From an uncultured Acidaminococcales bacterium (GTDB taxonomy: Bacteria > Bacillota > Negativicutes > Acidaminococcales > Acidaminococcaceae), in assembly GCA_964439485.1 (NCBI GenBank), contig CAYTOV010000004.1, forward strand, positions 1 through 41,901: DNA of 41,901 bases. Direction: 5' to 3'. The notes under the pieces were generated by a model. It saw nothing but the letters and a program-made list of their open reading frames with translations, was not told the origin of the DNA and made no database searches. Position numbers and translations under genes: made by a program. Positions 1-41,901 of the stretch are shown piece by piece. Numbering within the stretch: the first letter of the stretch is position 1; each line of letters begins with the position of its first letter.

Positions 1-28
1 GGTGAAAAGGTATAATCGATTCTAGAGA

Positions 29-95
29 GGTCATATAACTGACGGAAGTGGATAACCACATGGAGTATGACCAGTATGAGCCGACCGTCTGGGCA
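29..95 (+). promoter_or_regulatory. ZTP (pfl-motif) riboswitch aptamer
   Basis: P1 is GGTCATA(29-35)/TATGACC(66-72). J1/2 is ACTGACGGAA. P2 hairpin is GTGG-ATAA-CCAC (48-59). The 3' element CCGTCTGGGCA (85-95) compares with the recalled consensus CCGCCUGGGCA. The pseudoknot GACGG(41-45)/CCGTC(85-89) carries a compensatory change. A TATAAT box at 11-16 lies upstream, and an AICAR transformylase gene lies downstream. Confidence 0.8.
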
Positions 96-122
96 GAAGC
101 AGCCCGGAGTGGCGGCTTTTTT
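80..122 (+). terminator. Riboswitch expression-platform intrinsic terminator
   Basis: The composite stem pairs GCCG(a)CC..CTGGGC (80-94) with GCCCGG..GGCGGC (102-116) and is followed by T6 (117-122). Its 5' arm contains the pseudoknot strand 85-89, so aptamer folding and terminator are mutually exclusive (ON switch). Confidence 0.75.
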
Positions 123-146
123 CATATAAAGAAAGGGGAATACAGA

Positions 147-1322
147 ATGAATGAACTGAAATTAAAGTATGGCTGCAACCCTAATCAGGATCCGGCACGC
201 ATATATATGAAAGACGGCAGTGAGTTGCCGGTGGAAGTGTTGAACGGACGTCCTGGCTTTATTAACTTTCTGGATGCTTTCAATAGCTGGCAGTTGGTAA
301 AGGAATTAAAAGAGGCGACCGGATTGCCGGCAGCAGCTTCCTTTAAACATGTAAGTCCTGCCGGTGCGGCAGTTGGCTTGCCTTTGTCAGACCTATTGAA
401 GAAAATCTACTACGTCGATGACCTGGAGCTTTCTCCGCTTGCCAATGCCTATGCAAGGGCGCGTGGTGCTGACAGAATGTCTTCCTATGGTGATTTCGTA
501 GCGCTCTCTGATATTTGTGATGAACAAACGGCAACTATGCTGGCACGGGAAGTATCGGACGGTGTTATTGCCCCTGGTTATACTGATAAAGCACTGGAAA
601 TTCTGAAAACAAAACGCAAAGGTACCTACAATGTCATCAAAATAGATACGAATTATGTACCTGATCCTGTGGAAAGCAAGGAAGTTTTTGGCATAACTTT
701 TGAACAGGGCCGTAATGAAGTGAAAATTACGGAAGAACTGTTAAAAAACCGCCCGACTAACAATAAAGAAATACCGGAAGCGGCTGCCAGAGATCTTTTG
801 ATAGCTTTGATTACACTTAAGTATACGCAGTCTAATTCGGTTTGTTATGTTAAAGATGGTCAGGCTATAGGCATAGGAGCAGGACAGCAGTCACGTGTTC
901 ACTGCACCCGCTTAGCCGGCAATAAAGCTGACAACTGGTATTTGAGACAAAATCCTAAGGTATTGGCACTGCCTTTCAAGGAAAGTATCAGACGTCCGGA
1001 TCGGGATAATACGATAGATGTTTATATCTCTGATGATGATCTGGATGTTTTGGCTGATGGCATTTGGGAACAATTTTTCACTGAAAAGCCGGAACGCCTT
1101 AGCCGTGAAGAGAAGAAAGCCTGGCTGGCAACTCTGCAGGGAGTCGCTCTTGGCTCAGATGCCTTCTTCCCGTTCGGTGATAACATCGAACGCGCACATC
1201 GCAGTGGTGTTGATTTTATTGCTCAGGCAGGCGGCTCCATTCGTGATGACAATGTCATCGAGACTTGTGATAAATATAATATAGCAATGGCCTTTACCGG
1301 CTTACGTTTATTCCATCATTAA
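147..1322 (+). CDS. purH: Phosphoribosylaminoimidazolecarboxamide (AICAR) formyltransferase, short form without the N-terminal IMP cyclohydrolase/MGS domain
   Basis: The protein from MNELKLKYGCNPNQ... matches the AICARFT domain. The RBS AGGGG (134-138) lies 8 nt before ATG 147. The ORF-track start at 48 would run through the riboswitch and terminator. Confidence 0.85.
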   Translation: MNELKLKYGCNPNQDPARIYMKDGSELPVEVLNGRPGFINFLDAFNSWQLVKELKEATGLPAAASFKHVSPAGAAVGLPLSDLLKKIYYVDDLELSPLANAYARARGADRMSSYGDFVALSDICDEQTATMLAREVSDGVIAPGYTDKALEILKTKRKGTYNVIKIDTNYVPDPVESKEVFGITFEQGRNEVKITEELLKNRPTNNKEIPEAAARDLLIALITLKYTQSNSVCYVKDGQAIGIGAGQQSRVHCTRLAGNKADNWYLRQNPKVLALPFKESIRRPDRDNTIDVYISDDDLDVLADGIWEQFFTEKPERLSREEKKAWLATLQGVALGSDAFFPFGDNIERAHRSGVDFIAQAGGSIRDDNVIETCDKYNIAMAFTGLRLFHH

Positions 1323-1334
1323 AAGCAAAAAAAG

Positions 1335-1379
1335 AAGTTCCTGTGTATATTTAAATATACACAGGAACTTTTGATTTTT
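1335..1379. terminator. Bidirectional intrinsic terminator between convergent genes
   Basis: An 18-bp perfect hairpin AAGTTCCTGTGTATATTT/AAATATACACAGGAACTT (1335-1370) is flanked by an A-run upstream and a T-rich run downstream. Confidence 0.85.
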
Positions 1380-1385
1380 ATAATC

Positions 1386-2126
1386 TTATTTTTTCAGGTC
1401 GGTTATGATGGCGTTGCCAAAGCGGATATCTTCTGTTTTGGCTCCAACAATATCAGTGCTGACAAGCAGCGCACCAGCAAAGTCTGCTTTTGTTAAATCA
1501 GCGGCACGCAGGATGCTCTGCGTAAGATTAGTATTCTTAAAAAGAGCTTCGCCTAAATCAGCATTTTGCAATTTAGCATTATATAAATTAGCGCCAGTGA
1601 AGTTCGTTTTACGCAAGTCAGCCTGGTAAAACCAGGAATTAGCGAGATTAGCACCGCTAAAATCTGCGGAATAGCCATCGACATAATCGAAAGTTGCCTC
1701 CCGGATATCAGCAGAACGAAAAGTGGCAAAGTCAATAATTGCATGACTGAAGCTGGTACGGAAAGCATTAACTCCGGAAAAATCAGCACGGGAAAAAGTG
1801 GCTTCTCTTAGATTGGCGTGTGACAAATCCGCACCGGTAAGATTTGCCTTTTCGGCATAAACGTTTTTCATGTTGGCTTTAACCAGTTTCGCACCCTTCA
1901 ACGAGGCGCTTTCCAAAGCAGCTCCTTCTAAGTCGGTAAAACTCAGATCAGCTCCGGATAGATCAGCGTACGTCAGGTTTGCATTGGTAAGCTGTGCACC
2001 GGTGAGGTTGCCTTGAGGACAACTGCCGGTTGCCAGAAGCCTGTCGAGATCGGCCTGGTTGTAAGCTAAGGCAGGCATTGTGTTGAGTAACAAAACTAAG
2101 GATAAAACAAATATTTTTTTACCCAT
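1386..2126 (-). CDS. Secreted pentapeptide-repeat protein
   Basis: There is an N-terminal signal peptide (MGKKIFVLSLVLLLNTMPALA). The rest is almost entirely A(D/N)LxX pentapeptide repeats (ANLTYADLSGADLSFTDLEGA...). Confidence 0.85.
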   Translation of the reverse strand: MGKKIFVLSLVLLLNTMPALAYNQADLDRLLATGSCPQGNLTGAQLTNANLTYADLSGADLSFTDLEGAALESASLKGAKLVKANMKNVYAEKANLTGADLSHANLREATFSRADFSGVNAFRTSFSHAIIDFATFRSADIREATFDYVDGYSADFSGANLANSWFYQADLRKTNFTGANLYNAKLQNADLGEALFKNTNLTQSILRAADLTKADFAGALLVSTDIVGAKTEDIRFGNAIITDLKK

Positions 2127-2128
2127 GA

Positions 2129-2824
2129 TTAGCTCCTATCTGCCAGCTCCGTCAGAAACTCCTGCGAGTTATCAGGCAATTTCTTGATAATCTTCCATGG
2201 CTTATGTTTTGCGAGTTCTTCAGAACTGTAAGAAGAGCCGGCAAGAACAATCAAAGAACGGACACCGATGGCATTAGCGCATTTGATGTCGTTAGGCGTA
2301 TCGCCTATGATTGTGACTTCTTCAGGTTTAATGGCCGGGTTTTTCACATATATTTTTTGAAATGCGGCTTGCGCAAGAATTGTACGATCTTCACTTAATT
2401 CACCGAAAGCACTCAGACTGTAGTCAAAGTAGTTTTCAATGCCATAGTGTTTTAGCTTCATATGTGCGGCATGACCAACATTACCGGTTAAAAGTGCAGA
2501 AGTGTAGCCTGTTTCATTTTGTTTAAGATAGGTCAAAACATTTTTTACATTGGGCAAAAGTCGGCCTTGGTGCGATTGCAGAAATTCTGGTAATAATCTG
2601 TAGTAGAGAATTAAAAGACCTGCGGCATCTGAGGCTTTGCAGCTGCCTTTGATATCAGTAATGGCTGTTTTGATAATGTGTGAATCTGTGCAGCCAGCCA
2701 GCTCATGCGAAAAAGTAAAATCGCTGCAGTTGTAACGAATACGGATAGCTTCTTTGAGGGCATCAATACCGGCACGGGCAGAAAGAAGAAGTGTGCCGTC
2801 GATGTCCCAAAATAAATATTTCAT
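2129..2824 (-). CDS. HAD-superfamily hydrolase (phosphoglycolate-phosphatase-like, subfamily IA)
   Basis: Motif I is FWDIDGTLL, with GDTPNDI as motif IV. The RBS is AGGAGG. The stop is 2 nt from the start of the downstream pentapeptide gene. Confidence 0.8.
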   Translation of the reverse strand: MKYLFWDIDGTLLLSARAGIDALKEAIRIRYNCSDFTFSHELAGCTDSHIIKTAITDIKGSCKASDAAGLLILYYRLLPEFLQSHQGRLLPNVKNVLTYLKQNETGYTSALLTGNVGHAAHMKLKHYGIENYFDYSLSAFGELSEDRTILAQAAFQKIYVKNPAIKPEEVTIIGDTPNDIKCANAIGVRSLIVLAGSSYSSEELAKHKPWKIIKKLPDNSQEFLTELADRS

Positions 2825-2854
2825 TAGTTCCTCCTGAGAACTTAATAAGTGTTC

Positions 2855-3316
2855 TTAAGAATTTGTGTTTGGTCCCATAACTATTTTCAATAGTCTCTTG
2901 CCAGCGTTTCTGGCACGGTGCATCGGCTTGATCTGAGATTTGCGTCTGGGCTTCATATCATTTTGGGAACCGAAGTCTCCGCGTTTAAGGAAAGTAATTT
3001 TGGATTTATCCGGTGAAAATTGTTTCTTTATAAATCCAGCCAGACGGTCTGGATCAGCTTCATCATTACAGGTAAAAATATCAACTGCGGCAAATCCGAG
3101 TTCCGGGTAAACGTGCAGATTGATATGACCGCGTTTGCAAGGAATACTGAAGGAGTATTCACCATTATCTTCAGCGTTGTAGCAAATAGAATAAGCACCA
3201 ATTTTATAATCTTCCACTGCTTTTTGCAGAATTGCTTCTACCTTTTTGCAGTCGGATAATATTTCGTCTTTGCAGCTGTACATATCTATGGCAATTTGAG
3301 CACCTTTAAATTTCAC
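2855..3316 (-). CDS. S-adenosylmethionine-decarboxylase-fold (SpeD/SpeH-like) protein lacking the canonical processing serine
   Basis: The AdoMetDC class-1 signature HINLHVYPELGFAAVDIFTC aligns to ESHLTIHTWPE..DLFTC of SpeH/SpeD. The Glu-Ser cleavage dipeptide is Arg-Gly here. The start is GTG with RBS GGAAGGAG. The C-terminal ~40 aa are basic. Confidence 0.7.
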   Translation of the reverse strand: MKFKGAQIAIDMYSCKDEILSDCKKVEAILQKAVEDYKIGAYSICYNAEDNGEYSFSIPCKRGHINLHVYPELGFAAVDIFTCNDEADPDRLAGFIKKQFSPDKSKITFLKRGDFGSQNDMKPRRKSQIKPMHRARNAGKRLLKIVMGPNTNS

Positions 3317-3374
3317 GGAAAAGCTCCTTCCAATAATAAAAAATATCGCTATAATAATACCTAATGTTCGCTAT

Positions 3375-3403
3375 ATTATAGCGTATCGGCCGTAGAATGT
3401 CAA
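3375..3403 (-). promoter_or_regulatory. Sigma-A type promoter for the speD-like/HAD/pentapeptide operon
   Basis: On the minus strand: TTGACA (complement of 3398-3403), a 17-nt spacer, then TATAAT (complement of 3375-3380). The -10 is embedded in the palindrome CGCTATAtTATAGCG (3369-3383). Confidence 0.65.
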
Positions 3404-3427
3404 AATGATGCCAGAGTATGCTATAAT
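3396..3427 (+). promoter_or_regulatory. Candidate extended -10 promoter for recD2
   Basis: TGcTATAAT lies at 3419-3427 with a weak -35 (ATGTCA, 3397-3402). It is arranged back-to-back with the minus-strand promoter. Confidence 0.4.
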
Positions 3428-3460
3428 AAAGAACATAGGTTCGGTAATGGTGGTGAAGGT

Positions 3461-5620
3461 ATGGATGAGTTGGAAGCAACAATTGAAAATATAGTGTTTC
3501 AGGCTGAAGATGGCAAGTTTTCTGTCTTTCGTGTTCGCAGCGCGAAGATGGAGAAAATAGCAGTTGTTTATAAAGGGTTAGCACCTTTTTTGGGAGAACA
3601 GGTTAAGCTGTTTGGCAATTGGTCTGAACATCCGAAGTTTGGCAGACAGTTTCAGGCTACTACCTGGCAGACGCTGCAGACGTCATCGGCAGCCGGGATT
3701 GAACGCTTTTTGGGATCAGGCGCCGTACGAGGCGTTGGTAAGGCTATGGCGTCCAGGATAGTCGAAATGTTTGGTGAAGACACGCTTAAAATTATCGGTG
3801 AGGAATCTTATCGTTTGACAGAAGTGTCAGGCATCGGCAAAAAGAAAGCCGTCACGATTGCCTCTTCTTACTCTGAACTTTCAGATATGAAAGAGCTGAT
3901 GTTGTTTTTGGAGGAGCATGGGATAAGTTCAAATTATGCGCCAAAGATACAAGCAAGATATGGCAATACAGCGTTGAAAAGGATTGAAGATAATCCCTAT
4001 TCTCTTGCCAATGATGTAGCCGGTATCGGCTTTCGCACCGCCGACAGACTGGCAATGTCCATGGGACTCAAACCTGGAAATGAGAGCAGGGTAAAAGCAG
4101 GAATTGAATTTGCGCTGACGCAGACAGCTTCTTCTGGTCACACTTGTTTGCCGGAAGATAAATTACTAACGGAAACAGCGCGTCTTTTGCAGATTGCTTA
4201 TGCTGAGGTTTATGAAGTTTATAAAAAACTAATTAAAGATGACCTGTTGAGAACAGAAGAATTTGCCGGTACACGCCTGGTCTATCCAGAGTACCTTTAT
4301 CGTGCAGAGATTGGTGTTGCCAAACGTCTTTTGTATTTACGCGATAAGGTAAACAGAATCTGGCAGGTGGATTATCAGTCTATTATTGAAAATTGGGAAC
4401 ATGAGACCGGATTGAAATTGGCGGAAGCACAGATAGAAGCAATAAGCGCTTCGGTGGAACATGGTATCTTTATTCTGACTGGCGGACCGGGAACAGGTAA
4501 AACAACTGTTGTTAAAGGCATTTTAGCTGTGCTGGAAAAGGCTGGCTGCAAAATCTTACTGGCTGCTCCTACGGGGCGTGCTGCCAGAAGACTTGCTGAA
4601 TCAGCCGGACATCCGGCATCCACTGTTCATAGAATGCTGGAGTATACACCAAACGGAGAAGCCTACTTTTTCGGACGCAATGAAGAAAACCCTTTGGAAG
4701 CAGACGCAATTATTGTTGATGAAGCTTCGATGCTGGACATTACACTTGCCCATAACCTTCTGAAAGCTGTGTCAGTAGGCTGCCGTCTGATTCTTGTCGG
4801 TGATGTTGACCAGTTACCTTCAGTTGGCCCGGGAACGGTGCTTAAAGATATTATTCGCAGCAAGATGATGCCTGTGGTTCGCTTAAACAGTATTTTTCGT
4901 CAGGCAGCGCTAAGTCCAATTGTTTTAAATGCACATAGGATTAACAAAGGACTGCAGCCTGAATGTGATAAATGCAACGATTTTTGCTTTACGGAAATCA
5001 ATGATGAGAAAGAGGCAGCCGAGTATATAGTCGATAACTATGCGAGAATAACTGCCAGTGAGGGTTGGGAAGGCGTGCAGGTTCTTTCACCAATGCATAA
5101 AAACCCTTGTGGTGTTATGAATCTGAATAAGCTGCTGCAGGAAAGAATGAATCCGCCAGAACCCGGCAAGGCAGAAATAATGACGCCTAATGGTTTATTG
5201 CGGACAGGCGACAAGGTTATGCAGATTCGCAATAATTACGATAAGGATGTTTTTAATGGCGATATCGGTAGGATTGACAGGATTATAGGAACCAATGTCA
5301 GCGTTCTTTTCCCGGAAAGACCAGAGGGGGAAAAGGTTGATTACGCACAGAGTGAATTGGATGAATTGCAGCTGGCTTATGCGATGAGTGTTCATAAGGC
5401 CCAGGGCAGTGAATATCCTTCAGTCATAATGCCGCTTGTCCCCAGCCATTTCATGCTGTTGCAGCGGAATTTGTTTTATACCGGGGTAACGCGTGCTAAG
5501 AAGAGCGTTATATTGGTTGGCAGCCGGGCGGCAGTGAACACAGCTGTCAGCAAAGACGACATGAGAAAGCGTTATTCCTTGCTGGCGGAAAGAATGCAGG
5601 AAGAAAGCAATCTCGTTTAA
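3461..5620 (+). CDS. recD2: ATP-dependent RecD-like DNA helicase (RecD2, SF1B)
   Basis: 719 aa with an N-terminal HhH region. Walker A is GGPGTGKT, followed by DEASM and the C-terminal helicase motif AMSVHKAQGSEY. Confidence 0.9.
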   Translation: MDELEATIENIVFQAEDGKFSVFRVRSAKMEKIAVVYKGLAPFLGEQVKLFGNWSEHPKFGRQFQATTWQTLQTSSAAGIERFLGSGAVRGVGKAMASRIVEMFGEDTLKIIGEESYRLTEVSGIGKKKAVTIASSYSELSDMKELMLFLEEHGISSNYAPKIQARYGNTALKRIEDNPYSLANDVAGIGFRTADRLAMSMGLKPGNESRVKAGIEFALTQTASSGHTCLPEDKLLTETARLLQIAYAEVYEVYKKLIKDDLLRTEEFAGTRLVYPEYLYRAEIGVAKRLLYLRDKVNRIWQVDYQSIIENWEHETGLKLAEAQIEAISASVEHGIFILTGGPGTGKTTVVKGILAVLEKAGCKILLAAPTGRAARRLAESAGHPASTVHRMLEYTPNGEAYFFGRNEENPLEADAIIVDEASMLDITLAHNLLKAVSVGCRLILVGDVDQLPSVGPGTVLKDIIRSKMMPVVRLNSIFRQAALSPIVLNAHRINKGLQPECDKCNDFCFTEINDEKEAAEYIVDNYARITASEGWEGVQVLSPMHKNPCGVMNLNKLLQERMNPPEPGKAEIMTPNGLLRTGDKVMQIRNNYDKDVFNGDIGRIDRIIGTNVSVLFPERPEGEKVDYAQSELDELQLAYAMSVHKAQGSEYPSVIMPLVPSHFMLLQRNLFYTGVTRAKKSVILVGSRAAVNTAVSKDDMRKRYSLLAERMQEESNLV

Positions 5621-5640
5621 TAGTCTAGAGGCGAAGTTAA

Positions 5641-6315
5641 GTGTCCAGTTTTTGGCAACTGCTTATAGATATCTTTTTTCCACCTGTTTGTATTGAATGC
5701 AGGCAAAGAATTTCTGCAGGAATGTTATGTCCTGCTTGCAGAAAAAAGCTTCATGATTTCAGGATATTGCAGCCGAGAGCTTATTGCTGTCCTGACATTG
5801 AAAGCATATGTTTGTTTTATCGTTATGATGCGGGCATAAAGAAAGCTCTGCATGAGGTAAAATTTCACGGGAAGAAAAGGCTGCTTGCTGCTATGGCTGA
5901 TGAAATGTCAATACTGGAAACACCAAAGCGTGTTTGTGCCATGTGGAATTTGCCAGCAAATATAGTAGTTGTTCCGATACCAACAGACAGGAAGCGTGTA
6001 GCGCAGCGCGGCTACGATGTGCCTCAGGGTATTTTCAGCCAGTGGTCGCAGAAACAAGGTTTTGTTTGGTGTGAGGCACTGGCAAGAATTCGTTCGACGG
6101 AACCTCAATATGGTTTGGACCGAAGTGAACGCCGTAAAAATGTGCGTGGTTGTTTCAACACGATCAGGGATATCCGAGGCAAGCCAATTTTACTGGTTGA
6201 TGATATCTTTACCAGTGGCGCGACCGCTGAAGAGGCTGCTCATATTCTTCGCAAACAGGGAGCCAGCCATATTTGGGCAATGGCGTTTGCCGGCGGTGCC
6301 GATAATGATAAATAA
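5641..6315 (+). CDS. comFC: ComF-family protein (ComFC, PRTase domain with N-terminal Cys4 zinc finger)
   Basis: The CxxC..CxxC N-terminus is PPVCIECRQ..CPACRKK. The PRPP-binding loop is LLVDDIFTSGAT. It follows recD2 closely. Confidence 0.85.
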   Translation: MSSFWQLLIDIFFPPVCIECRQRISAGMLCPACRKKLHDFRILQPRAYCCPDIESICLFYRYDAGIKKALHEVKFHGKKRLLAAMADEMSILETPKRVCAMWNLPANIVVVPIPTDRKRVAQRGYDVPQGIFSQWSQKQGFVWCEALARIRSTEPQYGLDRSERRKNVRGCFNTIRDIRGKPILLVDDIFTSGATAEEAAHILRKQGASHIWAMAFAGGADNDK

Positions 6316-6317
6316 AA

Positions 6318-6359
6318 AACATTCCGTTTTCACATTGGAAAGCGGAATGTTATTTTTTT
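6318..6359 (+). terminator. Intrinsic terminator after comFC
   Basis: The hairpin AACATTCCG(6318-6326)/CGGAATGTT(6343-6351) is followed by T7. It overlaps the 3' end of the convergent HD-GYP gene. Confidence 0.75.
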
Positions 6360-6952
6360 GCAGATATGACTGATTTTAGAAAAGCGTGGACTACATCCGG
6401 GTCGAAGCTCAGACCGGCTCGGTCCTGTAACTCACGGGTTGCATCAGCATGGGATTTCTGCCAGTGCTCTGTACAGGGATTGATTATACGGTCGTAATGA
6501 TTGGCAACAGCGATAATGCGTGCACCTAAGGGAATATTAACGCCTTTTAAACGTTTGGGGTAGCCTGTACCATCCCAATTTTCATGGTGACACAGGATAA
6601 TCTTCATAATATGAGAAAACTCTGGTATGTTTTCCAGCATGCTTGCTCCGGCCAGAGAATGATTCTTGTAGGTTGAGAACTCGCGCGTACTCAGATAAGG
6701 ATATTTACTTAAAATGGTGTTAGGCACTGCCAAGTGTCCAATGTCATGCAGAAGTGCTGCTGTTTTGATGCAGGCGACTTCATCAAAGGGAAGGCCCATT
6801 TTGGCAGATATGCTGACGGAGTAATTGCTTACCTGCTGGCTATGTAAATACAATGTCTTATTCTTTTGTTCCAAAATGGATAAGAAAAAATTGCATAGCT
6901 CCTTTGTCTTCCCATCGTTGGGAAATTCAAGGAATTGTGGAATGGTAAGCAT
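6350..6952 (-). CDS. Stand-alone HD-GYP domain protein (putative cyclic-di-nucleotide phosphodiesterase)
   Basis: HDIGHLAVP (HD) and HHENWDGTGYP (GYP) motifs are present. There is no receiver or sensor domain. Confidence 0.8.
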   Translation of the reverse strand: MLTIPQFLEFPNDGKTKELCNFFLSILEQKNKTLYLHSQQVSNYSVSISAKMGLPFDEVACIKTAALLHDIGHLAVPNTILSKYPYLSTREFSTYKNHSLAGASMLENIPEFSHIMKIILCHHENWDGTGYPKRLKGVNIPLGARIIAVANHYDRIINPCTEHWQKSHADATRELQDRAGLSFDPDVVHAFLKSVISAKK

Positions 6953-7145
6953 GTCTATCCGTCCTTAACTAAATAAAGTAACCAAATACAGTATACTACA
7001 AAAAGAAGCAAAAGAAACGTCTTAGACGGCAATGTTGCGAAAAAAATTTATGTTTAAAGGTATTTTAAATAGTATTTTCTTAGCGCTTGCAGATAATTGT
7101 TATTTGCAAGCGCTGGCTATATGACTGCTTTGAAGTATATTTTTC

Positions 7146-7174
7146 TTGCTATTTCGATAACTTAAAATTATAAT
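7146..7174 (+). promoter_or_regulatory. Near-consensus sigma-A promoter driving the ncRNA
   Basis: TTGCTA (7146-7151), a 17-nt spacer, then TATAAT (7169-7174). Confidence 0.65.
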
Positions 7175-7180
7175 AGGCGA

Positions 7181-7399
7181 AGAGATACAACTCAGGTCTG
7201 TGGTTGCAAGTCGATGCCAGTTGCAGGCAAAACGATCCACGTAAGCAATCAAAGTATTGTGAGCACGGTGCAGCTTAGATGTAAGTCCTGCCGCGAAGAG
7301 CGAGAGGGGTAGTAGTGGGGAGCGATAACGCTTAGGAGCGAAACTTCCTGCAGGCGAGTGTGGGGGCGAAGACCAGGTCAGCTGAGTTGTTTTCTTTTA
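7181..7399 (+). ncRNA. Discrete structured ncRNA, candidate raiA-motif RNA
   Basis: There is no ORF. The element is a G+C-rich island in an AT-rich spacer. The closing helix pairs ACAACTCAG+GGTC (7187-7199) with GACC..CTGAGTTGT (7371-7390) and is followed by TTTTCTTTT. Internal hairpins include CCT-GC-CGC-GAAGA-GCG-AG-AGG (7287-7307) and AGCG-ATAA-CGCT (7321-7332). It lies between comFC and hpf. Confidence 0.6.
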
Positions 7400-7456
7400 T
7401 ATTGTATTTATTCATTAATACCTGTGAATGTTATTCATGTATACATTTACAAGGTA

Positions 7457-7484
7457 TTGTTTTTTTTCTTAGATAGCTTATAAT
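7457..7484 (+). promoter_or_regulatory. Candidate promoter of the amino-acid ABC transporter operon
   Basis: TTGTTT (7457-7462), a 16-nt spacer, then TATAAT (7479-7484). Confidence 0.4.
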
Positions 7485-7527
7485 AATAGAAGTTTTAAGA
7501 ATAAATATTAATCGAGGGGGTATTTTT

Positions 7528-8295
7528 GTGAAAAAGAAATTCCAGATTGTTTGTTTGTGTATGTTTGTCTTTGCTTTATTAGTTGCAGGCTGTGGCGGAA
7601 GCAGTACGAAAAAGGAACTGATTGTTGGAACAGAGCCAGCATTTGCACCTTTTGAGTTCCAAAAAGAGAATTCTAAAGATTTTGTCGGTTTTGATATTGA
7701 CCTCATCCAAGCTATTGCAAAACAAATGGGTTATGAAAAATGCACTATTCAAGGCATGGGTTTTGACGCTTTGATTCCTGCTCTTGATGCTAAAAATATT
7801 GATGTGGCTATTGCCGGTATGACTATCACCGATGAACGTGCAAAAAAAGTTAATTTCTCCAAACCTTACTATAAATCAGGTCTGGCCATAGTAGTTAGCA
7901 AAGACAACAATACAGTCAATGATGTTGCTGATCTCAAAGGCAAAAGAATAGCTGTACAAATTGGTACTACTGGCGCGATGGAAGCTGAAAAAATTGAAGG
8001 AGCAAAGATTACTTCCTTTAATACTAACGGTGAAGCTTGTCTCGAATTAAAAAATAAAGCTGTAGATGCTGTCATTGGTGATTTGCCTGTTGAGGCATAT
8101 TTCCTGCAGCAGGGCGGCAACGACTTTGCTAAGATTGTTGGCAAAACTCTTTCCTCTGAGGATTATGGTATTGCTGTAGCTAAGAGCAACACTGCTTTGG
8201 CTAAGGATGTTGACAAGGCTCTTGACACTCTGAAACAAAATGGCGAATACGATAAATTATACAAAAAATGGTTCGGAGAAATGCCTAAGAAATAA
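7528..8295 (+). CDS. Polar amino-acid ABC transporter substrate-binding lipoprotein (family 3), copy 1
   Basis: The start is GTG with RBS GAGGGGG. The lipobox is LVAGC. The SBP_bac_3-like sequence includes GTEPAFAPFEF and DVAIAGMTIT. Confidence 0.9.
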   Translation: MKKKFQIVCLCMFVFALLVAGCGGSSTKKELIVGTEPAFAPFEFQKENSKDFVGFDIDLIQAIAKQMGYEKCTIQGMGFDALIPALDAKNIDVAIAGMTITDERAKKVNFSKPYYKSGLAIVVSKDNNTVNDVADLKGKRIAVQIGTTGAMEAEKIEGAKITSFNTNGEACLELKNKAVDAVIGDLPVEAYFLQQGGNDFAKIVGKTLSSEDYGIAVAKSNTALAKDVDKALDTLKQNGEYDKLYKKWFGEMPKK

Positions 8296-8396
8296 GGCTT
8301 GACTATTAAGAAAAAGCAAAGAGTGCTAAAAATGTTGCACTTCCCCTTCTTTTGGTTGTATAATTAGCGAAGATAAAAACGCTAGGGGGAAGGTAA

Positions 8397-9167
8397 ATGA
8401 AAAAAAGTTTTTTTGCAGCAATGACTCTTATTTTTGCTCTAGGTTTGTTGATGGCAGGCTGCGGCGGCGAGAAAAAAGCTGAGCAAAAGGTTTTGCGTGT
8501 TGGTACGGAGCCAACTTTTGCTCCTTTTGAGTTCCAAAAAGAAGGCAGCAAAGACTATACCGGTTTCGATATGGATCTTGCACGTGCGATTGGCAAACAG
8601 CTTGGCATGAAAGTTGAAATCGTAAGTATGGGCTTTGATGGCTTGATTCCTGCTCTTAATGCAGGCAACATTGATGCTGTTGCGGCTGGTATGACTGTAA
8701 CACCTGAACGTGCAAATAGTGTTAAATTCAGTGAGCCTTATTACAAATCCGGCTTATCTGTGATGGTACGTAAGGATGAAACTGCTATTACTGGTATAGA
8801 AAGTCTGAAAGGCAAAAAAATAGCTGTACAAATTGGTACTACAGGCGCTATGGAAGCCCATAAGATTGCTGATGCAAAAGTAGTAGAATTTAATACCAAT
8901 ACAGAAGCTGCTTTGGAATTGAAAAATGGCGGCGTTGACGCAGTAGTTAATGATTTGCCTGTAGTTGCGTACTTCCTGCAACAAGGTGGCGGCAAAGATT
9001 TTGCCAAGATGGTTGGCAAGGTTGTAACTGCTGAGGAATATGCAATAGCTGTGAAAAAGGGTAATGATAAGCTGGCTGGTGATATTAATAAAGCCCTGGC
9101 TGAATTGAAAAAGAACGGCGAATACGACAAAATTTATAAAACTTGGTTTGGCGAACAAGTAAAATAA
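8397..9167 (+). CDS. Polar amino-acid ABC transporter substrate-binding lipoprotein, copy 2 (tandem paralog)
   Basis: The lipobox is LMAGC. It is colinear with and highly similar to copy 1 (GTEPTFAPFEFQKEGSKDYTGFD...). Confidence 0.9.
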   Translation: MKKSFFAAMTLIFALGLLMAGCGGEKKAEQKVLRVGTEPTFAPFEFQKEGSKDYTGFDMDLARAIGKQLGMKVEIVSMGFDGLIPALNAGNIDAVAAGMTVTPERANSVKFSEPYYKSGLSVMVRKDETAITGIESLKGKKIAVQIGTTGAMEAHKIADAKVVEFNTNTEAALELKNGGVDAVVNDLPVVAYFLQQGGGKDFAKMVGKVVTAEEYAIAVKKGNDKLAGDINKALAELKKNGEYDKIYKTWFGEQVK

Positions 9168-9185
9168 TCAAGTTATTTTCAAAAC

Positions 9186-9227
9186 CGGAGTACATCGCAG
9201 CGTGTTGCCAGGATGTGCTCCGATTTT
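9186..9227 (+). terminator. Intra-operon terminator/attenuator between the binding-protein genes and the permease gene
   Basis: The hairpin CGGAGTACATC(9186-9196)/GATGTGCTCCG(9212-9222) has one G-U pair and is followed by ATTTTATTTATT. Confidence 0.65.
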
Positions 9228-9265
9228 ATTTATTGCCTTATTTGTTTTTCAATTGATATCTTTTT

Positions 9266-9940
9266 TTGAAAGTTGGTGTTTGCGTGGATTTGAATTTTGA
9301 AATTATACAAAAGGCATTTCCTCTTCTTTTGCAGGGAGCCGGTATTACCATACAGATTACAGCCTTGAGCGTTGGACTCGGTCTTCTCATAGGCATGATT
9401 GTTGGTGTTGCCCGTCTGGCTTCAATTAAAATTGTTAAATATCTGGCTAACATATATGTGGACTTCATTCGTGGTACGCCTCTGTTAGTACAGATTTTCC
9501 TCGTCTATTTTGCGCTGCCGATATTGACGGGCTCCCGTATTGATCCGTTTATTGCGGCCATTGCTGCTTGTTCTATTAACAGCGGCGCCTATATTGCAGA
9601 GATCTTTCGCGGTGGTATCCAATCCATTGATATTGGGCAGACGGAAGCAGGCCGTTCACTTGGCTTAAACTGGTACCAGACGATGCGATATGTAATTATG
9701 CCGCAGGCCTTTAAAAGAATTATTCCTCCTTTGGGGAACGAATTTATTGCGATGCTAAAAGACTCTTCGTTGGTTTCTGTTATAGGTTTTGAGGAACTGA
9801 CCAGAAGAGGTCAGTTGATTATTGCACGTACTTATGCATCTTTTGAAATTTGGCTTGCTGTAGCCTTTATTTATCTGATAATGACATTTACAATTTCACG
9901 CTTCGTGGCATATTTGGAGCGGAGGTACCAGACGAAATGA
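9266..9940 (+). CDS. Amino-acid ABC transporter permease (His/Glu/Gln/Arg/opine family)
   Basis: It is multi-TM with an EAA-like loop ([24 protein letters not shown]). The start is uncertain: TTG 9266 or in-frame GTG 9284. Confidence 0.85.
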
Positions 9941-10656
9941 TTAAAATTAGTAATTTACATAAAAGTTTTGGCACTTTGGAAGTCTTGCAGGGAATTGACC
10001 TGGAAATCGCTGAAAGAGAAGTAGTTGTAATCATTGGACCTTCTGGTTCCGGCAAAAGCACGCTTTTACGCTGCATCAACTATCTGGAAGAACCCACTTC
10101 GGGAACTATCGCTGTTGACGGCATTGAGTTAAGCGGTGAAGCCAATATCAATGCCATTCGCCGTGAAGTAGGCATGGTTTTCCAACGCTTTAATTTGTTC
10201 CCGCATATGACGGTAATGGAAAATCTTTTGCTGGCGCCAATGAAAGTACGCAATCTGACAAAAGCAGAAGCTGAAAAAAATGCCCTTGCCCTATTGATAA
10301 AGGTAGGATTGGAAAGCAAGGCAAATGCTTATCCGGAACAGCTTTCCGGCGGGCAGCAGCAAAGGGTCGCTATTGCACGCGCTTTAGCAATGAAACCGAA
10401 AGCGTTATTATTTGATGAGCCTACTTCCGCGTTGGATCCGGAAATGATCAAAGAAGTTCTGGATGTCATGAAAGACCTTGCGCAGGAAGGCATGACCATG
10501 GTTGTTGTAACTCATGAGATGGGTTTCGCACGTGAAGTTGGCGACAGAGTAATTTTTGTTGATGGCGGCAAAATAGTTGAACAAGGGGCTCCGGAGGCTA
10601 TTTTTTCCCGTGCTAAAGAAGAACGGACCAAGAGCTTTTTATCAAAAATTCTTTAA
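9937..10656 (+). CDS. Amino-acid ABC transporter ATP-binding protein (GlnQ-like)
   Basis: The start [12 protein letters not shown] forms an ATGA overlap with the permease stop. Walker A is GPSGSGKST, with signature LSGGQQQR and Walker [12 protein letters not shown]. The ORF-track start at 9850 is an over-extension. Confidence 0.9.
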
Positions 10657-10781
10657 ATGGTACATTGTTTCAATTGTTTCATATTTCAACCTCTCAAGGC
10701 CTGAATTTCATGCAGAGCAGTGTTTTCCTTTATTATGAGAAGGAATAAGCGAACTGATGGCGAATCTATAAAACAAGAAAT

Positions 10782-10809
10782 AAACAAAGTGATTTTGGCT
10801 TTGTTTTTT
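10782..10809 (+). terminator. A/U-rich hairpin plus T-run immediately upstream of the hpf RBS (ABC operon terminator or hpf leader element)
   Basis: AAACAAAG(10782-10789)/CTTTGTTT(10799-10806) is followed by TTTT. The RBS GAAGGAGG starts 4 nt later. Confidence 0.5.
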
Positions 10810-10828
10810 ATAGAAGGAGGTTTTGACT

Positions 10829-11386
10829 ATGACAGTAAATGTACGTGGTAAAAACATCGATGTAACACCGGCATTAAAAGATTATGTTGAGAAAAAAGTT
10901 TTAAAAGTTACAAGACAATTTAAAAATATTGGTGATATTTCTGCACTTATGAGAGTGGAGAAAGGCGATAGCGTCAAAGGCGAACGCATTGGCGATTGCG
11001 TAGTAGAGATTTCTTTCCCGGCAGGGGGCGTAAATTTCAGAGCGCAGGAAACAACCAAGGATATGTACTCTTCTGTTGATCTGGTAATTGAGAAAATTGA
11101 GCGCCAGATTCACAAATATAAAACAAAATTGATGAGAGGCAGATACAATAACTTCCGTGAGGAAGCGCCGGTTATATCCGCTGTTCCAGCTGAAGAGCCT
11201 GAATTTAAAGTCGTCAGAAATAAACGCTTCATTATGCGCCCGATGGGTGTTGAAGAAGCAATTATGCAGATGAATCTTTTGAACCATGATTTCTTCGTAT
11301 TTTTTGATGAAGAGATTGAGGCTGTAAATGTTGTATATCGTCGCAAAGATGGCGATTATGGTTTACTGTCTCCTGAATTGAAATAA
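10829..11386 (+). CDS. hpf: Ribosome hibernation-promoting factor, long form
   Basis: The start MTVNVRGKNIDVTPALKDYVEKK begins an S30AE/RaiA N-domain, followed by a C-terminal dimerisation domain (FMRPMGVEEAIMQMNLLNHDFFVF). The RBS GAAGGAGG lies 8 nt before ATG 10829. Confidence 0.9.
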   Translation: MTVNVRGKNIDVTPALKDYVEKKVLKVTRQFKNIGDISALMRVEKGDSVKGERIGDCVVEISFPAGGVNFRAQETTKDMYSSVDLVIEKIERQIHKYKTKLMRGRYNNFREEAPVISAVPAEEPEFKVVRNKRFIMRPMGVEEAIMQMNLLNHDFFVFFDEEIEAVNVVYRRKDGDYGLLSPELK

Positions 11387-11404
11387 GTTCATGAAAATGT
11401 TACA

Positions 11405-11434
11405 AAAACCCGGGACGGAAATCCCGGGTTTTTT
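11405..11434 (+). terminator. Intrinsic terminator after hpf
   Basis: AAAACCCGGGA/TCCCGGGTTTT hairpin with a T-run. Confidence 0.85.
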
Positions 11435-11461
11435 GACTTTTACTGCCTGTTCTGTTAAAAT
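11433..11461 (+). promoter_or_regulatory. Candidate secA promoter
   Basis: TTGACT (11433-11438), a 17-nt spacer, then TGtTAAAAT (extended -10, 11453-11461). Confidence 0.5.
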
Positions 11462-11511
11462 TTACTATTGAGCGTAGGCTGATTTAGTGCGAAAAATGAG
11501 GAGTGATTGTG

Positions 11512-14037
11512 TTGCTCGAAGGTTTAATGAAAAAAATTTTCGGTGATCCGAATGAAAAAGAATTAAAAAGTGTTCAAGTGTATGTTGATGCAGTAAATGC
11601 TTTGGAAAAAGATATAGAAAACATGAGTGATGCGAGCCTTGCAGAAAAAACAGCTGAATTCAGGGACAGAATTGCTAAAGGTGCAACTTTGGATGATATT
11701 CTGCCGGAAGCTTTTGCGGTTGTACGTGAAGCGTCCAAGCGTGTTCTTGGTTTGCGCCATTTTGATGTACAATTAGTCGGCGGCTGTGTCCTGCACAGGG
11801 GTAAAATTGCGGAGATGCGTACGGGCGAAGGTAAAACTTTGGTTGCAACACTGCCAGCCTATTTGAATGCATTGACAGGCAAAGGCGTTCACATTGTTAC
11901 TGTTAATGAATATCTGGCTCATCGTGATAGCCAGGAAATGGGCAGAGTTTTTAATTTTTTAGGCCTTTCTGTTGGCTTGATTATTCATGGACTTGATTTC
12001 CCGGAAAGAAAAGCTGCTTATGCCGCAGATATAACATACGGCACCAATAACGAATTTGGCTTTGATTATTTGCGTGACAACATGGTCGTTTCGCTTGACC
12101 AGATGGTACAAAGACCTCTTAACTATGCGATTGTCGATGAGGTCGACAGTATTCTTGTTGACGAGGCTCGTACTCCGTTGATCATTTCTGGCCCGGGCGA
12201 AAAATCTACAGACCTGTACAAAGTATTAGCCCGTGTTGTTGCTCAACTGGTCGAGGGAGAAGACTATACTGTTGACGAAAAACTTAAAACGGCTGCTCCT
12301 ACAGAAGTTGGTATTGCTAAAGCCGAAAAAATGCTTGGCGTCGCTAACATGTATGCCGGTGAAGCCAGCATCGATTTCTCTCATCAATTAATGCAGGCTT
12401 TGAAAGCAAAAGCAATCATGCACCGTGATAGAGATTATGTAGTTAAAGATGGCGAAGTTATTATTGTTGATGAATTTACCGGCCGTCTGATGTTCGGACG
12501 TCGTTTTTCAGAAGGTCTGCATCAGGCAATTGAGGCTAAAGAAGGCGTTAAAGTTGAACGTGAAAGCCAGACTCTCGCTACGATAACCTTCCAAAATTAT
12601 TTCCGTATGTATGATAAGCTTTCTGGTATGACTGGTACTGCTAAGACAGAGGAACAAGAATTCCAAAAGATTTATGGACTGGATGTAATAGTTATTCCTA
12701 CTAATAAACCAAATCAGCGTATAGATTATCCTGATGTCATTTATAAAACAAAGAACGCTAAATATAAAGCTGCTGCTAACGAAATCGAAGAGTGCCATAA
12801 ATCAGGCAGACCTGTTCTTGTTGGTACGACTTCAATCGTGCAGTCAGAAGAGCTATCCGGTATTTTGAAAAAACGTGGAATTCCCCATACTGTCTTGAAT
12901 GCCAAGTTCCATGAGAAGGAAGCCGAAATCATAGCTGGTGCCGGACAATTCGGCGCTGTAACAATTGCTACTAATATGGCAGGCCGCGGTACAGATATCG
13001 TGCTCGGCGAGGGCGTTCCGGCTTTGGGAGGTCTCCATATTGTTGGTACCGAGCGTCATGAAAGCAGACGTATTGATAACCAGCTGCGTGGACGTTGCGC
13101 ACGTCAAGGCGACCCTGGTTCAACACGTTTCTATCTGTCTCTGGAAGATGATCTCATGCGTTTGTTTGGCTCCGACAATATTTCCAGCATCATGGATAAG
13201 CTGGGAATGGAAGAGGACGAACCGATTGAACATAGTCTGGTAACAAAATCTATCGAATCAGCGCAGAAGAAAGTGGAATCACGTAACTTTGATATGCGTA
13301 AACATGTTCTGGAATACGACGATGTTATGAATCAACAACGCGAAGTAATTTATGCTCAACGCAAGAAGATTCTTGTAGAGAATAATTTGCGTGAGAATAT
13401 CATGGATATGGTCACACGTGTCGTTGACAGAACAATGGTAATGTATGCTCCACCTGATGTTTATTCTGAAGAGTGGGATTTGCCGGCCCTGATTGCGTAT
13501 GCTGAAGAATTCTACGCACCGCCTAATACTTTAACTGTTGAGCATTTACAAACTCTCAGCCGTGAAGAATTAAATGAGTATTTGCAAAAACTTGCTGTAG
13601 ACTACTACGAACAAAGAGAAGAGTCAATTACTCCAGGGATTATGAGAGAACTTGAAAACCTTGTAATGCTTAAAGTCGTTGACAGTCATTGGATGCAGCA
13701 TCTGGATGCCATGGATATGCTGCGTGAAGGTGTAGGCCTGCGTGCTTATGGACAAAGAGATCCATTAGTTGAATATAAGCTTGAAGCTTATGATATGTTC
13801 CAGGCAATGATTGATGCTATTCAGGATGATGTCGTGCGCTATATGTACAGGGTTAACGTGGTTACGCAGCCGAAGGTTGAAGACCGCCTGCAGAATGCAA
13901 CGGTCAATAATCCTAGCGGTGATAGCGAAGCAGACGCTAAAAAACCTGTCGTTAAAGGTGAGGAGATCGGCCGTAATGACCCATGTCCTTGTGGCAGCGG
14001 CAAAAAATACAAAAATTGTTGTGGAATTGAAAAATAG
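11512..14037 (+). CDS. secA: Preprotein translocase ATPase SecA
   Basis: The motifs MRTGEGKTL and [19 protein letters not shown] are present, with a C-terminal zinc motif [14 protein letters not shown]. The RBS GAGGAG is at 11498-11503. The start is TTG 11512 or GTG 11509, and the ORF-track 11503 overlaps the RBS. Confidence 0.9.
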
Positions 14038-14044
14038 CGAACTG

Positions 14045-14080
14045 AGCGAAGTCGGAACTTATTAGAAGTTCGGCTTCGCT
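14045..14080 (+). terminator. Probable terminator after secA
   Basis: The hairpin pairs AGCGAAG..GAACTT with AAGTTC..CTTCGCT. The trailing T-tract is weak (TGGGTTATTTATT). Confidence 0.5.
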
Positions 14081-14123
14081 TGGGTTATTTATTGGAAATA
14101 AACTGTAAAAGGAAGTGAAACGT

Positions 14124-15231
14124 TTGCTTATAGAAGAATATAGACCAGAAATAAACAATTTAAAGCAGAAGTTAGACGAAATGAGGGGATCTCTTTGACG
14201 TCGCTCGCAAAGAGGACCGCATTGCTGAATTAGAACATAAAATGGGTGAGCCTAATTTTTGGGATAACCCGGAAGAAGCGCAAAAAGTCGCGCAAGTCGT
14301 TACACAACTAAAAGACGAAGTAGGCATTTTCCGGTCTTTGGAAACCAGATCGGAAGATCTGGAAGTTATGCTGGAACTTGCAATGGAAGAAGAAGACGCA
14401 GATATTGTCGGCGAAATCGAGCAATCATTGACGTCTGTACGTGCTGACATCGAACATCTTGAGCTAGGCATGCTTTTGTCAGGTGAATATGATGCAAACA
14501 ATGCGATTTTGACTTTACATGCCGGTGCAGGCGGAACAGAAGCTCAGGATTGGACATCAATGCTGCTCAGAATGTTTGGACGCTTTGCAGAGCGTTCTGG
14601 CTACAGTGTTGACGTTCTTGACTACCAACCAGGCGATGAAGCTGGCGTTAAAAGTGTTACTCTTGGTATTAATGGGCATAATGCCTATGGTTATATGAAA
14701 TCGGAAAAAGGCGTGCACCGTTTGGTCCGCATTTCTCCGTTTGACTCCAATGCGCGCAGACATACCTCGTTTGCAGCAGTTGATGTTATGCCGGAAATTG
14801 ATGACACAGTAGAAATTAATATCAGTCCTGCAGATTTAAAAGTTGATACCTATCGTGCCAGTGGCGCAGGCGGACAACATATTAATAAAACAGATTCTGC
14901 TGTACGTATGACGCATATCCCTACAGGAATCATAGTACAGTGCCAGAATCAACGTTCCCAGATACAAAATAGAGAGCGTTGCATGCAGTTGTTGCGCGCC
15001 AAATTATTTGAATATGAGAAACAAAAACAAGCAGAACTGAAATCCGATATTGCCGGTGATTATCAGGCGATAGAATGGGGCAGTCAGATACGTTCATATG
15101 TTTTTCACCCATATAATATGGTTAAAGACCACCGGACAGGCGCTGAAACAGGCAATGTGCAGGCTGTCATGGACGGTAATCTGGAACTTTTTGTCGAAGC
15201 ATACTTACGTAGTTTGCAGAAGATAAAATAA
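14124..15231 (+). CDS. prfB: Peptide chain release factor 2, requires programmed +1 frameshift: join(14124..14195,14197..15231)
   Basis: Frame 0 reads (V K R) L L I E E Y R P E I N N L K Q K L D E M R G S L, then stops at TGA 14196-14198. The +1 frame continues DVARKEDRIAELEHKMGEPNFW... and carries the SPF and GGQ motifs. The start is TTG 14124 (RBS AAGGAAG) or GTG 14115. Confidence 0.92.
14184..14199 (+). promoter_or_regulatory. RF2 autoregulatory +1 frameshift site
   Basis: AGG GGA TCT CTT TGA C: an internal SD-like AGGGGA, a 3-nt spacer, then the slippery CTT followed by in-frame TGA C. Confidence 0.9.
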
Positions 15232-15253
15232 TTATGCAGAAGAATTGGAATAG

Positions 15254-17371
15254 GTGGAGATTTTGTTGAGGAAAACCTGTTATAACCCGGTGTTAATTAT
15301 TATAATGGCGATTGCGCTTATTTTTTCAGTTCTTTTGAATTTCCAGCGTCATTCTGTTGAGCAGGCTAACCGAACTGTGGAAATGGCGATGGAATATGAG
15401 AGTATTGCCAGAATGGCACATGGTGAAGGTGTGTCTGAAGAAAAAGTCTTGAAGATGTTCAAAGATCGCGGTGTTACCAGCCTGATCCTTTTTGACACAA
15501 CTTTGCAGAAACTTGGCGACAAAGGTAAGGTAACCGTAGTTACGGGATCTGACCTTTTGCATGCCTATCGCACCAATCAGATACAGAGTGGCATATGGCA
15601 GGATTTGATCGTTAAAGGAAAGATTTTAACGAATGCTGCTTATGTTACTGAAGGCTCATCTCCTCTTACCATGCAGGATGTGGAAGAAGACCTTACTTTA
15701 CGCTTCGGTAAAGACCTTGTTCATGTTATTTCAGAGTCACCGAAGGTTATCGAGGTAAAAGGCGATACCAAACTTGTTGAAGGCGAAGCCTATGGCGAAC
15801 AAAAAGGCATTCGGCAAATGGATCTGGGCTTGTCGTCAGAAGAACTGCAGCTGGCCAAAAATCTTGGTTTCATGGTTATTGCCAGACCAGTAAATTATGG
15901 GCATGGCTATAACATGGCCTCTGCACCTGAACGTGAGCAAATTGATGGCTTTTTCAACCGCCTTGACAAATCGGGTGCTAAGATATCGGCTTTCGCCGGC
16001 AGCGGCAAAACAATACTTGGTTATAAGCAAAATCTTGACTATGTAGCAGAAAATCTTCTTAAACGTGATATTACGCTGGCGATGGTCGAAAATATTGTCC
16101 AGCTTCAGTTTGTACCATTGGAGGGGCTTGTACCTATGGCCGAACTGATGGATTACAAAGGTGCTCGTACTTACGTTATTGATAAAGCAGAGCAAAAGAA
16201 GCTGAAAGTTAATGAAGCAATGCTTCGTTGGGCTTTGACCGATGAAGAACGTAACATCAGAATTAATTATGTTAAGACCTTCTTGGAACCACAGGATGGC
16301 AAGACCTTGCTGCAGACTAATCTGGATTACGTAGAAGATATTACGAAAAGTGTCGAAGCGAGAAATTTCAGCATAGGCAAGGCTGGTATCTTTGCAAAAT
16401 ATATGCCTAATCGCTTGCTGTTTATCCCAATCGTCTTTGGTATTCTAGCGGCCGGCATGCTTTATCTTACGCAGCTCATTGAGATTAAGAAGAAGCATCA
16501 ATATCTTCTGCTATTGGCTGCGGGCTTGCTTTTCAGCGCAGTAATCTTGTTTGCTAAGGGACTATTGGCAAGGCAAGTGCTTGCATTGTGTGCTGCCACC
16601 GTTATTCCGGTGCTTTCCCTGAACTATATTCTTAATATCTGGGATAATTACCATGGCGGCGGCAAGCCGTTGACAGCTGTCCTTTTTGCAGCTACATGGC
16701 AGCTGGCAATGGCTATAGCAATTTCGCTGGTTGGTGCTTCGTTCGTCGGAGCAATTCTTGGCGATGTTCGTTTTCTGATGGAGATTGATATTTATAAAGG
16801 CGTAAAGCTGACCTTTATTTTACCTATATTACTGATGTTTTTCCTGTGCGTCAGAAGGTATTCTTTGTTTGAAGGTGATGACGATAGTAAAAATGTAATT
16901 ACCAGAATCGAGAATGTACTTTCCCGTCCTATAACTTTGAAAGTAGTTTTTGCCATGATCGTTTTTGCTTTTATTGCCTGGGTATTTATTGGCCGTTCTG
17001 GGCATACAGCCGGAGTGCCGGTGCCGGACATTGAAGTAAAATTAAGACTTTTCCTTGAAGAAATGATGAAGGCGCGTCCGCGTGAAAAAGAATTTTTGGT
17101 TGGCCACCCAGCCTTTTACTTGGCTGCGTTTGCGGTCTACAATAAATTCCCACGTCTTCTCAGTGTTGCTTTTATCTTGGCCGCAACTATCGGACAAGGC
17201 TCATTGGTACAAACTTTTGCTCATATGAGAACTCCCATAATTATGTCTTATATCAGGGCAATTGATGGCTACCTGCTGGGAGCAGCAATAGGTATCTGTG
17301 TACTTATTGCGTTTGCCATATTCTATCCTTATTTGCAGGCTTTACAAAGGAGATACTTGAAGCATGAGTAA
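15254..17371 (+). CDS. Large polytopic membrane protein (DUF5693-like by recollection); N-terminal anchor, ~360-aa extracytoplasmic domain, C-terminal multi-TM block
   Basis: 705 aa. The hydrophobic segments are read by eye. It overlaps the csaB start by 8 nt. Confidence 0.6.
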   Translation: MEILLRKTCYNPVLIIIMAIALIFSVLLNFQRHSVEQANRTVEMAMEYESIARMAHGEGVSEEKVLKMFKDRGVTSLILFDTTLQKLGDKGKVTVVTGSDLLHAYRTNQIQSGIWQDLIVKGKILTNAAYVTEGSSPLTMQDVEEDLTLRFGKDLVHVISESPKVIEVKGDTKLVEGEAYGEQKGIRQMDLGLSSEELQLAKNLGFMVIARPVNYGHGYNMASAPEREQIDGFFNRLDKSGAKISAFAGSGKTILGYKQNLDYVAENLLKRDITLAMVENIVQLQFVPLEGLVPMAELMDYKGARTYVIDKAEQKKLKVNEAMLRWALTDEERNIRINYVKTFLEPQDGKTLLQTNLDYVEDITKSVEARNFSIGKAGIFAKYMPNRLLFIPIVFGILAAGMLYLTQLIEIKKKHQYLLLLAAGLLFSAVILFAKGLLARQVLALCAATVIPVLSLNYILNIWDNYHGGGKPLTAVLFAATWQLAMAIAISLVGASFVGAILGDVRFLMEIDIYKGVKLTFILPILLMFFLCVRRYSLFEGDDDSKNVITRIENVLSRPITLKVVFAMIVFAFIAWVFIGRSGHTAGVPVPDIEVKLRLFLEEMMKARPREKEFLVGHPAFYLAAFAVYNKFPRLLSVAFILAATIGQGSLVQTFAHMRTPIIMSYIRAIDGYLLGAAIGICVLIAFAIFYPYLQALQRRYLKHE

Positions 17372-18452
17372 AATTTTGATTTCCGGTTATTATGGTTTTT
17401 CGAACGCCGGTGATGAAGCAATGTTGACAGCCATTATCGAGGCTCTGCGTGCTGAACGGCAAGATGTCGAAATTACTGTTATGTCCGGCAAACCGGAAAT
17501 CACAGCGGAAAAACACGGAGTAAATTCGATTCACAGGTTTAATCCTTTGCAAATATTCAAAGCAATGTTGAGTGCGGACTTGCTTTTATCCGGCGGCGGC
17601 AGTCTCCTGCAGGATGTCACGAGCAAACGCAGCATTCTCTATTACTTAAGCATTCTGTTGATGGCAAAGCTATTGGGAAAAAAGGTCATGCTCTATGCAC
17701 AAGGTATTGGCCCGATAAACTCTTCTGTCGCACGCAGTTTGACAAAATACGTCTGCAGAAAAGCAGACCTCATCACGGTAAGAGATGATGGCTCCTACGA
17801 TGAATTGCTGGAAATGGGGCTATCGGCTGACAGGATACTGGTTACTGCTGATGCCGTCTTTTCATTGGTTGCCGATCGAAAAGATATTGGCAGAAAGATT
17901 CTTCAGGAAAATGGTCTGGAGGGCGGTAAACCAATTATAGGTATTGCTGTCAGACATTGGCCCGGAGAGCAAAGATTCATGCATGTGTTTGCCGAGGCAG
18001 CTTTTAAGCTGCGTAAACAATATGATGCCTATATTGTTTTTGTGCCTTTACAGTTCCCGTCTGACACGAAAATTGCTAAGGAAATTGCACTTTTGATGGA
18101 AGACCAGACGGATACCATTATTCTTGAAGAGGGATATACTACAGAAGAATATGTTTCTCTTATCAGTAATCTTGACCTTTTGATAGGTATGAGGCTGCAT
18201 GCACTAGTTTTTTCCGCACTGGCAGGCGTACCGTTTTTAGCTGTTTCCTATGACCCAAAGGTTGATCGTTTTGTCAAAGGAATGGAAGGAACTGTTGCTG
18301 GCAGCATAGACAAGATAACCAGCGAAGATATCTTGCTTGAAAGTGCAAGAATGTGGCAGCGTGTGCCACAGAAGCAGAACGCCAAAATACAAGCCTTACG
18401 CGAGGAAGCGCAGCGAAATGCTGCTCGTGCGGTTGGCTTGTTAAAAAAATGA
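17364..18452 (+). CDS. csaB: Polysaccharide pyruvyl transferase CsaB
   Basis: MSKILISGYYGFSNAGDEAML... is the typical CsaB N-terminus. The length is about 360 aa. Confidence 0.8.
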   Translation: MSKILISGYYGFSNAGDEAMLTAIIEALRAERQDVEITVMSGKPEITAEKHGVNSIHRFNPLQIFKAMLSADLLLSGGGSLLQDVTSKRSILYYLSILLMAKLLGKKVMLYAQGIGPINSSVARSLTKYVCRKADLITVRDDGSYDELLEMGLSADRILVTADAVFSLVADRKDIGRKILQENGLEGGKPIIGIAVRHWPGEQRFMHVFAEAAFKLRKQYDAYIVFVPLQFPSDTKIAKEIALLMEDQTDTIILEEGYTTEEYVSLISNLDLLIGMRLHALVFSALAGVPFLAVSYDPKVDRFVKGMEGTVAGSIDKITSEDILLESARMWQRVPQKQNAKIQALREEAQRNAARAVGLLKK

Positions 18453-18473
18453 TAAAATGAAGGAGGCCTTGCC

Positions 18474-19166
18474 TTGCTATTAATGAGTGGTGTCAGTAAA
18501 ACCTATCGTAATGGTTCAGTGGCTTTAAAAAATATTGATTTGCATATAAAGCCCGGCGAGTTTGTCTTTATAGTTGGGCCTAGTGGCGCAGGTAAGTCCA
18601 CCTTTATCAAAATGCTATTCAAAGAAGTATTGCCTACTACCGGTAAAATTTATGTTGACGGTGTCGATGTCCTGGCTTTGACTGATAAGGAAGTTCCTTT
18701 TTTGCGAAGACAGTTGGGTATTATTTTTCAGGATTACCGTCTTTTACCTGACCGCACTGTTTATGACAACGTTGCTTTTGCTATGCAGGTTATTGAATCT
18801 CCAGCGGTGAAGACAAGACGGCGTGTTATGACAGTTTTAGAACTTGTTGGCCTGAAAAACCGTGCCAATGCTTATCCGGCGGAGCTATCAGGTGGCGAGC
18901 AGCAGAGAATAGCTATTGCCCGGGCAATTGTTAATGATCCTATCATGGTAATTGCAGATGAACCTACGGGTAATCTTGATCCGGAAACGAGTAAAGATAT
19001 CATGCGTATTTTTACCGGCATCAATGAAAGTGGTACGACAATAGTAATGGCAACACATGACAAAGAAATTGTAGATGCCATGGGTAAACGCGTAATTGCA
19101 ATAGAAAATGGCGTAATCGTCAGAGATGATGCCAAGGGAGTTTACGGATATGAGTCTGAGCACTAA
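18474..19166 (+). CDS. ftsE: Cell-division ABC ATPase FtsE
   Basis: The start is TTG with RBS AGGAGG. The motifs are GPSGAGKST, LSGGEQQR and ADEPTGNLD. Confidence 0.9.
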   Translation: MLLMSGVSKTYRNGSVALKNIDLHIKPGEFVFIVGPSGAGKSTFIKMLFKEVLPTTGKIYVDGVDVLALTDKEVPFLRRQLGIIFQDYRLLPDRTVYDNVAFAMQVIESPAVKTRRRVMTVLELVGLKNRANAYPAELSGGEQQRIAIARAIVNDPIMVIADEPTGNLDPETSKDIMRIFTGINESGTTIVMATHDKEIVDAMGKRVIAIENGVIVRDDAKGVYGYESEH

Positions 19167-20037
19167 AGAATATTTTGTCAGGGAAACTTTTAAGTCAATA
19201 AAACGCAATCAGCTGATGAGTCTTGCCTCAGTTTCAACCGTAGCGTTGTCGCTGCTTGTTCTCGGCATTTTTATGGTTATGGTTTTTAATACTAATCATG
19301 TTGCCAAGTTTTTAGAGACGCAGGTTCAGATTTCGGTATATATGGCAGATTCAGCTAGCTCTGAAACGCTGAAAGCTACTGAAAAAACACTGAAGGCATT
19401 GCCTGGTGTTACAAGCGTAAAGAATATAACTAAGGATGAAGCTTTAGAGAGATTCAAGGATCGATTGGGCAGCCAGAGTAATCTGCTTGATTTTATGGGT
19501 GATGAAAATCCTTTCCCCTATTCTTTTGAAGTCCATGTTGATAAACCTGAACGTATCAGCGAACTGGCACCTAAAATTGACGACCTTAATGGTGTTGAGA
19601 CTGCCAAATTCGGACAGGAAGTTGTCGAGAATATCTTCAGACTGACAAAGATAATGAGAGTTGGCGGCATATTGCTTGTTCTATTGTTAGCCATGGCTAC
19701 TCTCTTTATTATTGTTAACACGATACGTATTACCGTTTTTGCCCGCCGCAGGGAAGTAACGATAATGAAATATGTTGGTGCTACTGACTGGTTCATTCGT
19801 TGGCCGTTTTTGTTGGAAGGGATGTTCCTGGGTTTTACAGGAGCTTTAGTTGCTACGCTTATTATTAATCAGGTATATGGTGCTATCTTAAACAGTGTGC
19901 ACGCAACTCTTGCTTTTTTCCCGCTTCTTCCTACCTGGCCGCTATTGTTGTATATAGATATTACGCTGATAGTTATTGGTACGGCTATCGGGGCTGCAGG
20001 CAGCAGCATATCTCTGCGTAAATTTTTAAAGGTTTAA
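19150..20037 (+). CDS. ftsX: Cell-division permease-like protein FtsX
   Basis: The start is MSLSTKEYFVRETFKSIKRN. It has one TM, an extracellular loop domain and three C-terminal TMs. It overlaps ftsE by 17 nt. Confidence 0.88.
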   Translation: MSLSTKEYFVRETFKSIKRNQLMSLASVSTVALSLLVLGIFMVMVFNTNHVAKFLETQVQISVYMADSASSETLKATEKTLKALPGVTSVKNITKDEALERFKDRLGSQSNLLDFMGDENPFPYSFEVHVDKPERISELAPKIDDLNGVETAKFGQEVVENIFRLTKIMRVGGILLVLLLAMATLFIIVNTIRITVFARRREVTIMKYVGATDWFIRWPFLLEGMFLGFTGALVATLIINQVYGAILNSVHATLAFFPLLPTWPLLLYIDITLIVIGTAIGAAGSSISLRKFLKV

Positions 20038-20051
20038 TGTCGGAGGCATCT

Positions 20052-21188
20052 ATGTTGAAGAAAGATATAATAGCTGTGTTTTTGGCCGCAACATTTTTTC
20101 TTAATCTTGTTGCGCCTGTTGGTGCAGCATCAATAGAAGATAAACAAGCTGAATTGGAAAGTATTCAACAACAGCTTTATAACAAAGATGTGGAACGTGA
20201 AAATGCCAAGCAGGTTGTCGCTTCGGCAACAGACAAACTTCTTGAGGCGCAGTCCCAGCTCAGCGAAGCGCAGCATGAGCTTGCTACGGTTGAAGAAGAA
20301 CGCGAAGATCTGGAAGATAAGATTTCAAACAATACTGTAGCTTTGGACAGAAAAAAAGAACAGGTTGATAAACGTGTTGCTGTTTATCGCGGACGTTTGA
20401 AAGATATTTACATTAACGGACAGATTAATTATCTTGATGTTTTGTTAGGTGCAAAAGATTTTTCGGATTTTTCTTCGCGTATGTATTTGTTAAAAAAGAT
20501 TATTGCCAATGATGTTTCCTTGCTAGCCGACTTGAAAAAGAAAAAAGCAGAGCTGGAAGCAGCTCAGGAAGTCTTGGCAAGCAATATGGCCAGGGTTAAG
20601 ACTGTACATAGTGAAGTATCCTCTAAGCAGCAGTTGGTTGCTCAAAAAACAATGGAACGTGAATCAGCCTATAACGACGCCGTATCTGAACAGAGCCGCC
20701 TGGATGAGGAATACAATGAATTGATGGAAACTTCGCAGCGCATAGCTGATATGATTCGTAATCTGGAAAGCGGCGGTACTATCTCGTCTGCAAGCAGGGG
20801 ATCAGGCGCCTTTGTCTGGCCTATTTATGGCGAAATTACTTCTCCTTTTGGCTGGCGCACACATCCGATTTTTGGTACGCAGAAATTCCATTCCGGCCTT
20901 GATATCGCAGCAGATTATGGTGATCCGGTTGTTGCTGCTAATTCCGGCACAGTAATCTATGCTGACTGGATGGGCGGCTATGGTAATGCTGTGATGATCG
21001 ACCATGGCGGCGGCTTGGTTACTTTGTATGGACACAACTCCAGCCTTGCTGTTTATAATGGCCAGCAAGTGTCAAAAGGCCAGACGATTGCTTATGCAGG
21101 CAGCACTGGTTATTCTACAGGACCGCATTGTCATTTTGAAGTGCGTATTCATGGTGAAGTAACAGATCCAATGAATTACTTACCATAA
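20052..21188 (+). CDS. Coiled-coil M23 (LytM) peptidoglycan endopeptidase/activator, EnvC/PcsB-like
   Basis: The RBS GGAGG is at 20042-20046. There is a signal peptide, a ~200-aa coiled-coil region, and a C-terminal M23 domain with HSGLDIAA and HCHFEV metal ligands. Confidence 0.85.
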   Translation: MLKKDIIAVFLAATFFLNLVAPVGAASIEDKQAELESIQQQLYNKDVERENAKQVVASATDKLLEAQSQLSEAQHELATVEEEREDLEDKISNNTVALDRKKEQVDKRVAVYRGRLKDIYINGQINYLDVLLGAKDFSDFSSRMYLLKKIIANDVSLLADLKKKKAELEAAQEVLASNMARVKTVHSEVSSKQQLVAQKTMERESAYNDAVSEQSRLDEEYNELMETSQRIADMIRNLESGGTISSASRGSGAFVWPIYGEITSPFGWRTHPIFGTQKFHSGLDIAADYGDPVVAANSGTVIYADWMGGYGNAVMIDHGGGLVTLYGHNSSLAVYNGQQVSKGQTIAYAGSTGYSTGPHCHFEVRIHGEVTDPMNYLP

Positions 21189-21206
21189 AAATGGGGGAGC
21201 CTGAGC

Positions 21207-22355
21207 ATGTTAAAGAAAAGATTTAGTATCGTTACAGTTGTAATCGCTTGCATTTGCTCCTGCGGCCTGGTTATTGGCGCACTTCTTTATGGGCTGCAGT
21301 CTGTAACGGGCAGCTTACCTGGGACCTTTAAATTCATGAGAGCACTTTCTATAGTTCGCAGCAGCTTTATCGAATCCGTTGATTATAACAAGCTGTATGA
21401 AGGTGCTATTAAAGGTATGGTTAATGCTTTAGGTGATCCTTATTCTGTCTATCTTGATGAGGAAAGTTTCAAATCATTAGTCACGAGCACTGAAGGACAT
21501 TTTGGTGGCATTGGTGTTGTCATCGGCATGAAGGACAATAATTTTGTTGTGATTGCGCCGCTTAAGGGAACGCCAGGTGACAGAGCTGGCATAAAAAGTG
21601 GGGATAAGATAACCGCCATTGACAGCAAAAAAACTGCCGGACAGACATTAGAAGACGTGGTTGCGCAAATTCGTGGTAAAGAAGGAACTACTGTCGAAAT
21701 TGAGTTAAAAACTGTTGCCGGTGAAGTAAAGACAGTACGAGTAATCAGGTCGGACATCAAACTGGAAACCGTTGCCGGCGAAATGAAAAATAATAAAATA
21801 GGCTACATACGGATAGGTATGTTTAATGAAAATACCGGATCTGATTTTATTAAAAAGTTTCATGAGCTTGAAGGTCAAGGTATGGAAGGCTTAGTGCTCG
21901 ATTTAAGAGATAATCCCGGGGGCCTACTTGGTGAAAGCGTCAAAGTGGCAGAGCTGATGGTACCTAAAGGGCCGATTGTTTCTGTGACGGAAAGAAGCGG
22001 TAAAAGCGTTACCGAATATTCCAGCCTTGAAAAGACAAAATATCCTGTGGCAGTAATTGTTAACCAAGGGACAGCAAGTGCTGCCGAAATTGTTGCAGGT
22101 GCTTTGCAGGATACAAAGGCAGGGAAACTTTTTGGAACTAAAACTTTTGGCAAAGGTTCTGTGCAGGCTGTCAGCAATCTTGATGAAAGCACTGGTATGA
22201 AATTAACAATAGCCCGCTACTATACACCTAGTGGCCGTTCAATCAATGGCACAGGGATAGAACCGGACGTGGTGATTGAGGCAGCTGGTGAAACCGGTGA
22301 GAATCAGTTAACCGAAGCAATTAGTTATTTAGAAAAAGAGCTTGTAAAAAAATAA
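21207..22355 (+). CDS. ctpA: S41 carboxy-terminal processing protease
   Basis: There is an N-terminal TM, a PDZ domain (GDRAGIKSGDKI), and the S41 motifs GTASAAEIVAGALQD and TFGKGSVQ. Confidence 0.88.
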   Translation: MLKKRFSIVTVVIACICSCGLVIGALLYGLQSVTGSLPGTFKFMRALSIVRSSFIESVDYNKLYEGAIKGMVNALGDPYSVYLDEESFKSLVTSTEGHFGGIGVVIGMKDNNFVVIAPLKGTPGDRAGIKSGDKITAIDSKKTAGQTLEDVVAQIRGKEGTTVEIELKTVAGEVKTVRVIRSDIKLETVAGEMKNNKIGYIRIGMFNENTGSDFIKKFHELEGQGMEGLVLDLRDNPGGLLGESVKVAELMVPKGPIVSVTERSGKSVTEYSSLEKTKYPVAVIVNQGTASAAEIVAGALQDTKAGKLFGTKTFGKGSVQAVSNLDESTGMKLTIARYYTPSGRSINGTGIEPDVVIEAAGETGENQLTEAISYLEKELVKK

Positions 22356-22394
22356 TTTAAAGGGCGTCTGCATTTAATGCGGACGCCCTTTAAA
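22356..22394 (+). terminator. Long hairpin terminator after ctpA
   Basis: TTTAAAGGGCGTCTGCA/TGCGGACGCCCTTTAAA is a 17-bp stem with one G-U pair and no separate T-run. Confidence 0.6.
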
Positions 22395-22428
22395 TATCAC
22401 CACAATTCTATGAAAGAGAAAGAAAAAA

Positions 22429-22437
22429 TGCTATAAT
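22429..22437 (+). promoter_or_regulatory. Candidate extended -10 element for uvrB
   Basis: TGcTATAAT, with no good -35. Confidence 0.3.
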
Positions 22438-22476
22438 TAATCTCAATTGAGAAACTTTATTATTACGGAGAATAAA

Positions 22477-24489
22477 ATGGAATTTAACATTAAAGCACCC
22501 TTTGAACCGGCAGGCGACCAGCCAGAGGCCATTGAAAAGCTTATCAGTGGTATTGAAAATGGAGCAAGAACACAAGTTCTTATCGGAGCAACTGGTACTG
22601 GTAAAACATATACCATTGCCCAAGTCATAAATAAAGTGAGAAAACCGACATTGGTTATTGCTCACAACAAGACATTAGCCGCGCAACTGGCAAGCGAATT
22701 CAAGGCCTTTTTCCCAGAGAACGCGGTAGAATATTTTGTTTCCTACTATGATTATTACCAGCCGGAGGCATATATTCCGCAGACAGATACGTATATTGAG
22801 AAGGATGCTTCTATTAATGACGAAATAGATAAACTGCGCCATTCCGCAACCAGTGCTCTTTTTGAAAGACGCGACGTGATAGTTGTTGCCAGTGTTTCCT
22901 GCATTTATGGCTTAGGCGCGCCGCAGGATTATTATGATATGGTGCTTTCATTGCGGGTGGGACAGCAAATAGATCGTCAGGTTATTTTGAAGAAACTTGT
23001 CGAAATACAATACAGTCGCAATGATATTGCGTTCCAACGCGGTACTTTCCGCGTAAGAGGTGACGTGATCGAGGTCATACCAGCAGGGTTTAATGAAAAA
23101 GCGATTCGTATCGAAATGTTTGATGATGAAGTAGAAAACCTGCTGGAAGTAGATTTGCTGACTGGCGAGATCTTAGCAAGGCGAACGCACGCTGCCATTT
23201 TTCCGGCTTCCCATTATGTCACTTCCAGGGATAACCTTGTAAGGGCAATGGAGGATATCAAGCAGGAGCTGGCAGAAAGACTTGAGGAATTAAAGGCACA
23301 GAACAAGCTCTTAGAAGCGCAGCGTTTAGAACAGCGTACTAATTATGACTTGGAAATGATGAATGAAATGGGCTATTGCTCAGGCATAGAGAACTACTCG
23401 CGCCATTTAGCCAAACGTAAAGCGGGGGAACCAGCTTTTACGCTGGTCAACTACTTCCCGAAAGACTTTCTTTTAGTAATTGATGAATCCCATGTAACTT
23501 TACCTCAAATCAGGGCAATGTATGCCGGTGACCGTTCCCGTAAAGCTATGCTTATCGAACACGGTTTCCGCCTTCCTTCTGCTTTCGATAACAGACCACT
23601 GACATTTGATGAATTTCAGGAACAGCGTGATCAGGCAATTTATGTTTCGGCTACGCCGGGAAAATATGAGCTTGCAGAAACGGACAATATTGTGGAACAG
23701 ATTATCCGACCTACAGGTTTGATAGACCCTATGATTGAAATTCGGCCAATTAAAGGGCAAATTGACGATTTGCTTGGAGAAATTAACAAGGTAGCTGCAG
23801 CAGGTGAAAGAATTTTGGTCACTACGCTGACCAAGCGTATGTCCGAAGATCTGACAGAATACCTGAAGAAGGCTGGCGTCAGAGTTCGCTATCTGCATTC
23901 GGAAATAGTTACAATTGAGCGCGCTGAAATAATTCATGCTTTACGCGCTGGTGAATTCGATGTTTTGGTCGGAATTAACCTTTTACGTGAGGGCCTTGAT
24001 TTACCGGAGGTTTCCCTGATTGCTATTCTGGACGCAGATAAAGAAGGCTTTCTGCGTTCTGATACGGCAATGATTCAGACAATTGGCCGTGCGGCACGTA
24101 ATGTTAATGGCCGCGTCATTATGTATGCTGACCGGATGACGGATTCGATGCAAAGAGCCATTGACGAGACAGACAGGCGCCGTGCCAAACAGGAAGCCCA
24201 CAATTTAAAATATGGTATTGTTCCGCAGACTATCAAAAAACAAGTGCGTGAGCTGATCAAGCTGACGAAAGTCAATGAAGAAAATACCAGTATTAATTAT
24301 TCTGTCAAGGAGATCAAAAAACAATCAGAGAAGGAACTTAGCAAACTGGCCAAAGAGCTGGAGAAAAATATGGCTGCAGCGGCTAAAGAATTAGATTTTG
24401 AAAGAGCCGCGGAATATAGGGACCGCCTGATAATTGTTAAAGGGGAGCTTGGACAGAAATTATTGCCTAAAAGCAACAGGAGAAAATAG
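22477..24489 (+). CDS. uvrB: Excinuclease ABC subunit B
   Basis: The start is [16 protein letters not shown], with GATGTGKT and the C-terminal UVR domain ([14 protein letters not shown]). The ORF-track start at 22447 is an over-extension. Confidence 0.93.
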
Positions 24490-27333
24490 ATGAAAGAAAA
24501 AATAATTGTCAAAGGCGCACGCCAACATAACCTAAAAAATATTACAGTGGAAATACCACGTGACGAGTTAGTAGTAATAACAGGACTCTCCGGTTCAGGT
24601 AAATCATCATTAGCTTTTGATACAATTTATGCGGAAGGGCAGCGTCGCTATGTAGAATCATTGTCGGCTTATGCCAGGCAGTTCCTTGGACAGATGGATA
24701 AGCCTGATGTTGATTATATAGAGGGTTTATCTCCGGCAATTTCCATTGACCAGAAAACAACCAGCCATAATCCGCGTTCCACCGTCGGTACTGTTACTGA
24801 AGTTTATGATTACCTGCGCTTGCTTTTTGCCAGAGCAGGCGTACCACATTGTCCGAAATGCGGTAAGGTAATTGAAAGGCAAACTGTCGAACAAATCGTT
24901 GATAAAGTACTGGCAATGGAGGAGGGAACCAAATTCATGGTTCTTGCTCCACTAGTCAGAGGGCGTAAGGGCGAGCATCAGAAAATGCTGGAAAACATGG
25001 CAAAAGCCGGCTATGTGCGTGTGCGCGTAGATGGAGAAGTAAGGACTCTTGACGAAGAAATTGTGTTGGATAAAAAGAAAAAACATGATATCGCCGTTGT
25101 TATTGACCGTTTGGCTGTCAGAAAAAGTATCACACAAAGATTGGCAGATTCTGTGGAAACCGCTTTAGGGTTAGCCGAAGGGCTTGTCGAAATCGAGGTT
25201 ATCGGTGGCAATACTTTAATGTTCAGCGAGCATTTTGCCTGCAGCGATTGTGATATCAATTTGCCGGAAATTGAACCGAGGCTGTTTTCTTTTAACAATC
25301 CTTACGGCGCGTGCCCGGTTTGCACTGGCCTGGGCATGAAGCTGGAAATTGATTTGCGGCTTGTTATACCTGATGGCAGCAAAACTTTCGCTCAGGGTGT
25401 AATAGCGGCAGTCAGCAATAACGTTAATTCTTATTTCATGAAACAAGTTGCCGCAGTATTAGAAAAATTTAATTTTACCTTAGATGTAACCTGGAATGAA
25501 TTGCCGGAGAAATTGCAGCAGATACTTCTTTATGGCAGTGGGAATGAAAAATTTGCTTTTCTCTATGAAAATTTACAAGGGGAAATACGGCATCATGAAA
25601 CAGCTTTTGAAGGTATCATTCCTTTGCTGGAAAGACGTCACAGAGAGGCTATGTCAGAGAGTATGCGCCTTGATATTGAAAGCTTCATGGCCAGCACTCC
25701 TTGTCCTGAATGTCATGGCAAAAGGTTAAAACCGGAGGCTTTGGCGGTTCTTATCGGCGGCAAAAACATCTGCGATGTAACATCACTGACCGTCAGAGAC
25801 TGTATAAAATTTTTTGACACGCTGGAATTGACAGAGAGACAGCAAATTATTGCGCGTCAGATTTTAAAGGAAATTCTTGCCAGACTGCATTTTCTTAATG
25901 ATGTTGGCCTCGACTACCTCTCTCTTGACCGCGCCTCCGGCAGTTTATCCGGCGGTGAGGCACAGCGTATCAGGCTGGCGACGCAGATTGGGTCAGGTTT
26001 GGTCGGCGTTCTCTATATACTTGATGAACCTAGTATTGGTTTGCATCAGCGCGACAATGGCAAACTCCTGGAAACGCTGAAGCACTTGCGGGATTTGGGT
26101 AATACTTTGATTGTTGTCGAACATGATGAAGAAACAATGTATGCGGCTGACCAGATCATTGACATTGGACCCGGTGCCGGTGAAAATGGCGGCCATGTCG
26201 TAGCTCAGGGAACTGTGGAAGAGATTAAGAAAAATGCCAAATCTATTACAGGGCAGTATCTGAGCGGTAGAAAATTTATTGCGGTACCTAAAGAACGTCG
26301 TCAGGGCAACGGCAATTTCCTGACTGTTAAAGGCGCGAGTGCCAATAATCTGAAAAACATTGATGTTGCTTTCCCGCTTGGTGTTTTGACAGTTGTCACA
26401 GGTGTTTCCGGCTCAGGCAAAAGCACTTTGGTTAACGATATCCTTTATAATGCGCTTGCTTCCAAACTACACGGAACACGCCTTCGTGCAGCTGAGCATG
26501 AGGCGATTCTTGGCTTGGAGAATGTCGATAAGGTAATTAATATTGACCAGTCGCCGATAGGGCGCACACCAAGGTCAAACCCTGCTACCTATACTGGTGT
26601 TTTTGACTTCATCCGTGAATTGTTCAGTAATAGTAATGAAGCAAAGATGCGAGGCTATAAGCCGGGCCGCTTCAGCTTTAATGTGAAGGGCGGCAGATGT
26701 GAAGCCTGCCGTGGTGATGGCATGAACAAGATAGAGATGCACTTTTTACCGGATGTTTATGTGCCCTGTGAGGTTTGCAGCGGTTCCCGGTATAATAGAG
26801 AAACCTTGGAAGTGCATTACAAAGGAAAAAATATTGCTCAAGTGCTGGATATGACTGTTTCAGAGGCTTGTGAGTTTTTTAAAAATTTGCCGCGTATTCA
26901 TCGCAAAATGGAAGTGCTTGAGGATGTTGGCTTGGGTTATATAAGACTGGGTCAGGCTGCTACTACACTTTCCGGCGGCGAGGCACAGCGTGTTAAATTG
27001 GCAACGGAACTTTCACGCCGCAGTACCGGCAAAACTATCTATATCTTGGACGAGCCGACTACCGGTCTGCATACTGCTGATGTGCACAAGCTGTTGGAGG
27101 TCTTGCAGCGTTTGGTTGAGGCTGGTGACACGGTTGTTGTTATTGAGCATAATCTTGATGTAATCAAGACTGCTGATTACATCATAGATCTTGGACCTGA
27201 AGGCGGCGACAAAGGTGGAACGCTTGTTGCAACAGGCACACCGGAAGAAGTGGCAAAAAGCAAAAAGTCTTATACCGCGGTGTATATCAAGCAGGTTCTG
27301 GATGCAGCAGCTAAGAATGGGTGGACGGAATGA
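24490..27333 (+). CDS. uvrA: Excinuclease ABC subunit A
   Basis: 947 aa with two ABC modules ([18 protein letters not shown]) and zinc-finger Cys clusters. It starts directly after the uvrB stop. Confidence 0.95.
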
Positions 27334-29156
27334 ATGAGAAAATTTCTCGGGCATTAGCGGTTTTACCTGACAGACCTGGTGTCTATCTTATGCGTGATGA
27401 CAAAGGTAAGATCATCTATGTAGGTAAGGCTGTTGTTCTGAAGAACAGGGTCCGCAGTTATTTCAGGAATCTGGCAGCGCATACGCCAAAAGTAAAAGCC
27501 ATGGTTGCCAAGATTGATGATTTTGAAACCATTGTTACTGATAACGAGCTGGAGGCACTGATCCTCGAATGTAATCTTATTAAGGAACACCGTCCTCGCT
27601 ACAATATAAGCCTCAAAGATGATAAAAGTTACCCGTATCTGAAAGTTACGGTCCAGGAACAGTATCCGCGGATTTATGTCACCAGAAGAGTTTTGCGTGA
27701 TGGCGCCAAGTATTATGGCCCTTATGCGGATGCAGGAGCTCTACATGCCACAGTGAAATTGATCAGAGAAATGTTTCCGTTGAGAAATTGCCGCAAAATG
27801 AATCCGGACAGGCCATGTCTGCAATATCATATTAAACGTTGTCTGGCTCCTTGTGCAGGCTATATCAGTCCTGAAGATTACGGCAAAATGATCAAAGCTG
27901 TCCTTATGATCGTGGAAGGCCGCACCAATGATGTGGTCAAGGAGCTCAAACAGCGTATGAATGAAGCTGCTGAGACCTATCATTTTGAAGAAGCTGCCCG
28001 TCTTCGTGACCAACTCCATGCAGTAGGAAGGCTTAATGAACAGCAGAAAGCAGTTACTGGCGGTGGCGATCAGGACGCAATTGCTCTTGCCAGCGATGCG
28101 ACAGGTGCCTGCCTGCAGATTTTCTTCATACGCAGCGGCAAGCTGGTAGGGAGGGACAGTTATTTCTTCAGTACTGAAAATAATGAAACTGAGGAAGAAA
28201 TAATCACTGCTTTTCTTAAACAGTATTATTTTGACGCAACTTTTATTCCCCGAGAAATTCTTCTGCCTGTTTTGCCGGAAAAGGAAGAACTGGATATTTT
28301 GACTGAATGGTTATCCGAAAAAGCAAAAAGAAAAGTTGAGCTGCTGAAACCACAGAAAGGTTTGAAATACGACCTATTGAAAATGGTTGCGGAAAATGCC
28401 GAAAAGAATTTAGCAGAAAGGCTCCGCAAAGGTCAGATTTCCTTGAAGAGTGAAGAGCAGGCGGCTGAAGATCTTCGCCTTGCCTTACATTTACCGCAAA
28501 CTTTGGAAAGAATGGACTGCTTTGATATTTCGCATACGCAGGGCAGTGAGACGGTTGCCTCTATGGTCGTTTTCCGTAATGGCAAACCGAGCAAGCAAGA
28601 TTATCGAAGATACAAGATTCGTTCAACAGAAGGCAAGCCTGATGATTTTAAATCAATGCAGGAAGTTGTTTATCGGCGCTATCGTGATATCAAAGATTTG
28701 CCTAGCCTGGTTATTATTGATGGCGGCAAAGGACAGCTTAGCTCAGCGCTTGAAGTTATCAGAGGACTGGGTCTGCATGAACTGCCTGTCATTGGCCTCG
28801 CTAAGAGAGAAGAAGAAATATTTGTAGAAGGCGCGCATGAAAGTATCATGCTTTCCAAGGATTCTGATGCCTTAAAACTTATTCAGCGTATCAGGGACGA
28901 AGCACATCGCTTTGCGATAACCTATCACCGCAAGTTGCGTGGCAAAAGAAATCTTGTCTCCATTCTTGATCATATCGAGGGTATTGGGCCAAAGAGAAGA
29001 GAAGCTTTATGGAAGCATTTTGGTTCGCTCGAAGCAATCAAGACAGCTGAAACGGAAGATTTGGCAGGCGTAGCAGGTATGAATAAAGCGAGTGCCCAAA
29101 AGATTTATGATTTCTTTCGCATGGACTTAGAGGCAAAAAGAGAAACTATTTTGTAA
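27330..29156 (+). CDS. uvrC: Excinuclease ABC subunit C
   Basis: The start forms an ATGA overlap with the uvrA stop. It has a GIY-YIG domain ([19 protein letters not shown]), a UVR domain and a C-terminal HhH2 domain. Confidence 0.93.
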
Positions 29157-29166
29157 TGATAATTAA

Positions 29167-29195
29167 TTGCGAATACATATGCATTATGTTATAAT
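29167..29195 (+). promoter_or_regulatory. Promoter of the rubredoxin gene
   Basis: TTGCGA (29167-29172), a 17-nt spacer, then TGtTATAAT (29187-29195). Confidence 0.6.
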
Positions 29196-29227
29196 AACCA
29201 CGAAGTTCTTTAAAAGGAGTTGACCTT

Positions 29228-29386
29228 ATGGAGAAATGGACTTGTATTGTTTGTGGTTATGTGTATGACGAAGCGGTTGGTGATCCTGACAGCGGTATTG
29301 CACCAGGCACAAAATTTGAAGATTTGCCTGATGACTGGGTTTGCCCGGTTTGTGGTGTTAGCAAGGATCAATTTGAAAAGGCATAA
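29228..29386 (+). CDS. Rubredoxin (52 aa; absent from the ORF track)
   Basis: The sequence is [52 protein letters not shown], with two CxxCG knuckles. The RBS is AAGGAG. Confidence 0.92.
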
Positions 29387-29390
29387 TTCT

Positions 29391-29426
29391 GAGGAAGGAT
29401 GTTTCGCTTGCGGAGCATCCTTCCTT
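29391..29426 (+). terminator. Hairpin (partial terminator) after rubredoxin
   Basis: AGGAAGGATG(29392-29401)/CATCCTTCCT(29416-29425) is a 10-bp stem with a poor T-tract. Confidence 0.5.
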
Positions 29427-29450
29427 CTGTGATAATAGGTGGAGGACGGC

Positions 29451-29789
29451 ATGTGCGGATTTTTATTGAGGGTTGTTGCCCTGGGTTTGTTCTATTTCTT
29501 TTTATTTGACGCAACGAGTTCACTTCACATTGTTACTTTAGGCGGTCAAATTTTGGGCAGCAGCATTATTGCGCTTGCCGCTGCTTTACTACATACTGCC
29601 AGTAAAAAAATATTTGTAAGAAAAACCATGCGTACTGTTTTCGCGACATTTTGCACTGCAGTAATATCCTATTTGACAATCAAGCTTCTGCCGGGTTATA
29701 TTGTTTCCGATATTGCCGGCGCGACGCTCGTTATGTTGCAAATTTGCCTGGCGGCAGCGATAATTGGTTTATTGATAGAAGATAGGTAA
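29451..29789 (+). CDS. Small integral membrane protein of unknown function (about 4 TM)
   Basis: The RBS GGAGG (29441-29445) lies 5 nt before ATG 29451. The 112-aa protein is hydrophobic and has no motif I can name with confidence. Confidence 0.55.
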   Translation: MCGFLLRVVALGLFYFFLFDATSSLHIVTLGGQILGSSIIALAAALLHTASKKIFVRKTMRTVFATFCTAVISYLTIKLLPGYIVSDIAGATLVMLQICLAAAIIGLLIEDR

Positions 29790-29806
29790 AAAAGAGAGGT
29801 AAAATA

Positions 29807-30622
29807 GTGGGAATTAAGTTAATTGCCAGTGATATGGATGGCACACTACTGAATGATGAGGGAAAAATTTCCGAACGCAATGCGGCAGCGATTCGTAAAG
29901 CTGTTGATGCCGGGGTGATATTTACCATTGCGACTGGCAGGATGTATTGTTCAATTGAACCTTATGCTGAAAAACTGGGACTGGATGTGCCGCTGATTGC
30001 TTATAATGGTGCCTATGTCAAAGGCTCCCTGTCCAAAGAAGTTTTGTCTGATTCACCGCTGGATTATGAAACCTCACTAGCGGTGCTCGACTACTGCAGA
30101 CAGAAAAACTACTATGTTCAGGCCTATGTTGATGATACATTATTAGTAAAAGAGACAAGTGATTTTGCTCAAATGTATGCAAGTTTTGCCGGTGTAGAAT
30201 TTGTAGCTTTGGGAGAGCGTTTTTACAGACTGTCCAAAGCACCGCACAAATTGCTTTTGATGACTGCTCCGGGCAGGAATGCAGAAATCAAACAAGAACT
30301 AACGGAAGAATTTGGCAATAAAATCATGATGACGAATTCTTTCAATGATTTTTTGGAAGTAATTAATCCTGAGGTAAGCAAGTGGAACGCTGTTAAGGCC
30401 TTAGCCGAACAAAATGGCATAGATTTGCGTGATACTATGTGTATTGGCGATTCGAACAATGATTTCGAAATGATTTCCAGTGCAGGTTTGGGCGTTGCTG
30501 TTGCTAATGCCAACGATCGTATCAGAAATGTTGCAAAAATGGTAACTGCTGCCAATAACGTGGATGGCGTAGCTTTGGCCATTGAAACTGTTTTAACGCA
30601 GCAAATCGTAGTTGAAGACTAG
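29807..30622 (+). CDS. Cof-type HAD-IIB phosphatase
   Basis: It has IASDMDGTLL and GDSNNDFEM motifs and is about 270 aa. Confidence 0.85.
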   Translation: MGIKLIASDMDGTLLNDEGKISERNAAAIRKAVDAGVIFTIATGRMYCSIEPYAEKLGLDVPLIAYNGAYVKGSLSKEVLSDSPLDYETSLAVLDYCRQKNYYVQAYVDDTLLVKETSDFAQMYASFAGVEFVALGERFYRLSKAPHKLLLMTAPGRNAEIKQELTEEFGNKIMMTNSFNDFLEVINPEVSKWNAVKALAEQNGIDLRDTMCIGDSNNDFEMISSAGLGVAVANANDRIRNVAKMVTAANNVDGVALAIETVLTQQIVVED

Positions 30623-30645
30623 AAAAGATAACATTTAATGTTTTA

Positions 30646-30680
30646 AATAACCGCAGCAGCTGCTGCGGTTATTCTTTTTT
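30646..30680 (+). terminator. Intrinsic terminator after the Cof-type phosphatase gene
   Basis: AATAACCGCAGC/GCTGCGGTTATT hairpin followed by CTTTTTT. Confidence 0.85.
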
Positions 30681-30684
30681 CATA

Positions 30685-30716
30685 ACGTTAACCTGCGAAA
30701 TTATACTGGTTGACGA
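30685..30716 (+). promoter_or_regulatory. Candidate BirA operator 1 (overlaps the -35)
   Basis: The dyad is ACGTTAACC-N14-GGTTGACGa. It resembles the TGT(A/T)AACC-N-GGTT(A/T)ACA bio operators. Confidence 0.55.
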
Positions 30717-30738
30717 TGATAAAAGGCAGTGCTATAAT
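30710..30738 (+). promoter_or_regulatory. bio operon promoter
   Basis: TTGACG (30710-30715), a 17-nt spacer, then TGcTATAAT (30730-30738). Confidence 0.65.
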
Positions 30739-30742
30739 CTAA

Positions 30743-30772
30743 ACGTTAACTAAAATAAATAAAAGGTTTACG
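30743..30772 (+). promoter_or_regulatory. Candidate BirA operator 2 (between the -10 and the RBS)
   Basis: ACGTTAACt-N13-GGTTTACG is an imperfect dyad of the same half-site type. Confidence 0.4.
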
Positions 30773-30784
30773 GAGGCGTTTGGA

Positions 30785-31765
30785 ATGATAATAGAGTATG
30801 CGGAGAAAGTTCTGAAAGGCGGAGAAATTTCCAGGGAGGAAGCTATTGATCTGATAAACGTGCCGGATCAGGACACAATGCTGCTTTTGGCTATGGCTGA
30901 CAGAATCAGACAGAGGTTTAACGGTGATGAGGTAGATGTCTGCGCTATTGTTAATGCAAGAAGTGGACGCTGTCCGGAGAATTGCAAATTTTGTGGCCAA
31001 TCCGCACATTATCATACAGGTGTTACGGAGTATCCACTTTTGTCAGTAGAAGAGCTTGTGGAAGCAGCAAAAAAAGCTAAAGCAGCCGGAGCGGTACGTT
31101 TTTCTATTGTTACGAGCGGCCGTGGTCAGAGCAAAGCTGATGATTTCGAAAATATTTTGCAGGCGCTCACCAGAATAAAAAAAGAAGTTGGTATCGAAAT
31201 TTGCACATCTTTAGGAATCTTGACTCCAGAGCAGGCAAACAAACTCAAAGAAGTTGGCGTTACCCGTTATCATGCCAATATTGAAACTGCTCCCAGTCAT
31301 TTCCCGGATATTTGTAGCACACATTCCTATGAGGACAAAATGTCAACCATTCAAGCTGCCAAAGATGCCGGTATCCGTGTGTGCTCCGGCGGTATTTTAG
31401 GATTGAACGAAACACTTGAGCAACGCGTGGAAATGGCTTTTGAGCTGAAACGTCTTGACATAGATTCGGTTCCACTCAATTTATTAAATCAGATTGAGGG
31501 AACTCCTTTTGAAAGTAATAAAAGTTTGACCCCGTTGGAAATATTACGTGCTTTTGCAGTGTTCCGTTTCATTTTGCCAAAAGCGCTTATTCGCACTGCC
31601 GGCGGGCGAGAATTAAACTTGCGTGATTTGCAGGCTCTGGCTTTGAACGGCGGCATGAATGGCATTATGGTTGGCGGTTATCTGACAACCGGCGGTCGTA
31701 GACCGGAAGATGACAAGACAATGTTAAAAGATTTGGGAAGACCATTAACAAAACCACAGATGTAA
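30785..31765 (+). CDS. bioB: Biotin synthase
   Basis: The radical-SAM motif is CPENCKFCGQS. The length and sequence are typical of BioB. Confidence 0.93.
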   Translation: MIIEYAEKVLKGGEISREEAIDLINVPDQDTMLLLAMADRIRQRFNGDEVDVCAIVNARSGRCPENCKFCGQSAHYHTGVTEYPLLSVEELVEAAKKAKAAGAVRFSIVTSGRGQSKADDFENILQALTRIKKEVGIEICTSLGILTPEQANKLKEVGVTRYHANIETAPSHFPDICSTHSYEDKMSTIQAAKDAGIRVCSGGILGLNETLEQRVEMAFELKRLDIDSVPLNLLNQIEGTPFESNKSLTPLEILRAFAVFRFILPKALIRTAGGRELNLRDLQALALNGGMNGIMVGGYLTTGGRRPEDDKTMLKDLGRPLTKPQM

Positions 31766-31781
31766 AAAGGGGGAAGAGAGA

Positions 31782-32552
31782 ATGCTTTTCAGTGTAAAGA
31801 TGCGTGCCGCCCAGGGTGGTGCCCACGAAAAGGGAGGACGGCATATTTCTGGTGCTGAGCGCATTTTAAGTGAGCCCGGCTTGGAGAAAACTGTATTAGG
31901 AATGCTGGACAGAGCGCGGACACACCAAAGAGGTAAGGCCGATTTCATCAGCATCCGGATAGAAGAAGTAAAGAACGAAGATATTGTTTATAAACCTCTG
32001 TTGTCCATGGAAAGTTTTGAGGCAGCTGATGTTGCTGAGGGGCATGCTTTAGCACTTGCAGAACTTGAAAAAGCCGGAGTCACAAGCGTGGCAGCTCAAA
32101 AGGGTATTTCAGCGTTGTTGTCATTGCCTGATAGTTTGCGTGGCGCAATGATATTCGATGCAGTCAGCGGCAAGCGTCTGGACGGGCTAGGTCAGCGCGG
32201 TGTGCGCGTAAGCAAAATGGATTGCGCGGATTCAGGCGATTACGAGGCTGATCTGGCGAGACGCGGGCTTAGTGGTGAACATGTGCGGGAAGCCCTTGTT
32301 CTTGCGTCCAAGGTTGCAGGCGCAGATGATATTATTGCTGAATTATGTTGGTCTGATGACCCTGATTATGTGACGGGCTACGTAGCTTCGAGCAGATTTG
32401 GCTATAAAAGGATACCGGTAATGAAAGAAATGGGCAGCCCGGTCGGCGGCAGAATTTTTTTCGTCAAAGAAGAGACAGACATTGATAAGTTGTGCTCCTA
32501 TTTGCAGGAACAAGCTGTGTTGATCAGTCTGGGAGGTGACGATAACGTCTAA
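31782..32552 (+). CDS. bioW: 6-carboxyhexanoate-CoA ligase (pimeloyl-CoA synthetase)
   Basis: FSVKMRAAQGGAHEKGGRHISGAERI and ELCWSDDPDYVTGYVAS match B. subtilis BioW signature stretches. Confidence 0.88.
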   Translation: MLFSVKMRAAQGGAHEKGGRHISGAERILSEPGLEKTVLGMLDRARTHQRGKADFISIRIEEVKNEDIVYKPLLSMESFEAADVAEGHALALAELEKAGVTSVAAQKGISALLSLPDSLRGAMIFDAVSGKRLDGLGQRGVRVSKMDCADSGDYEADLARRGLSGEHVREALVLASKVAGADDIIAELCWSDDPDYVTGYVASSRFGYKRIPVMKEMGSPVGGRIFFVKEETDIDKLCSYLQEQAVLISLGGDDNV

Positions 32553-33732
32553 GTTGGAAGAAGAACTCAAAGCAGAATTAGAGCTGATAGAGGAACGTGG
32601 TCTGACCAGAAAAATCAAGAACCTGCGTTTTCTTGATCCTGTAAGGGCGGTTGATGAAGCTGGCAAAGAGTATTTGGTTTTTTCCAGTAATAATTACTTA
32701 GGTTTGACTCATGCTCCTGAAGTAATTGCAGCTGCTAAGGAAGCAAATAATTACGGAACCGGTTCCGGTGGAGCAAGACTAACTACCGGCGGACATTTTG
32801 AAGCGAGCATTCTGGAAAAAAAGCTTGCTGAGTTCAAACATACCGAAAAAGCGTTAATTTTTAATACAGGCTATATGACCAATCTTGGCGTTCTTTACGG
32901 GCTGGTCAAAGCTAAAGATGTTGTTTTTAGTGATGAGCTGAATCATGCGAGCATTATTGATGGCTCTAAAATCAGCAAAGCAAAGGTTAAAGTATATAAA
33001 CATGCGGACATGGCTGATTTAGAACGGTTATTGAGTGAAGATCCAACTGAGGGCAACAGGTTTATTGTCACAGACGGCGTTTTCAGCATGGATGGGGATA
33101 TTGCGCCTTTGCCGGCTTTGGTCAGGCTGGCAGAAAAATATGAGGCGACGCTGATTGTTGACGATGCCCATGCCGTTGGCGTTATAGGCGAAGATGGCAG
33201 CGGTACTGCGGCACATTTCGGTCTGCAGGGAAAGATTGATTTGCAGGTAGGTACCATGAGCAAGGCTTTGGCGGCAGAGGGCGGTTATGTAGCGGGAAAG
33301 AAAATTTTTATAGACTATCTTATCAATAAGTCACGCCCATTCATTTTTTCGACGGCACTTGGACCAGCGCCAGCGGCGGCTGCAGCGGCCGCTCTTGATT
33401 TATTAAGCAAAAACAAAGAAGCTTATTTACAAAGACTGTGGTCAAATAGCATTTTGATGAGAAAGATTCTTCATGAGGCTGGCATTCCGCTGGTGGAGGG
33501 AGAAACCCCGATAATACCTATCATGGTGGGGGAAGCCTCGCTGGCAAGCGAGATTGCCGTGGCATTAGCAGAAAAAGGGCTGTTGATATCTGCAATTCGT
33601 CCGCCAACTGTCGCGCAGGGTCAAAGCCGCTTGCGGCTTACAGTTACAGCGGCACATACTGAGGAACAGCTCACTCATGCGGCAGACTTAATAATTGAAG
33701 TATGGCAGGAAGCAAAAAGAAAGAGGGCTTAG
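32536..33732 (+). CDS. bioF: 8-amino-7-oxononanoate synthase
   Basis: It is an alpha-oxoamine synthase fold with the PLP lysine in GTMSKAL. The start is uncertain: GTG 32536 overlaps its own SD, and the alternative is TTG 32554. Confidence 0.88.
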   Translation: MTITSKLEEELKAELELIEERGLTRKIKNLRFLDPVRAVDEAGKEYLVFSSNNYLGLTHAPEVIAAAKEANNYGTGSGGARLTTGGHFEASILEKKLAEFKHTEKALIFNTGYMTNLGVLYGLVKAKDVVFSDELNHASIIDGSKISKAKVKVYKHADMADLERLLSEDPTEGNRFIVTDGVFSMDGDIAPLPALVRLAEKYEATLIVDDAHAVGVIGEDGSGTAAHFGLQGKIDLQVGTMSKALAAEGGYVAGKKIFIDYLINKSRPFIFSTALGPAPAAAAAAALDLLSKNKEAYLQRLWSNSILMRKILHEAGIPLVEGETPIIPIMVGEASLASEIAVALAEKGLLISAIRPPTVAQGQSRLRLTVTAAHTEEQLTHAADLIIEVWQEAKRKRA

Positions 33733-33734
33733 AA

Positions 33735-34475
33735 ATGATTGCAATCGGGATAACGGCTACTGATACTGACATGGGCAAAACAATGGTCAGCGGTGCATTA
33801 GCTGCTGCCTTTAACATGCGAGGGTTGAAGGCAGGAGTTTTTAAACCGGCGGCCTCTGGCTGTGTAAGAATGGAAGATGGCAGGTTATTGTCGACAGATG
33901 CCGATTTTTTGATGACTTGCGCTGGCATAGATAAAGAAGAACAAAGCAAAGTAGTTCCGTATGTGTTGGAAGACGCTTTGTCACCGGCGCAGGCAAGCCG
34001 CCTGGCTGGTGTAAATATTGAACCTGCAGTTATGACAGGGAAAGCTGCCGAGATGATAGAAAGCAAGCAGATAACTGTGGTCGAAGGTGTTGGTGGTATT
34101 TCTGCACCCCTGACGGATGATTATCTTGTAAAAGATTTTTTCAAGGAAATCAATGTACCTGTACTGGTAGTTGTAAAATCTATTTTAGGCAATATCAATC
34201 ATGCTGTTTTGACGGTAGAATATGCAAAAAATCACGGCCTTGATGTCCTGGGACTGATTGTTAACTGCTGGGATGAAGGTTCCGCTGGAGTTTTAGAACA
34301 AAGCAATCTTTACTATTATGAAAAACTCACAGGCTTGCCTATTTTGGGCAAATTACCAGTTATAGATGAGCAACTTATTAAAGACGGTAACGTTGCCGAA
34401 ATCGCTTCTATAGTGGAAAAGACCGTTGCCATAGATAAAATTATCAGTTTGGCGGGAGGAAAAGCAATTGAATAA
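33735..34475 (+). CDS. bioD: Dethiobiotin synthase
   Basis: The start is MIAIGITATDTDMGKT (P-loop). The RBS AAGAGGG lies 7 nt upstream. The ORF-track start at 33702 is an over-extension. Confidence 0.9.
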   Translation: MIAIGITATDTDMGKTMVSGALAAAFNMRGLKAGVFKPAASGCVRMEDGRLLSTDADFLMTCAGIDKEEQSKVVPYVLEDALSPAQASRLAGVNIEPAVMTGKAAEMIESKQITVVEGVGGISAPLTDDYLVKDFFKEINVPVLVVVKSILGNINHAVLTVEYAKNHGLDVLGLIVNCWDEGSAGVLEQSNLYYYEKLTGLPILGKLPVIDEQLIKDGNVAEIASIVEKTVAIDKIISLAGGKAIE

Positions 34476-35862
34476 GTGGGAAAAGTTAGACAAAGATTAT
34501 ATCTGGCATCCTTTTACGCAGATGAAAGGCTGGAATGAAAACGAACAATTGGTTATTGAACGTGGTGAAGGCGTAAAATTATATGATACAGAGGGACGCA
34601 GTTATTACGATGGCATTTCCAGTTTGTGGGTAAATATTCACGGTCATCACAGACCGGAGATTGATCAGGCAATCAAAGATCAGCTTGACCAGATTGCACA
34701 TTCTACTTTGTTAGGTTTAATCAATAAACCATCCGCTGAATTTGCTGAAAAACTGGTAGAAGTGGCGCCTGCCGGATTAAATAAGGTTTTTTATTCTGAT
34801 GATGGGTCAACAGCTGTAGAAGCAGCAGTGAAAATTGCGTTTCAATACTGGCAGCACAAAGGCCATCCTGAAAAGCAGGGTTTTATAAACTTAGGAGACT
34901 CCTATCACGGTGATACGGTAGGGGCTGTCAGCGTCGGTAATATTGATGTTTTCCACAAGGTTTATAAGCCCTTGCTTTTCAGTACATCAAAGATGACTTG
35001 TCCGTCTTTTTATCATAATAAGATAAAGGGTATGGCGAGCGAAGAAGCTTTCCTCAAATATTGCCTGGATGAAATTGAAGCTTATCTGAAAGAACATGCT
35101 GACACAACGGCAGCAATGATAATTGAACCTTTAGTGCAAGCTGCCGCTGGCATGTTGATGCAGCCAAAAGGCTACATCAAAGGAGTAAGGGAGCTAACTA
35201 GGAAATATGGCGTTCTGCTGATTGTGGACGAAGTAGCAACCGGTTTTGGCAGGACAGGCAAAATGTGGGCTTGTGACAACGAAGGTATAAGCCCGGACCT
35301 GATGACCTTATCTAAAGGTATTACGGGCGGTTATCTGCCTCTTGGCGCAACTCTGGCAACTGATGAAATATATGATGCCTTTTTAGGTGAACCTACAGAA
35401 TACAAAACTTTTTATCATGGACATTCTTATACGGGAAATCCACTTGCTTGCGCTGCCGGCCTTGCCAGTCTGGAGATTTTCAAAAAGGAAAACGTCATAG
35501 CCAATTTACCACCCAAAATGGATGTAATTGCTAAACATATGAAAAAGATGAATGAAATGAAATATGTTGGTGACGCAAGACAATGCGGGATGCTGGCTGG
35601 TATTGAACTGGTGCATGATAAAGAAAAGAAAGAACCTTTTGCAGCAGAATTGCTGATGGCTGGCGGAATTTGTCAGGCAGCCAGAAAATACGGTTTAATC
35701 GTAAGAAATATCGGGGACGTTATCATATTTATGCCACCGCTTGCCAGCACCAATGAAGAGATAGAGATAATGCTCGAAAAGCTTGAACAAGCCATGGCAG
35801 AAGTTTTTGCCAAAGTTGATTCTGGTAAGCAAACAGTTTTTTCCGATCCCTGTGCTTTTTAA
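34468..35862 (+). CDS. bioA: Adenosylmethionine-8-amino-7-oxononanoate aminotransferase
   Basis: The start is TTG with RBS GGGAGGA. The class-III aminotransferase motifs are DEVATGFGRTG and LSKGITGGYLPL. Confidence 0.92.
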   Translation: MNKWEKLDKDYIWHPFTQMKGWNENEQLVIERGEGVKLYDTEGRSYYDGISSLWVNIHGHHRPEIDQAIKDQLDQIAHSTLLGLINKPSAEFAEKLVEVAPAGLNKVFYSDDGSTAVEAAVKIAFQYWQHKGHPEKQGFINLGDSYHGDTVGAVSVGNIDVFHKVYKPLLFSTSKMTCPSFYHNKIKGMASEEAFLKYCLDEIEAYLKEHADTTAAMIIEPLVQAAAGMLMQPKGYIKGVRELTRKYGVLLIVDEVATGFGRTGKMWACDNEGISPDLMTLSKGITGGYLPLGATLATDEIYDAFLGEPTEYKTFYHGHSYTGNPLACAAGLASLEIFKKENVIANLPPKMDVIAKHMKKMNEMKYVGDARQCGMLAGIELVHDKEKKEPFAAELLMAGGICQAARKYGLIVRNIGDVIIFMPPLASTNEEIEIMLEKLEQAMAEVFAKVDSGKQTVFSDPCAF

Positions 35863-35863
35863 A

Positions 35864-35905
35864 AGAAAGAGTATGAAACCTTGTACAAGGTTTCATACTC
35901 TTTCT
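35864..35905 (+). terminator. 19-bp perfect hairpin after bioA
   Basis: AGAAAGAGTATGAAACCTT-GTAC-AAGGTTTCATACTCTTTCT, with no distinct downstream T-run. Confidence 0.6.
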
Positions 35906-36086
35906 GCATATCATAAAGCTAAGTAAATGTCCTTTTCATTGGTAGAGTAAAATAGTATACTATACTTAATGTACTTAGATATTGGAAAAACAGTTTTTGT
36001 AGAGGCTAAGTACGATTTTAGATTTGCAGAGATTAAAAATTCAGCATATGTGAACAAGCTGACTTTTAGAGAGCGGAGGTGATATT

Positions 36087-36953
36087 ATGAGTGATTCAAG
36101 AATTTTAATCATTACAGGTATGTCCGGTGCCGGCAAAACTCAAGTAATGAGAACTTTGGAAGATCTTAATTATTTTTGTGTCGATAATCTGCCGCCTGCT
36201 TTAATTCCAAAATTTGCTGAGCTTTGTATGCAAACGGAGGGTAAAGTTAATCGTATTGCTTTTGTAATTGATATTCGCGGCGGTGAATTCTTTGAGGAAA
36301 TGGTTGGCGTTTTGGATGAAATGAAGCTTAACGGTACTAAGTATGAGCTTTTATTTCTTGATGCCAGTGATGAAGTCTTGATCAGAAGATATAAGGAAAC
36401 CAGGCGTAGGCACCCGCTCGCTAATGAGGGCAGTTTAAGCCAGGGCATAACGAAGGAAAGAGAAAAGGTTGGCAATGTAAGAGCCAAGGCCACACACATT
36501 CTCGATACCACAAACACGACGACAACAGACCTGCGGGATAAAATTATTGCACTTTATGGCAGTGGTGACAGTTTATCCAAGATGAATGTTATCATACAAT
36601 CCTTCGGCTTTAAGCATGGGATACCGCTTGATTGTGATATGATGTTTGACGTGCGGTTCTTACCTAATCCTTTTTATGTTCCAGAGCTGAAAATGCTTAC
36701 CGGCAATGATCAGGAAGTAATGACCTATATCTGGAATTATCAGATAACACGTGAGTTTACCAAAAAACTTGAGGATATGGTTTTGTTTTTACTGCCAGAA
36801 TATGAAAAAGAAGGCAAGAGTCAGTTTACTATTGCCATTGGTTGTACAGGCGGCAATCACCGCTCGGTATTTATAGCAAATAAACTATGTGACTTCTTAC
36901 GTGGGCATGACTATGAGACGCAAGTCGCACACCGTGATCTGAATAAAAAATAA
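36087..36953 (+). CDS. rapZ: RNase adapter / nucleotide-binding protein RapZ (YvcJ)
   Basis: It has a GMSGAGKT P-loop and the C-terminal motif IGCTGGNHRSV. Confidence 0.92.
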   Translation: MSDSRILIITGMSGAGKTQVMRTLEDLNYFCVDNLPPALIPKFAELCMQTEGKVNRIAFVIDIRGGEFFEEMVGVLDEMKLNGTKYELLFLDASDEVLIRRYKETRRRHPLANEGSLSQGITKEREKVGNVRAKATHILDTTNTTTTDLRDKIIALYGSGDSLSKMNVIIQSFGFKHGIPLDCDMMFDVRFLPNPFYVPELKMLTGNDQEVMTYIWNYQITREFTKKLEDMVLFLLPEYEKEGKSQFTIAIGCTGGNHRSVFIANKLCDFLRGHDYETQVAHRDLNKK

Positions 36954-36967
36954 TTCAGGAGGATTCT

Positions 36968-38338
36968 ATGGGCTGGATTAAGTGGCTGTGGCCAGGTATG
37001 AATTTAAAACGTTGGTTGTTTTTGTTTACGATTGGCGCAGTTTTTTCCGCCATTGGCATAGCCTTAGTATTCAATTATCAATTTATCGGGTTCATCGAAG
37101 AACTATTGTTCCGGATGATGTATATGGCGACAGGTGAGTACTACAAAGCTATTTCGATGGCTGGTGGTATCTCGATTCTTTTGGCTGGTTTGATCATCAT
37201 GTTTTATGCGACCAGGCAGATTATTCATTCGGTTATGGAGTCTGTACTGCCAGGCGAGAATACTTCTTTGATGGAACGCATTTTCCGTCAGCGTAAGTTG
37301 AACAAAGGTCCTGCAATAACTGTTGTTGGCGGCGGCACAGGTCTTTCCGTCCTCTTGCGAGGTATGAAATATATAACTCATAATTGCACAGCTGTTGTTT
37401 CAACTGCAGATAATGGCGGATCTTCCGGCCGTCTGCGCCAGGAGCTGGGTATTATCCCTCCGGGCGACCTGCGAAACTGTCTTGTTGCACTTGCAGATAC
37501 AGAACCGCTAATGGAAAAGGTCATGCAGTACAGGTTCAAAGGGGATACACCATTGGCTGGCCATAATCTTGGCAATTTGTTCATAGCAGCTTTGGCGGAA
37601 GCCGAGGGCAGCATGGAAGCAGGGTTAGTGGCAGTCAGTGAAATCCTAAAGGTAAGAGGTCATGTAGTGCCTTCTACGCTGGAAAATGTTAACCTGATGG
37701 CAGAGATGTCTGATGGGACAATTGTCAAAGGCGAGTCTGAAATATCATTGGCGCAAAAAACAATTAAAAAATTGGAAATTATCCCGTCAGATGCCAAAGC
37801 AACTCAAGGCGCAATTTCTGCAATTATGAAAGCAGATGTCTTGATTTTTGGCCCAGGCAGCCTTTATACGAGCGTAATTGCCAATATGTTGGTACCTGAA
37901 ATAAAAAAGGCTATTATCGAGTCAAAAGCTGTTAAAATTTATGTCTGCAATGTCATGACCCAACCTGGTGAAACAGATGGTTATGGCGCTTATGAACATG
38001 TAAAAGCTATTATTGACCATGTTGGACAGCAATTTCTTGATTATGTCGTAGTAAACAGCCAACGCGTTACGGCAGCCCAACTTGCTATGTACCAGGAAAA
38101 AGGCTCTATGCCTGTATCACCTGATATTGAACAAATTCGTCAGCTTGGTATAGAAGTAGTAGCCAATAGTCTGATCAGTACAACTGACTTTGTCAGACAT
38201 AATCCTGTGAAACTCGCACAGACAATTATTTCTTTGGTATATCGTCTGCGACTTTTCGGTAAAGGTATACAATTCTTTGATTACGTTTTTGTACGCCAAA
38301 GCATAAGAAACCTGGAAAAAAATAAGCGTGGGGAGTAA
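36968..38338 (+). CDS. yvcK: YvcK/CofD-family gluconeogenesis/cell-shape factor with an N-terminal membrane extension
   Basis: The RBS is CAGGAGG. The conserved VVGGGTGLSVLLRGMK motif only begins near residue 119. Residues 1-~100 contain two hydrophobic helices. Confidence 0.85.
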   Translation: MGWIKWLWPGMNLKRWLFLFTIGAVFSAIGIALVFNYQFIGFIEELLFRMMYMATGEYYKAISMAGGISILLAGLIIMFYATRQIIHSVMESVLPGENTSLMERIFRQRKLNKGPAITVVGGGTGLSVLLRGMKYITHNCTAVVSTADNGGSSGRLRQELGIIPPGDLRNCLVALADTEPLMEKVMQYRFKGDTPLAGHNLGNLFIAALAEAEGSMEAGLVAVSEILKVRGHVVPSTLENVNLMAEMSDGTIVKGESEISLAQKTIKKLEIIPSDAKATQGAISAIMKADVLIFGPGSLYTSVIANMLVPEIKKAIIESKAVKIYVCNVMTQPGETDGYGAYEHVKAIIDHVGQQFLDYVVVNSQRVTAAQLAMYQEKGSMPVSPDIEQIRQLGIEVVANSLISTTDFVRHNPVKLAQTIISLVYRLRLFGKGIQFFDYVFVRQSIRNLEKNKRGE

Positions 38339-38342
38339 AGCA

Positions 38343-39269
38343 GTGTCTTTTTCAAATGAAGTTAAAAATGAACTGGCCCGGATTGAAGGACAAAAAAGCT
38401 GCTGTGATAAAGGTGAATTGTATGGCTTGCTGAAAATGAGCGGTGCAATTGTTTTGAGTGGCAGAAATATAGGCATTCATTTCTCAACAGAAAACGCTGC
38501 TTTGGCGCGAAGAATGCTGCAACTATTGAAGACAAACTTTAAACTGCAGACCGAGGTTGTAATAACCAGATCGCGGCGTTTGAAGAAAAATAACCGCTAT
38601 CAGGTCAGAGTGCTGCCATCACCAGAGGTCAGTATGGCCCTGGAGACACTTCAACTGTTGACAAGCATTGCAGAAGGAAAAGCAAAACTACTTTCTACCA
38701 GTTGCTGCCGAAGAGCTTTTTTACGAGGGGCCTTTATGGCCGGAGGTTCTGTTAGCAGGCCTGCCGGTGATTATCATCTCGAAATGGTCACAGGTAATTA
38801 TGATTTTGCTGAATTGATCAGGAGTATAATACATTCTTTTTCCATGCCGGTTAAGATGACGGACAGAAAAGGCGAATATATTGTTTACCTTAAGGAGGGC
38901 AATGCGATAACATCTTTTCTTTCTGTTATTGGTGCACATAATGCCTTGATGGAATTTGAAAATGTGCGTATAATTAAAGAAATGCGCAATAACGTTAATC
39001 GTATTGTCAATTGTGAAACAGCTAATTTGAATAAAACCGTGCAGGCAGCCGTCCACCAAGTTGAAAGCATCAAGTATATAGGTGAAGTTTTAGGGCTTTC
39101 TAAATTACCTTCTACTTTGCGGGAAACTGCAGAAATGCGGCTTACTTATCCGGAAGCATCTTTGACCGAGCTTGCGGATATGGCAACAGGCAAAATAGGA
39201 AAATCCGGAATTAATCATAGGCTGAAAAAATTGGAACAGATAGCTAAAGATTTGGGGATGACTGATTGA
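38343..39269 (+). CDS. whiA: DNA-binding sporulation/cell-division regulator WhiA
   Basis: GTG 38343 gives VSFSNEVKNELARI, preceded by RBS GGGGAG. It has a LAGLIDADG-like domain and a C-terminal HTH. Confidence 0.9.
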   Translation: MSFSNEVKNELARIEGQKSCCDKGELYGLLKMSGAIVLSGRNIGIHFSTENAALARRMLQLLKTNFKLQTEVVITRSRRLKKNNRYQVRVLPSPEVSMALETLQLLTSIAEGKAKLLSTSCCRRAFLRGAFMAGGSVSRPAGDYHLEMVTGNYDFAELIRSIIHSFSMPVKMTDRKGEYIVYLKEGNAITSFLSVIGAHNALMEFENVRIIKEMRNNVNRIVNCETANLNKTVQAAVHQVESIKYIGEVLGLSKLPSTLRETAEMRLTYPEASLTELADMATGKIGKSGINHRLKKLEQIAKDLGMTD

Positions 39270-40084
39270 TGTCGAGAGTAGTCAAGATTATTCTTTGTGT
39301 TTTTGGGTTTCTAGTAGTTGTTGGTATCGCTTTATACGCAGATTTTGCAAAATTTTGTAGTCGAAGCGTCCCTGTTTTTGCTTACCACAGGATTACTACC
39401 AATAAGGATATTTACAGCATGCCACCTGATACTTTTGAGGCACAAATGAAATATCTGCATGATAATGGTTATAAAAGTATCAGCCTTAATGAATTCGTAA
39501 ATAAAAGAGAAATGGGCCCTGATGCTTTTAATAAAAATTTTGTTATAACTTTTGATGATGGATATTGCGATAATAATAGGGTTGCCATGCCAATCATGAA
39601 AAAATATGGTTATACAGGTACTGTTTTTATTGCTATCAAATATATGGCTTGGCCTGGCTATGTTACCTGGCAGGATGTGGTAAGCCTGAAAGAGAATGGT
39701 TGGGAAATAGGTTCACATACTTATAACCATGTCGCTTTGGCTAAAGCTACGCCAGAGGAACTTGATGCCGAACTGAAAAATTCAAAAGAGTTTTTGAATA
39801 AATTTGATCCGGCCTTCAATGTAAATACAATTGCTTATCCTTTCGGTAGCTATAATGAGGATGTTTATAGCGCGTTGTCAAAAAATGGCTATATTGCGGC
39901 GGCAACCGGTATAGATGGCGTTAATACCGCAGAGACTCCTGTTTACCAGTTGTATAGAGTCAACATCTTCAACGATGGCAAGGATGTAAAAATGTTTGCC
40001 AAAAGACTTTTGTGGGCTCAATTGAGCAGCTGGACGAGATCACATGGTATTGATATTACTCAGGCACGCAGGTTCTTGCAGTAA
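39266..40084 (+). CDS. Membrane-anchored polysaccharide deacetylase (NodB/CE4)
   Basis: There is an N-terminal TM and the motifs TFDDGY and SHTYNH. The start is TTG 39266 or ATG 39269, overlapping the whiA stop. Confidence 0.85.
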   Translation: MMSRVVKIILCVFGFLVVVGIALYADFAKFCSRSVPVFAYHRITTNKDIYSMPPDTFEAQMKYLHDNGYKSISLNEFVNKREMGPDAFNKNFVITFDDGYCDNNRVAMPIMKKYGYTGTVFIAIKYMAWPGYVTWQDVVSLKENGWEIGSHTYNHVALAKATPEELDAELKNSKEFLNKFDPAFNVNTIAYPFGSYNEDVYSALSKNGYIAAATGIDGVNTAETPVYQLYRVNIFNDGKDVKMFAKRLLWAQLSSWTRSHGIDITQARRFLQ

Positions 40085-40099
40085 ATATGCTAATAATAC

Positions 40100-40128
40100 T
40101 TGCAGTATTAGCCAAAAGAATATAAAAT
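40100..40128 (+). promoter_or_regulatory. Candidate promoter of the SCIFF precursor gene
   Basis: TTGCAG (40100-40105), a 17-nt spacer, then TAAAAT (40123-40128). Confidence 0.5.
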
Positions 40129-40164
40129 AATACTAATTCAAGAATACATCGGAGGTGTTCATAA

Positions 40165-40308
40165 ATGAAGAAACATATTAAAACCGTGAATAAAGCTATG
40201 TTGAACAAAACTTTAAAAACCGGTGGTTGTGGAGAATGCCCAGCTTCCTGTCAATCAGCTTGCAAGACTTCCTGCACTGTTGGCAACCAAGTTTGCGAAA
40301 AACAATAA
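40165..40308 (+). CDS. scfA: Six-cysteine ranthipeptide precursor SCIFF (47 aa; absent from the ORF track)
   Basis: The sequence is MKKHIKTVNKAMLNKTLKTGGCGECPASCQSACKTSCTVGNQVCEKQ. The RBS GGAGG (40151-40155) lies 9 nt upstream. The core GGCGEC..SCQSACKTSCTVGNQ.CE is nearly identical to the SCIFF consensus. Confidence 0.9.
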   Translation: MKKHIKTVNKAMLNKTLKTGGCGECPASCQSACKTSCTVGNQVCEKQ

Positions 40309-40328
40309 TGAGTGTTTGTAGCACTTAT

Positions 40329-40357
40329 GCTCCCTGCCAGCGCAGGGAGCTATTTTT
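40329..40357 (+). terminator. Intrinsic terminator/attenuator between the precursor and maturase genes
   Basis: GCTCCCTGC-CAGC-GCAGGGAGC is a 9-bp GC-rich stem followed by TATTTTT. Confidence 0.8.
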
Positions 40358-40383
40358 CTGTAAAAGAAAGGCGGAAATTTTAA

Positions 40384-41790
40384 TTGCTGATTCATAAAAT
40401 GAAACTGGACGACAATATGGCCGTCCTTGATATTAATAGCGGTGCTGTTCACCTTGTTGACGAAATCATCTATGATGTCCTGGATGTTTTTAACGGAGAA
40501 AACGACGAAGAAACACTTAGAGCTTTTTCTGGTCGTTATTCAGAGGAAGACATCAGGGAAGTTTTGGCAGAACTGCATGAATTAAAAGATGAAGGACTTT
40601 TGTTCTCTCCAGAGTATCCTGTACCGGATACTTTTAGCGAAGAGCCTGTGCTTAAGTCCCTTTGCCTGCATATTGCACATGATTGCAATTTGCGCTGTGG
40701 CTATTGTTTTGCTGGTACTGGCGATTTTGGCGGTAAACGTGAGTTGATGAGCAAGGAAATTGCGGAGAAGGCAGTAGAATTTGCAATCAAAGGCAGCAAA
40801 AAAAGACACAATCTAGAACTGGATCTCTTTGGCGGCGAGCCTTTAGTCAATCCTGATGTTGTTCGTCATGTCATTAATTACGTGCGGAAACGTGAGAAGG
40901 AAACTGGCAAGAACATCAAACTTACCTTAACGACTAATGGTACTTTATTAAATGATGATATTGTGGAGTTTTTAAATGAAAACCGCGTAATGCTGGTTTT
41001 AAGCCTGGACGGTAAAAAAGAGACACATGATCAGATGCGTCCGTTCCCAAATAAAATCGGCAGCTACGATGCTGCTGTGCGTGGCTTTAAAAAGGTAATA
41101 GAGAGCCGTGAAGGCAAAAACTATTATTTGCGGGGAACTTATACCCACTATGACGTACATTTTGCTGAGTCAGTACTCGATATGGCAAAAGTTGGCAAGG
41201 AGATTTCTGTCGAACCGGTTGTCGGTGTTGATGAACCATATGTGCTGACCGATGATGATTTGCCGGTAATCATGGAAGAATATGAAAAACTGGCGAGAAT
41301 TTATCTGCAAAGAAGGCATGAAGGCAATCCTTTTGATTTCTTCCACTTCAATGTAGCACTTGATAACGGCCCATGTGTTGCTAAGAGACTCGCGGGTTGT
41401 GGCGCGGGGCATGAGTATTTTGCAATAACACCTGAAGGCGATATTTATCCGTGCCATCAATTTGTTGGCAGGGAAGAATATAAATTTGGAACACTCGAAA
41501 CGGGCGTGGTTAAACCTGAGCTTGTTCAAAAGTTCCGTCATATGCACGTAATGAACAAACCAACCTGCCGTGAATGTTGGGCAAGGTTTTTCTGCAGTGG
41601 CGGGTGTCATGCCAATGCTGATCTTATTAACGGAGACATCAGCAAACCTTATGAGTATGGCTGCAAGCTGCAGAAAAAACGTCTGGAATGTGCAATAATC
41701 ATTCAATCATTGCTGACAGCTGATGCCCAGGAGGGCGGCTCTGATCTGCGTCCGACTATCGATAATTTTAAGTATAAAGTTGAGAAATAG
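40384..41790 (+). CDS. scfB: Radical SAM/SPASM thioether-forming SCIFF maturase
   Basis: It has the CNLRCGYC radical-SAM cluster motif. The C-terminal SPASM cysteines are CGAGHEYFAITPEGDIYPCHQF and CRECWARFFCSGGCHANA. The N-terminus LDINSGAVHLVDE is typical of SCIFF maturases. Confidence 0.9.
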   Translation: MLIHKMKLDDNMAVLDINSGAVHLVDEIIYDVLDVFNGENDEETLRAFSGRYSEEDIREVLAELHELKDEGLLFSPEYPVPDTFSEEPVLKSLCLHIAHDCNLRCGYCFAGTGDFGGKRELMSKEIAEKAVEFAIKGSKKRHNLELDLFGGEPLVNPDVVRHVINYVRKREKETGKNIKLTLTTNGTLLNDDIVEFLNENRVMLVLSLDGKKETHDQMRPFPNKIGSYDAAVRGFKKVIESREGKNYYLRGTYTHYDVHFAESVLDMAKVGKEISVEPVVGVDEPYVLTDDDLPVIMEEYEKLARIYLQRRHEGNPFDFFHFNVALDNGPCVAKRLAGCGAGHEYFAITPEGDIYPCHQFVGREEYKFGTLETGVVKPELVQKFRHMHVMNKPTCRECWARFFCSGGCHANADLINGDISKPYEYGCKLQKKRLECAIIIQSLLTADAQEGGSDLRPTIDNFKYKVEK

Positions 41791-41797
41791 GTTATGA

Positions 41798-41827
41798 TTT
41801 GTCTGCCGCTGAAACGCGGCAGACAAA
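41798..41827 (+). terminator. Hairpin after scfB
   Basis: TTTGTCTGCCGC/GCGGCAGACAAA is a 12-bp stem with a weak trailing U-tract (AATTTC). Confidence 0.55.
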
Positions 41828-41853
41828 ATTTCAAATAAACTTCCGGAAGGGGG

Positions 41854-41882
41854 TTGCCAGAGGGCATAAAATCTGATATTAT
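41854..41882 (+). promoter_or_regulatory. Outward-reading candidate promoter at the window edge
   Basis: TTGCCA (41854-41859), a 17-nt spacer, then TGaTATTAT (41874-41882). Its target lies outside the window. Confidence 0.35.
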
Positions 41883-41901
41883 AAATAAGCCGTCGGGTGA
41901 G

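Follow-up and report, generated by a model that had tools for sequence, protein, structure and literature searches.

We analysed a stretch of 41,901 nucleotides (hereafter the window), in which a non-coding gap of 575 nt (6953–7527) lies between a gene for an HD-GYP protein and the genes of an ABC importer. The gap and its neighbourhood contain the following:

5641–6315, plus strand: ComF-family (ComFC/GntX-like) protein (Pfam Pribosyltran, 27.0 bits with a cut-off of 26.3, and DZR_2)
6350–6952, minus strand: stand-alone HD-GYP domain protein of 200 aa (Pfam HD_5, 128.8 bits), divergent from the RNA gene
7187–7390, plus strand: raiA-motif RNA (ModT), 204 nt, of the P2-less subtype that has P8 (RF03072 match, structure mapping, covariation)
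7528–10656, plus strand: polar amino-acid (GlnH/P/Q-like) ABC importer (Pfam and NCBIfam), with binding proteins at 7528–8295 and 8397–9167, a permease at 9266–9940 and an ATPase at 9937–10656, all on the plus strand
10823–11386, plus strand: long-form Hpf/RaiA hibernation factor (Ribosomal_S30AE and Ribosom_S30AE_C; TIGR00741, 84.2 bits with a cut-off of 40.9)

The ComF-family gene also matches the NCBIfam ComF model, at 82 bits, which is below that model's cut-off. The HD-GYP protein has intact HD and HHExxDGxGYP motifs (the latter as HHENWDGTGYP), and among NCBIfam models it best matches the c-di-GMP phosphodiesterase region of NosR-family regulators. The best matches of the importer are GlnH, GlnP and GlnQ, all below the equivalog cut-offs, and hence we assign no substrate to it. 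The Hpf/RaiA gene is the namesake of the raiA RNA family.

The interval from comFC to raiA(hpf) is the usual location of the raiA RNA (PMC10861870, PMC12968392), as the initial annotation of this locus had stated. comFC upstream and raiA(hpf) downstream are reported for 74% and 66% of the family, respectively. Both are present here, with the single HD-GYP gene lying between comFC and the RNA, and four ABC genes between the RNA and hpf. The initial annotation was right that these genes interrupt the familiar synteny, but the interruption is not peculiar to this genome: the order RecD2, ComFC, divergent HD-GYP, raiA RNA, glutamine-type ABC importer and hpf is conserved in the sampled Negativicutes clade.

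A covariance-model search matched positions 7187–7390 of the plus strand to the Rfam raiA family (RF03072) with 195.4 bits and an E-value of 2.7e-50, where the gathering score is 101.3. The match is full-length (model positions 1–209 of 209), and a local permissive scan agrees with it. The element is therefore a raiA-motif RNA (ModT), and the candidate identity that had been put forward from the sequence is borne out, with the ends of the match at the predicted ends of P1. It is a member of the 204-nt type of a known family and nothing new in itself: the family has been reported from over 2,700 species, and its published hosts already included Negativicutes. Besides raiA, the permissive Rfam scan of 6940–7560 returned two matches at chance level only (mir-932, E 0.74; IsrM, E 0.67), and it found no second element such as a glutamine riboswitch before the binding-protein gene. 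The description of the gap as a GC-rich island in AT-rich flanks agrees with the ORF list and the GC profile, which gave a GC content of 0.50–0.55 over 7200–7399 compared to 0.21–0.37 in the flanks. The island had also been described as free of convincing reading frames. In line with this, the only ORFs of at least 20 aa inside the RNA are 24, 27, 32 and 50 aa long.

The structural elements of the RNA were mapped as follows:

7187–7195, 7198–7200 and 7201–7204, plus strand: 5' strands of P1a, P1b and P1c, with a GU bulge at 7196–7197 (structure mapping)
7210–7213 with 7233–7236, and 7216–7218 with 7226–7228, plus strand: P3a and P3b, spanning 7210–7236 (mapping, covariation)
7220–7225 with 7269–7274, plus strand: pseudoknot PK1, 6 bp, RNA positions 34–39 and 83–88 (mapping, covariation)
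7237–7240 with 7360–7363, plus strand: P4, CCAC with GUGG, enclosing P5, the pseudoknot linker and P6–P8 (mapping)
7241–7264, plus strand: P5, within P4
7266–7267 with 7367–7368, plus strand: pseudoknot PK2, C7266-G7267 with C7367-G7368 (mapping, covariation)
7275–7284, plus strand: single-stranded linker UUAGAUGUAA, RNA positions 89–98, between PK1 and P6 (family UUAGAnGUAA)
7287–7291 with 7350–7354, 7292–7302 and 7306–7347, plus strand: P6, the P7 hairpin and P8, spanning 7287–7354 (mapping, covariation)
7372–7375, 7379–7381 and 7382–7390, plus strand: 3' strands of P1c, P1b and P1a, with a GGU bulge at 7376–7378 (structure mapping)

The published cryo-EM architecture has 60 base pairs, and all of them, including PK1 and PK2, can form as standard pairs in 7187–7390. 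These counts use the revised 2024/2026 structure model rather than the 2017 Rfam consensus, in which PK1 is drawn as a nested helix with positions 28–30 paired with 173–175. The predicted fold is the conserved architecture of the family, in which P1 projects from a compact core of P3a/P3b, P4, PK1 and PK2. P5, P6–P7 and the loop-E-bearing P8 would form peripheral arms, with the UUAGAUGUAA linker left single-stranded.

The alignment comprised 42 related sequences of the same subtype. Across these relatives 94.2% of the cells were paired, compared to 31–40% when the partners were slid, and the covariation score was 0.446 versus 0.055–0.109 for slid partners (these values are counts, not probabilities). 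None of 500 shuffles reached the observed pairing and covariation values, and 37 pairs showed double-sided changes. The check on homologues and covariation that the initial annotation had proposed thus came out strongly in favour of a conserved structure, with pairing kept by compensatory changes. A 23-base search pattern fixed part of the alignment, including the 3' strand of P4, and the 5' ends were set by means of P1a; this inflates the counts for P4, the P1b and P1c 3' strands and P1a pairing. Of the 100 alignment columns with a conservation of 90% or more, the window departs from the majority in only three, positions 80, 86 and 182, all of which lie in compensated pseudoknot pairs.

The pairing of the 5' and 3' ends that had been noticed in the sequence is real. 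It consists of P1a, where ACAACUCAG (7187–7195) is perfectly complementary to CUGAGUUGU (7382–7390), and double changes occur at 9 of its 9 pairs. P1 as a whole forms 16 of 16 standard pairs (RNA positions 1–9/196–204, 12–14/193–195 and 15–18/186–189). Its division into three parts by a GU bulge (G10-U11) and a GGU bulge (G190-G191-U192) is a family feature, and the bulge residues G10, G190, G191 and U192 are invariant in the 42 sequences. The GGTC/GACC part of the proposed end pairing is not the family pairing, since GACC(A) at 7371–7375 pairs with UGGU at 7201–7204 to form P1c. Likewise, TGCAGG (7222–7227) and CCTGCA (7347–7352) do not form a family helix with each other. The former segment contributes to PK1 (with 7269–7274) and P3b, and the latter to P8 and P6. 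The stretch 7287–7307, read before as one hairpin, is the 5' strand of P6 plus the P7 hairpin, while the hairpin at 7321–7332 does exist and is the distal part of P8.

In the core, P3a (24–27/47–50) and P3b (30–32/40–42) are paired in 100% of the cells, with double changes at 3 pairs. They flank an asymmetric A-rich internal loop (AU 7214–7215 opposite AAAA 7229–7232), a feature described for the family (PMC12968392). The 5' strand of PK1 comes from the apical loop of P3b (7219–7225) and its partner is the linker after P5. PK1 is paired in 99.6% of the cells with double changes at 3 pairs, and U36:A86 of the window replaces the C:G of the majority. PK2 consists of C80:G182 and G81:C181, of which C80:G182, found in the window and in one relative (L059), compensates for the majority U:A. 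Its joiner from P4 to P1c (8 nt, GGnCGAAG in the family) is GGGCGAAG at RNA positions 178–185. In the family, G-A pairs flank the two Watson-Crick pairs of PK2, and they may form here as well; A79, G178, G179, A183 and A184 are invariant. P4 is uninformative for covariation, because its pairs are invariant in the alignment. At junction J1, where family members without P2 have a GAA(A) tetraloop-like turn completed by a bulged A from the PK2 region, the sequence reads G20-C21-A22, with A23 and A183 present; C21 is a common variant, found in 16 of the 42 relatives.

The conserved linker has been proposed as the recognition site for KhpA/KhpB or another partner (PMC12968392). Of the 42 relatives, 8 share the identical 10-mer and 41 have the pattern nUAGnnGUAA. 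In the periphery, the P8 helices show double changes at 10 of 10 pairs, and P8 contains the loop-E motif (AGUA 7311–7314, RNA 125–128, opposite GAA 7340–7342, RNA 154–156), which is shared with 20 of the 42 relatives. A P8 arm with this motif has been published as present in a subtype comprising 68% of the raiA family. In P7, a compensatory change from C:G to U:A distinguishes the window from a near relative (L129).

The signals that would govern transcription of the RNA are these:

7146–7174, plus strand: SigA-type promoter of the RNA gene, –35 box TTGCTA (7146–7151), 17-nt spacer and –10 box TATAAT (7169–7174), 10 of 12 matches
7391–7399, plus strand: U-rich tract TTTCTTTTA directly after P1, likely 3' end of the short isoform
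7416–7467, plus strand: AT-rich hairpin (7416–7459; 19 pairs, UCAU loop) followed by U8 (7460–7467), candidate intrinsic terminator
7457–7484, plus strand: candidate promoter of the ABC operon, weak, TTGTTT (7457–7462), 16-nt spacer and TATAAT (7479–7484), 9 of 12 matches in a relaxed scan

In a consensus scan of 6700–7800, TTGCTA-17-TATAAT was the sole promoter-like site on the plus strand. It is invariant in the near relatives L129 and L130, and every relative examined has a TTGCxA-16/17-TATAAT site ending 6–15 nt before P1. The promoter as first annotated therefore stands, but not its stated distance of 7 nt to the RNA, as 12 nt separate the –10 box from the start of P1. The predicted transcription start is near 7181, ~7 nt after the –10 box.

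A T-rich tract had been noted immediately 3' of P1, and TTTCTTTTA indeed occupies 7391–7399, which is likely the 3' end of an isoform of ~215 nt. Members of this clade typically have a U-tract after P1. As a family-wide terminator, P1 with a U-tract was rejected, because only 18% of the low-GC loci have it compared to a background of 7%. A consensus terminator scan of 6700–7800 returned nothing; the bulged hairpin with U8 appeared on folding and comparison. This hairpin folds with z = –3.2, and none of 200 shuffles fold as well. Its pair G7424:C7450 is replaced by U:A in L129 and L130, a compensatory change, and Veillonella and relatives resembling P. faecium have canonical terminators at the equivalent place. 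The hairpin would end a longer isoform of ~285 nt. Transcripts of ~215 and ~285 nt would correspond to the two ModT isoforms of C. difficile, a short one of 215 nt and a long one of 260 nt, made from a SigA promoter (PMC11706538).

The downstream operon had been credited with a promoter of its own. A candidate does exist, and L129 and L130 retain its TATAAT box, but with 9 of 12 matches it is weak and falls below the threshold of the scan. Some read-through from the RNA into the ABC operon may occur in this genome. Even so, the sequence signals make it very probable that the RNA has its own promoter and is made as a separate transcript. The Rfam match and the flanking genes also support the earlier description of a stand-alone RNA of ~215 nt between comFC and hpf with its own promoter.

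The RNA closely resembles the C. acetobutylicum type of raiA/ModT in its length of 204 nt, the lack of P2, P8 with loop-E, P1a–c with GU and GGU bulges, the kinked P3a/P3b core, PK1, PK2, the UUAGAnGUAA linker and a short P7. It shares the SigA-type promoter and the comFC–hpf location with raiA/ModT in general, and the downstream terminator hairpin predicts isoforms like those of C. difficile. It differs from the C. acetobutylicum type in J1, which is G-C-A(A) instead of G-A-A(A), and in the clade-conserved HD-GYP and ABC-importer genes between comFC and hpf. In contrast to most raiA members, the window has U:A in PK1 where the majority has C:G, and C:G in PK2 where the majority has U:A. Unlike the clostridial hosts, the host of the window is a Gram-negative-type and probably non-sporulating member of the Negativicutes. 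The nearest raiA and neighbour-protein matches place it there, with Acidaminococcales and Veillonella as relatives.

Our preferred reading, to which we give a probability of about 0.85, is a stand-alone structured noncoding raiA RNA with its own promoter and, by homology, a role as a scaffold acting in trans. The RNA would be transcribed from the housekeeping-type promoter at 7146–7174, with either the U-tract after P1 (~215 nt) or the U8 hairpin (~285 nt) as the point of termination. By analogy with C. acetobutylicum and C. difficile, the RNA would be abundant and stable and would act in trans rather than on its neighbours. Its most likely mode of action would be that of a scaffold binding proteins or a ligand, and it could tune the switch from growth to stationary phase, partly through cellular c-di-GMP. 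Studies of the raiA RNA found complementation in trans, defects in sporulation and aggregation, and high abundance (PMC10861870). Its structures have been published together with binding to KhpA/KhpB in vitro at about 2 μM (PMC12968392). However, Lence et al. reported that ModT was not recovered with KhpB in earlier in vivo data. The literature agrees with the initial annotation that the biochemical function of the family is unknown (PMC10861870, PMC12968392). Because the KhpB data in vivo are negative, the affinity in vitro is only micromolar and the activity of the family is unknown, the scaffold is the best available guess and not a result, and we regard the trans-acting scaffold mechanism itself as an even bet. 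Negativicutes such as Veillonella are not known to sporulate, and hence the clostridial phenotypes are not simply transferable to this clade.

6S RNA and OLE RNA offer a comparison for such a role. Like raiA, they are abundant and stable, broadly conserved in sequence and fold, and linked to phenotypes at growth transitions; they work as RNPs, with protein partners known or suspected. Unlike these RNAs, raiA has no dedicated partner protein gene linked to it family-wide, and it shows no sequence or structural similarity to them, as the permissive Rfam scan of 6940–7560 found only raiA besides chance matches.

Alternatively, the RNA might additionally or instead be a cis-acting leader of the ABC importer and hpf, with P1 and the U-tract as a conditional terminator and the mature RNA as the stable 5' product. 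All sampled Negativicutes loci have the RNA and the binding-protein gene next to each other in the same orientation, 30–251 nt apart, and the strong RNA promoter would also feed the downstream genes. As in riboswitch and attenuator leaders, a structured RNA precedes a co-oriented transporter operon, and a U-tract comes directly after its closing stem. In 2017, genes for binding proteins had already been noticed downstream of raiA in two phyla (PMC5737381), and Rfam still types RF03072 as 'Cis-reg; riboswitch'. Four relatives with full-length raiA RNAs of 194–197 bits (L059, L139, L197 and L208) come closest to a leader. Their start codon follows P1 by 30–42 nt, with only the U-tract and a ribosome-binding site in between. 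No second promoter with at least 9 of 12 matches was found in these four spacers, and in L059 and L208 none with even 8 of 12. Such short spacers without a second promoter point to co-transcription of the RNA and the binding-protein gene in these four lineages, and a purely trans role is therefore maybe not the whole story in this clade. These lineages provide a natural test case of whether the raiA RNA is ever part of an mRNA.

A riboswitch leader lies in the 5' UTR of the gene it regulates, with an expression platform and no independent promoter between them, an arrangement that the four short-spacer relatives would have. In the window, however, the 19-pair hairpin with U8 and the candidate promoter with its conserved TATAAT box separate the RNA from the operon, and most relatives have a clear second promoter with 9–11 of 12 matches. 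Furthermore, the distance and orientation of raiA to the downstream gene vary across the family, and the RNA has no known ligand; in vitro tests in 2017 found none (PMC5737381). Family members act in trans, and knock-outs in two clostridia were complemented in trans (PMC10861870, PMC11706538). We therefore consider a leader function unlikely in this genome.

A related proposal gives the RNA a dual role in Acidaminococcales and Veillonellales, as the hub of an HD-GYP/RNA/ABC/hpf module. The RNA would be coupled in trans to the HD-GYP protein and would act in cis through P1 and the U-tract, either as a terminator or as a processed 5' leader. The cis part would set how much transcription from the very strong RNA promoter reaches the importer and hpf. 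Were this so, it would open a first route to the mechanism of an RNA whose biochemical role has been an open question since 2017, but we judge it quite unlikely.

A further suggestion makes the raiA RNA a functional partner of the divergently encoded HD-GYP enzyme, either as a sensor or buffer of c-di-GMP (or of the product pGpG) or as a regulator of this phosphodiesterase. Its influence on c-di-GMP-dependent lifestyle switches would then stem mainly from that partnership. The motifs of the HD-GYP protein are intact, and the gene lies head-to-head with raiA in 75 of the 80 metagenome loci holding a homologue (62–100% identity). In 70 of these 75 pairs the two are 100–150 nt apart, and 4 of the 5 loci that are exceptions to the pairing lack upstream sequence. 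The pairing also occurs in 5 of 5 Negativicutes genome loci having upstream coverage, and membrane-bound HD-GYP genes lie 1–6 kb downstream of raiA in seven non-Negativicutes loci. A term search of the main texts of Soares 2024 and Lence 2024 gave no mention of the head-to-head pairing. Tight head-to-head pairing throughout the clade fits the C. difficile phenotype, where deletion of ModT raises c-di-GMP (PMC11706538), and non-canonical binding of c-di-GMP was left open in the structural work (PMC12968392).

Several observations argue against such a partnership. Our genome survey listed 120 raiA loci in fixed 8-kb blocks. HD-GYP as a family-wide neighbour of raiA was rejected, as only 12 of these 120 listed loci have it, about half of them in Negativicutes. 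Outside Negativicutes, among the listed loci whose downstream sequence extends 3 kb or more, an HD-GYP gene within 3 kb is rare: one of the 39 high-GC loci and one of the 20 low-GC loci have it. The Negativicutes cases possibly reflect a single ancestral arrangement and therefore count as one event. One relative (L143) has the HD-GYP homologue and 5 kb of upstream sequence but no raiA. The likeness to c-di-GMP-I and -II riboswitches is confined to the physiological link with c-di-GMP and the adjacent HD-GYP gene, as there is no Rfam match to them and the raiA fold is reported as different. The effect in C. difficile, moreover, is explained by dccA transcription. In our view the partnership is very unlikely.

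Another possibility is that the raiA RNA is a ribozyme, with the conserved core as an active site that processes the RNA itself or other RNAs. The ~50 near-invariant nucleotides, two pseudoknots and rigid core are ribozyme-like (PMC10861870), and the C. difficile mutant, with its altered levels of tRNA and 5S RNA, has led to the same suggestion. The window retains all those conserved positions. However, no catalytic activity has been reported in the raiA papers considered here, including four structural studies, and the present sequence analysis bears in no way on catalysis; we find the idea highly improbable.

Finally, the reading of the island 7187–7390 as a chance GC-rich stretch or a remnant without function, which could point only to a single-sequence folding energy no better than shuffled (z = –0.56), is refuted by the E-value of the covariance-model match and by the compensatory changes that preserve pairing in relatives. 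It also conflicts with the 97–100% identity of the RNA among near relatives assembled from independent metagenomes, whose flanks are divergent. The minimum free energy structure of 7187–7390 is also unlike the family fold, and single-sequence folding is uninformative here because the RNA is pseudoknotted. The verdict that the structure exceeds chance thus rests on the covariance-model score and covariation, not on thermodynamic stability.

The comparison yielded several by-products that may be useful for work on raiA function, namely the HD-GYP pairing, the short-spacer lineages and the presence of the same HD-GYP/raiA/ABC/hpf module in Veillonella parvula, which is genetically tractable.

The window matches the raiA motif of Rfam 15 (RF03072, also known as ModT) at 7187-7390 on the forward strand, with a score of 195.4 bits (E 2.7e-50) against a gathering score of 101.3, and the match covers model positions 1-209 of 209. 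A permissive Rfam scan of the intergenic region gave only chance-level matches beyond raiA. The initial annotation had proposed a candidate raiA-motif RNA here, an identity borne out by this full-length match and by the covariation that supports the family fold. All defining features of the family that can be tested from sequence are present, and judged by these the element is a member of RF03072. It resembles the Clostridium acetobutylicum RNA in length (204 nt) and subtype (without P2, with P8). Its departures from the family stay inside the known range, and consist of a G-C-A(A) junction, which 16 of 42 relatives share, together with two pseudoknot pairs whose changes are compensated. The element is already known rather than new, since Negativicutes are on the list of family hosts (PMC10861870).

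The RNA lies in a gap of 575 nt that separates an HD-GYP gene (6350-6952, reverse strand) from the first binding-protein gene (7528-8295) of a glutamine-type ABC importer operon. The gene order is as follows.

5' of the raiA RNA on the forward strand, before the HD-GYP gene: RecD2/YrrC helicase and ComF-family protein
6350-6952, reverse strand: HD-GYP protein, 200 aa, stand-alone, with intact HD and HHENWDGTGYP motifs
3' of the raiA RNA: two GlnH-like binding proteins, permease, ATPase, long-form Hpf, SecA and PrfB

In the middle of the gap, 200 nt have a G+C content of 50-55%, compared to 21-37% to each side of them and 42.7% in the window, and no ORF overlapping this island exceeds 50 aa. 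The non-coding gap and its G+C-rich island were thus as first described. The same holds for the pairing of the RNA ends, as ACAACUCAG (7187-7195) and CUGAGUUGU (7382-7390) are fully complementary and the T-rich TTTCTTTTA follows directly. In contrast, the proposed GGTC/GACC and TGCAGG/CCTGCA pairings are not helices used by the raiA family. Mapping of the architecture from the revised model of Soares et al. 2024 (PMC10861870) and the cryo-EM of He et al. 2026 (PMC12968392) gave standard pairs for 60 of 60, arranged as follows (RNA numbering, forward strand, 1-204 = 7187-7390).

1-9/196-204: P1a
10-11: GU bulge
12-14/193-195: P1b
190-192: GGU bulge
15-18/186-189: P1c
G20-C21-A22-A23: junction
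24-27/47-50: P3a, separated from P3b by an AU/AAAA internal loop
30-32/40-42: P3b
34-39/83-88: pseudoknot PK1
51-54/174-177: P4
55-78: P5
80-81/181-182: pseudoknot PK2, inside joiner GGGCGAAG
89-98: linker UUAGAUGUAA
101-105/164-168: P6
106-116: P7
120-161: P8, carrying an AGUA/GAA loop-E motif

The folding energy of the RNA was indistinguishable from that of shuffles (z = -0.56), and comparative evidence carries the case. Relatives were collected by an exact-pattern scan for 23 bases conserved in the 3' region in one genome per GTDB species, which yielded at least 120 loci; among the matches listed, the hosts were Clostridia, Negativicutes, Coriobacteriia, Acidimicrobiia and other Actinomycetota. 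From these matches, 42 distinct RNAs of the same subtype were extracted and aligned. In this alignment 94.2% of cells were paired, compared to 31-40% with the 3' partners slid by 1-3 columns. Some of this pairing is not independent evidence: the search pattern fixed 23 columns and the 5' ends were chosen using P1a complementarity, which affects P4, the P1b and P1c 3' strands and the pairing rate of P1a. Covariation, named by the initial annotation as a check, was strong: the score was 0.446 against 0.055-0.109 for slid partners, and double-sided changes occurred in 37 of the 60 pairs, with compensatory changes at three pairs of PK1 and one of PK2. The observed values were reached by 0 of 500 shuffles, a count that is not a probability. 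At 100 columns with conservation of 90% or higher, the window differs at positions 80, 86 and 182 only, all in pseudoknot pairs with a matching change of the partner (U36:A86 for C:G; C80:G182 for U:A).

The promoter proposed for the RNA, TTGCTA (7146) and TATAAT (7174) separated by 17 nt, is present with 10/12 matches and was the sole forward-strand promoter-like site in 6700-7800, although its -10 box lies 12 nt and not 7 nt from the first paired base. In every relative examined, a TTGCxA-16/17-TATAAT site ends 6-15 nt 5' of P1. The nearest relatives of the window, metagenome loci L129 and L130, have an identical site, and further 5' their sequence diverges. We infer a transcription start near 7181. 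At the other end, P1 is followed at once by a U-tract, then by a 19-pair AT-rich hairpin (7416-7459; fold z-score -3.2) and eight U's (7460-7467). A consensus terminator scan of 6700-7800 did not detect this hairpin. Its pair G7424:C7450 is U:A in both nearest relatives, and in Veillonella and P. faecium-like relatives canonical GC-rich terminators occupy the corresponding site. The U-tract and the hairpin with its U's predict transcripts of ~215 and ~285 nt, a pair that fits the read-through model of Clostridioides difficile ModT, with its isoforms of 215 nt and 260 nt (PMC11706538).

Alongside the family membership, covarying fold, conserved promoter and termination signals observed here stand studies of orthologues, in which raiA knock-outs were complemented in trans, and raiA loss delayed entry into stationary phase, lowered sporulation and aggregation and raised c-di-GMP via dccA (PMC10861870, PMC11706538). 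KhpA/KhpB bind four family members at ~2 uM, possibly at the exposed UUAGAnGUAA linker (PMC12968392). Our preferred reading is that the raiA RNA of the window is a stand-alone, trans-acting structured RNA. We give a probability of about 0.5 to the view that it serves, with its P1 arm and exposed linker, as a binding platform for proteins or a ligand. Partners bound in this way would tune the transition out of growth.

An alternative explanation might be that the RNA is a cis-acting leader or attenuator of the ABC and hpf genes, which we consider unlikely. The chief ground for it comes from relatives with short spacers. Throughout the clade the binding-protein gene lies 3' of the RNA on the same strand, and the spacer varies in length; that binding-protein genes occur 3' of raiA was described in 2017 (PMC5737381). 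Spacers of 204-251 nt in Veillonella, and of 130-142 nt in the window and P. faecium-like loci, hold a terminator hairpin and a second promoter; those of 111-119 nt hold only a U-tract and a good second promoter (up to 11/12). In four distinct lineages (L059, 1382-1411; L197; L208; L139) the spacer is 30-42 nt, with room for a U-tract and a ribosome-binding site only. Our scan for a second promoter in these lineages found none with at least 9/12 matches, and in L059 and L208 none with at least 8/12; their RNAs are full-length raiA (194-197 bits). Because such spacers hold no detectable second promoter, they imply that in these species the transporter genes would be co-transcribed, starting either at the RNA promoter or at an element inside the RNA gene. 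For the window, the ABC operon was first described as having its own promoter. A candidate site does lie 3' of the terminator hairpin (TTGTTT-16-TATAAT, 7457-7484), and this promoter is plausible but weak, because it has 9/12 matches and a poor -35 box, with the -10 box kept in both nearest relatives.

A functional partnership of the RNA with the HD-GYP enzyme or c-di-GMP is less likely still. The genes for the RNA and the enzyme are close neighbours. In a profile search of metagenome contigs with the HD-GYP protein, raiA lay beside the HD-GYP gene in 75 of the best 80 loci (62-100% identity), divergently in 75/75 and with a gap of 100-150 nt in 70. Upstream sequence was shorter than 740 nt in four of the five loci without raiA; the exception, L143, has an HD-GYP homologue of 68% identity and 5 kb of upstream sequence without raiA by blastn or Rfam. 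Head-to-head pairs also occur in Negativicutes genomes (L015, L044, L059, L114, L123). Outside Negativicutes, 7/120 loci among the matches listed carry same-strand, multi-pass membrane HD-GYP genes 1-6 kb 3' of raiA (L011, L012, L020, L064, L069, L093 and L097, from Coriobacteriia, other Actinomycetota and one Clostridiaceae MAG), and the rate is low, at 1/39 (high-GC) and 1/20 (low-GC) of the listed loci whose downstream sequence reaches 3 kb or more. We take the pairing as an association at the level of the clade that may stem from one evolutionary event. Neither it nor the short-spacer arrangement is mentioned in the main text of Soares 2024 or Lence 2024, and we regard both as leads, not findings.

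The comF-hpf synteny had been described as interrupted in the window. The inserted genes are there, but the order is clade-wide: Veillonella and Acidaminococcales loci have exactly the same gene order, and therefore the HD-GYP and ABC insertion is, on this comparison, the ancestral state of the clade. Among the matches listed, the nearest raiA outside the species are those of an Acidaminococcales MAG, at 87% identity, and of Veillonella species, at 84-87%. Together with the G+C content of the window, these matches place the host in Negativicutes. That the RNA is a ribozyme seems very improbable, and beside the covariation a chance origin of the G+C-rich island is practically negligible.

Two Acidobacteriota-labelled contigs carry raiA above the gathering score, at L058 3211-3451 (151 bits) and, with a divergent P3 region, at L116 1187-1443 (Blastocatellales MAG; 112.9 bits). 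Both fall outside the two phyla normally named for the family, which may be due to mis-binning, transfer or a broader distribution. Near-identical raiA on contigs binned by one study as Alloprevotella and Bacteroidaceae (L016 1968-2181; L041 1691-1904) are probably binning errors, because the RNAs look clostridial.

The stretch from the HD-GYP gene to the raiA promoter contains an inverted repeat (7082-7114) with perfect 10-bp arms, AGCGCTTGCA / TGCAAGCGCT, set 13 nt apart. Its 3' arm is not kept in the nearest relatives, and it could be an operator, a leader hairpin or chance. Further 3', prfB has a canonical programmed +1 frameshift site (CTT TGA C, 14193-14199, forward strand) preceded by a Shine-Dalgarno-like AGGGGA (14184-14189); ORF0 runs from TTG 14124 (14124-14199, forward) and a 329-aa ORF follows in the +1 frame (14242-15231, forward). 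The stretch 15254-41790 holds no tRNA genes and is ordinary housekeeping: DUF5693 with a CsaB-type pyruvyl transferase, ftsE/ftsX, an M23 peptidase, ctpB, uvrB/A/C, a bioB-W-F-D-A operon, rapZ, a yvcK-like CofD gene and whiA. At the start of the window, a ZMP/ZTP (pfl) riboswitch aptamer (25-101, forward strand; 54.2 bits, gathering score 39) lies directly 5' of a purH-type gene, listed as AICARFT_IMPCHas in gene tables for identical contigs. This is a classical arrangement.

Follow-up and report, generated by a model that had tools for sequence, protein, structure and literature searches.

A SCIFF ranthipeptide locus with a conserved terminator between precursor and maturase genes in an uncultured Acidaminococcaceae bacterium

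The SCIFF family was reportedly defined in 2011. A SCIFF maturase has already been crystallised, and the NCBI pipeline (PGAP) names both SCIFF genes automatically. The closest known system to the locus described here is CteA/CteB (thermocellin) of Clostridium thermocellum (PDB 5WGG/5WHY). SCIFF chemistry has been reviewed together with the cross-links of CteA and Tte1186a, and the acceptor residue of CteA is disputed between reports, which give either Thr34 or Thr37 (PMC8326336). Tte1186a/Tte1186 of Caldanaerobacter subterraneus belong to the same TIGR03973/TIGR03974 family as ScfA/ScfB; they have been characterised only in vitro, where a single Cys32-Thr37 thioether was found (PMC8326336). 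PapA/PapB (freyrasin) and QhpD represent related radical-SAM/SPASM clades that form thioethers, but they differ from ScfB in acting on other substrates and in making Cys-Asp/Glu beta/gamma links. RiPP operons at large most commonly obtain more precursor than enzyme by means of an imperfect terminator placed behind the precursor gene (PMC7113386).

We analysed a window of 41,901 nt (contig CAYTOV010000004.1) from an uncultured member of the Acidaminococcaceae (Negativicutes). It carries a two-gene SCIFF ranthipeptide unit, scfA-scfB. As a SCIFF system the locus is real but ordinary, of a kind already known and routinely annotated. The best overall explanation of its layout, to which we give a probability of roughly 0.75, is that scfA has its own promoter, a leaky terminator follows scfA, read-through reaches scfB, and ScfB makes thioethers in the precursor. 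The coordinates in a preliminary description of the locus all held when the sequence was read again, and the features are as follows.

40100 to 40128, + strand: scfA promoter, with -35 TTGCAG (40100-40105), a 17-nt spacer and -10 TAAAAT (40123-40128); from the sequence and family conservation
40151 to 40155, + strand: scfA Shine-Dalgarno sequence GGAGG, 9 nt before the ATG; from the sequence, every family locus having GGAGG or GGGAGG in the same position
40165 to 40308, + strand: scfA, SCIFF precursor of 47 aa; from TIGR03973, PF13165 and conservation
40329 to 40359, + strand: intrinsic terminator, stem GCTCCCTGC/GCAGGGAGC, loop CAGC, tail TATTTTTCT; from scan, folding and conservation
40366 to 40374, + strand: scfB Shine-Dalgarno sequence GAAAGGCGG, 9 nt upstream of the TTG start codon; from the sequence and family conservation
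40384 to 41790, + strand: scfB, SCIFF thioether-forming radical-SAM/SPASM maturase of 468 aa; from TIGR03974, Pfam and the CteB match
41798 to 41827, + strand: hairpin with a weak U tail that closes scfAB, UUUGUCUGCCGC-UGAAAC-GCGGCAGACAAA (-20.6 kcal/mol); from folding and comparison

The precursor and maturase genes

The scfA frame runs from the ATG at 40165 to the TAA stop codon at 40306-40308 and encodes MKKHIKTVNKAMLNKTLKTGGCGECPASCQSACKTSCTVGNQVCEKQ. The preliminary description had proposed this 47-aa ORF on account of its strong Shine-Dalgarno sequence and of six cysteines in SCIFF spacing, and both points were confirmed. The leader comprises approximately residues 1-19 and is followed by GG; the core extends from C22 to C44, and its cysteines (C22, C25, C29, C33, C37 and C44) are spaced CxxCxxxCxxxCxxxCx6C. 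In profile searches ScfA scored 86.8 bits against TIGR03973 (cutoff 50, E=6e-25) and 85.5 bits against PF13165 (cutoff 27). A SCIFF HMM search had been suggested with TIGR03973 and TIGR03974; both identifiers were correct and both genes scored above the cutoffs. Over 72 distinct nucleotide versions the protein sequence of the core (G20-C44) was invariant while synonymous sites varied freely, and scfA is therefore a translated gene under purifying selection. A maturase gene within 500 bp of the precursor has been used as a criterion for such pairs (PMC5300114), and scfB starts 75 nt past the scfA stop.

The precursor had been called unannotated, which is true of the earlier ORF track only, since gene callers and NCBI annotate the peptide routinely. 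ScfA was predicted by gene callers on 8/8 contigs among the matches listed, an NCBI entry 98% identical to it bears the name 'six-cysteine ranthipeptide SCIFF [Acidaminococcaceae bacterium]', and the exact peptide is present in 999 blocks of a public collection.

The adjacent gene had been described as encoding a 468-aa maturase with a CxxxCxxC motif and a SPASM domain, and on this the family model, the Pfam domains and the CteB alignment agree. ScfB scored 585.7 bits against TIGR03974 (cutoff 425, profile search), and its matches to Radical_SAM, Fer4_12 and SPASM were all over the Pfam cutoffs. For the SPASM cysteines, TIGR04085 gave 73.6 bits against a cutoff of 27, and PF13186 gave 26.4 bits against one of 21.5. 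Against the 'not_ScfB' exception model for ScfB-related orphans, NF040492, the protein reached 517 bits, under the cutoff of 855; it also stayed under the cutoffs of the models for the PapA/PapB and QhpD clades, NF047865 (267 bits) and TIGR03906 (252 bits), while passing that for ScfB. The radical-SAM motif CNLRCGYC (CX3CX2C; C101, C105 and C108) occupies residues 101-108 (nt 40684-40707), and the SPASM cysteines are C331, C339, C357, C395, C398, C404, C408, C427 and C436 (nt 41374-41691). The TTG at 40384 aligns with the ATG of relatives (M-L-I-H-K-M), so that the 468-aa reading is right; most database homologues are also 468 aa long. The best matches, with 94-99% identity, were uncultured Acidaminococcales and Acidaminococcaceae MAGs, followed by Phascolarctobacterium (approximately 80%) and Acidaminococcus (approximately 74%).

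Like CteB (5WGG), with which it aligned over residues 2-441 (E=9e-149), ScfB has the CX3CX2C motif and every SPASM cysteine in register. ScfB residues 2-90 aligned to the N-terminal part of CteB. ScfA shares the six-cysteine core of CteA, and residues C33, T35 and T38 in the window correspond to C32, T34 and T37 of CteA; the published donor cysteine and both disputed acceptor threonines are therefore present in ScfA. The core reads GECPASC in place of the usual GECQTSC. Unlike that of Tte1186a/Tte1186, the thioether chemistry of ScfA/ScfB is here predicted from the genes. By homology, a putative N-terminal RRE-like domain of ScfB would bind the ScfA leader, and the radical-SAM and SPASM auxiliary clusters would then install at least one Cys-to-Thr non-alpha-carbon thioether in the core. 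The expected link is Cys33 to Thr35 or Thr38, as predicted from Cys32-Thr34/Thr37 of CteA. Later steps, namely cleavage, export and the physiological role of the product, are putative.

Promoter and terminator of scfA

The 130 nt upstream of scfA were aligned from all loci. A single conserved island was found, CTTGCA-N17-TAAAAT with an AAAAC block in the spacer, and the rest of the upstream sequence could not be aligned. The relaxed pattern TTG[CA]NN-N16-18-TANN[AC]T, located 27-58 nt before the scfA start, occurred in 70/70 distinct Acidaminococcaceae upstream sequences and the strict pattern CTTGC..TA[ACG]AAT in 67 of these 70, in agreement with the earlier proposal that scfA has its own promoter. 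Transcription is predicted to start at about 40135. Sigma-A-type promoters were also found 5' of scfA in Desulfotomaculum, Pectinatus, Sporomusa, Peptococcus, Selenomonas and five Clostridia/Tissierellia contigs. A generic sigma-70 scan did not flag the scfA promoter, because its -35 hexamer fits the consensus at only 3/6 positions. No terminator was found from the pda stop (40084) to this promoter, so transcription of the upstream operon may also feed scfA.

The hairpin downstream of scfA begins 20 nt past the stop codon. Its arms (40329-40337 and 40342-40350) form 9 bp, 7 of them GC, and it is followed at 40351-40359 by the tail, in which U occupies 6/8 of the first bases. The folding energy is -17.6 kcal/mol, with pair probabilities of 0.99-1.0 in a partition-function calculation on the predicted 225-nt transcript. 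A single-sequence terminator scan found 4 candidates where 1.5+/-1.5 are expected in 2.1 kb, which is within chance, and the significance of the terminator comes instead from its conservation across loci. The stem motif GCTCCCTG..CRGGGRGC with a U-run was present between scfA and scfB in 74/94 loci compared. It occurred once per locus, with no other copy in those loci or in the window, and is thus not a repeated REP-like element. The remaining scfA-bearing family loci have a variant or replaced hairpin at the same place, the stem being replaced in four of them (L043, L062, L075 and L080), so that every Acidaminococcaceae locus with scfA has a hairpin and U-run after it. Cultured relatives with the same hairpin are Acidaminococcus intestini DSM 21505 and Phascolarctobacterium succinatutens YIT 12067.

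Ten other Bacillota lineages (Desulfotomaculum, Pectinatus, Sporomusa, Peptococcus, Selenomonas, Anaerosalibacter, Lachnospiraceae, Ruminococcus and two further Clostridia contigs) have a hairpin and U-run of unrelated stem sequence directly 3' of scfA. Within the family, pairing of the 9-bp core is complete (100%), mostly through invariant or wobble pairs, and gives little independent support for the helix; as this conservation is one of sequence identity and not of covariation, the structural case for the hairpin rests on the cross-order comparison. The terminator proposed earlier between precursor and maturase was thus found in every lineage sampled.

The same element had also been called an internal attenuator. 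The terminator part of that claim stands, and the term attenuator is too strong. Antitermination, or attenuation by an alternative fold, was rejected, since no competing pairing to the hairpin exists in the predicted transcript and nothing therefore points to conditional control. We regard the element as a plain terminator that is presumably leaky. The scfB start lies only 25 nt past the U-run, and these 25 nt contain the scfB Shine-Dalgarno sequence (kept as GAAAGGTGG/GAAAGGCGG in family intergenic regions); this leaves no room for an scfB promoter, and scfB would have to be transcribed through the hairpin. From this anatomy we infer that read-through supplies the maturase. Given the strong stem and U-rich tail, terminator efficiency could be near complete.

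On this reading, the promoter at 40100-40128 would drive a scfA transcript of approximately 220 nt that mostly ends at the terminator. A minority of polymerases would pass the terminator and transcribe scfB, translated from its own ribosome-binding site, and the substrate peptide would be in excess over the catalytic enzyme. Like scfAB, microcin, lantibiotic and thiopeptide operons have the precursor gene first and then a hairpin and U-run that damp transcription of the enzyme gene (PMC7113386). For scfAB, the counterpart of the RiPP 'attenuators' of those operons is documented by comparison of loci. The order of own promoter, precursor, terminator and maturase appears to be universal over SCIFF loci from three Bacillota classes, and it predicts that scfA gives a short, abundant transcript. 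In the searchable literature we found no description of this layout or of a precursor-maturase terminator for SCIFF, nor informative SCIFF transcriptome data.

Across genera the stem of the scfA terminator was unexpectedly invariant, while its loop and flanks, like the terminator downstream of scfB, varied.

Alternative roles of the hairpin

Three other roles of the hairpin were weighed against that of a leaky terminator. It might be a conditional element that switches scfB on and off, either as an attenuator to which a protein or RNA binds or as a palindrome resembling an operator. The stem GCTCCCTG/CRGGGRGC is near-invariant across genera whose ScfB proteins are 73-97% identical, in loci that show complete turnover of the loop, of the flanking sequence and of the terminator past scfB, and the motif is absent elsewhere in the window and the loci, all of which would suit such a role. 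The predicted transcript has no alternative pairing against the hairpin, however, and a scan of 39000-41901 against Rfam at E<=1 returned two sub-threshold chance hits only. Moreover, unrelated stems stand at the same place in other orders, and the four family loci with a replaced stem also speak against this role. Conservation of the promoter is just as high and points to strong selection in general on the signals of a highly expressed gene; the simpler explanation of the stem could be such selection acting on all signals of a small gene with very high expression. We therefore consider conditional switching in general improbable. The narrower version, in which the near-invariant stem is a candidate sequence-specific protein or RNA site that makes maturase expression conditional, is very improbable; if it were true, the stem would be a dedicated switch for when the abundant SCIFF precursor gets modified.

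The strength of the stem would also suit a full stop, with scfA monocistronic and scfB either hardly expressed or transcribed from a separate promoter in the 3' end of scfA. A promoter-like sequence, TTGGCA-18-AATAAT with 10/12 matches, does lie at 40280-40309, but a transcript starting from about 40316 must still cross the hairpin at 40329, and the candidate -10 is made up of sequence around the stop codon that varies among relatives. It is true that scfB can function apart from scfA: in L043 and L062 the two genes are parted by inserts of 0.9-1.4 kb, and in L025 scfB follows groEL and has its own promoter. Against this, the tight spacing of scfA, terminator, Shine-Dalgarno sequence and scfB is retained in approximately 70 loci, and a full stop in the window appears very doubtful. 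The hairpin could, with still less to commend it, serve mainly to stabilise the 3' end of scfA mRNA after processing. In that case a bicistronic transcript would be cleaved and its scfA portion shielded against exonucleases, the excess of peptide then arising from differential stability and not from termination. The same anatomy would be expected, and sequence alone cannot tell stability from termination; the hairpin after scfB is conserved with no good U-run, so tail-less hairpins are maintained in the locus. The U-rich tail after the scfA hairpin, needless for a mere stabiliser, is nevertheless found in every lineage, and it speaks against this role.

Two further candidates were examined and set aside. 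The Ala-Ser-Cys codons of scfA, GCTTCCTGT (40243-40251), resemble the 5' arm GCTCCCTG and might pair with the 3' arm. A 7/8 match of this kind arises by chance with a probability of approximately 0.05, and synonymous sites in these codons show no special conservation; the likeness was taken as a coincidence. Ribosome-mediated read-through was put aside given the distance of the hairpin from the stop codon (20 nt here and 11-42 nt in relatives), which places it mostly beyond the footprint of a terminating ribosome.

Gene neighbourhood and extent of the unit

As the preliminary description had noted, scfAB directly follows rapZ-yvcK-whiA-pda, and the upstream genes were identified as those for RapZ, CofD/YvcK, WhiA and a polysaccharide deacetylase. 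Its statement that the locus has no exporter or immunity partner also agrees with our survey, in which the ORFs of the window included no C39 peptidase/exporter and no immunity-like gene. The host is an Acidaminococcaceae gut/digester bacterium.

It had been suggested that conservation of the whiA-pda-scfAB linkage be surveyed, and the outcome was mixed. The order rapZ-yvcK-whiA-pda-scfAB is kept throughout the Acidaminococcaceae, in some loci with an insert of 2.6-6 kb separating pda from scfA, and with one or two genes added it is also found in Pectinatus and Sporomusa. It was absent from the Desulfotomaculum, Selenomonas, Peptococcus and Clostridia loci examined. The linkage was thus seen in Negativicutes only and is best read, from gene order, as lineage-specific synteny.

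The Clostridia/Tissierellia contigs (L095, L096 and L098-L100) have the arrangement yajC-TIGR04086-scfA-scfB-secDF. In comparison with CteA/CteB, the host here is a diderm Negativicute and the context is whiA-pda in place of yajC/secDF. Neither the window nor any of the family loci has a homologue of the clostridial partner TIGR04086 (DUF3792 membrane protein), and the adjacent pair of TIGR04086/DUF3792 and secDF that marks the clostridial neighbourhood was not found here. Because SCIFF loci have no single conserved neighbourhood, guesses at their function from neighbouring genes need caution.

Downstream, the unit is bounded by its own hairpin and then by an rRNA operon. On contig L081, which is 99-100% identical, a complete rRNA operon begins approximately 360 nt past scfB, and this accounts for the end of the window, and of almost all related contigs, at that point. 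The hairpin closing scfAB shows compensatory changes in close relatives (L003, L082 and L084), and in other genera canonical terminators of unrelated sequence take its place.

Terminator stem and separation of scfA from scfB

The stem of the terminator between scfA and scfB, GCTCCCTG/CRGGGRGC (window positions 40329-40350), was near-invariant between genera in alignment A2, whereas turnover was seen in the terminator loop, in the flanks and in the terminator downstream of scfB.

The two genes are not adjacent in every comparison locus (L-numbers, with their own coordinates). In some Phascolarctobacterium genomes, a bona fide ScfB is encoded immediately 3' of groEL (L025, 9700-11398; also L022, L023, L028, L032 and L033). 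This groEL-adjacent ScfB scored 573 bits against the maturase family model TIGR03974, whose cutoff is 425 bits, and its gene has its own promoter, TTGAGC-17-TATAAT. The sequence around the groEL-linked scfB, covered to a distance of at most 10 kb in either direction, contained no scfA. Conversely, scfA of Peptococcus simiae and of a Ruminococcus MAG has no adjoining scfB but has its own promoter and terminator (L093, 6001-6144; L097, 5001-5141). These lone scfA genes conflict with the expectation that ScfB accompanies every ScfA (PMC5300114).

In two Phascolarctobacterium-like loci, scfA and scfB are split by inserts of 0.9 to 1.4 kb (L043, 8600-10000; L062, 4150-5067), and scfA retains a terminator of differing sequence in both. 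One insert contains a 190-aa and a 111-aa ORF, whose sequences by eye suggest a flavin reductase and a regulator of the HxlR type, respectively; the other contains a 121-aa hydrophobic ORF whose sequence resembles a YccF-type membrane protein.

Genomic context and peptide variation

In Clostridia and Tissierellia, scfAB is found in the order yajC-TIGR04086(DUF3792)-scfA-scfB-secDF(-recJ) (L095, L096, L098-L100). In contrast, the Negativicutes loci lack the yajC/secDF context and have no TIGR04086 gene near scfAB. ScfA of Phascolarctobacterium succinatutens-type genomes carries a seventh Cys, with the C-terminus ...VCEHCK (L027-L040).

Downstream of scfB, the window contains the following element:

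41854-41882, candidate promoter, TTGCCA-17-TATTAT with a TG

It is probably the promoter of an rRNA operon. In L081, a contig 99-100% identical to the window, a complete operon in the order 16S, two tRNAs, 23S and 5S (11984-17094) starts about 360 nt downstream of scfB. Almost every related contig ends at this rRNA operon site.

Several contigs with this Acidaminococcaceae scfAB locus are filed under other taxa, namely Acholeplasmataceae, Fusicatenibacter, E. coli, Bacteroides, Duodenibacillus, Bacteroidaceae, Segatella and Treponema (L002, L009, L020, L029, L031, L041, L044, L050, L051 and L072). These foreign labels probably reflect contamination during MAG binning.

Other features of the window

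Two further features were recorded in the window:

14184-14199, prfB frameshift site, SD-like AGGGG followed by CTT TGA C
15254-22355, run of cell-envelope genes between prfB and uvrBAC

The former is a classic RF2 programmed +1 frameshift site, located upstream of the PCRF/RF-1 ORF (prfB, 14242-15231). The latter comprises genes for a DUF5693 protein, a polysaccharide pyruvyl transferase, FtsE, FtsX, an M23/PcsB-like peptidase and an S41 CtpB-like protease.
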